Part shown: positions 1-64,000 of the stretch, piece after piece
Numbering within the stretch: position 1 is the stretch's first letter
Layout of the letters: each line of letters begins with the position of its first letter
Assembly: GCF_006345805.1 (NCBI RefSeq)
Contig: NC_043004.1
Coordinates: 58,404,001 to 58,468,000 of the forward strand
Length of the DNA: 64,000 nucleotides
Reading direction: 5' to 3'
Source of the DNA: Octopus sinensis
Taxonomy: Eukaryota
The notes under the pieces: generated by a model
Databases searched by the model: none
What the model saw: only the letters and a program-made list of their open reading frames with translations
Told to the model about the DNA's origin: nothing
Translations under genes and position numbers: made by a program

Positions 1-813
1 TCCCTTCAATCGACTGTCACAAAGTTTCTGTGTACCACATTTCACTCACAAGGGTTTAGTTGGTCAGAAGTAGAAGTTCCTTATTCAAAGTGATGTGCAT
101 TGAGATCAAACCAGAAAACATACAGTTGTAAAAAAGAACTTCTCAATTATACAGCTATGCCTGAACCCATAGGGACTAATACAAGGGTTAGATACATTGT
201 AGTAGAGATGAGCATAATAAACTAACAGATACAAGTGACTTAACAGTTCAAAGTTCATTGCTAGAATTAGTTAATGCCTTAAATTATATCTAAATTCACC
301 TCAGTCAACTTTCTTGCCATATAATTCAGTTAGATGCTTAATTCAGCCATCTCAATTTATGATTCATTAGTCATGTTTTTATCTTCCATCACTATTGCAG
401 TGGCCTTTTCTCCTTCAACTTTCCAGTTTTATATCAACACACCTAAACCATCTCATTGAATTGTAATATTCAGTTTCACAGAGAAAATTGTGAAAGATTG
501 GGAGAGAGAGAGACTATGTAATTTTATTGATAGGGTTGATAACAGACTTGGAGTCAGGAGTTAATTTGAGAAGCAATCTTTACATTAAAGTAATTATAAC
601 ATTAATTTTTCACTTTATATATGTTTTTAATCCTCTCTCTATATGCTCTTGATTCTACTTTTTATTCTCAAGAGTTAGTTCTTGCTTAAGAGGCAGCATG
701 GAATATTAATGCTGTTTTCTGGTGAAGAAAACAAGTACTTGACTTATTTGCTACAGAACTTCTGCTAACTATGGCAATTGTTCCAGTAGCTATTAGTTGC
801 AGCTTTGGTGCTA

Positions 814-1073
814 ATCATCATCATCATCATCGTTTAGTGTCCACTTTCCATGCTAGCATGGGTTGGACGGTTCAACTGGGGTCTGGGAAGCCAGAAGGCT
901 GCACCAGGCCCAGTTTGATCTGGCAATGTTTCTACGGCTGGATGCCCTTCCTAACACCAACCACTCCATGAGTGTAGTGGGTGCTTTTTTCGTGCCATTG
1001 GCATGAGGCCAGTCGGGGGGGGGGGGGCTGGCAATGGCCACGAACAGATAGTGCTTTTTACATGCCAATCATA
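814..1073 (-). mobile_element. Short copy of the RTE 3' end ((CAT)n tail)
   Basis: Matches 21470-21640; similar copies at 38940-39132, 42500-42730, 47685-47840, 53340-53655, 56853-57060 and 61848-62105. Confidence 0.8.
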
Positions 1074-2045
1074 TAGAGCATATAACCATCAGCTGCTTTT
1101 TAATTTCCTCATGAAACTATCCAATTGATGTAATCTTTATAATGTCACTTACTGGAGATATCTTCATTTTTTTCCCTTACTGTGAAGTTCTTAAGACACA
1201 TTTACTGTCTCATCGAGCATGTTAAAGGTTATTTAAGTAACTCAACACATCTGAAATCTACTCATAGTGCTTCAGTTTTGTTACTGTTGCTTATTTGCTC
1301 ATCAAATTTCATTTTTCTTACTTCTCATTTTACATTGATAAAAGGGAAACATTCATATTTCCTTCTTACAAAATTCAGATACATAACTTAAAAACATCAA
1401 TAATATTACATCAAGTTAATTAACAAAATAAAAAGCGTGCTTTTCTTTTAAATTCTTTCCAATATTAAATTAAAAAGTTAAAATCTGGTTATAAGAATAA
1501 TCAACTCGACTCTTTTTTCAGACATTTGGAAAGTGTCTAATTGTAGCAATTTGGATTATAAACTTCTATTATAATTTATAACATTACAAGGCTTTTGTGA
1601 GTAATAAAAGGAAAGGTCTTCTAGTCACATTGTTTGTAATATATTTATCAATATACACAAAGTTAACTGACTCCATGAAACTATCAAACATAAAATATTA
1701 TTTTGATGAATGAGTATTAAAATATAAGTTCCTTAAACATTAAATGGCTACCTATTCATTCATTCAGAGAGAGAGAGAGAAAGAGAGAGGGAGAGAGAGA
1801 GCATCTTGGTTTTACGTTTTTTTTCTTTTTCGTTTTTCATCTAAAATATATACCTTACTAGATAGAAAAAAGAATCAGGAGTATGAGAGTAGAGAACAAT
1901 GTCTGCAATTATTTTCTTGTTCTTGGCTTACGAGCAATAAATCCCACTATCTTACATCAATGTCAGTCACACTTTATATTGATATTATCACACATAATTA
2001 ATAACAACTGTAAAGATGAAATGACAGCATGTAAAGATTTTACAT

Positions 2046-2098
<53 letters not shown>

Positions 2099-2210
2099 AA
2101 ATAAGAAAATGGAGAAATACATCCAAATCAAATATCAGGGTACTTCACGAGCAGTATATTGGATATATGTTATCCCATGGAGGGTTGCATTTACAACCCC
2201 TATCTCAATT

Positions 2211-2253
<43 letters not shown>

Positions 2254-2308
2254 TATGTATGTATATATGTTATAATGGAATAATTACTATCAAACATTGT
2301 GTAAAATA

Positions 2309-2727
2309 TATTGTATAAAGGATCGTGGGTAAAAACAATGCAAAGTAAATGCGAAGTAAATCACAAGAAAACAAATATGTGAATTAATGTAGACTTACCT
2401 TGTATTCAATATTTCGGGGTTATGACTCCATTTTCAAGAAATTGATGAATATTGCCGATGTGCATGTGTGTGAGCCTGTGTGTGGAGTGGAAAGGCATGG
2501 AAAGGTGTTGCTAAGGGGTCATAACCCCGAAAGCAATACCTTTCCATACATGTCCATTCCACACATGCTCACACACACGCACATCAGCAACATTCATCAA
2601 TTTCTTGAAAATGGGGTCATAACCCCGAAATATTGAATACAAGGTCAGTCTACATTAATTCACATATTTGTTTTCTTGTGATTTACTTCACATTGTTTTA
2701 GCCTTACCCATGATCCTTTATATAATA
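2309..2727. repeat. Inverted repeat (arms ~2309-2472 / ~2571-2727), MITE-like
   Basis: aaatcacaagaaaacaaatatgtgaattaatgtagac...tcggggttatgac versus its reverse complement. Confidence 0.85.
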
Positions 2728-3254
2728 CATACACATATATATACAAACAGTGTAATTTTCATATGACTCTCTCTGCTGTTCTGCTGATGAAGCATCTCTT
2801 CTGATGTAATTTCTTCCCCTCCTTTGTCTACTGATTACAGTTTCTTTTTTCCCATGTGTAAGGCACCCCAGCATCTGTGCTTATGCTGTGAGGTATCTAC
2901 TGCATTTCCTCTACAGGTAAACTGTAAGTGAGACTAGAAGTGCTTCCAATACACACAGTAAACAGATTGACAAATGAGCTGAGAAGGTGAAAGGCTGTGA
3001 GATCTTTTGAACTGCGTCTTGCCAAGATCTATCCAACATCTCAAACATTGTTGCAATGAGAAAATGCACACAGTACACTCTGTCTAACCCATGCTGACAA
3101 GTTAAAACAGCTAGAGTCATTTTTTACAGGGCACTACTGCTACTCATACTGGTACGCATAATGTTATTTGGTATGGTTTCTACAGCAATATGTCCTTCCT
3201 ATTGCCAACTGCTTTACAGTGTACTGGGTGAATTTTATTCAGAGGATAAATAGA

Positions 3255-3638
3255 GAAGCACTCCGTTGGTTACGACGACGAGGGTTCCGGTTGATCCGAA
3301 TCAACGGAACAGCCTGCTCGTGAAATTAACGTGTAAGTGGCTGAGCACTCCACAGACACGTGTACCCTTAACGTAGTTCTCGGGGATATTCAACATGACA
3401 CAGAGAGTGACAAGGCCGGCCCTTTGAAATACAGGTACAACAGAAACAGGAAGTAAGAGTGAGAGAAAGTTGTGGCGAAAGAGTACAGCAGGGATCACCA
3501 CCATCCCCTGCCGGAGCCTCGTGGAGCTTTTAGGTGTTTTCGCTCAATAAACACTCACAACGCCTGGTCTGGGAATCAAAGCCACAATCCTATGACCGCG
3601 AGTCCGCTGCCCTAACCACTGGGCCATTGCGCTTCCAC
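3255..3638 (-). mobile_element. tRNA-derived SINE, family A (~385 bp)
   Basis: Reverse complement of the copies at 5322/18777/22400/51185; tRNA-like head with A box tggcccagtggttag and B-box-like ggtttcgattccc. Confidence 0.85.
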
Positions 3639-3949
3639 TAGAGGTTAAATAGACCTTGGTGACAGCTCCACACATTCTCTACAAATTCGCCAGTTGCTTT
3701 ACAGTGTGTACGAGATGCATTTTAATGGTACCAATGCTAAAAAGGTCACCTCATTCACTATTCACCTGCATATGAAGCACAGTGGGTTCGATTATAATAT
3801 CAGATGGGAGATGATGTGCCTTGTGCACTGTAAATATAAAAAGTGCATTTATATCTGTGGGATTGGGTTAAGGATGTATGCATGTGTTTTGTCTGAGTAC
3901 CTCTTTATCTATCTATGTTTCTCTTTTCCTATCTCTGTCTATCTGTCAC

Positions 3950-4500
<551 letters not shown>

Positions 4501-5321
4501 ATATATGCAGGCACACAAACACACACCAAGTACATGGAATGTGTAATGAATGCTTCTCTACATGCACCCTTAGAAATTTTTTTTTTTTAAATTTATGAAA
4601 TGACAATCAATTTATCACTTTCACTTTTAGAAACTTATATTGCAACTTATTTAAACAACATTTATTTTATGCATTGCTACCTTTATTTATTTTTTTTCTA
4701 TTATCACTGTTTACTTATGCATATCAACTTGAAGAATTCTCTACTAACAGAATATATATTAACACTGCTAGCTTAAGGTTCTTGAAATATGCTTATAGGA
4801 TTGTTAACAAAGTTACTAAACTTTTATATATTCAGCATTAGTGTTTACTAACAATCAAACTAATACTGTTCTTCGATATAAAAATATTAAGTAAACCACA
4901 ATACAAACCAATAAAGAAATTATTTAACAATTAAGAAAACAAATATTCAACTTTCGATCATATTGATGTTATGTTAAATATTTACTGAAGGTTAATTATT
5001 TTGAAATAAAATTGTGTATGTGAATGTATGTATAATATTTCTATTTAAGTATATTTTTTGTTTGTGCATGTACATGTGTGTGTGTATTGTGTTGTGCAAA
5101 GATTGTCTTAATTTTACATGTGTCTTTGAAATACTCAGTTACAAAGATGCTAATATAAATTAGTAGATCAGTTGACTGAGCAGTGTGAGCAATCATCTTC
5201 TGGAGCTATGCAGAATCTGTTTACATATGTGCATTTATGCATATGCAGGTGTGTGCATCCTTGAGAGAGTGTCTTTGTGTGTTTCTGTGTTTGTATGCGT
5301 ATATATATATCTACACTTCTA

Positions 5322-5704
5322 TGGAGGCGCAATGGCCCTGTGGTTAGGGCAGCGGACTCGCGGTCGTAGGATCGCAGTTTCAATTCCCAGACCGGGCGTT
5401 GTGAGTGTTTATTGAGCGAAGACACCTAAAAGCTCCACGAGGCTCCGGCAGGGGATGGTGGTGATCCCTGCTGTACTCTTTCGCCACAACTTTCTCTCAC
5501 TCTTACTTTCTGTTTCTGTTGTACCTGTATTTCAAAGGGCCGGCCTTGTCACTCTCTGTGTCATGCTGAATATCCCCGAGAACTACGTTAAGGGTACACG
5601 TGTCTGTGGAGTGCTCAGCCACTTACACGTTAATTTCACGAGCAGGCTGTTCCGTTGATCGGATCAACCAGAACGCTCATCGTCGTAACCGACAGAGTGC
5701 TTCC
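5322..5704 (+). mobile_element. tRNA-derived SINE, family A
   Basis: ggaggcgcaatggccctgtggttagggcagcggactcgcgg head; same body as the other copies. Confidence 0.85.
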
Positions 5705-6713
5705 ATCCATATATATATATCTACACACATATATACATAGATATATACGCACTCATGTTCAGACTCATTACTCCTTACCATCATTCTTCTCTACTACTAA
5801 CCAACATCATCATTCATTTTTTTTTAAATGATTCATCAGACATTTACCTTTCCCACCATTGTTCATCTCTGTTGCTGTCCACCACTAATCTTATACTTGT
5901 CATGACTCATATTCATAGCTATCCCATCACACTGCTCATGCTGTTTCCTATTCAATCATATTACCAATGACTGATATATAGCTACCTATCACTGTCTCTC
6001 TTCTGTTACTCCCTCTCCTATCATCTTATCACTTTGTTGTCCCACCTGTCTTCTTTCATCTTCTTGGTAACCACTGTCATCTATTCACGTTCACAAACAC
6101 ATATATCATGAAAGACTGAAGACTACATAAAGCAGAGAAGTCTATGTGTGTATGAGAAATGTGTATGTAGACGCTTTAAATATGAAATATACAATTTTAT
6201 TTCAAATTTACATGAAAACAAGTAACTTCAAATTGTTTAGGTGTATAAATCTATTTATTACTCATAAATATAGTTTTATTGTAGAACTTGTAACAAAATT
6301 GTTAAATATAATGTTGGTTGCATAAATTAAACTAAGCTTTAGTTTGCTTGAGCACTTTTAGTCTAAAGTCAAAATAACTTTTCATTTTTACACATTAGAC
6401 ATTCACTTTTAAGCATTGATCATCAATAACCATATGATGTAATCTTATCTTTATAAAATACATGCTTTGAATTATTTCTACTTAAGATTGGAAACAACTA
6501 TAGATTTTGAAAATGATCTATGGTTAAATTTATGTTTGATTAAATTAATCTCATTGATTAAACTATGCTTTTTTTTTTCTTGCAATTTGACAGGTTTTAA
6601 AAAATAATTATGAAATTGTTAATATTAATAATGATAATGTTACTTATAATGACTATTCCAACAACAACAACAATTATAATTATGTAATAACAACAACAAC
6701 AACAATAATAATC

Positions 6714-6746
<33 letters not shown>

Positions 6747-6849
6747 GGCCTATTTAAATTTACCTAAAAAAAAAACTGAGCAATTCCAGGGAAAGTTTTT
6801 CTAAAACTTGCCTACTCATGAGTTAAATTTTATTCTTTGGGTTTAATTA

Positions 6850-6953
6850 AGGATCGTCGTCGGGTAGAAGCCATGGATGGTAGCAAAGAAATTAGCTGAA
6901 AGGTATACATATCACTTTTTGGTGCCGCTCTTATCTGTCTTGTTTCTTTTCGC
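6850..6953 (+). promoter_or_regulatory. Distal intronic editing-complementary sequence (ECS) candidate pairing with Kv2 exon 11090-11202
   Basis: 6850-6868 is the exact reverse complement of 11184-11202; 6876-6884 pairs with 11147-11155; 6934-6953 pairs with 11090-11109; all collinear and antiparallel. Confidence 0.75.
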
Positions 6954-7851
6954 TACCATACATAGGTTTTAGGATAAAATTGTTCTTATGAGTAGGAAGT
7001 TTGTCTCCATTGCCAAATAATGCATAATTTTTTTTGATATTTTCTCTTCCTCCTTTTAAAAAATTTACTATTAAACTTCACTTTAAAGGTGCCATAATTT
7101 GTAGTTATAAATAATTTGTGTTTATATGTCATTTAAACTTGCAGAAATTTAAGAGTCCATAAAATTTTACCTCATGTTCCAAATATATGTTTCATCTTCT
7201 TTTCTCTATAAATGATGATTTTCATTTTTTTTTTCTCACATTCAACTGCATTTACTTACTGAATATATTCTTTCTTCATTGTTCAATTATATTCCACTTG
7301 AATTTGTATACTTGCTACACTTAAATATACATATTTAGTTTCAAATATATATACCATTTACACATGTAAGCATAAAAAAATATGAGTGTGAGGGTGCCAG
7401 AGACAGAGAGAGTGTGTGAGAACACATACATATACTCTATGTATACACTCTCACTTCTGCAACACAAAGATACACTAGGAAACCAGCTCATAGATTGTGA
7501 AACTAGATCCACCTTAGTTGTTTCGTTGTACATTTGAAAACAAAAGTAATTCAGCATGCAACAGTTGTCCTAAGTTTCAAAAATAGGGACCAGCATTTTC
7601 TGGGAGTACCTTCACCATTGGTTGGATTTCGAGAAGGTGGTTTATTTTCATCCACGTAATGTCATAAAAATGGACCTAATCACACACTCTTATTATCCTG
7701 ACTGATGCATAAAGAAACTCTTGTAATACAATTACCTCAATTTATTCCACAATGTAAATGCATTGACATGGGGAATTATCTATACACACATTCATCACTC
7801 ATACACACGCACATACACCCCCCACACACACATATGTATATATGTATACAT

Positions 7852-7882
<31 letters not shown>

Positions 7883-8023
7883 TGTTTATTGCACACAGAA
7901 TATAGTTATATAGTTATGAGCTACTCAACTACTCATAGTTACATACATTGAAGATGTTTTCCAGGTAGGATTGAATAACGTGCCTAGTATCTCCAAGCAA
8001 TCTTTAGGCTCAATGCATATGAC

Positions 8024-8984
8024 CTATACAAGTTACAAATTGGAACAAGAGAAACCATGAGAAAAACAAGAGAAAAGTAGATGCAAAAAGTGGAAAAGTG
8101 AAAGAAATAGAAAAAGAAAGGTTTAAAGGTGAAGACTTAAGATTATGCCCTCTTTGACCATAAAACCACAAAGTTAGTTGATGCAGAATAAACAGAAGGG
8201 GTTTAAAGTTTGTGTTACAGTCGCTCAATCCAGAGAGGGTGATGTTCTCCAATTTGCCAAAAGAAACTTGTCCATATATATGCATTTGCTGAAAATTTCA
8301 GATCTGCAATTCAGCAGCATGGTGGAATTCTTAGATCTGAAAAGGATATATGATCTTTCAGCTACTCATGACTCACATTCTTTAGATCCATTAACATATG
8401 GCATTATATGAAGTAGATGTAACAGCAATGCTACATGATAATGTGACCAAAAAGGACTATTGCAAAGATGACTTCAAAAATGCTAACTGCCTATCTACTT
8501 TCCAGCACGTGGACAAAAGTAATGTTAATAAGTTGGCTATCCACATTTGAGGTTTAAAGACCAATTCCATGCCACATAAAATCAAGTGGAATAGTGTAGA
8601 AAAAGTCATGCCATATATTAATGGATTAAAGAAATGCATCTTATGTGTAGCTGAAAAATCACATACTTTTTAGAGCTAAAGAATTCCACTTCACTGCTAA
8701 ATTCCAGATCTGAAAGTTTCAGCAAATGCATATATATGGACAAGTTTCTTTTGGTGAATTGGAGAATACCACCATCTCCATATTCAGCAGCTATGTTGCA
8801 GACTTTAGACCCCTTCTCTTGATTCTACATTAACTAGCTTTATGGCTTTATGGTCAAAGGGTATATAACACTAATTTTTCTTCTTTCACCATTTTTTTTT
8901 TGTTTCTGTTACCCTTTCACTTTTTGCCCCCACCTTCCTCTCATTTTTTGTCTTATGATTTCTCCTGATTTATAACTTGTATAG
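8024..8984. repeat. Large diverged inverted repeat (arms ~8024-8404 / ~8608-8984)
   Basis: Core 8257-8306 versus 8705-8754 is 49/50 complementary. Confidence 0.85.
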
Positions 8985-9167
8985 ACCATGTGTACAGAGC
9001 CTGAAGTTTGCTTGCAGACACTAGGCATGTTATTAAAATCTGCTTAGAAAACATTACCGTTGTATGAACTGTTTGTAACTATATACCATGTAGAGTAAAC
9101 AATATACATGTATATGTATGTATATATGCATATGTATATATATGAATATATATATTATTTGTATGAT

Positions 9168-9257
9168 AGATAGATAGATAGATAGATAGATAGACAGATA
9201 GATAGATAGATAAATAGATAGACAGATAGCTAGATAGATAGATAGATAGATAGACAG
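9168..9257. repeat. (GATA)n tetranucleotide array
   Basis: Direct inspection. Confidence 0.95.
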
Positions 9258-9722
9258 AAAGATTAACATTTATACTAACTCCTCCTGTATTTTAATAGAC
9301 TTAGTTCTCATTTCCTACACTATTTTCCAGGAGGTTAAACATACTTAAAATATTTCTCTTTCAAAAATAGAAACTACATACACCCCCAACCCCCACAAAA
9401 ACAATGAAAGCAAAATCTTGAATTCAACTTTGTCAGTTGTTGATAATCAGCAAGAATAAATGTCCGTACATTAATGCATGTACACCTACACACACGCGCA
9501 CATACACACATGCACTCATATGCATACACACACTCCCCCATCATTTTTTTTTTATTCAAAATCTTTTCATATACCCTAAAATATTTTTCCTTTTTTTTTG
9601 CAGTACAGCTTGAAACCTATTTCATATAAATGTTATTTTCATTCTTGATATAGTTATTGTTTTTTTACCTATCAATGGCTTTGCTTATATTCTTATATAT
9701 TGTATATTTATTTTTGGTTTGT

Positions 9723-9754
<32 letters not shown>

Positions 9755-9759
9755 AATAT

Positions 9760-9791
9760 GTTATCCCTGCTTCTTGTTCTCTTCCAGCTTT
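9760..9791 (+). promoter_or_regulatory. ECS candidate pairing with the S1-S2 linker coding region 10679-10711
   Basis: Reverse complement aaagctggaagagaacaagaagcagggataac aligns to exon aaaggtgaaggagagcaggaaggggctgataac; several of the differences are G-U compatible. Confidence 0.5.
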
Positions 9792-9996
9792 TATTAGTGA
9801 TTACTTCCAATTTTCAGACTTCTTTATAAATATGCTTATACAGTATATGTATATATATACATTTATTACATATATATATATATAATATATATATATTATA
9901 TATATATATATAATATTTATATATATGTATAAGTATATATTTAGTATATTTATGTATGTATTTATATATTCCCATACATACTATCTGCTATTCTGT

Positions 9997-10119
9997 GGAT
10001 TGTCAGCGTAACAGCTAGCACACCTCTTCATGTACAGCATCCACTACCAATTTAGTGGCTAAAGCTGGCTGCTATAAAAATATCAAAGCCGTCTCCTACT
10101 GTCCCTATGGATGACCCAC
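9997..10119 (+). promoter_or_regulatory. Proximal intronic ECS candidate pairing with the Kv2 pore/S6 coding region 11143-11265
   Basis: Three collinear helices (10005-10024:11237-11256; 10029-10050:11214-11235; 10088-10103:11164-11179), mostly Watson-Crick and G-U pairs. Confidence 0.8.
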
Positions 10120-10126
10120 AATTATT

Positions 10127-10382
10127 TACTACTACCACCACCACTATTATTACTATTACAATCATTACTATTACTACTACTACTTTTACAACTACTACTG
10201 CTACTACTACAACTACTATTACTACCACTACTACTACTAATACTACTACCATCTCCGCGTCCTCCATTACTACTACTACCACCACCTCCACCTACTACTA
10301 CTACTACTGCTACTACTACTACTACTACTACAACTACTATTACTACTACTACTACTACCATTACTACTACTACTACTATTCA
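10127..10382. repeat. Imperfect (TAC/ACT)n trinucleotide array
   Basis: Direct inspection. Confidence 0.95.
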
Positions 10383-10589
10383 TAGCATATCTTACATATG
10401 CTACTTTGCTTTCAACTGTCTTTCTTCCAATTTTTTTTTTTTAAATTCCTTACCCACTCCTTATCTTGTCAAAGTCATGCTTTGGTGTGAGTAACAGCTT
10501 ACTATTATTTATTTAAGTCCCTATCTAGGAGTATCTTTTAAGAGATCCATTCGTTAACCTGTGTATTTTTTCAGCGTTACCAGAATTTG

Positions 10590-10603
10590 AAAACATTTTT
10601 CAG
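10590..10603 (+). promoter_or_regulatory. 3' splice acceptor of the Kv2 exon
   Basis: aaaacatttttcag|GTC; puts the conserved S1 start (V-L-A-I-V-S) in frame. Confidence 0.85.
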
Positions 10604-11680
10604 GTCTTGGCCATTGTGTCCATTCTCTTCATTGTCCTGTCTACCGTGGCGCTAACATTAAACACAATTCCTGGGCTCAAAGGTGAAGGAGAGCAGGAAG
10701 GGGCTGATAACCCACAGCTTGCAATTGTAGAAGCTGTTTGCATTGGATGGTTTACCTTGGAATATCTGGGACGATTCTGGGCCTCCCCGAATAAGTGGAA
10801 ATTTTTCAAAGGACCTTTGAACATTATAGACCTATTGGCAATCATGCCTTATTTCATTTCCCTAGGATTGACTGAGACCAACAAGAGTACGACGGAACAG
10901 TTCCAAAATGTCCGCAGAGTGGTGCAAATCTTTCGAATAATGAGAATTCTGCGAATTCTAAAACTTGCAAGACATTCAACTGGTCTGCAATCCTTAGGGT
11001 ACACTTTACAGAGAAGTTATAAAGAGCTAGGTCTATTAATGATGTTTTTGGCCATTGGAATACTCTTATTCTCAAGCCTTGCCTACTTTGCGGAAAAAGA
11101 CGAACCAGGAACTAAGTACGTTAGTATCCCCGAAACATTCTGGTGGGCTGCCATCACTATGACGACGGTAGGATATGGTGACATCTACCCGACGACGATC
11201 CTGGGAAAAGTTGTTGGTGGCGTATGTTGTATTTGTGGTGTGCTAGTTATTGCGCTTCCAATTCCAATCATTGTCAATAATTTCGCCGAATTTTATAAAG
11301 ATCAGATGAGAAGAGAAAAAGCATTGAAACGTAAGGAGGCTCTCGAGCGGGCGAAGAGGAATGGAAGCATAGTCTCCTTCCACTCCGTCAATCTGAGGGA
11401 TGCCTTCGCCAAAAGTGTCGACTTAATGGATGTTGCCTCCGAGGTTCCTAGAAACGACTGGGATACAAACAGTGTGGAGACGAAATCCATGAGTTCACCA
11501 CCGCCTTGTGTGATGCGGGGCTCAAACCCCAATACACCCAAGTTGAGTGGGCAAGGTGGAACAACAAACTTCAACTGCAAAGAGAATCAGGAAAATCCCA
11601 GCAACACCAACCTGTTGGATATAGATGAGGAGTCTTTGCATCGGATGACGACCCAAGCTTCAACTGATACTTCAATGCAG
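10604..11680 (+). CDS. Shab: Internal coding exon (359 codons, phase 0 at both ends) of a Shab/Kv2 (KCNB-type) voltage-gated potassium channel: S1-S6, pore and proximal C-terminus
   Basis: Translation [21 protein letters not shown] (S1)...[29 protein letters not shown] (S4)...[18 protein letters not shown] (pore)...[20 protein letters not shown] (S6 with the Kv2-type PIP)...[23 protein letters not shown] (Kv2 proximal C-terminus). Bounded by ttttcag (10601-10603 = CAG) and GTGAGT (11681). The N-terminal T1 exon(s) and distal C-terminal exon(s) were not found in the window. Confidence 0.97.
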
Positions 11681-11686
11681 GTGAGT
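11681..11686 (+). promoter_or_regulatory. 5' splice donor of the Kv2 exon
   Basis: CAG|GTGAGT, a perfect consensus; the sequence turns AT/pyrimidine-rich immediately afterwards. Confidence 0.85.
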
Positions 11687-11919
11687 GCTTTCAAACTGTT
11701 TCATTTTCTTTGACATTTAATTAACAGAATCAGTATAATATGTAAAATCTTTAAACTTTTACCTAAATATATTTATAGAAATTGTTATAAAATGTTTTCT
11801 ATGTTACTTAAACTGGGATTTCTTTCTTTAATTTCCTTTTTATCTTTATATTTGCTTTTGCTTTCAAGCTTTCTCTTCTACCCTCTATCTTTCATTCTAA
11901 ATCCCTTTTTCTGTCTGTA

Positions 11920-11966
<47 letters not shown>

Positions 11967-12624
11967 TTCATGCTTCTGCTTCTTTTACTCAAAATTTTTC
12001 AATCTTTTGCTCCCTTTCACAATATTTTCCTCCACTTCCTTACATTCTCAGCATTTCAGTTTTTCATTCACCATCAACTAATTAAAAATATTTCTTCTAA
12101 TTCATAATGCTTTATATCTGCATTTGTGAAAACTGAAAAATGGATCAAATTTGCAAAATGATTTATTAACATTTCTTATTTAACTTTTCCATAAAAATTA
12201 CTTGCATTGCTTTCAGGATAATTCAATATGTATATACTAACACTAATTTATTTTAAAAATTGATTTAAATATACTTACATATATAGTTTTGTCAACAATG
12301 ATTGAGTACATTCCAATTTTTTCTACACCAATGATGCATGCATATACTTCTTTCTCCTTCTTTCCTCTTTCTCTATCTATACCAAATATGAAGCTAACTG
12401 TTTATCTCTGCCTAATCAGTAGATCTGCCTGTCTAGCAAACTATCTGTTTCTCTCTCTATTCTCTCTATGTATCAGTTCTTGTTTTTTTTTTGCCTATTT
12501 ATCTTTCTATTTATCTGCCTACCTATCCTGATATACACCAATCAACTAACCTAAAAATAGACCAATCACCTAACTACATAAACCACAAAAACACACAGAC
12601 ACCCTCGTAGACAGACACTTGTTG

Positions 12625-12775
12625 ATATATATATATATTATATATATATAATATGTAGATATTATATATATATATAATATATATATTATATATATATATG
12701 TATAGATATTATATATATATATATATAATATGTATATATTATATATATATATAGTGTATAGGTATTCTATATATA

Positions 12776-12813
<38 letters not shown>

Positions 12814-12822
12814 TATGGATAT

Positions 12823-12853
<31 letters not shown>

Positions 12854-12963
12854 TTATATATATATATATATATAATATATATAGAGATATTATATATATA
12901 TATATATAATATATATATATAGATATTATATATATATATTATATATATAATATATATAGATAC

Positions 12964-13007
<44 letters not shown>

Positions 13008-13512
13008 TATTATATATAATATATATATATCTTTATATATAAAATTGAAGTTATGTGTGTGAGACTCTGTCTCCTCCGATTTAGATTCCTAACTATTCCC
13101 ACATTTTGCGGTGCAGTTTAACCAAAACCAGGTATCTTATAGTCGTCATTCATATCGACCCATCCTGGGTATTAGTGTACATCTACGATGAGTCTACAAT
13201 TTTAAAAAGAAAAATTTACCATCATTTTTCCGCATTTTTAATGATTTTTGCTCAGGTTATATAAGGGATGTAACTCTCTAAAAATGCTTATATAGTTATT
13301 TCCTTTACAAACCCGAGCAACGCCGGGCGATACTGCTAGTATATATATATAGATATTATATAGATATATATATATATTATAGATATATATAGATATTATA
13401 TAGAATATTATATAGTATATAGATATATATATATATATAATATATATAGATATTATATATATAATAAATATATATAGATATTATATATATATATATAGAT
13501 AATATATATATA

Positions 13513-13566
<54 letters not shown>

Positions 13567-14355
13567 ATTATATAGATATAATATATATATAATATATATA
13601 TTATATATTAAATATTTTATATATATTATATATTATTATATATTATAAATATTTTATATATATATATATATTATATATATTAAATATTTTATATATATAT
13701 ATATATTATATATATATATATAATAAATATATTTTATATAGATATTATAAAATATTATATATATATATATTATATATATATATATAATAAATATATTTTA
13801 TATATATATTATAAATATATTATATATACATATATATATAATAAATATATTATATATCCATATATATATAATAATATATTATTATATATATGTATTATAT
13901 ATACATTATATATATAATAAATATATTATATATACATATATATATAATAAATATATTATATATACATATATATAATAAATATATATTAATACATACATAT
14001 ATAAATATATTAATATATATATATTATATACGTATAAATAATAAATATATTATATATATATATATTATATACGTATATATAATAAATATTATATATATAT
14101 AAGATATACATATATATAATAAATATATTATATATATATATGTAGATATATATGTACATATATATATATGTATATATATATACATATATATATGTATGTA
14201 TATGTATGTATATATATATGTATATATATGTATATATATATGTATATATATACAACCCATGCTAGCATGGAAAATGGACGCTAAACGATGATGTATATAT
14301 ATGTATATATATATATATATGTATATATATGTATATTTAGATAAATATATATACA
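12625..14355. repeat. Very long imperfect (TA)n arrays (12625-13030 and 13340-14355) flanking the Helentron-like element
   Basis: Direct inspection. Confidence 0.95.
13028..13340 (-). mobile_element. Non-autonomous Helitron/Helentron-like element (HINE/Lep1-like ends)
   Basis: Minus strand starts actagcagtatcgcccggcgttgctcggg (hairpin) and ends ...ttttatatataaagat; second copy at 48020-48322. Confidence 0.6.
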
Positions 14356-14419
14356 TATGTACTTGTGTGTGTGTATATTATATGAGGTAGTTTTGGTGAA
14401 GCGTTGTGTGGTATAACTT

Positions 14420-14658
14420 TAAAGAATGTAGATATGTAAGGCTGGAACAATGCAAGAAAGTACAAAGTAAACTACAAAATGAAAAGAAAACAGAACAAAG
14501 TTGCAGTTTTACCTTGAATTTCTATATTTCGAGGTGAAAAGCCCTTCTTCAGGAAGAAATTCAAGATAAAACTGCAACTTAGTTCTGTTTACTTTTCATT
14601 TTGTAGTTTTCTTTGTACCTTCTCACATTGTTCTGGCTTTACACATCTACAGTCTTTA
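14420..14658. repeat. Fold-back inverted repeat (~105-bp arms)
   Basis: actacaaaatgaaaag...gttgcagttttaccttgaatttct versus agaaattcaagataaaactgcaac...cttttcattttgtagt. Confidence 0.85.
14520..14555 (-). ncRNA. Degenerate minimal hammerhead motif in the loop of a fold-back repeat
   Basis: Minus strand: UUC-CUGAAGA-AGGGCUUUUCACCUC-GAAA-UA-UA-GAA; stem II imperfect. Confidence 0.4.
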
Positions 14659-17422
14659 ATATATAAGTCATCTTAGGTTATTTCATATTAATTATAGTAT
14701 TAATGCTGAAAAACCAAAACAATTCTGTATAAATTTTTAATTTAAAGGGGAAACAAAATAGTTAGCTTTGATAAATGGTGGTTATCTTTCTTCAAGGAGA
14801 GAAATATAACAAGGATGGAAAAGAAGAAAATTGGTGTATGAAAGAAAAACCATGTTGATAAATGAAAACAGGGGAAGTTAGGAAAGGAAAGAGTAAAGAA
14901 AGACTGAATAGCAATTTCTTGCATCTATGCATTTTATGGGGTTCTTGTTAGATGAAGGTAGCATTTTCCAGATGTGTAATAGGTACTGTGAAAGTGTCTG
15001 GTCCTCAAAATCCTTAAAAAATAAAACCTCTCTTTGCATACCAGATCAGAGGTGTTGGGGATATACAGATACTTTGAAAAGTATCTATTGTGCAACTGTA
15101 AAGAATCACTTTTATCTGAAAAACCCACACATATTCATGGATAACTGATAATGCTTCATCTGAAACTTTCTTTGCTCTTTACTCTTCCAGCATTTCTCCT
15201 TTTATCCTTTGCCGTATCATTATTATTATTCCTTCATGCATCTATTTCCCCCTTTTTCACATTCCTATTAAATCCCATAACTTATGATGGGTGTCAACTT
15301 CTCTTAATTACATTCAATTACTTTTCACCTTCAACGCTTTTTCTCTCCAAAGGCTTCAATACCACAAATAAGAAAGAATAACTTAACATTTCCTTTGGGT
15401 GAGTTATTCACCTTGATGAAAGCATAAATATGAACAAAAAATGATTTAAATACTTAGATATTTTTTGGTAGAGGTAAACAAAACCTGAAAATTGAAAGCA
15501 TGAAACTAATGGTAGCCTATACAATGAGTTAACCTGTATTACTTTATAAATATAAGTATACTACTCTACATCTTTGTTCTGAGGCTATATATATTTTTTA
15601 CATTTTCATATTATTTATCAAGAATGATATATATACATATGCATACACATATTTGTATGCATATATATATATATATTAGAAGAAATGATGTACTCAGAGA
15701 ATCGGATGGTTTATACTTACAGATATTTATTTGTATATTACATTTTTTATATATATATCATATCACTTTGATCATTAGCGCTTTCTCCCATTTTAGTGGG
15801 GTTTTCAAATCAAACTAAGTTCCTGTGTCAGGAGTTTTGACCATTTTATAGAGTTTGTAGTGGTGGGGTGGAATATAAGACAGTACTAGAGGGTGATGGA
15901 TGAGGAGAAAGTGAGAGAGAGAACGTGTGTATGTGTGTGTGCGTGTGTGTGTGTGTTTTTGTATCTGGGATGAGTGCTAAAGAAAAAGAGGGGAAGGGAG
16001 AGGGAAGAAGAAGAAAAAAAGAATTTTTTTTGGTCTGCTGGACAGAATATTGACTCCAAGAGGGTTGTAAGGCCTTGGGCAGTAGTAGCATAAGAATAAG
16101 TAGGAAAAGAATAAAGTCAGGTAGAATAACCTAAAATGAAATTAGGATATGTCAATGAGGGTAATTGATGGAAACATCTGGGGATAGCAGAAAGAAAACA
16201 TGAAGGTTAAAAATAGAAAAGTAAGAAAATAAAAAAAAGTGAACTTTTAGAATAGAAGTGTTAAGAGGTAAATAATTAGAGAAATCTAAGTATGAGTGTT
16301 AAATAGAAGGAAGAAAAAGGTATTATATCGATTGACTGGTAAATTCTTGATGTGAATGAATAGGTGTAATAGATTAATATGTGTGATAAGAGCCCTCAGC
16401 CAGTATCTGAGGGGTATGGGTTCAAGTCCTGCAGCCATTCACTGGCAACTTTTTCCTGTTTTTTAAGGGTAAAACACCCAATCTTTCTGTTGTCTACATG
16501 GCTATACATGTTGGAAATCTACTTTCTTCTCTGTAAAGATTAATATGTATTTATTTTGCTTTCTAAGGTTAGATTTTTAATTTTAGTTTTAAATGTAATG
16601 GAATAATGTTAGGTCTTTTTATTAGTATTGTAGCTGAAAAGGATTTAACAGAACCTACAAAATAAATCATAAAGAATTTTATGAATTTTAAGTTGACGCT
16701 ATGAACATTTGAATTTTTAGACTCGCAAATTTTATAGTCATCTAATTCAATTGATACTTGATACATTAAGCTATTTTCTTATTCTTCAAACTGGATTTTA
16801 GGTGATGTCATGAATTACGCTTGGTTTTTGGCATCGAATTTAAGTTTAAATTATATATGGTTAAGTTGGTTTACATTAGAAGATGCATAGACAAATGGAT
16901 TTTGAATGTAAAGTTAACTTTGGAAAGTTATTTATTCACAATATATTTAAGTTAATTGTTTCAAGTATTAGTTGTAGATATAGGTAAGACTTTTGTTTAT
17001 GCATTCACAGGAAATTGTATTTATGTCAGGGACTTAAACTCCAGTATAAGATGTAAAATATAATATAATGTAATAGGAAAATATCATATGATATAGTGAT
17101 ATATCATATAACATATATACTATTATAGAATATATGTACAACAAACGTGTCTTAATATGTTTCATTGTAGCATAGAATGCATGTCAGTAGCTGAGTATTC
17201 CACAGACATGTATACCCTGGACATAGTTCTCAGGTAGAATCAGCATGATATACTGTGTGATAAGGGTATACTTTTGAATAGAGATACAATCACCCAACAA
17301 GCTACTACATGACTGTGAATTGAGCTTTATAACCATTCAACCACATCATGTCCATATCAATAAAAGCATATGCACACTCAGAAAGATATACATAAATATT
17401 TATGTGTGTGTGTGTATGCATG

Positions 17423-17469
<47 letters not shown>

Positions 17470-17506
17470 GAATGGAGTTGAACGACGAATTAACAAAATT
17501 CCTTTA

Positions 17507-17589
17507 TTTTCGACATATGTTTCGAAGGCTGCATATTCCTAATTGCGAAGGAATAAGGGGTGCATTATGCCGCTTTCTCATCAGGAAAA
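17507..17589 (-). ncRNA. Type I hammerhead ribozyme motif (Penelope-like element type), core intact
   Basis: Minus strand: UUUUC-CUGAUGA-GAA...(extended stem II)...UUC-GAAA-CAUAUG-UC-GAAAA; stem I UUUUC/GAAAA; palindromic stem III; GUC cleavage triplet. Confidence 0.75.
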
Positions 17590-18280
17590 GCAAGGAACTT
17601 ATGTCAACATCAAGATGCACAAAAAACTTTTAGATGACTGCCCACACGGAGCCCATAGTGAAAAAAAAAAAAAATTAATCCATAACAAGATAATTCATTC
17701 AACTACTCATATATATATATATATATATATATATTCATGTAATATATATATGTATGTGTATTTATATATATATATATTTACACCAATGGATACTCCTAAA
17801 CCAGATGTTCAGTATCTCATCCATGAGGGACTGATGTTAGATGGGTTGAAACAATTGTAGTGATCAATGAACATTCTCCTCGTATCTTCCATCTTCTATC
17901 TCTCTCATTAATTAAATATGTATGTATACATATTATTGTATTTCAAGACAGTCTTGTTTTTTTGTTTTTTTTTGCCAAATAAACACACACACTATATATC
18001 CATATATTTGTTCTTCACTCATTTATTACTGTTCTTTTATTTTTCTTTTTAACTCATGTCCATTGTCTGGAAATCTTTCGTCACTCATCTGTGACCTCTT
18101 CAGCAACACGTTTCGTTCTTGTGTGTGCTCTTGTTCCACTTATTCTATTCTGTTCTTCTTAGAGTTCATGTGTTTATTTGGCAAAAACAAAAAAAAAACA
18201 TCCCAAAATACAACAATATCTGTTTCAACATACCATTTTAAATCAGGGATCTTGCAGCTCAAATTGATAAACATATATAT

Positions 18281-18317
<37 letters not shown>

Positions 18318-18775
18318 ACATGTTTGCATATGCATATATATATCTATATTATGTATGTAAATATATGTGTATGCATACGCACACACACATATATATAATG
18401 CATGTACATATGTGTGTGTGCGTGTTTGTGTGTGTTTGCATGTGTGTGTATGTGTGCGTGTCAAGGGCACATGGCTTAGTGATTAGAATGTTAACCCATG
18501 ATTACAAGGTCGTGGTTTCAATGCCTGCACCAGGTGATGTGCTGTGTTCTTGTGCAAAACGCTTCATCTCATGTTATTCTATGATTACTTTGACACCTGA
18601 TATGTGGTACACCATGTGCCTGATCAATCAGTGTCGATTTGATGGAGAGATTAAGCTAATGTACAGCACATTACAGTTGATCACTATAAACGAATAATCT
18701 GTGTGGTAGTTCAACAAGAAATTGCAGAACCATCTTTCTCAGACTATGACAGACTACAATCATATCTGTGTCTGA

Positions 18776-19165
18776 AGTGGAGGTGCAATGGCCCAGTGGT
18801 TAGGGCAGCAGAATCGCGGTCATAGGATGCGGTTTCGATTCCCAGACCGGGCGTTGTGAGTGTTTATTGAGCGAAAACACCTAAAAAGCTCCACGAGGCT
18901 CCGGCAGGGGATGGTGGTGATCCCTGCTGTACTCTTTCACCACAGCTTTCTCTCACTCTTACTTCCTGTTTCTGTTGTACCTGTATTTCAAGGGGCTGGC
19001 CTTGTCACTCTCTGTGTCAAGCTGAATATCCCCGAGAACTACGTTAAGGGTGCATGTGTCTGTGGAGTGCTCAGCTACTTACACGTTAATTTCACGAGCA
19101 GGCTGTTCCGTTGATTCGGATCAACCGGAACCCTCATCGTCGTAACCGATGGAGTGCTTCCATCC
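18776..19165 (+). mobile_element. tRNA-derived SINE, family A, with 12-bp target-site duplication
   Basis: TSD atctgtgtctga at 18764-18775 and 19166-19177. Confidence 0.9.
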
Positions 19166-19645
19166 ATCTGTGTCTGAGAGAGAGAGAGAGAGATTTGTGT
19201 AAGCATATATTGAGATTGGTCGGGCAGTTCAAATGGAGTTGGCAAGTCAGTGCACTGCTCCAAGCTTGGTGTAGTGCTTTGCACTTATAAGGCTTTTTGG
19301 CCCATTGCTGTAGTCCAGTACACTTGCTAAAGGTGCTACCCATTAAGACAGAAACCTGAGAAGTGAGCTTCTTAACCATACAGCCATGTTTGTGCCTACA
19401 CACACACATACACACATATGCCCACAGAGGTATGTGTGTAGACAAAAGAAACAAAAATGTATTGTGTATATTCTATTTTCCTAGAGAAGCAATTAACACA
19501 AACATCCACTAATGGGATTATTATTGGCAAGTAAATCACGTGTATAATCATTCAGGTATTCAATATATCAATATTACTTTTGTCAACACTTCCACATATA
19601 TCTGTGTGTGTAAGTGTGTATGTGTGTAGGTGTGTATGTGTGTAG

Positions 19646-19685
<40 letters not shown>

Positions 19686-19704
19686 TACTGCTCCATGATA
19701 TCTA

Positions 19705-19750
<46 letters not shown>

Positions 19751-19888
19751 TATATGTATATATATACACACACACACAATGTGTGTATATATATATATAT
19801 ATACACACCCATATGTATATATATATACACACACACATGTATATATATATATACACACACACACAATGTATATATATATATTTATATC

Positions 19889-19923
<35 letters not shown>

Positions 19924-20815
19924 TGACAGACTGCTCTACTTCTTAGAGTATGCTTCTTCTCCGAATTTATGTTTTTCTAAAAAACGGTGTGTGTGTGTGT
20001 GCGTGCGTGTGTGCGTGTGTGTGTGTGTGTGTGTGACGATTTATACATAATATAGACAGAAACATGAAAGGGGACAACAAGGATTTCAAAACTTTAATAC
20101 CGGATTATCGTTAGTGAACATGGGATTGGTACGTAAATAAACGTTGCCTTCACATCTTTCCTGGACTACCAACGCTTAGTTTACATTTCCCGTACTCAAA
20201 TACTATGTTGTGTAAATTACTTTGTATTGGAATCCCATTTATGTCGTAACTTCTTTTGTTGAGTACTGTTTTTTTTATGCACCAATAAAGATATGTACAC
20301 TTCATATTATATAATATAAAATATACACATATGCATCTGTGTATGTGTATGAGTGTGTAGTTTTATATATGCGTGTATGAGTATATGCATATGCATGTAT
20401 ATGAATATATATATACATACAAACGTATATATATATATAAATATATATATCTTTATGTATGCATATATATGAATATGGATATATATAGATGTGTGTGTGT
20501 GTATCGATATGTATATATATTTATATACACACACACACATGGGTCTGTGAATGTATGTATGTAAGTAGGTATGAGTATATGGGAAAACATGTGAAATATA
20601 TGTACTGGTGAATATTTGTGGACATTTTTTGAAGAATTTCAAACTAATGATTGGTTAAAATATTTCATTCTCTACTTAATGGACTCAACATACCCATTTA
20701 TTAATACTAAAGCATCATTTGTATTAGTCATTTTCCTTCTCTTGAGGGTGTTTTACACATATGATACTGAAGACATAAAAATATCTGGATATTTTAATGT
20801 GGATAGGTGAATATA

Positions 20816-20848
<33 letters not shown>

Positions 20849-20852
20849 ATCC

Positions 20853-21640
20853 CTAGCAGTTGAGGGAACCCGTGGAAGAGGTAGACCCAGGAAAACCTGG
20901 GACGAAATGGTGAAGCACGACCTTCGGACGTTAGGTCTCACCATGGAAATGACTAGAGACCGAGACCTATGGAAGTATGCTGTGCGTGAGAAGACCCGGC
21001 AAGACTAGTGAAGCCATAATCCGTGGCCCCTACCTGGGACGTAGTCAGTCCACCTGTGCATACCTTCCTTCTTGTGACACTTGTGAAGACCTGTTGAGGC
21101 AAGTGAGAATCGAATCGAATCAAATCAAATCAAATCGAACCAAATCAAAATAGATGAACATCAATGGAATTTGTATCCTTGTGGTACCAGTGCCGGTGGC
21201 ACATAAGAAAACCATCCGAACGTGATCGTAGCCAGTACCGCAACGACTGGCCTCCGTGCTGAGGGCACATAACAAACACCATCTGAGCGTGGCCGTCCGC
21301 CAGCCCCGTCTGGCACCTGTGTCGGTGACACATAAGAAAACACCATCCGAGCGTGGCCGTCAGCCAGCCTCGTCTGGCACCTGTGTCGGTGGCACATAAA
21401 AAAAAAACACCATCCGAGCGTGGCCGTCTGCCAGCCTCGTCTGGCACCTGTGTCGGTGGCACATAAAATCACCCACTACACTCTCAGAGTGGTTGGCGTT
21501 AGGAAGGGCATCCAGCTGTAGAAACACTGCCAGATCTGACTGGCCTGGTGCAGCCTTCGGGCTTGCCAGACCCCAGTTGAACCGTCCAACCCATGCTAGC
21601 ATGGAAAGCGGACGTTAAACGATGATGATGATGATGATGA
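20853..21640 (+). mobile_element. 5'-truncated RTE-clade LINE: ORF C-terminus, 3' UTR and (GAT)n tail
   Basis: 20853-21008 reads LAVEGTRGRGRPRKTWDEMVKHDLRTLGLTMEMTRDRDLWKYAVREKTRQD*, the typical RTE C-terminal GRP..W..D..DR..W pattern; ends ctggatgcccttcctaacgcc (read on -) and (GAT)n. Confidence 0.85.
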
Positions 21641-21697
21641 TATATATATATATATATATATATGGGAATGGTTATATATATATATATATATATATAT

Positions 21698-21902
21698 ACC
21701 GGAGTAAACACATAAATGTGAAACAAGGTGGAAAAAAGAGTACTCAAATACCGGTGGTAGAGTAATATGCTTTATTTAAAGCAGCAGAAAATTCGACAAA
21801 ACCTGTTACTCTGAGTTTCACATTGCCGTTCATCGGACAATTTTTGCTACGTGAAACTCAGAGTAACAGGTTTTGTTGAATTTTCTGCTGCTTTAAATAA
21901 AG
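21698..21902. mobile_element. Penelope-like terminal fragment with an inverted duplication (arms 21770-21821 / 21851-21902)
   Basis: 52-bp near-perfect inverted repeat next to a hammerhead motif; the Penelope assignment is inference from that architecture. Confidence 0.55.
21803..21840 (-). ncRNA. Minimal hammerhead motif, U4C core variant
   Basis: Minus strand: UUGU-CCGAUGA-ACG(GCAA)UGU-GAAA-CUC(A)GAG-UA-ACAG. Confidence 0.55.
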
Positions 21903-21975
21903 TATATATATATATATACATATATTATATATGGGAATGGTTGTATATATATATATATATTATATATGGGAATGG

Positions 21976-22007
<32 letters not shown>

Positions 22008-22399
22008 TCGATGCTCAAATACAAGCATACACAACTTACACTCACACTCTCACTTACACACAGACATATATAGGACCAATGAATGCTTGATAAGCTATTT
22101 AGCATATCACTAAAATATTTTTACAGCTGTTCAAGGATATTCCTCAAACTTGTAATAAATGTTTTGCTATCCTTAGTCCTAATGGGAAGAAAAGAAATTG
22201 CATGAGAACAATAAGCCTGATTTAAAACAAAGTAAAGCTCCTTAGTATCATTTTTGTTGTATACCTTCTGGAGATCTTAGGCTCATTCACTCCATCACTT
22301 ACTTTTCATACGTTTTTTGTTTTGTTTTTTCTGAATCTCTGAGTTGTCAGTTTGAAACTGGGGCAGACAGTTCTTGTTTTGACAGAATTGTTTATATAA

Positions 22400-22784
22400 G
22401 TGGAGGTGCAATGGCCCAGTGGTTAGGGCAGCGGACTCGCGGTTGTAGGATCGCGGTTTTGATTCCCAGACCGGGCGTTGTGAGTGTTTATTGAGCGAAA
22501 ACACCTAAAAGCTCCACGAGGCTCCGGCAGGGATGGTGGTGATCCCTGCTGTACTCTTTCACCACAACTTTCTCTCACTCTTACTTCCTGATTCTGTTGT
22601 ACCTGTATTTCAAAGGGCCGGCCTTGTCACTCTCTGTGTCACGCTGGATATCCCCAAGAACTACGTTAAGGGTGCACGTGTCTGTAGAGTGCTCAGCCAC
22701 TTACACGTTAATTTCACGAGCAGGCTGTTCCGTTGATTTGGATCAACCGGAAGCCTCATCGTCGTAACCGACGGAGTGCATCCA
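22400..22784 (+). mobile_element. tRNA-derived SINE, family A, with 11-bp TSD
   Basis: TSD tgtttatataa at 22389-22399 and 22785-22795. Confidence 0.9.
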
Positions 22785-23166
22785 TGTTTATATAAATTAC
22801 TTTGCAAGTGGAATAAGCTTTGTATGTCCCCTAACTATTGTGAAGCCATTCTTGATTTTGGGCTTTGAAAGCTCCCATTAAAATTTTTGAAATTTGGTAA
22901 ACCTTGAGTTTGCATTCATCATATTTTAATTGTATCCTCCAAAGAATTAAAGCCTTATTGTAACTCCTACCTGGCAGAGCTTCCCTTTAACTTTGCCCCA
23001 TGAAGCTAATTTCGGTTTTATTTCAAACTTTAGTTCATACAAGATTATACTCATTGTCAAATACCGTGTGTTTTAAAACATGGACCTCTCTCTCATCATT
23101 CAGATATTTTCTTCTGCTTTTAATCAATTATGTACCAATTCTTGGTATACTGCTGCATCCAAGTTC

Positions 23167-23565
23167 TCTCTTTACTCCTTACTCTTTTACTTGTTTCAGT
23201 CATTTGACTGCGGCCATGCTGGAGCACCGCCTTTAGTCGAGCAAATTGACCCCGGGACTTATTCTTTGTAAGCCCAGTACTTATTCTATCGGTCTCTTTT
23301 GCCGAACCGCTAAGTTACGGGGACGTAAACACACCAGCATCAGTTGTCAAGCAATGCTAGGGGGACAAACACAGACACACAAACATATATATATATATAC
23401 ATATATACGACAGGCTTCTTTCAGTTTCCGTCTACCAAATCCACTCACAATGCATTGGTCGGCCCGGGGCTATAGTAGAAGACACTTGCCCAAGATGCCA
23501 CGCAGTGGGACTGAACCCAGAACCATGTGGTTGGTTAGCAAGCTACTTACCACACAGCCACTTCC
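23167..23565 (-). mobile_element. SINE family B (CORE-like ccttgggcaagtgtctt, internal (TA)n, (AAAGAGT)n tail)
   Basis: One of more than 12 copies in the window. Confidence 0.85.
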
Positions 23566-23689
23566 TTTATTAATCTTTCTCTTTTTTTATATATATTTAA
23601 AAAATGTGTTACAAGCTGAGGAATTGATTTCTGTGCACTAGTGTTGCAAAAAGAAACAGTTTCATCCCATAATATTCTAAGTCGTTCCA

Positions 23690-23945
23690 TATTTCAAAAT
23701 TTTCCCCAACTCGTGCTTACAACTCCAAGAATTGCTACTATGTTTCCGACTGAAACTTTCTAAATGTCTTTTAGTTGCTCATAAAATAGATTTTTGTTTT
23801 CATTAGAGTTATTCATTGTTGGTGCATAAGAATTGATAAAAATCACTAAATGACTATAGCTTAGTGACATAGACATGGACGTAAGTCTATCATTTAAATC
23901 AGATGGTAGTTCAGTAATATATGAGGCTAATGTTGTGGTCTGGCA
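23690..23945 (-). pseudogene. RTE-type LINE AP-endonuclease fragment
   Basis: ELPSDLNDRLTSMSMSL...IFINSYAPTMNNSNENKNLFYEQLKDI resembles the RTE endonuclease pattern NDRLM..RL...ISAYAPT...FY. Confidence 0.7.
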
Positions 23946-24078
23946 GTTTGCATAAGAAGATTGCTTTGCAACGGGGTTTCTGGTGCAGCGCATTTTGGGC
24001 AAGTGTCCTCCACTGTAGTCATAGACAACTAATGCCCTGTGATGGAAACTCTGTGGAAGCCCATCATGTGCATATTAT

Positions 24079-24109
<31 letters not shown>

Positions 24110-25153
24110 AGCCTTTGTGTCTGTATTTGTTACACAGAGCCCACTGCTTGATGACTGGTGTTTGTTTAAGTACCAGGCTTAACAAAGAAACATAAGTACC
24201 AGGGTCAAGTTGTTCAGCTAAAATCCTTCAAGGCAGTACTTCAGCATGGCTGCAGTCTAATGACTGAAACAAGATTAAAAAAAGTAATTGCAAAATCTTG
24301 TGCAAACCCCCTTCTCAGACTACAATTTCATCCCCCACCAAAAAGAGAAAAATAGTGTAACCAGCATTTATTTCTATATAATGACCATCCCCAGCAAAAT
24401 CAGTTTCAGATAAGGCATCAATGTCCTTCTTGTATTTACCAAGTTCCAAAGAAAATAAAGTAGTTGTTCTTTATGTTTAGAAAATTCAGAACAAATTTGA
24501 TGAATGAAATATGTTGTCAATATTAAGATTTAGAAAATTGAGGCTGATAATATAAGTACCAGCTCAGTACTGGGGTCGAAGTAATTGACTAATTTCCCAC
24601 CCCTTAAAAAAAATTGCTGGCCTAGGCTTTTAGTATATCAAGGATGTTAGTGAGTACTAGATGTTCATTAATAAAGGTCACACTACTTCAAATTGCCTGT
24701 TCAAATAAGTACTTTTCTGGACATTTTCAAGAGTTAGAATGGGTAGAATTCATATTTAGAAGGAGAGAAAAAGGGGAAAGAATCCAAACATAGTTCATTG
24801 CATCTGAGTTGTCATTCTCCAGTGTTAACCTTCTAAATGTCTCAGGTGTGTACATTAGCTAATAAGCAAATATCAAGGTAGAGATAAAATAATGAATAGA
24901 AGAATCTTTGTATTCATTTTCATTACCACATCATACTAACCTACCTATCTCTCCATGACTCTGTGTGTGTGTGTGTGTGTGGTGTATGTATGTCACAATA
25001 TATGGATTCAAGTAACCCAGTAGTACCCATAAAAAAATCCCCTTAACATATCATTTCACAAAACATATAAAATATATGGTATGTTATTAGAATTTTCATA
25101 TTGTTAAATAAAATTTCATCATGCTATTTTATCTGTCAATTATGACTTTATAT

Positions 25154-25196
<43 letters not shown>

Positions 25197-25478
25197 AATT
25201 TAAATAATAAGAGTGAAAAATTGAATATTAATTTAATAACCAGCTGATCTAGCAAGCGGGGCCTCATATCAGTGAGGGGGGGGGGGCAGTGTGCATTGAT
25301 GCCGTCGAGAAGTAGGCCCCGAAACAGCACGCATTCTATCCTGATGACCCCATACACGTGCTGGTTTCCAGTACATGGAGCTTTTGACTGGTTAGCACTT
25401 GCATGTGCAAGATGTTTGCAAGACATCAATTTAAAACCAGAAAAATTATATTACATACATCCCTCATATGTATATATA

Positions 25479-25609
25479 CAGGGTGTCCCAAAAAAATGTA
25501 TACACACCTTAAATAATTGTAAATTTGTTATTCTTTGTAAGCCTAGTACTTATTCTATCGTTCTCTTTTGCCGAACCACTATGTGTATACATTTTTTTGG
25601 GACACCCTG
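25479..25609. mobile_element. Tc1/mariner-type MITE, 131 bp
   Basis: Perfect 28-bp TIRs cagggtgtcccaaaaaaatgtatacaca (25479-25506 / 25582-25609) flanked by TA on both sides. Confidence 0.9.
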
Positions 25610-26127
25610 TATATATATGTATAACATACAAATATATAAATCCTTAAATTATGCAGTAAACCAATAGTTATCAGCTGTTATCTATAAATTAGTCAGAATT
25701 GCAGTGTTTCACAGACACATCTATGAAAAGACTAAATTAACTTCATCTTTACCTGAACCAAAACCAAACTATTTGATCAAGTTATTATCATTAATTTTAT
25801 AGATTAATTGATAGTTTTTTAGACATAAGCTGTTTAATTCATACAAATAATTTTAAGCTGGTTCAGGCAAAAACAAAGTATGATTGGTTTTTTTGTTATA
25901 CTATCCCTAAAACCCAGTAATATTGGTAAGCATGCAATAGTTCTCATTTTGGGAAGTTCCATGCAAAAATTAATATTGAGATTTCGTTAGCTAATAAATT
26001 CAGCTTCTCTAATTCAAAATCTATTCATAATTTGGTTCATGAATTGAGATAGTCATTGCAAGCATCATTTTGCATATTGTTGTAAAATTTTTAACAGAGC
26101 AAAGACTTGTCTGTAAGAGCCTATATA

Positions 26128-26165
<38 letters not shown>

Positions 26166-26170
26166 ACAAT

Positions 26171-26402
26171 GATAAATCTCAGAGCGAGTTATAAACAGTA
26201 GCGGTAACACATCGTGATGCATATTTGCCATTTGAATATGGCTAACCCATAAGGGTGGATGCTACTGTAGTTTGTAGCCCCAGGAAGATATCTCCTCCAG
26301 CTGGCTATAGACTATAGAATATGGGTTAGCCATATTCAAATGGCAAATATGCATCACGATGTGTTACCGCTACTGTTTATAACTCACTCAGAGTTTTATC
26401 TT
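26171..26402. repeat. Fold-back copy of a structured repeat family (perfect 66-bp arms 26186-26251 / 26320-26385)
   Basis: Related to the 59760-63381 family (tagccccagga...ctccagctggc motif). Confidence 0.85.
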
Positions 26403-26589
26403 GACTATTGAGTAATTGTAACATATTATTTTATAGATAAATTTTCTCTATTTACATAATATTGAGGTCTCTTTCTTTCTTTTGTTATCTTACCATTTTT
26501 ACCTATAAATATATATATATATTTATATATTTATATATATATATATTTATATATTCATATATATATATTTATATATATATATTTATATA

Positions 26590-26658
<69 letters not shown>

Positions 26659-28042
26659 CATACATGTTTATATAAACAAATATGGAAAGCACAACTATAC
26701 CTATATAAGACATAGAAAATTCATCATTCTGTTTGAATCCAACACACTATATGACAGTATCTTTGATAAGAAATATAATTATTATTCTGTTTCATCAGAT
26801 ATGTCTAATGTGACTTTGACGTGGTTATTTTTGTTTTTAATGGTACAGTTGAAAGATTTGTGAAGTTTTGTCACATTGAGAATCATGGAGTTGAAAATGT
26901 TCAGATTTTACTTAACATTGGAAGCAAAGATTTTAATAATTTTTTATAATTTATGATTTTTATAATTCCCTCTCACAGTTAGGTTTTTGAATATTTAACT
27001 AGACTTCAGTCCCTCTAATTCACACTGTGTGGCACATTGTACACACATATATATATATGTATATATATTGTCTATAAGGAGAATTCCATTCTGGAACAGT
27101 AAATGCTTTGGAAGGGAATTTTTCATTTCCACAATGTTCATAAAAACACATCAAGCTGGGATATGAATGACATCATTGGACTTATAGAGTATATGTTTCT
27201 GTGTCATAAAATGCTATCAGCTACACACACCGAATCCATCATTTACAGCCCACTAAGAACTGTTGTTTTATATATAAGCAGCAAAAAAATAAATTTGCTG
27301 GCATACGCAAAGCATTGTCAAGTTGCAATTACACATGCACACACACACACATCTTGCATGTCTTCATTCTAAGGAAAAGTGCATCAGTTCTTTTAACATC
27401 TCCTTGGTGTCCATCTGTTGCACTGAGGCAGTCTTTTTTGGTGTGACAGCATCAGATTGCTTCAAGATCATCTGTTTTACACATTATATGATAACCATAA
27501 TTGGGAGCAGTTTCTCAAGCAACAGAAAACAAATGTTTTCCATGGGACCAACATGATTTCCTCTTTCCTTGCTCTGAATGGTCTCAGAATTCAATCAGCC
27601 CCTCACCTTCACGTTGTTTTCATCTTAGCAATATACATACATAAAGATGCATCATAATTTATATAGATTCTCAGATCATACACCAACTGTGATTCCAGTA
27701 TTGTGATGCCCTCTGATCTTGTGTGTATTTGGATTGCATATTGTCTGTGAGCTGAAAGCAGAACTATTTCTTCAATTCACTTGTATATTGCATTCAGGTG
27801 TTTCTGTAGTTTTGAGTTATCATCACACCGATTGACGGCCTGTAATAATTTAGTTTCTTCAGTGTGGCTGGTGAGAGTGTTTGCTGTATAACTAAAAGCA
27901 TGTCTGAGAAAACCACCAGAAACAAACCATGAGTGCATTTCATTGTATAGCAGAAACAGCTATTAGCTAATGAAGTTCATTACATAATTTCTTGTTCCCT
28001 TGTCCTTGATTTTACATATATATATATATACACACACACACA

Positions 28043-28282
28043 TTCTTTTACTTGTTTCAGTCATTTAGCTACTGCCATTCTGGAGCACCACCTTTAGTCG
28101 AATAAATCAACCCCAGGACTTATTTTTTGTAAGCCTAGTACTTATTCTTTCAGTTTCTTTTGCTGAACTGCTAAGTTACAAGAATGTAAACACACCAGCA
28201 TCGGTTGGCAAGCTATGATGGGGACAAACACGGACAAACAAATACATACATACATACATATATATGTGCCAAAATTTGAAAT

Positions 28283-28326
<44 letters not shown>

Positions 28327-28485
28327 CAGGCTTCTTTCAGTTTCCATCTACCAGATCCACTCACAGGGCTTTGCTCAGCCTGAGGCTATAGTAAAAGAAA
28401 CTAGCCCAAGGTTCCACACATTGGCTGAACATGGAACCAAGTGGTTGGGAAGCAAGCTCCTTACTACACAGCCACTCCTGCGCCT
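28043..28485 (-). mobile_element. SINE family B
   Basis: Diverged full-length copy; a partial + copy follows at ~28835-29065. Confidence 0.8.
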
Positions 28486-29481
28486 ATTTTAATTAGATTG
28501 ATGTTCAGTTGTATTGAACAGACTGCCATCCAATGACTATTCACAGGTGGGATCTCACTACTGCTCAACACAGCGTCTTTTACCTGCTGTGTTTCTGCCC
28601 CTGGGCCAAAGCGACCCTCCTTAGGCAACTGGGTCCTGATGATCTCCCTCTCTGGTACCATATTGATGCCAAGCTTAGCATGGACATCCAATCACCATAG
28701 AAGACCGACTACCAGGATTCCCATCCTCAAACCAGCCAATCAAACAAACATCCAAGTAGCTGGATTATTAGAGCATGCCACAACTCCCAGCAGCATGCCA
28801 CAACATATATATATATATGTATGTGTATATATATATATATATGCGTGTGTGTGTTTGTGTGTCTGTTTGTCCCCCTAGCATTGCTTAACAACCGATGCTG
28901 GTGTGTTCATGTCCCCGTTACTTAGCAGTTTGGCAAAAGAGACCGATAGAATAAGTACTGGGCTTACAAAAGAATAAGTCCCGGGGTCGAGTTCCTCGAT
29001 TAAAGGCGGTGCTCCAGCATGGCCGCAGTCAAATGACTGAAACAAGTAAAAGAGTAAAAAGAGTAATATACACACACTTTATTTTTGGATTTTGGTTTGC
29101 AAGATTCTTTATGTGTGTTCATGTGTTGAAGCATGTTTTGTTGTGTCTGAAAAGACTACTGAAAAGTTTGCAAAAAATTCAGGAAAAATAAAGAAATATA
29201 TGAATGGAAATTTTACTGGTGAGTGTGTTAAATAAGAAGGCACTAAAAGAGAATGACTCTCCCCAGAAACAACAATATATGAGAGAGAAATGCATTTATA
29301 TGAGTGTGTTTTTGTGTTTGTACCCCACCTCCATCACCACTTAGCAACCAACAGAATAAGTACTAGACTTAAAAATAATTACTAGGATCAGTTTGTTTGA
29401 CTAAAACCTTCAAGGCGGTGCTCCAGCATGGTCACAGTCCAAAGACTGAGACAAATAAAAAATAAAAGATATGATTTTAGT

Positions 29482-29856
29482 AGTTACGAGCAAAACACGC
29501 CCCCGTCCAATGGACGGTGCTGAGTTGTCAAACATTTAAACCAAATTTTCTCAAAACAACTTGTTTGACCGTTCCATAGTCCTCCCCTTTGAGAAACACT
29601 GATTTAACCTAAATTTGAGACACCAGCAAAAAAAGAAATAAAGATAGACTTTTTTCTATTCCAAAGAAAAATGATTTTATTCACTTTATCGATCACATTC
29701 TCACCTGGAATTGATTTTTGTAATTTTTTCAAGACTTATACATGCCCTGATACTGTTGGTATCTACATATAATATTTGAGCTCAGTCGGATAGAGGATGC
29801 CCAAGATCCTAGAAGACACACTCACAGACAGACAGGACAGATTTTATATAATAGAT
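29482..29856 (+). mobile_element. Another HINE/Lep1-like non-autonomous element
   Basis: 5' hairpin ccgtccaatggacgg; 3' end acagacagacaggacagattttatataatagat. Confidence 0.45.
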
Positions 29857-30179
29857 ATTGTATAAAGAGAGGCAACTACAATGTAAAAGTGTAAAAATTA
29901 TATTTCATTCTGGAAGAGTTTAAATAATCAATAAAGGTCAATAAAAACAGTAAAGTTTCAACGGAATAATTCAATACACTCCACACATTCAAAAGTAAAA
30001 AATTAGAAAGGAAAAGGCACAGGCATGACTGTGTGATAAGAAGTTTGCTTTCCAACCTCGTGGTTCTAGATTCAGATCCACTGCATGGCACCTAAGGCAA
30101 TCTGCTATAGCCGTAGGCCAACCAAATCCTTTGGTAGACAGAAACTAAAGGTAACCTGTTGCTCATATATGTATGTGTT

Positions 30180-30222
<43 letters not shown>

Positions 30223-30966
30223 GTCTTTGCATCTGTTTGTCTGCTATCACTTGATAACCAGTGTTGGTTTGTTTACATCCCCAAAAGAGACCAACAGAAT
30301 AAGTACCAGGTTTTAAAAATAAGAACTGGAGTTAATTCATTTGACTAAAGCAATTCAAGGCAGTGCCCCAGCATGGCCACAGTCCAGTGACTGAAGCAAG
30401 TAAACGATAAAAGATAAAAGAAAGATAATTATTACAAAAAGAGAAGGGACTTAATGTACTGGAGACAGAGTTTGCTATTTTACATTTCAAATTTTATTTA
30501 CAACTTTAATGTAGAAAAGAGCAAAGATAATTCTAGAATCATAAGAAATCTTCGATGATTTGGTTCATCAGATTTCAGACATCCAAAAACATCCCAATGA
30601 TTCACCAAACAGCGTTGATGTTTTCTGGATAAATATGATGAAAGATATAAGTTAACTTTGAAATATATCTTTGTGTATGCTTGTATGTATGTCTGTATAT
30701 ATATTGATATGTATGGGACAACAAGACAGTCTGAATTACAAGAAGCCAAGAGAATGCAAGAATTTTGTAGCTTACTATATGAACAATGAACTTATACAAT
30801 CCCTCTAATATTATAACAGCAACCATTACCAGAAACCTTCTAGAAGCCACAATTACAAACAACTGTCTCCTTCAATTTCTGTACAACAAACACCAGACAT
30901 CAGTTTGTATGAATGTGTGAGTATGAATATTCAAATATATATATATATTTATATATTGATAGAAAA

Positions 30967-30998
<32 letters not shown>

Positions 30999-31182
30999 GC
31001 ACATCATCATCATCAGTAGTTTTGTTTTAGAATTCACTTTTCCATTGTTGCACGGGTCAGACAGAATTTGTTGGAGCAAATTTTCTATGGTTATATACCC
31101 TTCCTGTCACTCAATGTCAAGACAAGGAAGTAAACAGACACATACATACAAGCATAAAGATATATATATATATATATATATA

Positions 31183-32532
31183 CTCTTTACTCTTAATTCT
31201 TTTACTCTTTTACTTGTTTCAGTCATTTGACTGTGGCCATGCTGCAGCACCGCCTTTGGTCGAGCAAATCGACTCCAGGACTTATTCTTTGTAAGCCTAA
31301 TACTTATTCTATCAGTCTCTTTTGCCGAACCGCTAAGTAACGGGGGATATAAACACACCAGCATCGGTTATCAAGTAATGCTAGGGGGACAAACACAGAC
31401 ACAAACACACACACGCATATATATACATATGTACGACGGGCTTCTTTCAGTTTCCGTCTACCAAATCCACTCACAAGGCTTTGGTCGGCCCGAGACTGTA
31501 GTAGAAGACACTTGCCCCAGGTGACACGCAGTGGGACTGAACCCGGAACCATGTGGTTGGTAAACAAACTACTTAGCACACAGCCACTCCTGCATCTATA
31601 TATATATATATATATACTCTTTACTCTTAACTCTTTTACTTAACTCTTTCAGTCATTTGACTGTGGCCATGCTGGAGCACCGCCTTTAGTCGAGCAAATC
31701 GACTCCAGGACTTGGTCTTTGTAAGCTTAGTACTTATTCTATCGGTCTCTTTTGCCGAACCGCTAAGTTACGGAGTCGTAACTTTTCCCCACTTTTTAAT
31801 AAAGTGGTACATAAACACTGCCATTTCACCATTTCAACTGACACACAACTATACATCTCAGTTGTACAAACTGACATATATACAGGCACAAGCATACCTA
31901 AATTTCAAGTAACAACTGGCAAACGTGTGTATGTTAAACCTTTCACAACAAATCTATACATACTTTTGAATAGATAGTCACTCATTTATTTGTTACGCGG
32001 ATGGGAAAAACTCATAAATGTCACAACCAATGAAAATGGACATTTTTAAATTCAAATATACAGCAATAGTAACACAGTTTGGTGCTTTTATAAGTAAAAG
32101 AGTAAAAGAGTTAAGAGTAAAGAGTATATATATATATATATATATATATTTTACTTGTTTCAGTCATTTGACTGTGGCCATGCTGGAGCACCACCTTTAG
32201 TCGAGCATATCGACCCCGGGACTTATTTTTTGTAAACCCAGTACTTATTCTATCTGTCTCTTTTGCCGAACCGCTAGGTGATGGGGACATAAACACACCA
32301 GCATCGGCTGTCAAGCAATGCTAGGGAGACAAACACAGACATACAAATGCATACACACATATATATACATATATACGACAGGCTTCTTTCAGTTTCCGTC
32401 TACCAAATCCACTCACAAGGCATTGGTCGGCCCGGGGCTATAGCAGAAGACACTTGCCCGAGATGCCACGCAGTGGGACTGAACCCAGAACCATGTGGTT
32501 GGTTAGCAAGCTACTTACCACACAGCCACTCC
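31183..32532 (-). mobile_element. Cluster of SINE family B copies (31183-31594 full, 31615-31780 partial, 32150-32532 full)
   Basis: Repeated gtcatttgactgtggccatgctggagcaccgcc blocks and shared tails. Confidence 0.85.
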
Positions 32533-32883
32533 AATACTGACTGTTTACACTGATTTCAGAAGCCATTATCATCTGAACTTTGCATAAGCCATCACTATTA
32601 TTAATATTGATAATAGCAAAAAGGTGGAAAGCTAGTAGAATCGTTAAGCATACCAGGCAAAATGCATAACAGTATTTTTTCCACCTTTACATTCCGAGTT
32701 CAAATACCACCAAAGTAGACTTTGCCTTTCATCCTTTCAAGGTTGGTAGAATAAGTTCCAGTTGAGTACTGGGGTCAATGTAATCAATTTAAACCCTCCC
32801 CTGAACTTGCTAGCTTTGTGCCAAAATTTGAAATCAATATCATTAATAGCAAAATAATACTTAAATACATACATACATATATA

Positions 32884-33070
32884 CGATTATTCTATCCAGA
32901 TTGCAAGTTCAGGTTTACACCTGTAATTATTGGGGTACTGGGATATGTAACACACTGCCTAAATACCAATCTTGAGAAATTAGGCTTCTCAAAACCAGAA
33001 AGGAGAAAGCTGATTCAAAGACTACAGATCTAAGCTATCACTGGAACTGTAAAAATCTGTAAAACTTTTC
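32884..33070 (+). pseudogene. C-terminus of a restriction-like-endonuclease non-LTR retrotransposon (R4/Dong-like)
   Basis: RLFYPDCKFRFTPVIIGVLGYV...LEKLGF...LQI*AITGTVKICKTF matches the P(V/I)IIG.LG...LG...GT.KI tail of RLE elements; one in-frame stop. Confidence 0.65.
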
Positions 33071-33532
33071 ATATCATTTAATTATATATGAGCATGTCTC
33101 GACATGCAACTATATGCATGAGAATACATACATGAAACAAAATATACCAATCTTCATATATACATTCATACATACATAAATGCATGCATACGTAATACAT
33201 ACATACATACAAAATACCAGTGGCATATGATGGTTATAGTGATTGTTTTACTGGTTGTGCGGCCACACCCAATGCCACCGAATTTCAAGCAGGTGTATGA
33301 CACAAGTTTTCCATTAAGATTTGTGATTAAATTAATGAATTAACCATTTTTGATGGGTGTGCAGTACACACCTAGCACACCTGGAATATATGACCCTGCT
33401 AAATACCCTATTCATGTTGTTGAAATTCCAGTGACGGAGCCTTGGATCTAGGCTAGAAACTGGCTCTTTATTAGCAGGAAATCTTGAAATAAAATTGAAT
33501 AATGACATACATATTATATGGTGTGTGCATGT

Positions 33533-33565
<33 letters not shown>

Positions 33566-33618
33566 ATAGCAACTTAGAACAAAACAAAAGACGAGGAAAA
33601 ATGTTGCTAAAATATGAC

Positions 33619-33766
33619 GTGGTAAGTAGCTTGCTTACCAACCACATGGTTCCGGGTTCAGTCCCACTGTGTGGCACCTTGGGCAAGTGTCTTCTACTAT
33701 AGCCTCGGGCCGACCAATGCCTTGTGAATGGATTTGGTAGACGGAAACTGAAAGAAGCCTGTCGTA

Positions 33767-33821
<55 letters not shown>

Positions 33822-34033
33822 TTGTGTGTCTGTGTTTGTCCACCCAACATCGCTTGACAACTGATGCTGGTATGTTTATGTCCCAGTAACTTAGCGGTTC
33901 GGCAAAAGAGACCGATAGAATAAGTACTAGGCTTCCAAAGAATAAGTCCTGGGGTCGATTTGCCCGACTAAAAAGGCGGTGCTCCAGCATGGCTGCAGTC
34001 AAATGACTGAAACAAGTAAAAGAGTAAAGAGTA
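33619..34033 (+). mobile_element. SINE family B
   Basis: gtggtaagtagcttgcttaccaaccacatggttccgggttcagtccc head; aagagtaaagagt tail. Confidence 0.85.
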
Positions 34034-34523
34034 AGCAACTCCAGGTTGACACACATGACAGCTCAATACAACAAACAACCCCTTCAACAAAATCTTCTGT
34101 AGTCCCAGAGACAGCACTTTTTCAGGAATGAGAGTGACTACATGCCAGAATCATGTGGCTTTTCCCTTGCTATCTCCTAAACTGACAATGGCATCCTCTC
34201 AGTGAGGTCTTGGTATCATGGTGGTGCTGGCCATCCTTGTTGAACATATTTCTGAAGCAGCAATTCGATGAGGATTCAAATCAGAAAAGTTCTGAAAGCA
34301 TATGATCATACATTTCTCTGAGATCTTATTTATGGACAACATTTACTTTGCCACACAGAACTTATAAATGATGTTAATTAAAATTTGGTGCATTTGTCAT
34401 CATATTACATCATACTACACTAGGTCATCTTCTATTTATGGCCCACTAATATCTGCTCACAAATACCCAGTACAGCAAGTATGTAACCATTTACATGCAT
34501 GCTCACACACACACACACACAAA

Positions 34524-34564
<41 letters not shown>

Positions 34565-34922
34565 TCATACATACATATATATATATATATATATCCATAC
34601 CAATATGTTACATGATAAGTATGATGAGAATGATGGTATATGTTACATAAGGTGTGAATATTATCTGATACAGACTCAGTACTTGGAGGGGAGGGTAAAA
34701 AATATGATGCTTCCTCTATCAAAAAGTGATAATTTACTCGAGTTTCACCTCGTGCCTGGTCGCACATGTGAACATGTTATGAATTTCTACAGAATAAACT
34801 GGGTGTCAGTTGAATTTAACTAGTTTTGCATACCATAGCATCAAAAATTATCACTGCTAACATAGCAGTCACAGATATTTATTTATTTAACTATCTATCT
34901 TGCTGCATACAAATATTGCATA

Positions 34923-34953
<31 letters not shown>

Positions 34954-34989
34954 AAGAGATCCATGTAAGCATATATACACTAGTGTGTG

Positions 34990-34994
34990 TATAC

Positions 34995-35044
<50 letters not shown>

Positions 35045-35312
35045 GCACACATATAAATATATATACAGACATGCATACTAACATACATACATACACATAC
35101 ATACATACACACACACACACATACATACACACACACACATACATACATACATACATACATACATACATACATACACACACACATACACACACACACATAC
35201 ATACATACATACATACATACATACATACATACATACATACATACATACATACTACATACATACATACATACATACACACACATACACACACATACATACA
35301 TACATACATACA

Positions 35313-35343
<31 letters not shown>
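34990..35343. repeat. (TA)n/(CATA)n/(CA)n microsatellite array
   Basis: Direct inspection. Confidence 0.95.
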
Positions 35344-35344
<1 letters not shown>

Positions 35345-36640
35345 CCTTGTCAGATCCAATTATCCTGCCTTGCATGGTTCTGCCAGGTCTTTTCTAGCAC
35401 AGTGGTCTCCCCATCTGTGGCCGTTCTTCTACATTTTCTTTTGTGAGGTTCACAACTCCTTTCCATGACTTTCCAGTTCTGCAGACCCCTTCTCTTTGGA
35501 TTGCATAGCTCCTCTTTCTCTTTACTAAACTGATATCGTCCATTTGCGTCATATGTCCTAACAGCTCTGTCTTCTCTGTATCTCAGTCTCCACTACATCT
35601 CTTCTTATACACAGCTTTTCTCTCAGCTGATATTTTCTACTTCATTCTTGCATGCTCTCATTACATATATACTGAAGCATGTTTGCCTCTTTTGTCTTTA
35701 GCCTTTACAGATCCATTGCTCCTTACTCTTTACTACAATGCAAAAATCACACATACACAAGCATCATAAACTTCAATTTTCTTTTCGCTCATACAGAGAA
35801 TCACTTTGTTGTCACCAGAAAATTAATATCCTCCAGAATTTTTCTATGCCATCTTACTATGGTCACAAGGTTTTCAGAATACCTATATCTATTACTTATC
35901 TGATTAGCATTAACTACATAGCAGAAAATATCTACTTCTAGGTAACACTGAGAGCATTTAAAAGAATTCATTTTACCAAGTTTTTTCCCCTGTTAGTCTT
36001 TTTTCTGATTACATCACATCCCATAGTTTAAATTGGGCAAACTGTACATGTTTTATGTTTTTTTCTTCTTGATCACTTCTTAGAAGGAAATAGGTTCTTT
36101 TTTTCCTTTTGTGCCCAGTTTACTTTGAGCCGTTTTGGTTCTTGGCTTTACTTCTACATTTATAATTTCTTCTCTAATTCTTTAATGGATTCAACTATGG
36201 AACTAGATCATTGACATGCATAATTTGGCAGGACAATGTTTTAATCACATGCATAACCAGTAGAACTTTAATGAACTAGAGAAAACTGTAGACCAAACCC
36301 TGATGGTCACCTACCTTCACACAAAGTTCTTTGCTAAACTTGCTGCTGGCACTTACCTTGGTGACTGAACTCCTATACGGAGCTTGCATAGATCTTACAA
36401 CCATTCATCCACACTTAATTTTCTTAGTGACTGCCAACCAACAGAACATGACTTGCAGTCAATGAATGCTAGCTATATCAGCTTAGTTTTTATTAAAAGC
36501 TTCTGAAGGTGTCTCAACATCAATAGTTCTCTGCTCTGGCATAAACACGATCTGTATCACATTTATGTCCATTTTCTTCCTTGTTAGTTGTACTATAACT
36601 CTCTCTCTATTACTTCCATGAATTGGTCAATCGTTTTGAT
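35345..36640 (-). pseudogene. Degenerate RTE-clade LINE (RT to C-terminus)
   Basis: Minus-strand fragments such as LREKLCIRRDV...GHMTQMD resemble the RTE C-terminal region; many stops. Confidence 0.55.
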
Positions 36641-36707
36641 GAGATATTTACTTATGCTAGAGTACCACATTTGTTTCTGTAGAAGTTGAGAATGATACTT
36701 CTACACT

Positions 36708-37126
36708 AGGCGCAGGAGTGGCTGTGTGGTAAGTAGCTTGTTTACCAACCACATGGTCCCGGGTTCAGTCCCACTGCGTGGCACCTTGGGCAAGTGTCTT
36801 CTACTATAGCCTCGGGCCGACCAAAGCCTTGTGAGTGGATTTGGTAGACGGAATCTGAAAGAAGCCCTTCGTATATATGTATATATATATATATGCGTGT
36901 GTGTGTTTGTGTGTCTGTGTTTGTCCCCCTAGCATTGCTTGACAACCGATGCTGGTGTGTTTACGTCCCCGTCTCTTAGTGGTTCAGCAAAAGAGACCGA
37001 TAGAATAAGTGCTGGGCTTACAAAAGAATAAGTCCCGGGGTCGAGTTGCTCGATTAAAGGCGGTGCTCCAGCATGGCCGCAGTCAAATGACTGAAACAAG
37101 TAAAAGAATAAAAGAGAGTAAAGAGT
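36708..37126 (+). mobile_element. SINE family B, full length
   Basis: aggcgcaggagtggctgtgtggtaag head through the aagagt tail. Confidence 0.9.
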
Positions 37127-39221
37127 ACTAGTCATTGGGAATGACCATTTCCTGCACAAACCTAACAGAAAATGGGAATAATTATTGTGTATCCTAGTTC
37201 TGAGTATATGTTCAACATCATAACCACTATTCTTAGATATTCAGCTGTTTTCCTGACTCATTTATCTTTAATGGCTTTTTTTACCATGTAGTTATCAATT
37301 TCAATAGTCAGATCTCTGATTCGTTTAGTAAAGGTAGTCCTTCTAACTTCCATGTTCTCTCCTTGTTTGGCAGCCCTTTCAATAATATTTTGATATTTCG
37401 TTTTTGCCTGAGGCAGTGAGAACAGGTCTGCCACTATTATTTTATAAACACTTCTCACCAATGACTTATAACCCCTTCTAATACAGGCACAAGTCCTGAA
37501 ATTTTGAGAGGAGGGGGTTAGTCAATTACATCGACCCACAGTGTTCATTGACCTTGAAAGGATAAAAGACAAAATTCATCTTGGTAGAATTTGAATTAGG
37601 AATGCAAAGACAGATATAATGCTGCTAAACATCTTGGATTGCATGCTAACAATCTTGCCAGTTCTGCAATCCAATATACCTTGCTCTTCTGATCCACATG
37701 TTGCAGAACTTTGACAAACCTCCTAACTTTACACTTACCTCCTTGCCAAATGTACCGAAGGTCTAGATTTTCTTTATCTAATATTGTTTTGCTCCCACCT
37801 ATCTTCCATTTTTCTTTTCATTTTCCTATCTCTCAACATTTATGGCTCAAGCTATCACACTATCTCTTCATTATGATAACTTTATCTGGATTATGTAAAC
37901 TTGCTTCATTTGTGGAAACCTAACATTTAATTGACTGGGCTTTGTAATATGCTTTGGAGCTAATATTGGGAATTAGAGGCATTTTCCTTAATTAATAGAC
38001 TAGTACACAATGACTTACCTTCATACCAAAATCGTTATGACATCTGTGTTCTTAAGTTGAGCTGAGATGGAAATTATATCCAAGAGCATTGCTCACATAT
38101 CCCAATGTACAATAACTATAGATGCAAACTATAGCAACCCTTTCATTCATCATATGTCTTCGTTTAACATGTAAATCTGATGCCTAATTTGTAAATTAGG
38201 CCCATACTGTTACATTCATGAATTAGAGATGAGCCTGGAGTTTTTGTTATGTTCAACCATCTTCCTTTGTGTGTTTTTTTTTTGTTTTTTTTACATTGTT
38301 CTTTGGTTTTGCACTTCTACCTGGCTTCATAATGGAAGTTGAGATTTACACAATGAGTAAGCAACAAACAATACAGGAATTTAGAAGAGAACACGTGGCA
38401 AAATCAGCATAGAATCTACTGCAGCAATGTACTCTTACGGAAACTGTCAATAATCGATCAAGAAAATTTAATTACACACACAAACACACACACGCACACA
38501 CACACACACATTTATATTTATATAGTCCTGCAATATTATTAATTTTGTCGTATTACAAGTCAGAATGTTACAATTGGTTTTGTGCCCTTGTGGGCGAAAT
38601 GTTTAGCGGTATTCCGTCTGCCACTACGTTCTGAGTTCTAATTCCGCCGAGGTCGACTTTGCCTTTCATCCTTTCGGGGTCGATTAAATAAGTACTAGTT
38701 ACGCACTGGGGTCGATATAATCGACTTAATCCGTTTGTCTGTCCTTGTTTGTCCTCTCTGTGTTTAGCCCCTTGTGGGTAGTAAAGAAATAGGTATTACT
38801 TAGTACGAAACTGAATGTAGCATTCTGAAGGTAATCCTAAAATACTGAAGGCAACAGTTTTATGCCACAATGCATAATATAATGCTTGATGATATAAAAA
38901 TACACCTGCTATATTGGGCTTTTATCTTTTGTTTCTGACTTATGGGTGCTTTGTTTAGTGGTTGGTGTTAGGAAGGGCATCCAGTCACAGACCTTGCCAA
39001 AATAGCCAATTGGAACCTGGTGCAGCTCTTTGGCTTGCCAGCTCCTGTCAAACCATCCAACCCAGGCCAGCAGGGAAAGCTGACATTGAGTGATGATGAT
39101 GATGATGATGATGATGATAATGATGATGATGATAAATATACACACACACACACAGATAGATAGATAGATAGAAAGATAGATACAGTTCTATATTTAAGAG
39201 ATGAGGAATTAAGTACATTAT

Positions 39222-39692
39222 TTACATTATTTACATTTGACGGATATTTGCCCTCATCGTGTTTGTTGTAAATGCAACATTTTGGCTTATATACTCTCCA
39301 GCCTTCATCAGGTGTCTTGGGGAAATTTCGAAACTGGGTTCTCATTCCTAAGGTATTTTTCGATGTTATTATTATTATTCAGGTCAGTGCCTGGAATCAA
39401 ACTCGGAATCTTGGGGTTAGTAGCCCGCACACTTAACCACTACACCATATGCCCGTGGCCACAGGCATATGGTGTAGTGTTTAAGAGCATGGGCTACTAA
39501 CCCCAAGATTCCGAGTTTGATTCCAGGCACTGACCTGAATAATAATAATAACATCGAAAAATACCTTAGGAATGAGAACCCAGTTTCGAAATTTCCCCAA
39601 GACATCTGAAGAAGGCTGTAGGGTATATCAGCCGAAATGTTATGTTAACAAACAAGATGAGGACAAATATCTATTGAATGTAAATAATGTAG
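39222..39692. repeat. Head-to-head palindrome of a tRNA-headed element (arms ~235 bp, no spacer, centre 39458/39459)
   Basis: ...accactacaccatatgcccgtgg|ccacaggcatatggtgtagtg...; arms complementary out to tgtaaataatgta. Confidence 0.9.
39601..39646 (+). ncRNA. Minimal hammerhead motif in the tail of a tRNA-headed element
   Basis: GACAU-CUGAAGA-A-GGCUG(loop)CAGCC-GAAA-UG-UU-AUGUU. Confidence 0.55.
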
Positions 39693-40513
39693 AAAGACAG
39701 ACAGACAGACAGATAGATAGATATTAGTATTATTATTAAAAACCACAAGGAGTTTTGTGAATTTAGCTCCTCAGGCTAAAATATTAATCCCTTTATAATG
39801 TTGGTAAAAACAAAGAAGACAATATAGTAACTGTATTTCATGTAATCAAGATTTGAATAAGCAAGTTCATTTAGAAAAAGACAAAGATCAATCAAGAGGA
39901 GATGCTTAACTGCACAGGAAATAAAACTAGTGTTTAATGCACATCAAAAATTATGTAAACCAACACTGAAATGTATTATGGGGTGACTGGTGGTTTATCC
40001 TTAACTCCTGCTAAGATGTATTTTTAAAATGTGGGCATGAAGAAAGAATCTCGCTTTTGGTATTTATACAGTCCCTGGAGGTTCTTAAGTTTTTTTAAAG
40101 AATACATTGTTTCAAGCCAGCATATGGAACATCATTTTTACCTGTTAATATAAGGTTTGATCTTAGAAAGAATCTTCCATTTGCTGTTGTTGATGCTCTT
40201 ACCCTTAAGGCTCCAGATTAATGCCAAGAGAATTGTTGCGTGTCTCTTCTCAAGATGTCTGGAGGTAGAAAGATGGTTGTTGTGTCTGGATTCAGATTTT
40301 CATTCCACAGACCTTATACAGTGTTATTACATCTTCGCCAAATTAATTTGTCTGCATTTTGGTTTATCATAAAAGTCAGATTTATGGTCTACCAGAATAA
40401 TGAAAGTTTCTCTCTTATCTAGGCATTCAGTTCTATCTATGCTGAATGTTTTAGCAAGGGCTTAGGTTCTAGGTTAATAAAGTTATAAGTATCTATGTCA
40501 GATTACTAGTATA

Positions 40514-40731
40514 TACTCTTTTACTCTTTTACTTGTTTCAGTCATTTGACTGCGGCCATGCTGGAGCACTGCCTTTAGTCGAGCAAATCGACCCCGGGAC
40601 TTATTCTTTGTAAGCCCAGTACTTATTCTATCGGTCTCTTTTGTCGAACCGCTAAGTGACAGGGATGTAAACACATCAGCATCAGTTGTCAAGCAATGCT
40701 AGGGGGACAAACACAGACACACAAACACACG

Positions 40732-40788
<57 letters not shown>

Positions 40789-40972
40789 TATATATATATA
40801 CATATATACGACAGGCTTCTTTTAGTTTCCGTCTACCAAATCCACTCACAAGGCATTGGTCGGCCCGGGGTTATAGCAGAAGACACTTGCCCAAGATGCC
40901 ACGCAGTGGGACTGAACCCGGAACCATGTAGTTGGTTAGCAAGCTACTTACCACACAGCCACTCCTGCACCT
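40514..40972 (-). mobile_element. SINE family B, full length
   Basis: Reverse complement of the 36708 copy. Confidence 0.9.
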
Positions 40973-41114
40973 TATATATATATTATAAATGGGGAAGGCC
41001 CAGTTTATGGGATTACCTTAGGTTTCCCACCCATAAAGGGTCTAGCTTTATGGCATATTTTCATATCTATATATATCTGATCTGTTCTTGGCCCCCTTTT
41101 ATTTGTTGCATATG

Positions 41115-42127
41115 TTAATGACATAGATGCCAACTTAAAGAATGCCACAGTGCTGAAATATGCAGACAACATCAAGCTGTACCTCGAAATAAAGAGGTCA
41201 GATCCTGTACACTATAGATCTTTATTGCAATCAGACCTGGACACAATGCAGAAGTGGATCATGGACTGGCAACTCAAGCTGGCTGTGGACAAATGTAACA
41301 CCGTGCATTTTGGGAGAAAAACCCAGTGTCTACTTACTCCCTCCACAACTCTAATGTCAAAAAGTCTTCGTGTGAACGTGACCTGGGTGTTATTGTCGAC
41401 AGCGATTTGCGTTGGACAAAACACATCGCTAAAATTGCCAAGAATGCTGAGGGTGTCTTGGCATCCCTCACCAAGTCCTTTGTGAGCCGCTCTCCAGCTA
41501 TCTATCTGCGGCTTTATATAGCTATGGTAAGACCTCACCTGGAATTTGCATCACCGGTCTGGAACCCCTATCTTGCCCAGGATATTAATCGTCTGGAAGC
41601 TGTTCAGTGACGTGCAACCAAAAGAATACCCTCCATCAGGCATTTGCCATATTCTGAACGCGTTACTTCCCTGGGCATGGACACATTGAAACTCCGACAT
41701 CTGGCAGACACCCATAAAATTATTAAATTATTAACCATCTTACAAACATTAACTCTGAGCACCTTTTCAAACTCCACCTGTCTAACACCCGTGGACATAT
41801 TTACAAAGTCAGAAAACAGCACAGCTCCCATGACTTTTGGAAACATTTTTTCACGCTGAGAGTTGCTGAAGCATGGAACAAACTGCCAGCATCAGTTGTT
41901 AGTTGTCGGAGCACTGCATCCTTCAAAACTTCCATGCTTTCTGAGATTCGCCAACACTACACCTGATTTTCTCCCCTCCATACACCCACAAGAATGTATC
42001 TGACTCATACATTGTTCGCTTTCCAAACATTTGTACATTACTGCATATACTTTATACGCACTTTCTGACAAGTTGTGGTGCACCCAAGCACTGTATACAA
42101 TAATTTCATTATTATTATTATTATAAT
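41115..42127 (+). pseudogene. 5'-truncated CR1/L2-group LINE (RT C-terminal half, 3' UTR, (ATT)n tail)
   Basis: KYADNIKLY (decayed YADD), DLDTMQKWIMDWQLKLAVDKC, ERDLGVIVDSDL, LYIAMVRPHLEFASPVWNPY, RLEAVQ*RATK; frameshifts and stops. Confidence 0.9.
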
Positions 42128-42151
42128 ATGCCATGAAGCTATATATATACG

Positions 42152-42474
42152 TGAAGGTGCATGACTTAGTGGTTAGGTTGTTTGGCTCACAATCATAAGG
42201 TTGAGAGTTTGATTCCCAGCACCAAGTTGTATCCTTGAGCAAGACACTTTATTTCACATTACTCCAGTCCACTCAGCTGGCAAAAATGAGTAGTACATGT
42301 ATTTCAAAAGGTCAGCCTTAGCACACTCTGTGTCATACTGAATCTCCCTGAGAAATATGTGAAGGGTACACATGTCTGTGGAGTACTCAGCCACTTGCAT
42401 GCTAATCTCATAAGCAGCTTTTTCCATTGTTTGGATCAACTGGAACCCTGTTTATGATAAGCAATGCACTACCA

Positions 42475-42475
<1 letters not shown>
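42152..42475 (+). mobile_element. Older tRNA-derived SINE sharing the family A 3' half but with a different head
   Basis: gaaggtgcatgacttagtggttagg head, ttgagcaagacacttta core, then the tgtctgtggagtactcagccac...ggatcaactggaaccc tail of family A. Confidence 0.65.
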
Positions 42476-42512
<37 letters not shown>

Positions 42513-43789
42513 GCTCCCCCACTCAGTTGAGGGGTCTGGTAAATTATTTGGTAAGAAGCACCCAGAACGTACACTTTGTAAAGTGGTTGGCATTAGGAAA
42601 GGTATCCAACTGTAGAAACTATGATGAAACAGACACTAGAGTTTGGTGTAGTCTTCTGATCTGCTACTTCCTGTCAAACTGCCCACTTCATACCAGTATG
42701 AAAAATGGATCTTAAATGATGATGATGACATTTGGTGGTGTCAAATGAAATTTCTAAATTCTCAATTTTATCTCAATGATGTAGTGAGTTATTTTGAATT
42801 TAGATGGTTTAATATATATAAACCAACTGGATCACATATATCCACACTATCATATAAACCCAATGGAATATTGAATATGTCACAAGTGTTATCTGTTTTG
42901 GTCCAAATAGATCTGCTTTTAAATAAGAGTGTTTTACATGCATACATAACGAGGTTCATTTCTTTCTCATTAATGATTTTTATTTTAAATCTATCAAAAA
43001 ATTGCCCTGCATGTAAGGCAGCTATATTACGAATGGGAGACCAAGTGTTGTAGGCTAGAGGGCTGAATTAACATAAGTCTAAGTCTACTAGACACAATAC
43101 TAGTTATAAATATTAAGTATTGAAAACAAGCTGGAATATCACATTGCTTGTTCGGTTTTGTAGAGAGGTCACATCATCTCATTATACCCACTTCCCCAGC
43201 ATACATAATGCACAACTGATATATGTCTTACATCATTTAATAACCATGTTACTTTTAAGAAACATTTTTAATTACCGGAACGAAAACTCTCCTACAAAGA
43301 TGAAAGGAATTTTAAACTTTCATTTTCCTGTCAATGAGTGGATGACAACAAAACCATAGCAATGTAGCACCATCCTGGATGCTGAATGCAGTAACACAAA
43401 ACATAATAACCAAAAATACAAGTTTTACATCCTGTCTGGCAATTTTCTTGGCCAAAATAAATACAAAATCTTCTGAAGGAAGATAAAGTTCAAATATAGT
43501 ACTAAATTTATGATAAATTTGAGGTTTCATATTCTATTCTAGTATACTGTCACAGTATATGATTCTCTTTATTTACATAAACACAATCACACTTTTCCTT
43601 ATAAAACCACTTTAAAATATTTTTCAGTAAGTGTAGGATGGCACTTTTTATCTTTGCTTTGCCATAAAATATACTTGCAAAATAAGGGTGCATCATATGT
43701 GAAAGTGTATCTTATATGCTTGCAAATATGGTATGAATGTGGTTGTGTGTGCTCATCATAATTATCGTTATATGTCTGTTTTTACTGCT

Positions 43790-46650
43790 GACACAGATTG
43801 TCTCGGCCTTTTCCTGCATAGTGTCTTACCACTTGTGGTACTCTGTCATGCAATTCAGCCTCCCTGAGACCATCTTCCACCAATTCCTTTCTTGCCTTCC
43901 TTGGTCTTCCTCTTTGGTTCTTCGAGCTTGAATTGCTTAGTACTTCTTTACTCATCTCTTATCGACCATGTGTATTACATATCTGTACCGGCTCAGTCTT
44001 GATTCCTACTGTACCTGTTTGTTTTTTCTCTCAATTAATTCATTCTCCCTCATTCATACACACCAACATTACACACAATCAGCAGAGCAAACTTGTCTCA
44101 TTTCTCTATCTGCATTCAGTGCCCAAGCTTCACTTTCATTCAACATTCTATTTCTTCCACATGCATTACACAATTTGCCCTTTGCTCACAGAGAGAATCC
44201 CACTTTTATTTTTAGTCTGGCTACTGTACCATCAGAACACTCTTTTCCTCTACCAACTGGGTAACAAAAGTTATCAACTAGAATCCTCTGAATATTTAAA
44301 AAGAATTTATTTTATGGGAGCTCTTACTGCTAATCTCTCATGTGCATCTGCTACATGCAAGATCCTTCTTCTCTGTCAGCATGTCTATATTCCTACTGCA
44401 TCTCATGTGCACCCCATATTTTACATTGGGTATGCTCTCTGACATTCTTACCTCTTCCTCCTTCTGCATATCGAGCATGGCCACTTCCTTGGTGGCATCT
44501 GAGTCCTATCCTCTTTTCATGTGAACTAAAACTTTTGTCTCTGCTCGGTTTTCTTAAAGACTTCTTGATTCTAGGCTTTGCTTCCAAATTTTGGAATGTC
44601 TTCTATAATTCTTCAACAGATCCAGCTCTGGGGACCAGGTCATCATCATGCAGAAGTTCACAGGGACAACCAGTTTTAAACTTGCAATGTTATGGGCTGG
44701 AAATGTTTTTAAAAAAGGAATTTGTGTTGAAAATGGAAACTTGATTGACACCTACCTACACACTAAATTCCAAATTGAACTTGTTGCTAACTCTTTCACC
44801 CTGACGACAGCATTTCTATACATGGCTTGCATGGCTCTCACAAGCCATTTATGTGTATTTACTTTCATTAGCAACTATCAAACTGCAGAGTGTGGTACCC
44901 TGTCACTCTGACAAAAACCTTCACCAGATAAGTGAATACTAGGTCTTTATATATAAATATATGTTGCTCTTTGCTTAGATTTTCTTCCAAAGTTGTCTCA
45001 TTAAGAGAGAATCAACACTGGACCATCTAATACAAACCCAGACAGCATCTTATCTGAATTAAATTTCTTCTTAAAATGTTGTACTATGACGCTTTCTATT
45101 ACTTTATCAGTTTGATGCTCTATAACTGCTTGATGGTTGAGCATCTCTTATGTCCCTGTTACAACTGATGATGATAGTACAACACCAACTATTGGGTATC
45201 ACATTTTCCTGTACTATTTGATTTGCTATGTGAGTAACTAGCCCACGTCTTCACCGGCTGCTTTCCCTTCACCTCTCTTAATATCCTTAATCATGCTTTC
45301 AATCATATAGCTTGCAATTTCAGTAGTGGTCCCACTGTTAGTTCTTCTTGAGGTAGAAATGCTGTCTCCCTAAAGCCCCCTTGAATAGTATTTGGGTAGA
45401 GCTTTACTTAATTTTTCTCTCCTTGCTAAGCAAAATTGTCATCTAACATCTCGTCTACCTATCTGATAATACTCTTTGTTCCTGTCTTTCTTCCATTCTT
45501 TCCAGGTCTGGCTCTGAGATACTCTGGCTCCATCTGCCTCATTATTCCACTTTATTACCTTTGTCTGGCTGTAATCTTACTCCGTGTAGAGATCTGGTCT
45601 GCAGCTTGCAGCAGGTTGGGTCATAGAAACACCTGGTTGCCCTCTATGTTATAGATCTCTAACTCTTCCCTCCCTCTGCACAACATATGTATCACTTACA
45701 ACTTTGAACCTACATTTGGCTGAGGAATATTTCAGATCCCATATCTTTTTGATCTAGATTGCTTCTGGATCTCTGGGGATCTTACACTAATCTTACTCAC
45801 TCCTAGCCTATGTTGAGTCATACATGAAATACCTAGTATTCACAACCATCTTTCTATCCCATTTCCTGTTTTGTATGAAGTCCATCTGGGGTACATGTTA
45901 ACCTGAGTTGTAGGTGACCTGGTTGATGGCTGGTTTTCTGAAGTTAGTGTTGCAAATATCTCAGAACTTCAAATGCCTTGCTTCCTCTTCATTCTGTGCA
46001 TCGTAGCCTTCACAGGCATCAGAATAGCTATCATGGTGTTGCTCAACATCTTCAATGAAGTCAGCACTATCAATAATGAGATTGGTGTAGTCTGTTATGA
46101 AGGTAGTCTACAAGATGATCTCCCAGAAATGATCCTTTTATTCATCGCTCAGTTCTGAAAGTGGTACATAATCTGAAATCACTGATATTGTCATGTTGTT
46201 TGTAACTAATTTGCCACATACTCTGACTACCTCAGTTTCCCTTATCCATTTTCTGCCAACAATATGCCTAGTCATCCACTCAGGTACTGTTATCCACCCA
46301 GAAAATTTTCTACCTGTGTTCCTTGCCTGTGGAGAGTTTGACTGAGGTTGCATTCCATCTTACCACTTGTTCACAGCACACATCTACACACATCTTTGCT
46401 CTAGCATCTCTACAATCTATCCAGACTTATCTTCTGTCATGCCAGTGTTGATGGTGGAAGCCCTGAAGTTTTTGCACCCTTCATGGAGAGGAAAGTTTCT
46501 TGTGGTATTTTGGTTGTTTGGTGTCTATATTCTGCATCTGAAAGAAAGAGAGTTGGTGCTATCAGTTGATGACGGACGAAAGGGTTCTCACACATGGCCA
46601 AATGTTTCCACCTGTCCTCTACACTACCGTGCACAGCACTAACATGGTAA
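43790..46650 (-). pseudogene. Degenerate near-full RTE-clade LINE (endonuclease and RT)
   Basis: Minus strand: ILLAEKW-like and ICNTNFRKP..VTY (endonuclease), KWLVRAMQAMYRNAV and KTGCPCELLHDDDLV (decayed GCPWELLYADDL), RGRPRK near the 3' end. Confidence 0.8.
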
Positions 46651-47848
46651 GTGTTAGCCCTGTATACACAAGTAAGGTTTTTTTATTGATTTGATTGTCA
46701 TGTTTTTGACATGATTTTTTTACAGCTTGATGACCTGCCTATTGTAAACCACATTATATTGTGCACCTCAGACCAAGGAGATTGTCTGAGTGATCTGAAG
46801 TGTACCCTTTATCCTCTATCAGCTTAAATTAGTTTCAACTCTCTTAGTCAGCTTGAATTCACTAGGGAAACCTTCATTATAAAAACCTTCATTATAGATT
46901 TGTATTTAGAGTTATCATTCTCTTATTGTTTCGACAGTGATTAATGATATTCCCCACCCATGCCAACATGGATCGTAAACGTTAAACAATAATGATGATG
47001 ATGACGATGACAGTTCTGCAAAAAAGAGGTGGTTTGCCATCTCTACTGCTTTCAGAGTTTGTGTTTCCTCCAAGGTATAGGTAGCATAGACTACCAGCTT
47101 ATTGAGACCATCCTGAAACTGACACAGTTTACTTTTAAGACTGTCTTAAATAGTTGGAAAGATGCTGTTATTCCAGCACAGATGGAAAAGGATATATATA
47201 CGTGTGTGTGTGTGTATGTGAGTGTGTATGTGTAAATAGATAGATAGACGGACAAACAGATAGACAGCTAGATAGATACATGCACACAACACACATACAC
47301 AAGAAAGATTATTTTAATGTTTATTTTGATATATAAATCTCTGTTTTAAATTAAATTTTTTTTTAATAATTTTTGTATTCATTCTGGAACCTGTTTTAGT
47401 TTACAATTATCTCCCTTCCCCTCATTCAGGAGAAAAGCAGAGGGTGAATATAGTTTCAAGCGCCCTCATGTAAATTTATTAACCAATGTGTTTATGTTTA
47501 TATCTGTGTGCACGTTTGTGGTTTATTAGGATCGATATTATTTACTTGATTCAGGGTGGTGAACTAATATTCAAATAGAACTTAATGTATAATAGTAATA
47601 CTAATAAAAGGCACACATACACACGCAGAGGGTCAAAAACGAATTCATACATATATAGACATATATATGTAATGTAGGAAGGGCATTGGCATTAGGAAGT
47701 GCATCCAGCCATAGAAATCATACCAAAACAGACATGGAGCTTGAACAGCCCTTCAGCTAGTCAGCTCCTGTCAAACTGTCCAACCCATGCCAACATGGAA
47801 AACAGGCATTAAATGATGAGATGACGATGATGATGATGATATATATAT

Positions 47849-48322
47849 ATCTTTATATATAAAACTGAAGTTGTGTGAGAGTTGTATATCAGACGAAACA
47901 CTTATAGCACGAGTTATCTGTATGCTCAAGTCTAAGAAAAGTTTTAAAGTATTATGAGCATCAAATATTCTGAAAATGATAAATCAGCATGAAAACCCAT
48001 GCAGAAGGTTATGATATTCATTATATATAAAAGTGAGGTTGTGTGCTGTCTGTCTCCTACGATTTAGATTCCTAACTACTCCCACATTTTGCGGTGCAGT
48101 TTAACCAAAAGCGGGTATCTTATAGTCGTGATTGATATCGAGCCCTTCTGGGTATTAGCACGCATCTACGATGAGTCTACGATTTAAAAAAAAATTTACC
48201 ATCATTTTTTCGGATTTTTAATGCATTTTTTGCTCAGTTTATATAAGGGAAGTAACTCTCTAAAAATGCTTGTATAGTTATTTCCCTTACACACCCGAGC
48301 AACGCCGGGCGATACTGCTAGT
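47849..48322 (-). mobile_element. Second copy of the Helentron-like element, with a duplicated 3' end and a 141-bp foreign insert
   Basis: 48026-48322 matches 13040-13340; 47849-47884 repeats the terminal atctttatatataaaactgaagttgtgtg. Confidence 0.6.
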
Positions 48323-48789
48323 ATGTATATATATATATATACATATATATATTATATAGATAGATTGATTGAAAGATGGATGGATAGTATATATTTGTGT
48401 GTGTGAATGTATGTGTGTGTGCGCAATATGTATAATGTGTATGTGTGTGTATACCATTTTCCTGATATAATGTGATGATTTTTAAATGAGTATCACCAAT
48501 CATACAAGCAATGTTATTCATTTTCAATCTTCCATGGAGATCATATCTGTTTAACAGATGAGGGTTTGTGACAGGGAGTGCATCCAACTGGATAAAATTC
48601 TGCTTCAACAAATTCCGTTTATTCCAATCAAGCATGAAAAAGTGGACATTAGATGATGATGCCCAATCTAGCCAAATGGTTTAGAAGTTCAATTTGCTAC
48701 TACGTAGACCCATGTTCAGTCCCACTGTGTGATCTGTACATGTGTGTGTGGGATTTGTCTACATTTGTTAAATTGTAAATCAACAGAAC

Positions 48790-49513
<724 letters not shown>

Positions 49514-51184
49514 AGAGCCATATACTGATTTCAAATTTTGGCACAAAGCCAGCAATTTCAGGAGGATGGAATAAATCAATTACATCAACCCCTGTACTCA
49601 ACTGTTACTTATTTTCTTGACCTCAGGATAAAAGGTGAAGTCAACCTTGGTAGAATTTGAACTCAGAACAGGAATATGGACAAAATTCTTATTTCTTTAT
49701 TACCTACAAGGGGCTAAACATAGAGGGGACAAACAAGGACAAACAAAAGGATTAAGTCGATTACATTGACACCAGTGTGTAACTGGTACTTAATTTATCG
49801 ACCCTGAAAGGATGAAAGGCAAAGTTGACCTCGGCGGAATTTGAACAAGGACGGACAAAAGGATTAAGTCGATTACATTGAAACCAGTGTGTAACTGGTA
49901 CTTAATTTATCGACCCTGAAAGGATGAAAGGCAAAGTTGACCTTGGCGGAATTTGAACTCAGAACATAACGGCACATGAAATACCGATCAGCATTTTGCC
50001 CGGCATGCTAACTTTTCTGCCAGCTCACCACCTTCAATATGGACAAAATTCTGCTAAGCATTTTGCCTGATGTGCTAACGATTCTGCCAATTTGCTGCCT
50101 TAAACTGAACCACATACTGCTAGCTAACACATATGTTGCATGTACATATGTTGTATGGGTCTGGGTAGCAGTTATGAAAGAGATCCCTTCATTCTCTTGG
50201 AAGGTGGTAAAAATACCATATTGCCTGGTTCAGAACCACTGTAATTGTCTTCAGTGGTTTTGGACCTGTTGCATGAACTGGTGCCCTCTACACTCCCCTA
50301 AAGGCCAAAAGACAAAAGAAGCTTGGAAACAAAGGATACTACTTTCATGATGGTAAGATTCATTTGCACACACATAAACAAAGACTCACATACACTCACT
50401 CACACACACATACACACACACACACACACACAACACATACACTCACTCCCAAATAACACATATATGCACACACGCACACATATGTGGTGAACTTCTTTCA
50501 GTTTGCATTTTGTCACTTACCAAATCCATTTACAAGGATTTGGTTGGCCTAGGACTATAGTAGAAGGCACTTGCTCAAAGTGCATGTTCTGGACCTGAAC
50601 CTGAAACCATGTGGTCAGCAAGCAAACTACTCAGCACACAGCCATGCTTGCACCTGTTAAAAAAAGTCGCTTCCACTGTTGTTATTATTATATTTAACTC
50701 TAAAGGCAGTGAGCTGGCAGAATCATTAGCATGGCAGGTAAAATGCTTAACAGCATTTCGTATGTTTTGAGTTCAAATTCAGTCAAGGTCAACTTTGCCT
50801 TTCATCCCTCCAGGGTGGATAAAAGTACTAACAGCTATGTACCAGGGTCAAGGTAATTGATTTACGCCCTCCCCTACAAAAAATTTCAGGACTTGTGCCT
50901 ATAGTAGAAAGGATTATTATGTTTAACTCTTGGGTGAGCTAGCAGAATTGTTAGCATGTCAAACAAGATGCTTAATGGTATTTCATCCATCTTTACATTC
51001 TGAGTTCAAATTTCACTGAGGTCGACTTTACCAGGACCAATAAAATAAGTACCAGTTGAACACTAGAATCGATATAATCACCTTACTCCTTCCCCTCCGA
51101 AATTGCTGGCCTTGTACCAAAATTTGAAACAATTCTGATATTTAACTCTGGTTTATTGATTTAGTACCATCGCATAATATTTGC

Positions 51185-51569
51185 GTGGAGGCGCAATGGC
51201 CCAGTGGTTAGGGCAGTGGACTCGCGGTCGTAGGATCGCGGTTTCGATTCCCAGACCGGGTGTTGTGAGTGTTTATTGAGCGAAAACACCTAAAGCTCCA
51301 CGAGGCTCCGGCAGGGGATGGTGGTGATCCCTGCTGTACTCTTTCACCACAACTTTCTCTCACTCTTACTTCCTGTTTCTGTTGTACCTGTATTTCAAAA
51401 AGCCAGCCTTGTCACTCTCTGTGTCACGCTGAAAATCCCCAAGAACTACATTAAGGGTACACGTGTCTGTGGAGTGCTCAGCCACTTACACGTTAATTTC
51501 ACGAGCAGGCTCTTCCATTGATTCGGATCAACCAGAACCCTCATCATCATAACCGACGGAGTGCTTCCA
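51185..51569 (+). mobile_element. tRNA-derived SINE, family A, with 12-bp TSD
   Basis: TSD cataatatttgc at 51173-51184 and 51570-51581. Confidence 0.9.
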
Positions 51570-51689
51570 CATAATATTTGCACAAACAAGTATATATATG
51601 TGTTTGTATGAGTGTATGTGTGTGTCAGTGTGTCTGCTCGTACATAGATGTGAGTGTGTATTTGATGTCTGCTCAGTCACGTATTTGCT

Positions 51690-51802
51690 ACATTATTTAC
51701 TGGTACATATAAACCTATCTTCCATGCTATACACCTGTAAGTTGACCCTGGTCAACTTACAGGTACAGCATGGTGTCAAGCGATGGTGGGGGGACAAACA
51801 CA

Positions 51803-51860
<58 letters not shown>

Positions 51861-52012
51861 ACAAGCTTTCAGTTTCTGTCTACCAAATCCACTCACAAAG
51901 CTTTGGTTGGCCTGAGGCTATAGTAGAAGATACTTGCCCAAGGTGCCACTCAGTGGGACTGAACCCAGAACCACGTGGTTGGAATGCAAACTTCTTACCA
52001 CACAGTGACTCC
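51690..52012 (-). mobile_element. SINE family B, rearranged or partial
   Basis: tctaccaaatccactcacaaag...cagtgggactgaaccc blocks. Confidence 0.7.
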
Positions 52013-52908
52013 AAACAAGTTACTAGATAGTTTAATGTATGTAAGGTCAATCCCTAAATGGAAGTGATTTGTTCTGTGCAAGTGTAAGGATATTAGTTGA
52101 TATCCCTACAAAGGATGGTTACAAAAAAGCCAAGACAAGAAAATAAGTGATTTATGAAGTTGGATATGTAAAATACATGGAGAAAAAGCATAGAAAATTA
52201 GAACAAACAATAACTGTGTAAAACGTAATTAATTCCCCTAGTAAAAAGTAAAAGGGGATCTAATGTTTCAGATAATACCCTTAATCAAAGAAAGGTAAGT
52301 GATTTGAAAAAAATGGAGGAGAATAGGAATTAGGAATGAAACCAGATTTATAACATCTGTTTACATTGCTGGCTTGATGTAAAAAGGAAGTTGAATAGTG
52401 AGTTAGTTGAACTGACTGAGAAAACACAATCTGAGTCATAATGAGATTAAGTGGAGAAAGAGAGTGAGAGTGATTGAGTGTGAGAGAAGAGGAATGCAGG
52501 TGAGAAGAGAGAGGATAAAATCAAGAGAGAAACAAAGAGGAGAGAGAAGAAAGAGGAAGAGAAAAGGGATTGGGGTATGTGATTGCTGATGTATGTGTGT
52601 ATAGTTTAGTTAAAAGTGCTTTGTTGTCATCTGTGAAGGTGTTAAATAGCATATATATCAAAGGGTACATAGTTTGAACTTCTGTGTATCAATTATTCTT
52701 GTGTAATTCAATAAACCCAGTTAAGTATGCAAAGATATATTTATAGCAATAATAAATCTCTGAACAAGACGATGTTATCCTGGGGCTACAAGCTACAGTA
52801 ACACCCACCCTTAGTGGTTAGCCATATTGAGATGGCAAGTATACCTCACAGATATATTTATATATATTTATACACATGGACATACATATATACAGATATA
52901 TTTATTGA

Positions 52909-52965
<57 letters not shown>

Positions 52966-53295
52966 GGTGCATGGCTCAGTGGTTAGAGCGTCAAGCTTAT
53001 GATCGTGAGATTGTGAGTTTCAATCCCAGACTGGGCTGCATGTTGTGTTCTTGAGCAAGACACTTTATTTCACGTTGCGCCAGTTCACTCAGCTGTAGAA
53101 ATGAGTTGTGACGTAACAGGTGCCAAGCTGTATCGGCCCCTTTGCCTTTCCCTTGGATAACACTGGTGGCATGGAGAGGGGAGGCTGGTATGCATGGGCG
53201 ACTGCTGGTCTTCCATAAACAACCTTGCCTGGACTTGTGCCTGGGAGGGTAACTTTCTAGGTGCAATCCCATGGTCAGTCATGACTGAAGGGGTC
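52966..53295 (+). mobile_element. tRNA-derived SINE with a CORE-like ttgagcaagacacttta domain
   Basis: aggtgcatggctcagtggttagagcg A box and gtttcaatccc B-box-like motif. Confidence 0.7.
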
Positions 53296-54200
53296 ATAAA
53301 ACAAATATATATATATATGAACATACATATATATTGACATATGAGAAGACCTGTTGGGTCAAGCGAAATCATTGTCGTGACCAATGCCAGTGCCACTGGC
53401 ATGTAAAAAGCATCATTTGAGCATGGTTAAAGTCAGTGCCAGCTGACTGGCTCCTGTGCCAGTGGCACATAAAAAGCACCCACTACACTCTCGAAGTGGT
53501 TGGTGTTAGGAAGGGCATCCAGCTGTAAAAACCCTTGCCAGAACAGATTGGAGCCTGGTGCAGCCTCCTGGCTTCCCAGTCCTCAGTCAAACCATCCAAC
53601 CTATGCCAGCATAGAAAACTGATGCTAAACAATGAAGATGATGATGATGATGATATACATATATATAGATATACATATACAAAAAATTCAGGGTGAATAC
53701 TTGATAATTGTAAGCACCTGTATATACCATTTAGTGGTGTAGGTTATAAACCGTCTAATAAAGGCCCGAAACATATGTACCGCTAAATGCATTGTTACAT
53801 CAATTACATCAATTATGCATTGTTATAAACCGTCAAATAAAGGCCCGAAACATATGTACCGCTAAATCCTTTGCATCATGTTTTTATTTTGATAAATATA
53901 GATATACATATAGATACATATATATATTGGAGATGGACATTAAATGAAAATGATGCTGCATACATATTTATATTTATACATGTATATGCATACACATATA
54001 TACTTACACTCACAGACATACACATGTATAATTATGTAAGACATTCTCTCTGCCTATACATCAGTCTATCAAATCATGAAACACCTGTCTATACCCTTTG
54101 GCCAGTTTATACATCAGTAAGCTTATAACCCTTCTACATGTATGTCAGTCTATTAGCATGTTTATCTCTGATAACCTATCATTCAATGTGTGTAAACAAT

Positions 54201-54433
54201 AGGGCAGTGAACTGGCAGAATCGTTAGCATGCAGGGCAAAATGCTTAGTGGTATTTTGTCTGCTGTTACATTCTGAGTTCAAATTTCGCTGAGGTCGACT
54301 TTGCCTTTCATCCTTTCGGGGTCAGTAAATTAAGTACCAGTTATGCACTGGGGTTGATGTATTTGACTTAATCCCTTTGTCTGACCTTGTTTGTCTCCTC
54401 TATGTTTATCCCCCTGTGGGCAATAAAGAAATA
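54201..54433 (+). mobile_element. SINE family C (ggcagtgagctggcagaatcgttagc head; gtcgactttgcctttcatcctttcggggtc core)
   Basis: Further copies at 38591-38796 (+), 49689-50035 (-, with an internal ~112-bp tandem duplication), 50702-50910, 50930-51130 and 57305-57505 (-). Confidence 0.8.
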
Positions 54434-55371
54434 AATATGTATAACAATATCTATCATTCAATATGTAATAACAAAGGGTGAAATTAATTAATTAAGAAGT
54501 AATTAGTAATTTCACCAAGTAGAATTCGGCATGAAAAAAGACCATTTTATGGTAAGTTTAAGTAATACTATATAATTAGGGTTCAGCCACGATTAAATTC
54601 ACCACACACCAAAGTTTAGAAATAGCAGTCAAAATCCTAGCTATTCTTTCTACTTTAAAGGGAGTTCCCAGAAAAACCAAAGCACTTGAAAGCAAACCAC
54701 GTAGGCAAAAGGGGAAAAAATGACGAAAATCATTCAATATGTATATCAATATATTTGTATATCAGTCTAATTGTCCACGTATCCTCCGTACCTTGTAATC
54801 ATCATTTTCCTTGTGTGTGTTTGTGTGTGCGTGCTTACATCCCAGATATGCATCTTTATGTTAGTGTTATTATATTCTTGTATCTGTGTTTGATGTCAAC
54901 CAACTCTTGTTGAATTATCTGCTTTATGTGGTTATGTGCTTATGAATGTTTGTTACCATCTCATAGGTATCTTTTGCTTGTTTCAATCATTAAATTGTGG
55001 CCATGCTGGAGTGCCTTCTTGAAGAATTGACCCCAGTACTTATTCTTTAAAGCCTTGTACTTATTCTATTGGTCCCTTTTGCCGAACCATTAAGTTATGG
55101 GGACATAAACACTGCCACATACACACACACACATATCTGACAGGCTTTTTCAGCTTCTGTCTACCAAATCCACTCATAAGGTCAGCCCAAGGCTATAGTA
55201 GACGACACTTGCCTAAGTAGGATTGGTCTTGTTTGGGAAGCAAATTTCTTACCACACGGCCATGCTTGTGCTATTTGCATATTTGAGTTCACTCTTGTCT
55301 TAGGGTGTAAGTGATTATGTGTACATGTGTGTGTTTGGGTGTGTGTGTGTAGTTCTGTTATAAATGTGATT

Positions 55372-55529
55372 AGGCACAGGAGTGGCTGTGTGGTAGGTAG
55401 CTTGCTTACCAACCACATGGTTCTGGGTTCAGCCCCACTGCATGGCACCTTGGGCAAGTGTCTTCTACTATAGCCTCGGTCCGACCACAGCCTTGTGAGT
55501 GGATTTGGTAGACAGAAACTGAAAGAATC

Positions 55530-55596
<67 letters not shown>

Positions 55597-55810
55597 GTGT
55601 GTATATGTTTGTCTGTGTCTGTCACCCCACCCAACATTGCTTGACAACCGATGCTGGTGTGTTTACTTCCCCTTATCTTAGCGGTTCGGCAAAAGAGACT
55701 GACAGAATAAGTACTAGGCTTACAAAGAATAAGTCCTGGGGTCGATTTGTTCAACTGAAGGCAGTGCTCCATCATGGCCACAGTCAAATAACTGAAACAA
55801 GTAAAAGAGT
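55372..55810 (+). mobile_element. SINE family B, full length
   Basis: aggcacaggagtggctgtgtggtagg head; gtaaaagagt tail. Confidence 0.85.
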
Positions 55811-56286
55811 GTGTGAATGTGGATATGCTTGCATGTATGCCACTATTGTAGATTTGTGTATGTTCGTTTACTTTACTATTGTTATTCTCATTTAGCCCCA
55901 GACCAACCATGAATGAGTAGACCACTGATGTAATGCATTCCAGTTACGATAATGCTGTCTCTTTGCAGGACCCCCTTTTAGCCAATTGATCAAATTAGAC
56001 ATGAATTAATTATGCTATCGTGATGAGGTTCATTAAGGGCAACACATGTCAATAGTTATCCTTTTGCCAGTAAACAAACATCAGAATTTTGTTTTAGGAT
56101 GTAAATTCATTTTGAGTAATAAAATTTTAGTTTTTTCTACACTTATAGAGCTGCCAATATTTGCAGCCAGCTTTTGTTGCTTTCCTTCAAATTAAAGGGA
56201 AATTTTAATCGGAAACTTTTGCTGTGTTTCATTAAGTACATTACCCATTAACTTACCTAGGTTCAAGTCCATTTGTATTATTTCCC

Positions 56287-56509
56287 TTTACTCTTTTACT
56301 CTTTTACTTGTTTCAGTCATTTGACTGCGGCCATGCTGGAGCACCGCCTTTAGTCGAGCAAATCAACCCCAGGACTTATTCTTTGTAAGCCCAGTACTTA
56401 TTCTATTGGACTCTTTTGCCGAACCGCTAAGTGACGGGGACGTAAACACACAAGCATCGGTTGTCAAGCAATGCTAGGGGAACAAACACAGACACACAAA
56501 CACATACAC

Positions 56510-56571
<62 letters not shown>

Positions 56572-56737
56572 TACGCCATGCTTCTTTCAGTTTCCGTCTA
56601 CCAAATCCACTCACAAGGCATTGGTCGGCCCGGGGCTATAGCAGAAGACACTTGCCCAAGATGCCACGCAGTGGGGCTGAACTCGGAACCATGTGGTTGG
56701 TTAGCAAGCTACTTACCACACAGCCACTCCTGCGCCT
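56287..56737 (-). mobile_element. SINE family B, full length
   Basis: Reverse complement of the family consensus. Confidence 0.9.
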
Positions 56738-57649
56738 TTGATTATTTTATTTATTTACTTTTGCAATTTTGCAAACAAAGATAATGAATGAAATCAAACT
56801 TGTGGTTATCTGTCCATTTCATTCAGTTTAGAATGTTAAATAAAAGTTATTTCATCATCATCATTAACATCCGTTTTCCATGCTAGCATGGGTTAGGCTG
56901 TTTGGCTGGAACTGGTAAGCCGGGAAGCTGCACCACTTTCCAGTCTGATTTGGCATGGTTTTTATGGCTGGACATCCTTCCTAATGCCAACCACTCTAAG
57001 AATGTAATGAATGCTTTTCATGTGCCACCAACATGGACACCATTTACATGATGTCAGCCATGGCCATGGCCACAACTATGATTTTTCCAGTGTCGTTTAC
57101 CAGACAACTATGATTTTTCCAGTGTCGTTTACCAGACAGTGGTCATGGCTATGATTGCATTTGGCCTGAAGAGTCTTTTCAAACACCACTTATCACCAAA
57201 GTTCTCAATCACTTTCTAAAACTCAAAATATTTTTCTAGAAAATATCAAGTTTAGGATCATATTCTTTATTATTAAGGGCATGCTGGTGTCCTTGATAAA
57301 GATTTCAAATTTTGGCAAAGGACTAGTAGTTTTTGAGGAGAGAGGGAAGTTGATTATATTGACCCCTTTACTTGGCTGACACTTATTTTACTGACCCCAA
57401 AAGTTAAAGTCAACCTTAGTGGAATTTGAACTCAGAACATAATGACAAACAAAATGCCATTAAGCATTTTACCTAGTGTGCTAATGATTCTGCCGCCTCA
57501 CCCCCTTACACCCATGTCTTTAATAATAAAATTTTTATTGTGTTTGTTTTCACATTTGTTAACATTTTCTCTTTTGAGTTGTTAAATCACTTTTTCATTT
57601 AATGTATTTGTCTAGACAAAGTGATTTACAACTCTACTGAGACTATTAA

Positions 57650-59640
57650 GATTGACACAGTTACTGTTCCTCTTAAACAGTTGCAAGTCAATGGTCATAG
57701 GAAAATACTGAGCTGAAAAATAATACTTGATAAAGGATGTTCTAGAGAGAAAGAATTGGGTTTAATGATTAATGCAAAGTCTGTAGGGGTGGACACAATG
57801 TGGATGATGGGAGAATATAGATGAATCGAGTATACTTGAGTGAATGAGACACAAGAGGAGTGGGTAAAGAGGATCAGAACCACTGTAGTAGAAGAGTCAG
57901 GGAGAGAGGAGACAACAGATGTGTACTTTCGATGTTAGAGTGTGTTGATGAATGGTTTGTACCAGTCAACTTACTTTTAACATAGCTCTCTGGATCTGGC
58001 TTCATAAAAGCCATATTGGTGGTCATGAAGAAGGAAAAGATATTGAAAGTGTTGGAGAAGGTTGTTGTTATTGGTTAACTACCGTTACTTTTGAGATGCT
58101 GAAAGTGAGTGAGATAGGATGAAGGAAATACATCAACATGCCTCACAATGGTGTGATGTTATTGGAAGCCATCGATATAAAAGATGACAGATATATGGAG
58201 CCCATAGGTGATCAGTTTTGTGAGGAGATATGTATGCCACACACATAAGTGTTTTTCTAATATTTTGTGTATAAACATTGTTTTCAACAAATTCTCTTAA
58301 AGTGAGAACCCACTGGAGAATGACATAGAAGAGAAGGACTCCTATAGATTTGGCTTCATGAAAACCATACTAGTAACCATGAAGAAAGAAGAAATATCCA
58401 AGATATTGAGGAATGTTGTTAATAGCTATCTCCATTATCTTTGAGATATTGAAAGTGAGTGTGATAGGGTGACAGTTAGAGGGATCAGAGGGCTTTTTCT
58501 TGTGCATGTGACACATTACAGCATCTTTCTAAAGATTGAGACATATTTCTGAAGATAAAAAGCAATTAAAAAGTTTGGAAAATTTAGGAGATGACTCTTC
58601 TATACATTATTTGATCACAATGGAAGAGATGTTGTCAGAGTGTGATATTGTTGGTTTGAAATGATTGGAGAGGCTTTGGTAATTAACCATGTATCTTCAT
58701 ATGATGGAGAACAGAGTAGAGAGAAAGAAGTCAATTCAGAGATTTACCTGGTGTGTGCCATGTGGAGTGGGATGTAATGTGGACAGTAACTTTTAGAAGC
58801 ATCATGTTTGGGAAATGGAGTGAAAAAAGATTCATCAGAATTGGTAGTCACTTTGGTAAGAGACTGAAAGGAGATGCAGTTTGAGAGATGCAAAGCTTGC
58901 AGGCTGTGCAATGCAAGGAACATCTTTCAAGTTTCATATGATGATCATATAGGATTTACTGGGTAAAAGCCATTTAACTTGTTGGGGCAAATTATTCCAA
59001 GTGTGCAGGTTATGTTTTTACTCAAACTACTGCAACACTGCTATGAATTAACTATTTGGATGACTTGGAACTGTGTTTTGATTGTGTATGGGTTATAGAG
59101 GGACATGCTTAAATAGATTGTTTAGATCACCTGCTTAGCTGTTTCAGACAGATGAGAGGGTGGTGCACATATTTCGTGGGGTAGTAAATATACAGCTTGG
59201 TGAGTTTTGATAAGTCACCTCACATGAAATGCCATAGGATCAGAGAGGTAAGAAAGACATTGTATTGTAATGTGAATATGTGTTGGGTACTTGTAATAAA
59301 GCAGGGATAGGTGACATGAATGGCCATAGAGACTGTGATGTTCTGGTAAAGTTTAGTTTTAGTCTAGAGGTGAGAAAGACTTCAAAGGGTGTTTGAAGTG
59401 TCTGAGTGTGTCTGTGAGGAATATGTATAGGGACGAAACTAATTGATGCAAAAATTTGAGAAGTGTGCAAGGTTTCTTCCCCAATGATCATTAATGGAAT
59501 TATTTTCAAAGCCAGAGGGAACTGAAAATATTGGAGTGACTTCAGAGGAGAATGAAGTAAGGCAGAGTCCTTGAGTGGTTATTAAGAGTTCTGTGTAGTA
59601 GAGAAAACAGTTATACTTAGAAAGGTAGTAGACAGGGACT
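57650..59640 (-). pseudogene. Highly degenerate CR1/Jockey-group LINE with an internally duplicated RT segment
   Basis: Minus-strand HPISLT..SK and HQYGF-like motifs appear twice (~57980-58130 and ~58340-58480); endonuclease-like PFEVFLTS. Confidence 0.55.
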
Positions 59641-59759
59641 TCAAACTAAAGTTACAGGAGTTTTTTTTCTTTTTTGTTAATATCCAGTTGAATGTGCTAT
59701 TTATATTTGGATTTTATTTTGATTATTTTTAATGCATATTTTGCATTAAACAACTTTAA

Positions 59760-62700
59760 GAAAAGCGTCAGTAACACCCACCCCCAGTGGCTAGCCACAT
59801 TCAGATGGCTAGTACACTTTACGTTGTCGAGCGGTTACTGTTTACATCTCGTTCGGAGATTTATTAATGCTTTCAGACAGTTTTTCTAAATCAGTGACTG
59901 TGGTTTCTGGGAAAAACATTAAATAGATATTTGCAAACAGGTTTCCTTAATCGAAAACTGGTGTTTACCATACGTTGACGAGTGGCAAAAACCTCGAATT
60001 TATAGTCCGTATGTATCACTTAGGTTTTCGAGAGGGGATGACCTCCCTTTGCAAATATCAGAAGGGCACAGAAAGTGTATCTAAAGCCAGCTGGAGACGA
60101 CGATCTCCTGGGGCTAAAAGCGTCAGTAGCACCCACCCCCAGTGGCTAGCCACATTCAGATGGCTAGTACACTTTACGTTGTCGAGCGCTTACTGTTTAC
60201 ATCTCGTTCGGAGATTTATTAAAACTTTAAGAAAATTATTAAGAAAGAGATCTACTCTTTTAAAACTGTCCATAGTACCACTAATCACATTTTCTGAAAA
60301 CTTACATGTGAATTAAGTAACATGAATGAAACGATAAATCAAAATATATATCTCTGGAAAAATGAATTTAAATACACATTTCTGTCACCTGGGAATCATT
60401 TAGAATATTACTTAAAAACTATCTAGAAATTGTTTAAACAAATTCTTTGGGAAATTTTTGTTCATGTTTTCTCATGAAAAAATTTCTCTTTCCCTATAGA
60501 CTAGGTGCCAATCACCAATAGTTTCAAATCACTTGGTCTATCGAACAGTAACTCAAGTCACTTCATTTCTTCCATTGCAATTACAGCAGTCTCTTCCTTA
60601 AACTTACTGATTATATCCTCTCCACCTCCACTTATTCGATGTACATCTCTTTGTTTTTCTTGTTCATTTCAACTGCCTTACATAACATCTCAATTTAGTT
60701 TAATTTTTCAGTAATTCACTAATTCTATACTAAGAATATTTAGGTTTATACATATTTATTTAGCTGTTTGATTGCTAATTCTTCAGCAGATTAGAAGTTT
60801 CTGCTTACACTGAAGAAGTTCAGTAAAAGTGAAACATATCTGGAGTTGTCTCCCATAGTTGCTGATTCAAAATATTAATATTAGTCAGCAACTAATACTA
60901 GTGTGTTTCATATCTGATTTTATTCTAACATTTTCATATTCTATACATTAAATATGTTTCCCCCTACTCTAATACTTCATTCTTTGAACTGATCTTTCTA
61001 GAACCACACCCACACTTCTCTACCTGCAAATCACTGACTGACAATATATCAGACGAAACACTTATAGCACTAGTTATCTGTATGCTCAAGTCTAAGAAAA
61101 GTTTTAAAGTATTATGAGCATCAAATATTCTGAAAATGATAAATCAGCATGAAAACCCATGCAGAAGGTTATGATATTCATTATAATAGCTTTATAGTTT
61201 AGCAAAGAAAAGCATATAAAAATGTTTATCTATTTAATAAAATGTTTGTAATAATAAATCTCTGAGCGAGATGTAAACAGTAAGCGCTTGACAACGTAAA
61301 GTATACTAGCCATCTCAATATGGCTAACCACTAGGGGTGGGTGTTACTGTAGCTTTTTAGCCCCAGGAGATCATCGTCTCCAGCTGGCTTTAGAAACAAT
61401 TTCTGTGCCCTTATGATATTTGCAAAGAGAGGTCACCCCTCTCGTAAACCTAAGTGATACGCATGGACTGCAGTTTTGAGATTATTGTCTCTTGTCAACA
61501 CATGGTAATCACAGGTTTTCGATAAGAGAGAGACCTGTTTGCAAATATCTATTTAATGTTTTTCCCAGTAACCACTGTCACTGATTTCGAAAAACGATCT
61601 GAAAGCAATAATAAATCTCTGTGGTTAGCCATATTGAGATGGCTAGTATACTTTACGTTGTCGAGCGCTTACTATTTACATCTCGCTAAAAAGCCACAGT
61701 AACACCCACCCCTAGTGGTTAGCCATATTGAGATGGCTAGTATACCTGAAAATGTTTGTAGTTATAACTCAAAATATTTTAGGCCTTTCTATCTGTTTAA
61801 CAAAATATTGGGAGTGTTATCTTAAAAATAAGGAAATTAAAAGACTGATGTCGGTGGCACATAAAAGCACCATCCGAGCGTGGCCGTTCGCCAGCCTCGT
61901 CTGGCACCTACGTCGGTGGCACATAAAATCACCCACTACACTCGCGGAGTGGTTGGCGTTAGGAAGGGCATCCAGCTGTAGAAACACTGCCAGATCTGAC
62001 TGGCCTGGTGCAGCCTTCGGGCTCCCCAGACACCAGTTGAACCGTCCAACCCATGCTAGCATGGAAAGCGGACGTTAAATGATGATGATGATGATGATGA
62101 TGATGTGCTTGTACCTTTTTTTATGAGTTTCAGCAGCATACTTGAAACAACAAACTCAAACTTAAACTGTTTCATATTATCAGTACTATGAGACCTTAAT
62201 GTACTGTAAGGGTTAGATATTTTGTTTTGTAAAGACTCAGTGATGCCTTAATGATTTCTATATTTAGTATTAGTCCCTAATCTTTTATCTGAATCAAAAG
62301 ATTTTTCAAACCAATTGTGAAAATACTTGATTATTATTAACCATTTCCTACTTTTTCTCACTTTCTCATGGTTTGAAAGTTTATAGTTTAAAACTTTACC
62401 ATTCTATAAATACCGCTCACAGATAATAATCAATGACCTGTACAGAATCTTATTTACTAAATGTATTATAAATGAAGTACCAACCATCATCAATGCTTTT
62501 GGCATCCAGTGTGTTATGATAGCTTTGCTCATGGCACCAAATGGTGTGTATAGCTCAAGTCAGTAGAGATGTATATATTAAAGCATTTCTTTATGGATGG
62601 GTTAAGTCATTATTGCAATTATTAGAGAGATGGATTATGAGTAAATTGAATAATAAAACTAGTAAACATATGGCTAGTAATTAGTTTAGTTGTGTTTATT

Positions 62701-63381
62701 TTTGTTTGATTTACGTTCATTTATTATGTTAGTTTAGGTTAGGTAGGTACTTGTTTGAAGCAGTATTTTTACAACCAGATGCTTTTTCTACTGTCAGCAT
62801 TTTACTGTTTTGTGAGGGAAATTTATCCCACACATTCAACAGTACAAAGTTTATAATCAATAATAAATCTCTGAATGAGATGTAAACAGTAACTGCTCGA
62901 CAACGTAAAGTATACTAGCCATCTCAATATGGCTAACCACTAAGGGTGGGTGTTACTGTAGCTTTTAACCCCAGGAGATCATCGTCTCCAGCTGGCTTTA
63001 GGCACACTTTCTGTGCCCTTATGGTATTTGCAAAGGGAGGTCATCCCTCTCTCGTAAACCTAAGTGATACGCACGGACTGCAGGTTCTAGGTATTGACCT
63101 GTCATCAGCGTACAACAATCACCAGTTTTCGATGAAGGGAGACCTGTATGCAAATATTTATTTATTGCCGTACGCTGAAGACAGGCAAATACCTAGAACC
63201 TGCAGTCCATGCGTATCACTTAGGTTTACGAGAGGGGGATGACCTCCTTTTGCAAATACCATAAGGGCACAGAAAATGTGCCTAAAGCCAGCTGGAGACG
63301 ATGATCTCCTGGGGCTAAAAGCTACAGTAACACCCACCCTTAGTGGTTAGCCATATTGAGATGGCTAGTATACTTTACGTT
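59760..63381. mobile_element. Cluster of an ORF-less ~360-bp structured repeat family in tandem and inverted arrangements (59760-60225 -, 61250-61745 + with inversions, 62862-63381 fold-back); fragment at 52750-52850
   Basis: Shared taataaatctctgagcgagatgtaaacag...tagccccaggagatcatcgtctccagctggc...atatttgcaaa blocks. Confidence 0.8.
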
Positions 63382-64000
63382 AAAGTTTATAATGTTCTCT
63401 AGATATGAAAATATGGCAACTATATTTTTCACTCAGATGATCTCATATGAGAAATGGAGACTTTCATGCTCACACACACACACATCTATATAAACACAAA
63501 CACGATGGGCCTCCATGCAGTTTCTTTTTATCAGCTTTACTCACAAGGCATTAGTTAACCCATGGCTGTAGATGACACTTGTCCAAGGTGCCATGCAATG
63601 ATTACAAAACAAGCTTCTTTACTAAACATGTCTGAGCCTATGTATTCTTGAATGTGGGTATATATATGGATGTATATATAAGCATAAAGCAGTATTCAAA
63701 TCTATAACAGTCAAGGTTAAAATGGTATCAAAAATTAATCTTTTTCTCTCATTTATTGTTTGATGTCTGCTGACGTTAATTCCTCCTTGTCAAGGCTTCA
63801 TTCATCGGTGAATAAAGAAGAATGTAATCATTCTCTTAAACTTCAGTGTTGCTGATGAAGGTTTACTTTTGCTTGGTGAAAAGTGTAAAATACTCTGGCT
63901 TGCTCTAAGATCTGAATTTGGTGCGACTCTCAAGAGCTTTGTCCAGAAAGATGTTTCGATATTCAAGCCAATAAGGAGTCATTTACATGGTCACTTCACT

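What the first reader, a model, noticed from the sequence alone, without database searches (positions are those of the whole stretch)
6804..11265. Overall architecture: a multi-element, pseudoknotted long-range RNA structure tiling the Kv2 pore exon across the 3' splice site
Seen: the distal element covers exon 11090-11109, 11147-11155 and 11184-11202; the proximal element covers 11164-11179 and 11214-11265; the 9760 element covers 10679-10711. The distal 19-mer fills precisely the stretch the proximal ECS leaves unpaired, and the pairings cross each other (pseudoknot topology). Established: crossing intronic elements direct editing in Drosophila synaptotagmin 1. Inference: several modules, possibly evolved separately, control different recoding sites combinatorially and must act before splicing because the loop spans the acceptor at 10603.
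Basis: partly seen in the sequence, partly recalled or inferred. Interest (0 to 1): 0.9.

Follow-up and report, generated by a model that had tools for sequence, protein, structure and literature searches.

The report
Intronic guides for Kv2 RNA editing
Two conserved stretches of the intron upstream of a cephalopod Kv2 potassium-channel exon base-pair with the exon exactly where squid mRNAs are edited (Tyr-to-Cys, Ile-to-Val); this gives a structural basis for a classic editing case, but it is a known kind of mechanism.

Summary
The window holds the S1–S6 plus C-terminal exon of a cephalopod Kv2/Shab gene (10604-11680); everything upstream in the window is intron.

**Confirmed, far beyond chance, and conserved in a distant squid-like relative (L006):**
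- D1: a perfect 19-bp pairing, intron 6850-6868 with exon 11184-11202.
- P1/P2: a collinear roughly 70-bp imperfect duplex, intron 9997-10051 and 10088-10103 with exon 11213-11264 and 11164-11179.

D1 lies in the exon stretch that P1/P2 leave open, and D1 crosses P1, so the pseudoknot topology is real on paper.

**Link to editing.** A squid RNA contig and the Doryteuthis Kv2 cDNA differ from genomic DNA by A>G at the equivalents of 11187 (Tyr>Cys, inside D1) and 11249 (Ile>Val, inside P1, opposite a C).

**Not supported:**
- The claimed distal pairings with exon 11090-11109 and 11147-11155. Those distal segments pair with each other in a conserved 200-nt local hairpin (7 compensatory changes) that displays the 19-mer in an internal loop.
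- Exon 11056-11094 pairs instead with the S4 region inside the exon.
- The "9760" island is conserved, but its exon complementarity is not above background.

**Verdict.** These are intronic editing-site complementary sequences, a new member of a known kind. Whether the elements form at the same time is untested.

The parts
10604..11680 (+). Kv2/Shab exon: end of S1 through S6, plus the proximal C-terminus. Acceptor AG at 10602-10603; donor GT at 11681.
   Evidence: Open frame. Homologs carry Pfam Ion_trans and Ion_trans_2. 97% amino-acid identity to the cluster that contains Doryteuthis pealeii Kv2, CAA74748.1. Both exon ends are confirmed by the spliced squid RNA contig L007. The upstream T1 exon is not in the window.
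6804..7002 (+). Distal module: a self-folding intronic hairpin. Helices 6804-6820/6987-7002, 6828-6836/6971-6979 and 6877-6889/6947-6959, plus apical stems.
   Evidence: MFE -66.3 kcal/mol, z = -6.1. The L006 homolog gives -80.6, z = -8.4. The consensus has 53 pairs, all paired in both species, with 7 double compensatory changes against 0-3 in slid controls. The island aligns with L006 7755-7833 at E = 1e-11.
6850..6868 (+). D1: a 19-nt guide in the internal loop of the distal hairpin, perfectly complementary to exon 11184-11202.
   Evidence: -39.1 kcal/mol; z = -8.3. The sequence is identical, and still perfectly complementary to its own exon, in L006 (7792-7810 with 10635-10653).
11184..11202 (+). 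Exon arm of D1. It contains A11187 (TAC, Tyr195 of the exon, equal to squid Tyr576).
   Evidence: Squid cDNA P0121 and RNA contig L007 have G (Cys) here; all genomic contigs have A. A11187 is the only A in the arm with a 5' U; the other three have a 5' G.
9997..10051 (+). Proximal module, P1 arm. Pairs with exon 11264-11213 in three blocks: 10005-10024, 10029-10040 and 10042-10050.
   Evidence: Nearly invariant between the window and L006.
11213..11264 (+). Exon arm of P1 (S6). It contains A11249 (ATT, Ile216, equal to squid Ile597) opposite C, and position 11219 (the squid Ser587>Gly site).
   Evidence: A>G at the 11249 equivalent in cDNA P0121 and RNA contig L007. The A·C mismatch appears in the window, L006, L013 and L015.
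10088..10103 (+). Proximal module, P2 arm. Pairs with exon 11179-11164.
   Evidence: 15 of 16 positions paired in both species and collinear with P1. On its own it is only z = -1.6. It forms in the co-fold with P1 at -98.3 kcal/mol.
11164..11179 (+). Exon arm of P2 (selectivity-filter codons T-V-G-Y-G).
9759..9820 (+). '9760' conserved intronic island. 9760-9791 can pair with exon 10679-10711, but it also reads as a pyrimidine tract followed by CAG.
   Evidence: Conserved with L006 9406-9503 (78% identity, E = 1e-12). Duplex -35.5 / -33.9 kcal/mol, but z is only 0.9-1.4 and -2.4 / -1.0.
10911..10951 (+). S4 arm of an intra-exon helix with 11056-11094. It holds the Gln>Arg (10926), Ile>Val (10928, opposite C) and Ile>Val (10946) sites seen in the squid cDNA.
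   Evidence: z = 3.0-4.7 in both species. Present in the exon-only MFE and centroid folds. Zero synonymous differences across 10919-10963.
11056..11094 (+). S5 arm of the intra-exon helix.
   Evidence: Zero synonymous differences across 11054-11098.

Best explanation
The long intron upstream of the Kv2 pore exon carries two cis-acting editing-site complementary sequences. These turn the pore-S6 coding region of the pre-mRNA into double-stranded RNA for ADAR.

- **Proximal module.** It sits 0.5 kb upstream of the acceptor and forms a roughly 70-bp imperfect duplex with the selectivity-filter codons (P2) and S6 (P1). This duplex sets the Ile>Val adenosine (11249) opposite a C and also contains the squid Ser>Gly position.
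- **Open loop.** The duplex leaves exon 11180-11212 as an internal loop.
- **Distal module.** It sits 3.7 kb upstream and is a stable 200-nt hairpin. Its internal loop carries a 19-nt perfect antisense to exon 11184-11202. This forms a second duplex around the Tyr>Cys adenosine (11187).
- **S4 sites.** A third, purely exonic helix (S4 with S5) serves the S4 sites.

So different sites are served by different helices. Editing at the pore and S6 sites must happen on the unspliced transcript.

**Shown:** the complementarity, its conservation and covariation, and the coincidence with A>G differences in squid RNA.

**Inferred:**
- that ADAR uses these helices;
- that the window's own species edits these sites;
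- that D1 and P1/P2 coexist as a pseudoknot (my estimate is about 50%);
- that the hairpin stems flanking D1 help recruit or stack ADAR-binding duplex.
For: **Complementarity beyond chance**
- D1 is a perfect 19-mer where the next-best match is 13 nt, duplex z = -8.3.
- P1: z = 6.4-7.4.
- An unbiased tiling of the exon against 22 kb returns only D1, P1 and the S4:S5 helix as significant, in both the window and L006.

**Phylogenetic footprint**
- The window and L006 are 91.7% identical in the exon, and 8-9 of 15 codons differ synonymously in the C-terminal tail.
- Within the intron they align only at the distal island, the 9760 island, the proximal island and the splice-site neighbourhood.
- The three longest pairings kept in both species are P1a (19/20), D1 (19/19) and P2 (15/16). 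All others have 14 or fewer pairs.

**Editing sites**
- Squid RNA contig L007 differs from same-species genomic contig L001, within the exon, only by A>G at the 11187 and 11249 equivalents.
- The Doryteuthis cDNA shows the same two changes plus six more.
- 6 of the 8 fall in the 15.5% of the exon covered by the four helices (binomial P = 3e-4).
- There is an A·C mismatch at the Ile>Val site, and 11187 is the only A in D1 with a 5' U.

**Deep covariation of P1**
- Distant relatives have an upstream-intron complement to the same S6 codons. These are L013 (z = 7.7), L015 (z = 7.8), L010 (z = 4.0) and the chiton locus L003 (z = 2.6).
- Many third-codon-position changes are compensated. Column 11215, for example, reads U:A, A:U, C:G and G:U.

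**The exon alone does not fold**
- 11168-11281 folds at -27.1 kcal/mol, z = -0.23.

**Synonymous constraint**
- The transmembrane core shows 0-5 synonymous differences per 15 codons, against 8-9 in the tail. Differences resume right after P1 ends at 11264.

**Literature**
- The structures directing squid Kv2 editing were stated to be unknown (PMC2606942).
- Pseudoknotted intronic editing structures are established in Drosophila paralytic (PMC4299485).
Against: - No RNA data exist for the window's own species. Editing is shown only in squid relatives, and I could not name the window's species.
- Only two cephalopod lineages could be compared for the intronic elements, so D1 itself is invariant and shows no covariation.
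- P2 alone is not significant (z = -1.6).
- The partner alignments for distant relatives were chosen to maximise pairing, which inflates the apparent covariation. L005 (z = 1.2) and L003 (z = 2.6) are weak. L011, L012 (Elysia-like) and L014 have no such element within ±10 kb.
- A 19-bp helix is near the lower length limit for ADAR substrates (established knowledge of ADAR).
- Squid ADAR2 also acts outside the nucleus (from memory: Vallecillo-Viejo 2020), so some Kv2 editing may not need the intron.
- Nothing here tests whether D1 and P1/P2 form at the same time.
Confidence: 0.75

Rival explanations
1. Same modules, but no pseudoknot. D1-exon and P1/P2-exon duplexes form on different molecules or at different times, for example D1 first during transcription and P1/P2 later. 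Each acts alone, and the crossing topology has no functional meaning.
For: - The arms do not overlap, so neither pairing needs the other.
- D1 has to compete with weak local pairings inside its own hairpin loop (helices 3 and 4).
- The two modules have different phylogenetic reach.
Against: - D1 sits in the gap that P1/P2 leave open, with both neighbours conserved. That is an odd coincidence if the pairings never coexist.
- Tertiary and pseudoknot arrangements are functional in Drosophila paralytic (PMC4299485).
Confidence: 0.4
2. An intra-exon hairpin of the Kv1.1 type (Rfam RF00485, K_chan_RES) directs pore/S6 editing. The intronic complementarity is dispensable.
For: The covariance model matches exon 11168-11281 full length at 65.6 bits, above the gathering score of 51.
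Against: - 9 of the 24 model pairs are non-canonical in the match.
- The segment folds no better than shuffles (-27.1 kcal/mol, z = -0.23).
- The match follows conserved pore-S6 coding sequence.
- The squid cDNA shows no change at the Kv1.1 I400-equivalent codon (PIPIIV unchanged).
- It does not explain the conserved intronic islands.
Confidence: 0.06
3. The conserved intronic islands are splicing or transcription regulatory elements, or a cryptic or alternative 3' splice site. Their complementarity to the exon is incidental.
For: - The 9760 island reads as a pyrimidine tract followed by CAG.
- Its exon complementarity is not above background.
- The helices enclose the branch and acceptor region, so they could modulate splicing.
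Against: - For D1 and P1, chance complementarity of this strength is excluded.
- P1 changes in step with synonymous sites across lineages.
- The edited adenosines lie inside these helices.
- The spliced squid contig shows no extra exon.
Confidence: 0.08
4. The distal hairpin is a small-RNA precursor (miRNA or siRNA-like). Its 19-mer product targets the Kv2 mRNA in trans.
For: It is a stable, conserved 200-nt hairpin that contains a perfect antisense to the host exon.
Against: - The 19-mer lies in an internal loop, not in a stem arm.
- No miRNA family matches the element; the weak Rfam miRNA hits lie in TA-rich repeats elsewhere.
- The hairpin is far longer than a typical pre-miRNA.
Confidence: 0.03

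Closest known systems
Drosophila paralytic (and synaptotagmin-1) editing structures: an intronic ECS plus a tertiary pseudoknot or kissing interaction
   Same: - An intronic ECS pairs with the edited exon.
- A second intronic hairpin makes a crossing, long-range contact.
- Different elements affect different sites.
- All of it acts before splicing (PMC4299485; the syt-1 case is from memory of Reenan 2005).
   Different: - Here the second element pairs directly with the exon, as a 19-bp guide from an internal loop. In paralytic it docks onto the intron beside the ECS.
- The loops span 0.5-3.7 kb and the acceptor, not the donor.
- There is no mutational evidence here.
Mammalian GluA2 (GRIA2) Q/R and R/G sites: the classical intronic ECS
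   Same: An exon-intron imperfect duplex places the target A in dsRNA, with an A·C mismatch at a highly edited site. Editing must precede splicing (established knowledge).
   Different: - In GluA2 the ECS lies in the downstream intron, close to the site. Here it lies in the upstream intron, 1.1-4.3 kb away.
- Two modules are interleaved on one exon.
Kv1.1 I/V editing hairpin (Rfam RF00485, K_chan_RES)
   Same: The same region of a voltage-gated K+ channel (pore to S6), with Ile>Val recoding in S6. The covariance model scores above its gathering threshold.
   Different: - The Kv1.1 hairpin lies entirely within the exon. Here that fold is not supported (9/24 non-canonical pairs; z = -0.23).
- The partner strands are intronic.
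- The edited Ile is a different S6 residue.
Drosophila Shab (Kv2) and squid sqKv2 editing
   Same: The same gene family. The window's Tyr195 and Ile216 correspond to squid Y576C and I597V. From memory, they also correspond to fly Y660C and I681V (Ryan 2008, not readable here).
   Different: What is new here is the RNA structure, not the sites. A 2009 paper states that the structures directing sqKv2 editing were unknown (PMC2606942).
Engineered ADAR-recruiting guide RNAs (an antisense stretch fused to a structured hairpin)
   Same: A short perfect antisense segment flanked by a stable imperfect hairpin (a resemblance only; from memory of that field).
   Different: This is a natural element acting in cis. 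The antisense sits inside the hairpin's internal loop. Recruitment of ADAR by the hairpin is pure inference.

Membership tests
[quoted passage not shown] | An intron sequence forms an extended duplex with the exon around the edited adenosine | tested here: met
   D1 is 19/19. P1/P2 form about 70 bp at -98 kcal/mol. Shuffle z-scores are 4.5-8.3 in magnitude.
[quoted passage not shown] | A documented A-to-I (A>G in RNA) site lies inside the duplex | tested here: met
   In squid relatives, A>G occurs at the 11187 and 11249 equivalents in RNA contig L007 against genomic L001 and in cDNA CAA74748.1. This was not testable for the window's own species.
[quoted passage not shown] | The pairing is conserved or covaries across species | tested here: met
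   Islands are conserved in an otherwise unalignable intron. P1 is compensated at synonymous sites across six loci. D1 is invariant, so it shows conservation only.
[quoted passage not shown] | Editing is lost when the ECS is disrupted and restored by compensatory mutation; editing depends on ADAR | not testable with these tools
   Needs minigene or knock-in experiments.
Pseudoknotted / tertiary editing structures (Drosophila para, syt-1 type) | Two long-range pairings whose base pairs cross in sequence order | tested here: met
   D1 (6850:11202) crosses P1 (9997:11264) and also crosses the distal hairpin's own stems. P2 is nested. The arms do not overlap.
Pseudoknotted / tertiary editing structures (Drosophila para, syt-1 type) | The crossing helices coexist on one molecule, and the second element selectively controls a subset of sites | not testable with these tools
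   Needs crosslinking, long-read phasing and element deletions.
Rfam RF00485 K_chan_RES (Kv1.1 editing hairpin) | Covariance-model score at or above the gathering threshold | tested here: met
   65.6 bits against a threshold of 51, full length 1-114, at 11168-11281.
Rfam RF00485 K_chan_RES (Kv1.1 editing hairpin) | The intra-exon hairpin actually forms (canonical pairs, stability above background) | tested here: not met
   9 of 24 consensus pairs are non-canonical. MFE is -27.1 kcal/mol, z = -0.23, and 84 of 200 shuffles fold at least as well.
Rfam RF00485 K_chan_RES (Kv1.1 editing hairpin) | Editing at the Kv1.1 I400-equivalent codon | tested here: not met
   The squid cDNA and the RNA contig keep PIPIIV unchanged. 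The edited Ile is the one in LVIALP. Low-level editing cannot be excluded.
Kv2 / Shab voltage-gated K+ channel gene | The exon encodes S1-S6 with a TVGYGD pore, and its closest relatives are Kv2/Shab | tested here: met
   Translation. Hits carry PF00520 and PF07885 and are named Shab/Kv2. It falls in the same 90% cluster as Doryteuthis Kv2.

The most novel reading that the evidence does not exclude
The distal element would be a natural, cis-encoded 'guide RNA' for ADAR.

- A conserved, covarying 200-nt hairpin scaffold displays a 19-nt perfect antisense in its internal loop. That antisense threads into the internal loop of a much older S6 ECS duplex.
- The result is a doubly pseudoknotted three-strand platform. 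The scaffold stems stack on, or recruit ADAR to, a helix that would otherwise be too short. This adds the Tyr>Cys site in cephalopods on top of an ancestral molluscan Ile>Val module.
- This would show, at one locus, how coleoid recoding sites are added by bolting new intronic guides onto old ones.
Probability: 0.25. Interest if true: 0.8.

Novelty: new member of a known kind. Interest (0 to 1): 0.6.

Why it matters
**A structural basis for a classic case.** Squid Kv2 was one of the first heavily edited messages described (Patton 1997). Its Tyr>Cys and Ile>Val sites are shared with fly Shab (from memory), yet a 2009 paper stated that the RNA structures directing the editing were unknown (PMC2606942). 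Here the two sites map onto specific, conserved exon-intron helices.

**What it makes testable.**
- It gives exact coordinates for deletion and compensatory-mutation tests.
- It predicts that these sites are edited in the nucleus before splicing. This is relevant to the debate over where and how coleoids edit so much.
- It offers a concrete reason for the strong synonymous constraint across this exon.

**Evolutionary angle.** The S6 module also appears in a chiton and in other distant invertebrate assemblies, with compensatory changes and the same A·C mismatch. This suggests that S6 Ile>Val editing of Kv2 is older than coleoids, while the pore (Tyr>Cys) guide looks like a later addition.

**Limits.** The mechanism class itself (an intronic ECS, even a pseudoknotted one) is established, so this extends known biology rather than overturning it.

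Tried and rejected
1. **RNAduplex on 150-nt windows across the whole window.** The background was -67 ± 15 kcal/mol with a minimum of -109.5, so the -108 kcal/mol for the whole distal element means nothing. I dropped this in favour of exact-match, local-alignment and short-arm shuffle tests.
2. **Local alignment with G·U scored positively.** This gives spurious hits to a dispersed repeat present in both orientations (3331-3385, 5574-5628, 19030-19084). They were ignored after the same-sense control showed the same scores.
Not kept in L006, and better explained by a local hairpin with compensatory changes.
4. **A distal D2 to proximal P2 intron-intron contact** (6873-6883 with 10096-10106, 10/11 pairs). 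This is at background level, so I do not claim it.
5. **A GC-rich element at 992-1043 paired with the exon start.** z = 2.6 and the top RNAduplex hit, but it has no counterpart within L006's 10 kb. Left open.
6. **Rfam.** Apart from K_chan_RES, there were only sub-threshold miRNA hits in TA repeats.
7. **Exact-pattern scans of metagenome contigs for the distal and proximal cores.** No matches.
8. **Papers I could not read.** Liscovitch-Brauer 2017 and Ryan 2008 are not held. As a result I cannot say which Ile is their conserved squid I579V / octopus I632V site. The candidates are window A11198 in D1 and A11249 in P1. The Y660C / I681V fly homology is from memory.
9. **Naming the distant ENA loci.** Only Liolophura (L003) and an Elysia-like locus (L012) could be named.
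10. **More cephalopod introns.** The other cephalopod contigs in the collection are about 1.8 kb and hold only the exon.

Full report
**What the locus is**

- Window 10604-11680 (+) is one open exon encoding the end of S1 through S6 (TVGYGD pore) and the proximal C-terminus of a Kv2/Shab channel.
- Database relatives carry Ion_trans and Ion_trans_2 domains and Shab/Kv2 names.
- The closest cluster (97% amino-acid identity) contains the Doryteuthis pealeii Kv2 cDNA CAA74748.1 of Patton et al. 1997. The window is therefore from a coleoid cephalopod. I could not name the species.
- A spliced squid RNA contig (L007) confirms the acceptor AG at 10602-10603 and the donor at 11681.
- The upstream T1-domain exon is not in the window, so positions 1-10603 are all intron.

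**Checking the observation**

- An exact-match scan of the exon against the whole window finds one outlier: exon 11184-11202 is the perfect reverse complement of intron 6850-6868 (19 nt). The next-best complement is 13 nt, and the same-sense control also tops out at 13. The pattern tool expects 0.01 such matches.
- The proximal element gives the best G·U-aware local alignment in the window: intron 9997-10051 with exon 11213-11264, score 61 against a control maximum of 51.
- Segment-wise shuffle tests give z = 4.5 for the pore segment (D1) and z = 6.4-7.4 for the S6 segment (P1). Short-arm duplex energies give z = -8.3 for D1 and -6.6 for P1.
- The large energies I first obtained for whole elements (-108 and -86 kcal/mol) are not evidence. 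Arbitrary 150-nt windows average -67 ± 15 and reach -109.5.

**Related sequences**

- The only other cephalopod locus with long flanks (L006, a 44-kb ENA contig) is 91.7% identical to the window in the exon. In the C-terminal tail, 8-9 of 15 codons differ synonymously.
- The 10 kb of upstream intron in L006 aligns to the window only at a few places:
  - 6816-6891 (distal island, E = 1e-11);
  - 9759-9857 (the '9760' island, E = 1e-12);
  - 9934-10112 (proximal island, E = 1e-36);
  - short pieces next to the acceptor.
- I required each pairing to hold in both species at aligned columns. The three longest stems are then P1a 10005-10024:11256-11237 (19 of 20), D1 (19 of 19) and P2 10088-10103:11179-11164 (15 of 16). 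Everything else has 14 or fewer pairs and looks like background or TA repeats.
- P1b (10029-10040:11235-11224) and P1c (10042-10050:11222-11214) continue P1a collinearly.
- Co-folding the proximal island with the exon gives -98.3 kcal/mol in the window and -96.4 in L006. In both, exon 11180-11212 is left as an internal loop.

**What the distal element really is**

- Folded alone, window 6800-7006 forms a long hairpin (-66.3 kcal/mol, z = -6.1). The L006 homolog does the same (-80.6, z = -8.4).
- The two-species consensus has 53 pairs, all paired in both species, with 7 double compensatory changes against 0-3 in slid controls.
Two of the compensatory changes are there (U:A to C:G and A:U to G:C).
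- Their proposed exon pairings are not kept in L006.
- The 19-mer lies in the hairpin's large internal loop, mostly unpaired in the MFE and centroid structures. The distal module therefore offers the exon one thing: a 19-nt guide on a structured scaffold.

**The rest of the exon**

- An unbiased tiling of the exon against 22 kb, done separately in the window and in L006, returns only three significant partners: D1, P1 and an intra-exon helix between S4 (10911-10951) and S5 (11056-11094), with z = 3.0-4.7. That helix also appears in the exon-only fold.
- For the 9760 island, the best partner of exon 10679-10711 is indeed 9760-9791 in the window and the homologous island in L006.
- However, the scores are at background: alignment z = 0.9-1.4 (window) and about 0 in L006; duplex z = -2.4 and -1.0. 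The island also reads as a pyrimidine tract followed by CAG. I leave its role open.

**Link to editing**

- The Doryteuthis cDNA (P0121) differs from genomic-derived squid sequences and from the window at eight positions: I391V, Q489R, I490V, I496V, Y576C, S587G, I597V and K675R.
- An RNA-seq-derived contig (L007) differs from the same species' genomic contig (L001), inside the exon, at only two bases. Both are A>G, at the equivalents of window 11187 (Tyr>Cys) and 11249 (Ile>Val).
- 11187 lies in D1. It is the only adenosine in that arm with a 5' U; the other three have the disfavoured 5' G (the ADAR neighbour preference is established knowledge).
- 11249 lies in P1 opposite a C in the window, L006, L013 and L015.
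- The S587G position pairs within P1, and the window already carries a genomic G there.
- The three S4 sites lie in the S4:S5 helix, with 10928 opposite a C.
- Six of the eight sites fall in the 15.5% of the exon covered by helices that were defined without reference to the sites (P = 3e-4).

**Depth of conservation**

- In distant relatives (about 70-78% amino-acid identity), the best complement of the S6 codons within ±10 kb lies in the upstream intron:

| Locus | z for the S6 segment | Note |
|---|---|---|
| L013 | 7.7 | unnamed assembly |
| L015 | 7.8 | unnamed assembly |
| L010 | 4.0 | unnamed assembly |
| L003 | 2.6 | chiton; 99% identical to a Liolophura sinensis protein |
| L005 | 1.2 | weak |
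| L011, L012 (Elysia-like), L014 | none | no such element |

- Column by column, many third-codon positions change together with their intronic partner. Column 11215, for example, reads U:A, A:U, C:G and G:U.
- These partner alignments were chosen to maximise pairing, so the counts lean towards the structure. The shuffle z-scores are the safer evidence.
- No pore-segment (D1-type) complement is found outside the two cephalopod loci.

**Rivals**

- Rfam's Kv1.1 editing hairpin model (RF00485) matches exon 11168-11281 above its gathering score (65.6 against 51). However, 9 of 24 pairs are non-canonical, and the segment folds no better than shuffles (z = -0.23). The match reflects conserved pore-S6 coding sequence.
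- A splicing-element reading is plausible only for the 9760 island.
- A small-RNA precursor reading does not fit a guide that sits in a loop.

**Topology**

- D1 (6850:11202) crosses P1 (9997:11264) and also the distal hairpin's own stems. P2 is nested.
- The arms do not overlap, so all of them can coexist. Whether they do cannot be computed here.
- The closest precedent is the Drosophila paralytic structure: an intronic ECS plus a hairpin-loop docking pseudoknot that controls one site selectively (PMC4299485).
- A 2009 paper states that the structures directing sqKv2 editing were unknown (PMC2606942). My searches of the held library found no later description.

**Verdict**

Parts of the claimed tiling are wrong.
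- The mechanism is a new example of a known kind, with an unusual scaffolded guide and an apparently ancient S6 module.

Noticed in passing
window 11168-11281 (+): Rfam RF00485 (K_chan_RES, the Kv1.1 editing hairpin) scores 65.6 bits, above its gathering score of 51. Nine of the 24 pairs are non-canonical and the fold z is -0.23, so this is a sequence-homology hit on Kv2 coding sequence.
   Followed up: yes
window 7942-8404 and 8608-9066: A large inverted repeat inside the intron, between the distal and proximal modules: arms of about 460 nt, 74-78% complementary, in four collinear blocks. It looks like a foldback or transposon-like element. It would form long dsRNA in the pre-mRNA and bring the two modules closer together. 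BLAST does not find it in L006.
   Followed up: partly
window 3331-3385 (+), 5574-5628 (-), 19030-19084 (-): A dispersed repeat family with the core CCCCGAGAACTACGTTAAGGGT.C..GTGTCTGTGGAGTGCTCAGC, possibly SINE-like. It gives spurious G·U-rich 'pairings' with the S6 exon region in both orientations.
   Followed up: partly
window 11219; L013 10574-10600: Edited positions appear hard-wired in some genomes. The window has a genomic G where squids have the edited A (Ser>Gly). The distant relative L013 encodes Cys (GDICPTT) at the squid Tyr>Cys position.
   Followed up: partly
window 10604-11300 versus 11400-11600: Synonymous differences from the squid contigs are 0-5 per 15 codons across the transmembrane core, and zero in 10604-10648, 10919-10963 and 11054-11098. 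In the C-terminal tail they are 8-9 per 15. Differences resume at every third base right after P1 ends (11266-11281).
   Followed up: yes
window 992-1043: A GC-rich element with a C-run is the best complement of the exon's first 50 nt (10605-10652). It has z = 2.6 and is the top RNAduplex window, and the I391V-equivalent site 10631 lies there. No counterpart was found within the 10 kb of L006 intron available.
   Followed up: partly
L010 about 4241-4360 and 5477-5537: This distant relative has two upstream-intron copies of the S6 complement, with scores of 52 and 53 against a control of 36.
   Followed up: no
window 10401-10436, 10475-10502, 10553-10603: Short intronic stretches near the acceptor are conserved with L006 (85-93% identity). 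They are presumably branch-point or polypyrimidine signals.
   Followed up: no
window 6680-6745, 9160-9260, 9826-9950, 10110-10390: Long microsatellites, (AAT)n, (GATA)n, (TA)n and (CTA)n, flank the conserved islands. The (TA)n tract separates the 9760 island from the proximal island in both species.
   Followed up: no
window 41150-41610: Overlapping ORFs on the + strand look like a fragment of a retroelement (reverse-transcriptase-like). I judged this by eye only.
   Followed up: no

What the first reader, a model, noticed from the sequence alone, without database searches (positions are those of the whole stretch)
6850..6868. Perfect 19-nt intronic antisense match to the pore-exit codons (Tyr-Pro-Thr-Thr-Ile) 4.3 kb downstream
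Seen: aggatcgtcgtcgggtaga (6850-6868) is the exact reverse complement of exon 11184-11202 (tctacccgacgacgatcct), which includes A11187 of the TAC codon in GYGDIY. My arithmetic with uniform composition (64,000 x 1,077 / 4^19) gives about 2.5e-4 expected by chance, and less for a CpG-rich word in AT-rich DNA. Established (from memory): squid Kv2 transcripts are heavily A-to-I recoded in the pore/S6 region (Patton, Silva and Bezanilla 1997), including a Tyr-to-Cys site 21 residues before an S6 Ile-to-Val site; the same spacing holds here (TAC 11186, ATT 11249). Inference: this is the ECS that directs Y-to-C and nearby Thr-to-Ala/Ile-to-Val recoding.
Basis: partly seen in the sequence, partly recalled or inferred. 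Interest (0 to 1): 0.92.

Follow-up and report, generated by a model that had tools for sequence, protein, structure and literature searches.

The report
Intronic pairing partner for squid Kv2 editing
A 19-base stretch in the intron of a squid-type Kv2 potassium-channel gene is a conserved, perfect antisense partner of the pore codons, and most likely forms the double-stranded RNA that lets the editing enzyme ADAR turn a pore tyrosine into cysteine.

Summary
Window 6850-6868 is the exact reverse complement of exon 11184-11202, and nothing else in the window comes close. The gene is a decapodiform-cephalopod Kv2/Shab, 95% identical in protein to Doryteuthis pealeii sqKv2. The element lies in the upstream intron, which is longer than 10.6 kb.

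Three results make it a real editing-site complementary sequence (ECS).
- A second squid genome, with 40-56% synonymous difference in the C-terminal tail and an otherwise almost unalignable intron, keeps the same 19-mer. There it is 20 bp perfect and 2.8 kb from the target, against 4.3 kb here.
- A spliced transcript of a relative differs from its genome at 2 of 1081 exon bases, both A-to-G: the TAC (Y-to-C) adenosine inside the duplex and the S6 ATT (I-to-V).
- The sqKv2 cDNA carries the same changes (C576, V597).

A second conserved intronic element at 9981-10112 pairs with exon 11142-11267. It puts a C opposite the S6 I-to-V adenosine, and its pairing lapses exactly where the distal 19-mer binds. 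This suggests a two-part, possibly interleaved, ECS. The mechanism is a known kind; this instance was not found described.

The parts
6850..6868 (+). Distal ECS core: a 19-nt perfect antisense match to exon 11184-11202. U6865 pairs with the edited A11187.
   Evidence: Identical in L003 at 7792-7810. All 19 pairs are invariant in both species. The duplex alone is -37.2 kcal/mol.
6849..6891 (+). Conserved distal island: the core plus a 23-nt 3' extension. The extension is predicted to pair with exon 11174-11179 and 11147-11155; these helices are tentative.
   Evidence: It is 90.7% identical to L003 7791-7833, within an intron that is otherwise almost unalignable. The helices were predicted. In L003, 5 of 6 and 7 of 9 pairs are kept, and all three substitutions that fall on pairs break them.
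11184..11202 (+). Exonic target strand (codons ..C TAC CCG ACG ACG ATC CT.). It contains A11187, the Tyr-to-Cys adenosine, equivalent to sqKv2 Y576C.
   Evidence: A-to-G at the orthologous base in transcript L016 versus genomic L001/L002. C576 in cDNA P0121.
10604..11682 (+). Kv2/Shab exon encoding S1 through S6 and part of the C-terminal tail. It is the only Kv2 exon in the window.
   Evidence: Splice junctions confirmed by the transcript.
9981..10112 (+). Proximal ECS island: an imperfect inverted complement of exon 11142-11267. Segment P1 (about 9994-10051) pairs with 11210-11267. Segment P2 (10087-10120) pairs with 11142-11180. C10012 faces the S6 I-to-V adenosine A11249, and U10045 faces the S/G site 11219.
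   Evidence: Conserved in L003 at 9522-9661. Duplex energies are -86.8 (whole island), -60.2 (P1) and -35.0 (P2) kcal/mol. The A.C mismatch is present in both species. Of 50 pairs, 44 are identical and 3 are kept through exon transitions.
11249..11249 (+). S6 Ile-to-Val adenosine (ATT), equivalent to sqKv2 I597V. It lies outside the distal duplex and is served by the proximal island.
11219..11219 (+). Ser/Gly site. It is a genomic G here (GGC), an A (AGC) in the loliginid genomes, and G in the sqKv2 cDNA.
   Evidence: Porath 2019, Table 2.
9759..9800 (+). Third conserved intronic island, complementary to exon 10668-10712 (S1-S2 linker). A candidate further ECS, but weak.

Best explanation

Proposed mechanism: in the pre-mRNA, before the upstream intron (longer than 10.6 kb) is removed, the 19-mer folds back over 4.3 kb. 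It forms a perfect, G+C-rich 19-bp helix (about -37 kcal/mol) with exon 11184-11202. ADAR binds this helix and deaminates A11187. That adenosine is the fourth base of the exon strand, paired with U6865, and sits in a U-A-C context. TAC is then read as TGC (Cys). The other three exon adenosines in the helix follow a G and are largely spared.

The element probably works together with a second conserved intronic element at 9981-10112. That element pairs with the exon on both sides of the 19-mer and specifies the S6 Ile-to-Val site (A.C mismatch at A11249) and the Ser/Gly position.

Shown: the complementarity, its conservation, and A-to-G changes at the orthologous sites in relatives.

Inferred: duplex formation in vivo, ADAR action on it, dependence of editing on the element, and cooperation between the two elements.
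For: 1. The match is exact and unique. It is far beyond chance (E=2e-4, next best 0.2; 0 of 100 shuffles).

2. There is independent replication. L003, an ENA squid contig, has 91.7% exon identity to the window and synonymous difference of 0.4-0.56 in the C-terminal tail. Only about 270 nt of its 10 kb upstream flank aligns. It carries the identical 19-mer, as a 20-bp perfect duplex, 2.8 kb upstream of the same exon bases.

3. In a local-alignment scan that allows G.U pairs, only two flank elements in each squid exceed the shuffled-exon maximum of about 40. These are the distal (49.5 and 51) and proximal (56.5 and 61.5) elements. Three non-cephalopod relatives (L017, L018, L020) are at chance, and L021 is below its shuffled maximum. 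L022's single hit is reported separately as a weak lead.

4. The target is edited in relatives. Spliced transcript L016 differs from same-species genomic contigs at 2 of 1081 exon bases, both A-to-G, at the TAC and S6 ATT adenosines. The D. pealeii sqKv2 cDNA has C576 and V597. Seven of its eight differences from the genomic ORF P0125 can be produced by a single A-to-G change; the eighth (P702 versus A) cannot.

5. In the proximal-only duplex, A11187 lies in a 14-nt unpaired stretch. The distal element is therefore what supplies a helix at this site.

6. The Y-to-C site is reported as edited in cuttlefish, octopus, fly and bee (PMC6453909).

7. The region around 6850 has no hairpin of its own (z=+0.72) and is not a repeat.
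Against: - There are no RNA data for the window's own species.
- There are only two genomes and the exon target is invariant, so no compensatory change can be scored.
- The three substitutions in the island's 3' extension all break predicted pairs, so only the 19-bp helix is firmly supported.
- A11187 is only 3 bp from the helix end and faces U rather than the C often seen at efficient sites.
- Squid ADAR2 can edit some mature mRNAs without intron sequence (PMC7192619), so an exon-only route is not formally excluded.
- Porath 2019 lists D. pealeii as genomically C at this site.
Confidence: 0.85

Rival explanations
1. The 19-mer does pair with the exon, but its selected role is something other than specifying Y-to-C. 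One version: it is an RNA bridge that loops out the 3' splice site and tunes or delays splicing of the upstream intron. Another version: it is a helper that stabilises the proximal duplex and recruits ADAR for the S/G and I-to-V sites, with Y-to-C as a by-product.
For: The helix encloses the acceptor at 10603 and the proximal island. The proximal island alone already forms a duplex of about -87 kcal/mol. Distant intronic duplexes that boost editing elsewhere are known for Gabra3 (PMC3479170, listed).
Against: The perfect helix sits exactly on the edited Tyr codon. The proximal element leaves that codon unpaired. Both squids keep all 19 pairs. An effect on splicing and an editing role are not mutually exclusive.
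Confidence: 0.08
2. Y-to-C editing is driven by an exon-only structure, either a Kv1.1-type hairpin or the Rfam K_chan_RES fold. The intronic 19-mer would then be a conserved relic of an inverted duplication with no present function.
For: Rfam RF00485 matches exon 11168-11281 above its gathering score (65.6 versus 51 bits). Squid ADAR2 edits some mature mRNAs (PMC7192619). The reverse complement of the distal island reads like the exon with a 19-nt internal deletion.
Against: Only 14 of 24 consensus pairs are canonical here, and the Rfam structure evaluates to +17 kcal/mol. The same hit appears in non-cephalopod relatives, with higher scores, so it tracks the conserved coding sequence. A functionless relic would not stay 19 of 19 (20 of 20) identical where the surrounding intron cannot be aligned.
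Confidence: 0.04
3. The element is the source or the target of a small antisense RNA (a miRNA, siRNA or piRNA-like guide) that acts on the Kv2 mRNA in trans.
For: A 19-nt perfect antisense match is of small-RNA size.
Against: There is no precursor hairpin: the fold of 6790-6930 has z=+0.72, and 150 of 200 shuffles fold at least as well. There is no Rfam hit there. The element is sense-strand intron, and the target adenosine shows the A-to-G signature of ADAR.
Confidence: 0.02
4. The match is a coincidence.
Against: The same perfect match recurs in a second, well-diverged genome at a different distance. The chance of an independent 19-mer in 10 kb is about 1e-7.
Confidence: 0.01

Closest known systems
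Classical exon-intron ECS duplexes of ADAR recoding sites (GRIA2 Q/R site; Drosophila paralytic, synaptotagmin-1)
   Same: An intronic sequence in cis pairs with the exon around the recoded adenosine. Editing must therefore precede splicing. The ECS is an island of conservation in a diverged intron. The para architecture is described in PMC4299485; the rest is from general knowledge.
   Different: The ECS lies in the upstream intron, 2.8-4.3 kb away. The core is a perfect 19-20-bp helix rather than an imperfect stem. It appears to share the exon with a second ECS.
Drosophila paralytic ECS / DCS / pseudoknot architecture (Rieder et al. 2013, as summarised in PMC4299485)
   Same: Several intronic elements cooperate on one exon. 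The predicted helices cross: distal-to-exon crosses proximal-to-exon.
   Different: Here the crossing topology is only inferred from which element covers which part of the exon. The two elements could equally be alternative structures. No mutational data exist.
Rfam RF00485 K_chan_RES (Kv1.1 I400V exonic editing hairpin; Bhalla et al. 2004, cited in PMC2606942)
   Same: It covers the homologous pore-S6 coding region and the homologous S6 Ile-to-Val adenosine. The score is above the gathering threshold.
   Different: It concerns I-to-V, not Y-to-C. The hairpin does not form in the squid exon (14 of 24 pairs, +17 kcal/mol). In squid the I-to-V adenosine instead faces a C in an intronic complement.
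Shab/Kv2 pore-S6 editing cluster of insects and coleoids (Dm Y660C, T671A, I681V; Bt Y512C, S523G, I533V; sqKv2 Y576C, I597V)
   Same: The same three codons are involved. The window carries Y, hard-wired G, and I at these positions.
   Different: The papers I could read describe the sites, not the directing RNA structure. Ingleby et al. 2009 state that the structures for sqKv1.1 and sqKv2 were unknown.
Gabra3 intronic 'editing inducer' duplex (Daniel et al. 2012, PMC3479170)
   Same: A distant intronic double-stranded element influences a short exon-containing helix.
   Different: In that case the inducer does not pair with the edited exon. Here both elements do.

Membership tests
Intronic ECS of an ADAR recoding site | Cis complementarity between the intron and the exon, with the edited adenosine inside the helix | tested here: met
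   A 19-bp perfect helix, 6850-6868 with 11184-11202. A11187 pairs with U6865.
Intronic ECS of an ADAR recoding site | The target adenosine reads as G in RNA but A in genomic DNA | tested here: met
   Met in relatives only. Transcript L016 versus genomic L001/L002 shows A-to-G at the TAC adenosine. cDNA P0121 has C576. Not tested for the window's own species.
Intronic ECS of an ADAR recoding site | The ECS is conserved while the surrounding intron diverges | tested here: met
   The 19-mer is identical, within a 43-nt island at 90.7% identity. Only about 2.7% of the 10-kb upstream flank aligns. Only two species were available.
Intronic ECS of an ADAR recoding site | Compensatory (covarying) changes keep the helix intact | tested here: inconclusive
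   No variation occurs in the 19 pairs, and there are no two-sided changes anywhere. In the proximal helix, three exon transitions keep pairing with U.
Intronic ECS of an ADAR recoding site | Editing is lost when the ECS is mutated and restored by compensatory mutation; editing depends on ADAR | not testable with these tools
   This needs a minigene, genome editing, or an in vitro ADAR assay.
Rfam RF00485 K_chan_RES | Covariance-model score at or above the gathering threshold | tested here: met
   65.6 bits against a threshold of 51, at 11168-11281. This is the exon, not the finding's element.
Rfam RF00485 K_chan_RES | The consensus hairpin is formed by the sequence | tested here: not met
   14 of 24 pairs are canonical, and the structure evaluates to +17.2 kcal/mol. 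The same sequence-driven hit appears in the outgroups.
miRNA / mirtron precursor | A stable local hairpin that contains the 19-mer | tested here: not met
   Fold of 6790-6930: -25.5 kcal/mol, z=+0.72.
Dispersed repeat or transposon fragment | Further copies elsewhere in the window | tested here: not met
   Within 6600-7100, only the exon match and a 64-nt AT-rich match were found.

The most novel reading that the evidence does not exclude
The pore/S6 editing cluster of squid Kv2 may be specified by a split, interleaved intronic ECS. A proximal imperfect inverted copy of the exon pairs on both sides of the Tyr codon but has a gap exactly there. A distal 19-mer, kilobases upstream, plugs that gap. 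Together they would build a quasi-continuous, pseudoknot-type duplex of about 120 bp that coordinates the Y-to-C, S-to-G and I-to-V sites. A similar upstream-intron complement with an A.C mismatch at the I-to-V adenosine, found in an arthropod-like Shab locus (L022), would hint that this arrangement is ancient rather than specific to cephalopods.
Probability: 0.3. Interest if true: 0.75.

Novelty: new member of a known kind. Interest (0 to 1): 0.6.

Why it matters
Squid Kv2 was the first heavily edited cephalopod message (Patton et al. 1997). The Y-to-C, S-to-G and I-to-V cluster is among the few recoding sites shared by insects and coleoids. In 2009 the RNA structures that direct this editing were described as unknown (PMC2606942), and I found no later description.

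Cephalopod recoding is often discussed in terms of exonic structures and cytoplasmic editing. A conserved, kilobase-range intronic partner shows that at least this classic site most likely uses the conventional nuclear, pre-splicing route.

It also gives exact coordinates for mutagenesis, antisense blocking and cross-species tests. If the two-element architecture holds, it would be a natural example of how separate intronic elements divide an exon between them to set the editing of neighbouring sites.

Tried and rejected
- Metagenome scan for the 19-mer. It gave 12 hits, all G+C-rich (52-74%) bacterial contigs matching only 19-22 nt, so they are chance matches.
- Finding more cephalopods. The first protein search returned only one cephalopod cluster, with one long contig (L003). 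The other members are contigs of 1.9 kb or less, or cDNA.
- Exact look-up of the window's own ORF: not on record. P0052 (an ant): not on record.
- Identifying the species. I could only establish that it lies outside the loliginid cluster.
- Sliding duplex-energy scan of the flanks. It was too noisy to discriminate, because long loopy duplexes dominate. I replaced it with a local-alignment scan that allows G.U pairs.
- Synonymous-site constraint specific to the paired segment: not significant (p=0.55). The whole S1-S6 core is constrained relative to the tail.
- An early reading that a T-to-C change in L003 converted a G.U pair to G-C in helix 2 was wrong. T6878 pairs with A11153, and the change creates an A.C mismatch.
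- Rfam K_chan_RES as the explanation: rejected.
- miRNA precursor and repeat origin: rejected.
- Ryan et al. 2008 and Liscovitch-Brauer et al. 2017 could not be read.

Full report
**1. The observation.**
The 19-mer AGGATCGTCGTCGGGTAGA is at 6850-6868 on the + strand. Its exact reverse complement is at 11184-11202. No other copy exists in the window, even with two mismatches, and none of 100 dinucleotide-preserving shuffles gave a match.

When the whole exon is compared with the antisense strand of the whole window, this match has E=2.2e-4 and the next best has E=0.21. The ungapped match ends sharply at 19 nt.

**2. The gene.**
The reading frame across 10604-11682 encodes S1 to S6 and part of the C-terminal tail of a Kv2/Shab channel. 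The only close relatives in the 5.8-billion-protein collection form one cluster. That cluster contains Doryteuthis pealeii sqKv2 (O18476 / CAA74748, here P0121), which is 95% identical to the window.

The window differs from all loliginid members at several residues, so it comes from another decapodiform-like cephalopod that I could not name. No other Kv2 exon is in the window. The preceding intron is therefore longer than 10.6 kb, and 6850-6868 lies inside it on the sense strand.

A spliced transcript of a relative confirms the acceptor (cag|GTCTTGG) and the donor (CAG|gtgagt).

**3. Is the target edited?**
Logan contig L016 (SRR9970006) is a spliced mRNA. Over the 1081 nt of this exon it differs from two genomic contigs of the same species (L001, L002) at exactly two bases, both A-to-G:
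- the middle A of TAC (Tyr to Cys), which is the orthologue of A11187;
- the first A of the S6 ATT (Ile to Val), which is the orthologue of A11249.

The D. pealeii cDNA has Cys576 and Val597. Seven of the eight cDNA differences from the genomic ORF P0125 can be produced by a single A-to-G change: I391V, Q489R, I490V, I496V, Y576C, S587G, I597V and K675R are listed, with P702 versus A the one that cannot.

Porath et al. 2019 list the same Y-to-C, S-to-G and I-to-V sites as edited in bumblebee, Drosophila (Y660C, T671A, I681V), cuttlefish and octopus. The other three adenosines of the 19-mer (11192, 11195, 11198) are unchanged in both transcripts. Each follows a G, the 5' neighbour that ADARs disfavour (established knowledge). 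A11187 sits in U-A-C.

**4. Conservation.**
L003 is a 44-kb ENA contig that carries the orthologous exon at 91.7% nucleotide identity. Where amino acids are identical, synonymous codons differ at 40-56% of positions in the C-terminal tail. The two species are therefore well separated.

Of the 10 kb upstream, only three short islands align: window 6849-6891, 9759-9857 and 9981-10112. The first island contains the identical 19-mer. In L003 the perfect duplex is 20 bp, because the exon has T where the window has G11203. It lies 2.8 kb from its target instead of 4.3 kb. An independent 19-mer match within 10 kb has a probability of about 1e-7. This is therefore inherited and maintained complementarity.

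In a local-alignment scan that credits G.U pairs, only two flank elements in each squid beat the best of 15 shuffled exons (about 40). These are the distal element (49.5 and 51) and the proximal one (56.5 and 61.5). Three non-cephalopod relatives (L017, L018, L020) and L021 are at chance level within 10 kb on either side.

**5. Structure of the distal element.**
The 19-bp helix alone is worth -37.2 kcal/mol. Cofolding extends it through a small internal loop to two further helices: 6870-6875 with 11174-11179, and 6876-6884 with 11147-11155. The total is -57 kcal/mol here and -51 in L003.

A pair count on the two species gives the following:

| Helix | Pairs kept in L003 |
|---|---|
| Helix 1 (19-bp core) | 19 of 19, invariant |
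| First extension | 5 of 6 |
| Second extension | 7 of 9 |

The three substitutions that fall on pairs all break them, and one creates an A.C mismatch at A11153. Only the 19-bp core is therefore firmly supported. With an invariant exon and only two genomes, covariation cannot be tested.

The region has no hairpin of its own (z=+0.72), has no Rfam match, and is not repeated in the window.

**6.
The island at 9981-10112 lies 0.5-0.6 kb upstream of the acceptor. It is an imperfect inverted complement of exon 11142-11267, with a duplex energy of -86.8 kcal/mol. Its 54-nt core is identical at 53 of 54 positions in L003.

In both species the S6 Ile-to-Val adenosine (A11249) faces a cytosine (C10012) in the middle of a helix of about 50 bp. 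This is the classic A.C configuration of efficient ADAR sites. The Ser/Gly position (11219) pairs with a U. Of the 50 pairs, 44 are identical. Three exon transitions (at 11219, 11224 and 11260) keep pairing with U, and three pairs at the helix ends are lost.

The complementarity of this element lapses over 11180-11204. In the proximal-only duplex, A11187 sits in a 14-nt unpaired stretch. This is exactly the segment that the distal 19-mer covers. Conversely, the reverse complement of the distal island reads like the exon with 11156-11174 deleted, and that segment is covered by the proximal element.

The helices cross: distal-to-exon encloses the proximal island, while proximal-to-exon reaches beyond it. 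A nested folding program therefore picks one or the other. It chose the distal helix in the window and the proximal one in L003. The two may form together as a pseudoknot-like composite, with summed helix energies near -130 kcal/mol. Alternatively, they may be alternative conformers. This cannot be decided here.

**7. Mechanism proposed.**
Pairing occurs in the nascent pre-mRNA once the exon has been transcribed. The edited bases lie only about 0.6 kb past the acceptor, so the intron is still present at that point. ADAR binds the helix and deaminates A11187, and splicing follows. The near-complete A-to-G change in the assembled transcript and in the cDNA fits a very stable helix.

The complementarity, its conservation and editing in relatives are shown. 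Everything else is inference.

**8. Comparison with what is known.**
This is the canonical exon-intron ECS mechanism. The unusual features are:
- an upstream intron and a kilobase range;
- a perfect core helix;
- an apparent division of one exon between two intronic elements, reminiscent of the multi-element para structure summarised in PMC4299485.

Rfam RF00485 (the Kv1.1 editing hairpin) matches exon 11168-11281 above its threshold. However, only 14 of 24 consensus pairs can form, the structure evaluates to +17 kcal/mol, and the same hit appears with higher scores in the outgroups. It is a match to conserved coding sequence, not to a structure.

Ingleby et al. 2009 state that the RNA structures directing sqKv1.1 and sqKv2 editing were unknown. 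My searches found no later description. Squid ADAR2 can edit some mature mRNAs, which is why an exon-only route is kept as a minor rival.

**9. Verdict.**
This is a new, well-supported instance of a known mechanism at a historically important editing site, with a possibly new composite architecture.

Noticed in passing
window 9981-10112 (L003 9522-9661): A second conserved intronic element that is an imperfect inverted copy of exon 11142-11267. It puts a C opposite the S6 Ile-to-Val adenosine A11249 and a U opposite the Ser/Gly site. Its pairing lapses exactly over the 19-mer target.
   Followed up: yes
window 9759-9800 with exon 10668-10712 (L003 9406-9450 with 10124-10163): A third conserved intronic island, pyrimidine-rich. 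In both species it is complementary to the purine-rich S1-S2 linker codons (-36.5 and -33.9 kcal/mol). Each score alone is at chance level. No edited site in that segment appears in the two transcripts available.
   Followed up: partly
window 11168-11281: An Rfam RF00485 K_chan_RES hit (65.6 bits). It is driven by the conserved pore-S6 coding sequence. The consensus hairpin does not form here, and the same hit occurs in all outgroup loci.
   Followed up: yes
window 11219: The Ser/Gly editing site is a genomic G (GGC) in this species, an A (AGC) in the loliginid genomes, and G in the sqKv2 cDNA. The edited state is hard-wired here, as Porath 2019 report for octopus.
   Followed up: partly
window 10604-11263 versus 11264-11650: Synonymous differences from L003 are 0-26% across the whole S1-S6 core but 38-56% in the C-terminal tail, apart from one 20-codon block (11324-11383) at 15%. 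This suggests RNA-level constraint on the entire heavily edited core. The step up falls close to the end of the proximal duplex (11267).
   Followed up: partly
L022 4024-4066 with exon 10635-10675 (JGI 3300059792, arthropod-like Shab): An upstream-flank complement to the S6 region, 6.6 kb away. It has an A.C mismatch at the Ile-to-Val adenosine. The score is 49 against a shuffled maximum of 44.5. This may be an analogous ECS outside the molluscs.
   Followed up: partly
P0014, P0024 (protein hits, taxon unnamed): Genomic ORFs of some non-cephalopod relatives encode GYGDICPTT, that is, Cys hard-wired at the Tyr-to-Cys position.
   Followed up: no
L003 column equivalent to window 6878 / exon A11153: In L003 a T-to-C change in the distal island places a C opposite the first A of the ATC (Ile) codon in 'AAITMTT'. 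This could mark a lineage-specific editing site. Neither transcript shows a change there.
   Followed up: no
PMC6453909 Table 2 versus L001/L002/L003: Porath 2019 list D. pealeii as genomically Cys at the Tyr-to-Cys site, but three loliginid-like genomic contigs read TAC. Near-complete editing in a transcriptome-derived reference might explain the discrepancy.
   Followed up: no
window 4009-4479, 12625-14252, 19649-19904, 10127-10378, 9825-9969: Long (AT)n arrays, with G+C as low as 17% around 12-14 kb. There is also a (TAC)n array between the proximal island and the acceptor, and an AT-rich dispersed repeat with many copies across the window.
   Followed up: no

What the first reader, a model, noticed from the sequence alone, without database searches (positions are those of the whole stretch)
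9997..10119. Proximal ECS with a lone A-C mismatch exactly at the S6 Ile codon (Kv1.1 I400V-equivalent site)
Seen: 10005-10024 pairs with 11237-11256 as a 20-bp helix (17 WC, 2 G-U) whose only mismatch is C10012 opposite A11249, the first base of ATT (Ile in GVLVIALP). Collinear helices follow: 10029-10050 with 11214-11235 (16 WC, 3 G-U, 3 mismatches) and 10088-10103 with 11164-11179, the TVGYG filter codons (12 WC, 3 G-U, 1 mismatch). Established (from memory): this Ile is recoded to Val in cephalopod and Drosophila Kv2/Shab and is equivalent to I400V of mammalian Kv1.1, and A-C is the preferred ADAR context. Inference: this is the cis-element for cephalopod Kv2 I-to-V recoding. I know of no description of it, but could not search.
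Basis: partly seen in the sequence, partly recalled or inferred. Interest (0 to 1): 0.95.

Follow-up and report, generated by a model that had tools for sequence, protein, structure and literature searches.

The report
Intronic guide for Kv2 RNA editing
A short, very strongly conserved stretch of intron folds back onto the potassium-channel (Kv2/Shab) exon and places a C opposite the adenosine that RNA editing turns from Ile to Val; it is the likely guide element for this long-known edit, and similar elements occur in chiton, bivalves and an insect.

Summary
All three helices exist as described, and C10012 lies opposite A11249, the first base of the S6 Ile codon. RNAfold uses them as the closing stem of a 1.3-kb fold.

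The intronic element is real. In a second cephalopod locus (L003) the 55-nt core has one substitution, while the exon differs at about 8% and the rest of the intron cannot be aligned. A spliced transcript contig from a decapod differs from its own genomic contigs at two positions only, both A>G. These are the orthologues of 11249 (I>V) and 11187 (Y>C), which match squid Y576C/I597V.

A second conserved intronic island (6850-6868) pairs perfectly over A11187.

The element is not cephalopod-specific. Upstream-intron complements of the same codons were found in a chiton, in bivalves and in an insect, most of them with C opposite the Ile adenosine.

The exon also scores as Rfam K_chan_RES (the Kv1.1 I400V signal), but that hairpin does not form here.

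Verdict: this is an ADAR editing-site complementary sequence, and I found no published description of it. The editing site is known. The cis-element and its deep conservation appear to be new. No experiment has tested it.

The parts
10604..11680 (+). Kv2/Shab core exon (S1 to S6 plus the proximal C-terminus), 359 codons. The acceptor cag is at 10601-10603 and the donor GTGAGT starts at 11681.
   Evidence: Translation. It is 95% identical to D. pealeii Kv2 over 361 aa and carries Pfam Ion_trans / Ion_trans_2 homologues.
9994..10024 (+). Proximal ECS, arm 1. It pairs with 11237-11267 (codons [10 protein letters not shown]). C10012 lies opposite A11249.
   Evidence: The sequence is identical in L003.
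10012..10012 (+). The C that forms the single A-C mismatch with the edited adenosine.
   Evidence: A C sits at the equivalent position in L003, chiton L013, bivalves L009 and L011a, and insect L015.
10029..10050 (+). Proximal ECS, arm 2. It pairs with 11214-11235 (codons VGGVCCIC).
   Evidence: The sequence is identical in L003. The three exon substitutions between the species keep the pairing state: G-U to A-U, A-U to G-U, and a mismatch that stays a mismatch.
10051..10087 (+). Linker between arms 2 and 3, with a local hairpin at 10053-10074. It is partly conserved (GTGGCT..CTGGCTGCT). It faces exon 11180-11213, the segment bound by the distal ECS.
   Evidence: The bridging role is an inference.
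10088..10114 (+). Proximal ECS, arm 3. It pairs with about 11154-11179 (codons MTTVGYG).
   Evidence: The stretch CCGTCTCCTACTGTCCCTATGGAT is identical in L003.
11249..11249 (+). Predicted ADAR target adenosine, ATT>GTT (Ile>Val in S6). It corresponds to squid I597V, insect Shab I>V and Kv1.1 I400V. Its sequence context is U-A-U.
   Evidence: The orthologous position is A in genomic contigs L001/L002 and G in transcript contig L004. The D. pealeii cDNA has V597.
11187..11187 (+). Second predicted ADAR target, TAC>TGC (Tyr>Cys in GYGDIY, squid Y576C), 62 nt upstream of the first.
   Evidence: This is the other of only two A>G differences between L004 and L001. The same pair of sites with the same 62-nt spacing is edited in an ant.
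6838..6885 (+). Distal ECS island. Bases 6850-6868 form 19/19 Watson-Crick pairs with exon 11184-11202, and U6865 pairs with A11187.
   Evidence: The island 6816-6891 is conserved in L003 at 7755-7833 (E 6.5e-11). L003 7792-7810 is 19/19 complementary to its own exon.
11168..11281 (+). Exon stretch that scores as Rfam RF00485 K_chan_RES. This reflects sequence homology to the Kv1.1 editing signal; the hairpin is not formed.

Best explanation
[quoted passage not shown] The element lies 490-610 nt upstream of the 3' splice site, so it is transcribed before the exon. It then pairs with the pore-to-S6 coding region (11154-11267) in three collinear imperfect helices totalling about 75 bp. This duplex is a substrate for an ADAR. 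The edited adenosine A11249 sits in an A-C mismatch in a U-A-U context, flanked by 7 bp and 12 bp of helix. This is the geometry ADARs favour. Deamination recodes Ile to Val in S6 and must happen before the intron is removed. A second conserved element 3.1 kb further upstream (6850-6868) pairs perfectly with 11184-11202 and presents A11187 (Tyr to Cys). It binds the exon segment that the proximal ECS loops out. The two ECSs therefore either alternate or together line the exon strand as a long-range pseudoknot. Shown here: the pairing, the conservation, editing of both sites in an orthologue, and equivalent elements in other phyla. Inferred: that the duplex is what recruits ADAR, the order of events, and the tripartite arrangement.
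For: Pairing is exact and forms the closing stem of the 1.3-kb MFE.

ECS plus exon cofold at -98.3 kcal/mol, against -30.0 and -32.0 for the two pieces alone. Helices 1+2 alone give -59.3.

The complementarity score is 55. The shuffled null is 36.8 +/- 4.6, and 0 of 150 shuffles reach it.

The element is unique in the window.

Between the window and L003 the only alignable islands in about 10 kb of upstream intron are the two exon-complementary elements. The proximal core 9996-10050 has 1 substitution in 55 nt, and it falls in the internal loop. The exon has 90 substitutions in 1060 nt.

The spliced transcript contig L004 equals genomic L001/L002 over 1060 nt except for A>G at the orthologues of 11187 and 11249. 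The D. pealeii cDNA CAA74748.1 has C576 and V597.

Equivalent upstream-intron elements (score against reversed-target control):
- chiton L013: 62 vs 45
- bivalve L009: 82 vs 33
- bivalve L011: 59 and 62 vs 40
- insect L015: 49 vs 36
Six of the eight elements have C opposite the Ile-codon A.

Covariation on the projected alignment: 87.8% of cells paired vs 82.7 +/- 0.8 shuffled (0/500), 11 pairs changed on both sides vs 6.9 +/- 1.5 (1/500), and a covariation score of 0.309 vs 0.213 (0/500).

Literature: the structures directing sqKv2 editing were unknown as of 2009 (PMC2606942). The ant Shab I>V site is edited at 0.97 and the Y>C site at 0.86, 62 nt apart (PMC9989829 supplement).
Against: - There is no RNA from the window's own species, so editing of A11249 is inferred from orthologues.
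- There is no functional test that the intronic element is required.
- Squid ADAR2 can edit some mature mRNAs, and squid editing also occurs in the cytoplasm (PMC7192619), so an exon-only route cannot be excluded.
- Complementarity within one genome is only moderately significant (the maximum shuffle score is 53 against the observed 55).
- The covariation alignment was fitted species by species to maximise pairing. It contains related rows, and the cephalopod ECS pairs with a bivalve exon (70) better than with its own (55). Part of the covariation signal therefore reflects shared ancestry of conserved coding sequence.
- Three other lophotrochozoan loci (L005/6, L007, L012) show no outlier within +/-10 kb.
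Confidence: 0.8

Rival explanations
1. Editing at A11249 is directed by an exon-only hairpin homologous to the Kv1.1 I400V signal (Rfam K_chan_RES). On this reading the intronic complement is dispensable.
For: Rfam RF00485 matches 11168-11281 full length at 65.6 bits, above the gathering score of 51. Squid ADAR2 edits some mature messages, and squid editing occurs outside the nucleus (PMC7192619).
Against: Only 14 of 24 consensus pairs are canonical in this sequence. The consensus structure threads at +18.6 kcal/mol. The 114-nt exon stretch folds no better than shuffles (-27.1 vs -26.3 +/- 3.3, z -0.23). This reading does not explain an intronic element that is more conserved than the exon and has a C opposite the edited A in several phyla.
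Confidence: 0.1
2. The exon-intron duplex is real and selected, but mainly for another purpose, such as controlling splicing or the rate of 3' splice-site use of this large exon. Editing would then be a by-product.
For: The duplex loops out the 3' splice site and the first 550 nt of the exon. Intronic structures that sequester splice sites are known, for example in Drosophila para (PMC4299485).
Against: The single A-C mismatch falls exactly on the recoded adenosine in cephalopods, chiton, two bivalve elements and an insect. A splicing role does not predict this. The edit has a demonstrated functional effect on channel closing (as reported in PMC5705066 and PMC11188811).
Confidence: 0.07
3. The complementarity is chance, or a decaying inverted duplicate of the exon with no function.
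For: Other places in the window reach complementarity scores of 40-43, and one shuffle reached 53. The exon segment is G/U-rich and pairs readily with AC-rich microsatellites.
Against: There is 1 substitution in 55 nt between two cephalopods whose exons differ by about 8% and whose introns are otherwise unalignable. The same architecture recurs in other phyla.
Confidence: 0.03

Closest known systems
Intronic ECS of vertebrate GluA2 (GRIA2) Q/R and R/G sites (from established knowledge)
   Same: An exon-intron duplex in the pre-mRNA recruits ADAR. The intronic arm is conserved. The R/G site has the edited A opposite a C. Editing must precede splicing.
   Different: The GluA2 ECSs lie in the downstream intron within a few hundred nt. 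Here the ECS lies in the upstream intron, 1.2 kb from the site, and is split into three arms plus a second distal element 4.3 kb away.
Kv1.1 (KCNA1) I400V editing hairpin, Rfam RF00485 K_chan_RES
   Same: The same codon position in S6 is recoded Ile to Val. The exon here scores above the family's gathering threshold, and the model's I400 codon aligns to 11249-11251.
   Different: In Kv1.1 the intronless gene forms a wholly exonic hairpin. In this sequence that hairpin is not supported (14/24 pairs, +18.6 kcal/mol), and the partner strand is intronic.
Insect Shab (Kv2) recoding sites I>V and Y>C
   Same: The same two residues are edited with the same 62-nt spacing. [quoted passage not shown] An insect locus examined here also carries an upstream-intron complement with C opposite the Ile A.
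   Different: The insect element lies 6.6 kb upstream and was seen in only one unidentified insect contig. I could not find whether the Drosophila Shab ECS has been published. Bulk ECS predictions for Drosophila exist in PMC5319793 table S7, which I did not examine.
Drosophila long-range and pseudoknotted ECS systems (syt-1, paralytic)
   Same: These are conserved intronic ECSs, sometimes with several intronic pieces and tertiary pseudoknots that set site-specific editing (PMC4299485; PMC5705066).
   Different: Those systems were validated by knock-in mutagenesis and are conserved within insects. This one is computational only, but it appears to span molluscan classes.

Membership tests
ADAR editing-site complementary sequence (exon-intron duplex) | An intronic sequence that base-pairs with the exon around the edited adenosine | tested here: met
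   There are three collinear helices, and cofolding gains about -36 kcal/mol over the separate strands.
ADAR editing-site complementary sequence (exon-intron duplex) | The paired adenosine is edited in vivo | tested here: inconclusive
   This is met in an orthologue: L004 transcript vs L001/L002 genome, and the D. pealeii cDNA. No RNA is available for the window's own species.
ADAR editing-site complementary sequence (exon-intron duplex) | The intronic arm is conserved above the intron background, and substitutions preserve pairing | tested here: met
   (window vs L003). Searches give covariation across cephalopods, chiton and bivalves.
ADAR editing-site complementary sequence (exon-intron duplex) | Removing or mutating the element abolishes or changes editing | not testable with these tools
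   This needs a minigene or genome editing.
Rfam RF00485 K_chan_RES (Kv1.1 I400V signal) | Covariance-model score at or above the gathering threshold | tested here: met
   65.6 bits against 51, full length 1-114.
Rfam RF00485 K_chan_RES (Kv1.1 I400V signal) | A self-contained exonic hairpin that presents the Ile codon | tested here: not met
   14 of 24 consensus pairs are canonical. The threaded energy is +18.6 kcal/mol. The exon-only MFE has z -0.23 against shuffles.
Rfam RF00485 K_chan_RES (Kv1.1 I400V signal) | The edited codon is homologous to Kv1.1 I400 | tested here: met
   The model's AUu (I400) aligns with AUU at 11249-11251.

The most novel reading that the evidence does not exclude
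The upstream-intron ECS, with its C opposite the S6 Ile adenosine, is one homologous cis-element inherited from the common ancestor of molluscs and possibly of protostomes, which would make it more than 500 million years old. Shab I>V recoding would then be ancestral rather than convergent, and the oldest recoding event known with its RNA guide still recognisable. In cephalopods the ancestral continuous ECS (as seen in bivalve L009, where one helix runs from the PIP codons to TVGYG and includes the Tyr codon) was split into a proximal and a distal piece. Together these line the exon as a long-range pseudoknot and allow the Y>C and I>V sites to be tuned separately.
Probability: 0.4. Interest if true: 0.85.

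Novelty: new member of a known kind. Interest (0 to 1): 0.7.

Why it matters
Squid Kv2 was one of the first heavily edited messages described (1997). Its I>V site is the textbook case of a recoding event shared by cephalopods, insects and, in a paralogue, mammals. Yet the RNA structure that directs it was stated to be unknown (PMC2606942), and I found no later description.

A defined ECS with a predicted specificity determinant (C10012) makes the mechanism directly testable in minigenes or in gene-edited squid.

Cephalopod recoding is often thought to rely on exonic structure and cytoplasmic ADAR. This finding shows that at least this flagship site has a classical intron-dependent, and therefore nuclear and pre-splicing, substrate.

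Equivalent elements in chiton, bivalves and an insect turn the question of whether shab editing is ancestral or convergent into one that can be answered with public genomes and neural RNA-seq.

Tried and rejected
1. An RNAduplex energy scan of 150-nt tiles against the target ranked the ECS tile first (-87.3). It is not an outlier, because the G/U-rich exon pairs with AC-rich microsatellites, and a reversed-target control reached -76. I replaced it with a Watson-Crick-weighted local alignment score.
2. An exact look-up of the window's own ORF in the assembly index found nothing, so the species could not be identified.
3. A scan of JGI metagenome contigs for the 23-nt ECS core gave no match.
4. 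The oyster and sea-hare recoding lists of PMC9989829 contain no Shab site. Those samples were whole animals, so this says little.
5. I folded distal ECS + proximal ECS + exon as one chain. The distal-exon helix and proximal helices 1/2 cross, so a nested predictor can show only one of them. This cannot decide between alternation and a pseudoknot.
6. BLAST of the bivalve L008 intron against other bivalve loci showed them to be too diverged to test conservation. The L008 element (49 vs control 45) stays a weak candidate.
7. The complement at 3803-3846 to 11220-11263 (score 43) is not conserved in L003 and is treated as chance.
8. Ryan 2008 and Liscovitch-Brauer 2017 are not in the held library, so their statements are cited only second-hand.

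Full report
**What is there.** The window carries one exon of a Kv2/Shab potassium channel at 10604-11680 on the + strand, 359 codons from S1 through S6 and the proximal C-terminus. It is 95% identical to the Doryteuthis pealeii Kv2 protein over 361 residues. The next-best relatives are a chiton at 78% and other molluscs at 70-75%. The gene is therefore cephalopod. No tool could name the species. No other Kv2 exon lies in the window, so at least 10.6 kb of intron precedes the exon.

**Check of the observation.** Every pairing count in the finding is reproduced.
- 10005-10024 with 11237-11256: 17 WC, 2 G-U, and one mismatch, C10012 opposite A11249.
- 10029-10050 with 11214-11235: 16 WC, 3 G-U, 3 mismatches.
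- 10088-10103 with 11164-11179: 12 WC, 3 G-U, 1 mismatch.

A11249 is the first base of the ATT Ile codon in GVLVIALP. RNAfold of 9980-11300 uses these helices as the closing stem and extends them to 9994-10024 / 11237-11267 and 10088-10114 / about 11154-11179. Cofolding the two arms gives -98.3 kcal/mol, against -30.0 and -32.0 for the arms alone. Helices 1+2 alone give -59.3.

**Is it more than chance?** A duplex-energy scan was not discriminating, because the exon segment is G/U-rich and the introns are full of AC-rich microsatellites. A Watson-Crick-weighted gapped score gives 55 at the element. Elsewhere in the 64 kb the best scores are 43 and 40, and a reversed-target control reaches 37. 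Against 150 dinucleotide shuffles of the target the null is 36.8 +/- 4.6 with a maximum of 53, and none reach 55. The 23-nt core occurs once in the window even with 3 mismatches allowed. Taken alone this is moderately significant.

**Conservation.**
- A 44-kb contig from another cephalopod (L003, ENA ERZ21867824) has an exon 92% identical in nucleotides.
- In about 10 kb of its upstream intron only two non-repetitive islands align with the window.
- The first island is 9934-10112 (E 7e-36). Within it, 9996-10050 has one substitution, at 10028 in the internal loop between helices 1 and 2. The stretch CCGTCTCCTACTGTCCCTATGGAT of arm 3 is identical.
- The exons differ at 90 of 1060 positions, so the intronic element is more conserved than the coding sequence.
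- The three exon substitutions within the helix-2 target leave the pairing state unchanged: G-U to A-U, A-U to G-U, and a mismatch that stays a mismatch.

**Is the adenosine edited?**
- The 90%-identity protein cluster contains genomic ORFs with GYGDIY and GVLVIALP. It also contains a 473-aa product that is spliced to the upstream exon and reads GYGDIC and GVLVVALP.
- That product's contig L004 (Logan SRR9970006) is identical over 1060 nt to genomic contigs L001/L002 (ERR12921339, ERR12945498) except at two positions. Both are A>G, and they are the orthologues of 11187 and 11249.
- The D. pealeii cDNA CAA74748.1 has C576 and V597. From memory, these match the numbering of Y576C and I597V in Patton et al. 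1997.
- The literature held here says that the I>V site is conserved among coleoids and changes channel closing (PMC11188811, PMC5705066).
- It also says that shab shows the same two recoding events in insects, cephalopods and human (PMC9989829).
- In an ant the two sites are edited at 0.97 and 0.86 and lie 62 nt apart. That is the distance between 11187 and 11249.

**A second element.** The other conserved island, 6816-6891 (E 6.5e-11 to L003 7755-7833), contains 6850-6868. This stretch is 19/19 Watson-Crick complementary to exon 11184-11202, with U6865 opposite A11187. L003 keeps the same 19-bp match to its own exon. The proximal ECS leaves exon 11180-11213 looped out opposite its own 37-nt linker (10051-10087), and that loop is where the distal element binds. 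The distal-exon helix and proximal helices 1/2 cross in the linear order, so nested folding cannot show both. Either they alternate, or the three intronic arms line the exon strand from about 11154 to 11267 as a long-range pseudoknot. This part is inference.

**Beyond cephalopods.** I ran the same scan (target from 15 nt before TVGYG to 30 nt past ALPIP) on loci fetched for other Shab orthologues. Clear outliers in the upstream intron were:

| Locus | Taxon and basis | Element | Score vs control |
|---|---|---|---|
| L009 | bivalve | 4007-4105, one nearly continuous helix from the PIP codons to TVGYG | 82 vs 33 |
| L011 | bivalve, protein 84% to Mercenaria | two copies | 59 and 62 vs 40 |
| L013 | chiton, 99% to Liolophura sinensis | 1323-1427 | 62 vs 45 |
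| L015 | insect, about 95% to Manduca/Bemisia Shab | 4024-4105 | 49 vs 36 |

- A third bivalve, L008, is borderline (49 vs 45). Taxon assignments rest on best protein similarity.
- A C lies opposite the Ile-codon adenosine in the window, L003, L013, L009, L011a and L015. L011b and L008 have U there.
- An internal loop 8-9 nt 3' of the site recurs.
- On a projected alignment of seven elements, 87.8% of cells pair against 82.7 +/- 0.8 after shuffling (0/500). Eleven pairs change on both sides against 6.9 +/- 1.5 (1/500). The covariation score is 0.309 against 0.213 (0/500).
- Two caveats apply. The alignment was fitted to pairing species by species. The cephalopod ECS also pairs well with bivalve exons, as expected when the coding sequence itself is 75-85% identical.
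- No outlier was seen within +/-10 kb in two gastropod-like loci or in one unidentified lophotrochozoan.
Whether those animals edit the site is unknown.

**The Rfam hit.** Exon 11168-11281 matches RF00485 K_chan_RES, the Kv1.1 I400V editing signal, at 65.6 bits against a gathering score of 51, with the model's I400 codon on 11249-11251. The family's defining exonic hairpin is not formed. Only 14 of 24 consensus pairs are canonical, the consensus structure threads at +18.6 kcal/mol, and the stretch folds no better than shuffles (z -0.23). The score reflects conserved pore-S6 coding sequence.

**Mechanism proposed.** The ECS is transcribed first. When the pore-S6 codons emerge they anneal to it, looping out the 3' splice site and the first 550 nt of the exon. 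An ADAR binds the imperfect duplex and deaminates A11249. This adenosine is favoured by its 5' U and by the A-C mismatch, which is an established ADAR preference stated from knowledge and not tested here. The intron is then spliced out. The distal element does the same for A11187. The pairing, the conservation and the orthologue editing are shown. The causal link and the order of events are inferred.

**Rivals.**
- Exon-only editing. Some squid messages are edited as mature mRNA and in the cytoplasm (PMC7192619), but this exon has no structure that would support it.
- A primary role in splicing, with editing as a by-product. This does not predict the conserved C opposite the edited A.
- Chance, or a decaying inverted duplicate of the exon. 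The conservation argues strongly against this.

**Novelty.** The editing sites are old knowledge. A 2009 paper states that the RNA structures directing sqKv2 editing are unknown (PMC2606942). My searches found no later description of an ECS for cephalopod Kv2 or for Shab. Several key papers are not in the held library. Bulk ECS predictions for Drosophila exist (PMC5319793) and I did not inspect them. I therefore rate this as a new member of a known kind (an ADAR ECS). Its interest comes from the classic target and from apparently very deep conservation.

Noticed in passing
window 6838-6885 (core 6850-6868): A second conserved intronic element is perfectly complementary (19/19) to exon 11184-11202. 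It presents A11187, the Tyr>Cys site, in an A-U pair. It binds the exon segment that the proximal ECS loops out.
   Followed up: yes
window 11168-11281: Rfam K_chan_RES (the Kv1.1 I400V signal) scores 65.6 bits on this Kv2 exon, although its hairpin is not formed. The model seems to detect conserved pore-S6 coding sequence, so hits of this family in other Kv genes may be unreliable as evidence of structure.
   Followed up: yes
L011 4266-4344 and 5453-5543: A bivalve locus carries two separate upstream complements of the same S6 region, 1.2 kb apart. One has C and the other U opposite the Ile adenosine.
   Followed up: partly
L009 4007-4105: In this bivalve a single ECS about 250 nt upstream of the exon pairs almost continuously from the PIP codons to TVGYG, including the Tyr codon. 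It looks like an unsplit version of the cephalopod proximal plus distal elements.
   Followed up: partly
window 3803-3846: Another stretch complementary to 11220-11263 (score 43, rich in G-U pairs) overlaps the same target. It is not found in the 10 kb of L003 intron available, so it is probably chance.
   Followed up: partly
window 8086-8332 and 8679-8925: A 247-nt inverted repeat (76% complementary, arms 346 nt apart) lies in the same intron, between the distal and proximal ECSs. It could form a long dsRNA and be a hyper-editing substrate or the remnant of a transposon.
   Followed up: no
window 10125-10395: About 270 nt of (ACT)n/(ACC)n microsatellite lies between the ECS and the exon. Short-read assemblies of the orthologous locus (L001, L002) stop about 200 nt upstream of the exon, probably at this repeat, so the ECS is missing from them.
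   Followed up: partly
proteins P0014, P0152, P0107, P0112 and others; loci L005, L011: The Tyr that is edited to Cys is encoded in the genome as Cys in several arthropods and one unidentified lophotrochozoan, and as Phe in some bivalves. Substitutions have therefore hard-wired the edited state in some lineages.
   Followed up: no
window 10053-10074 with 6876-6884: The partly conserved linker of the proximal ECS (GCTGGCTGCTAT) can pair with the conserved 3' tail of the distal island (ATGGTAGC) in the window. Only 6 of 8 of these pairs hold in L003, so this is a possible docking contact that remains unproven.
   Followed up: partly
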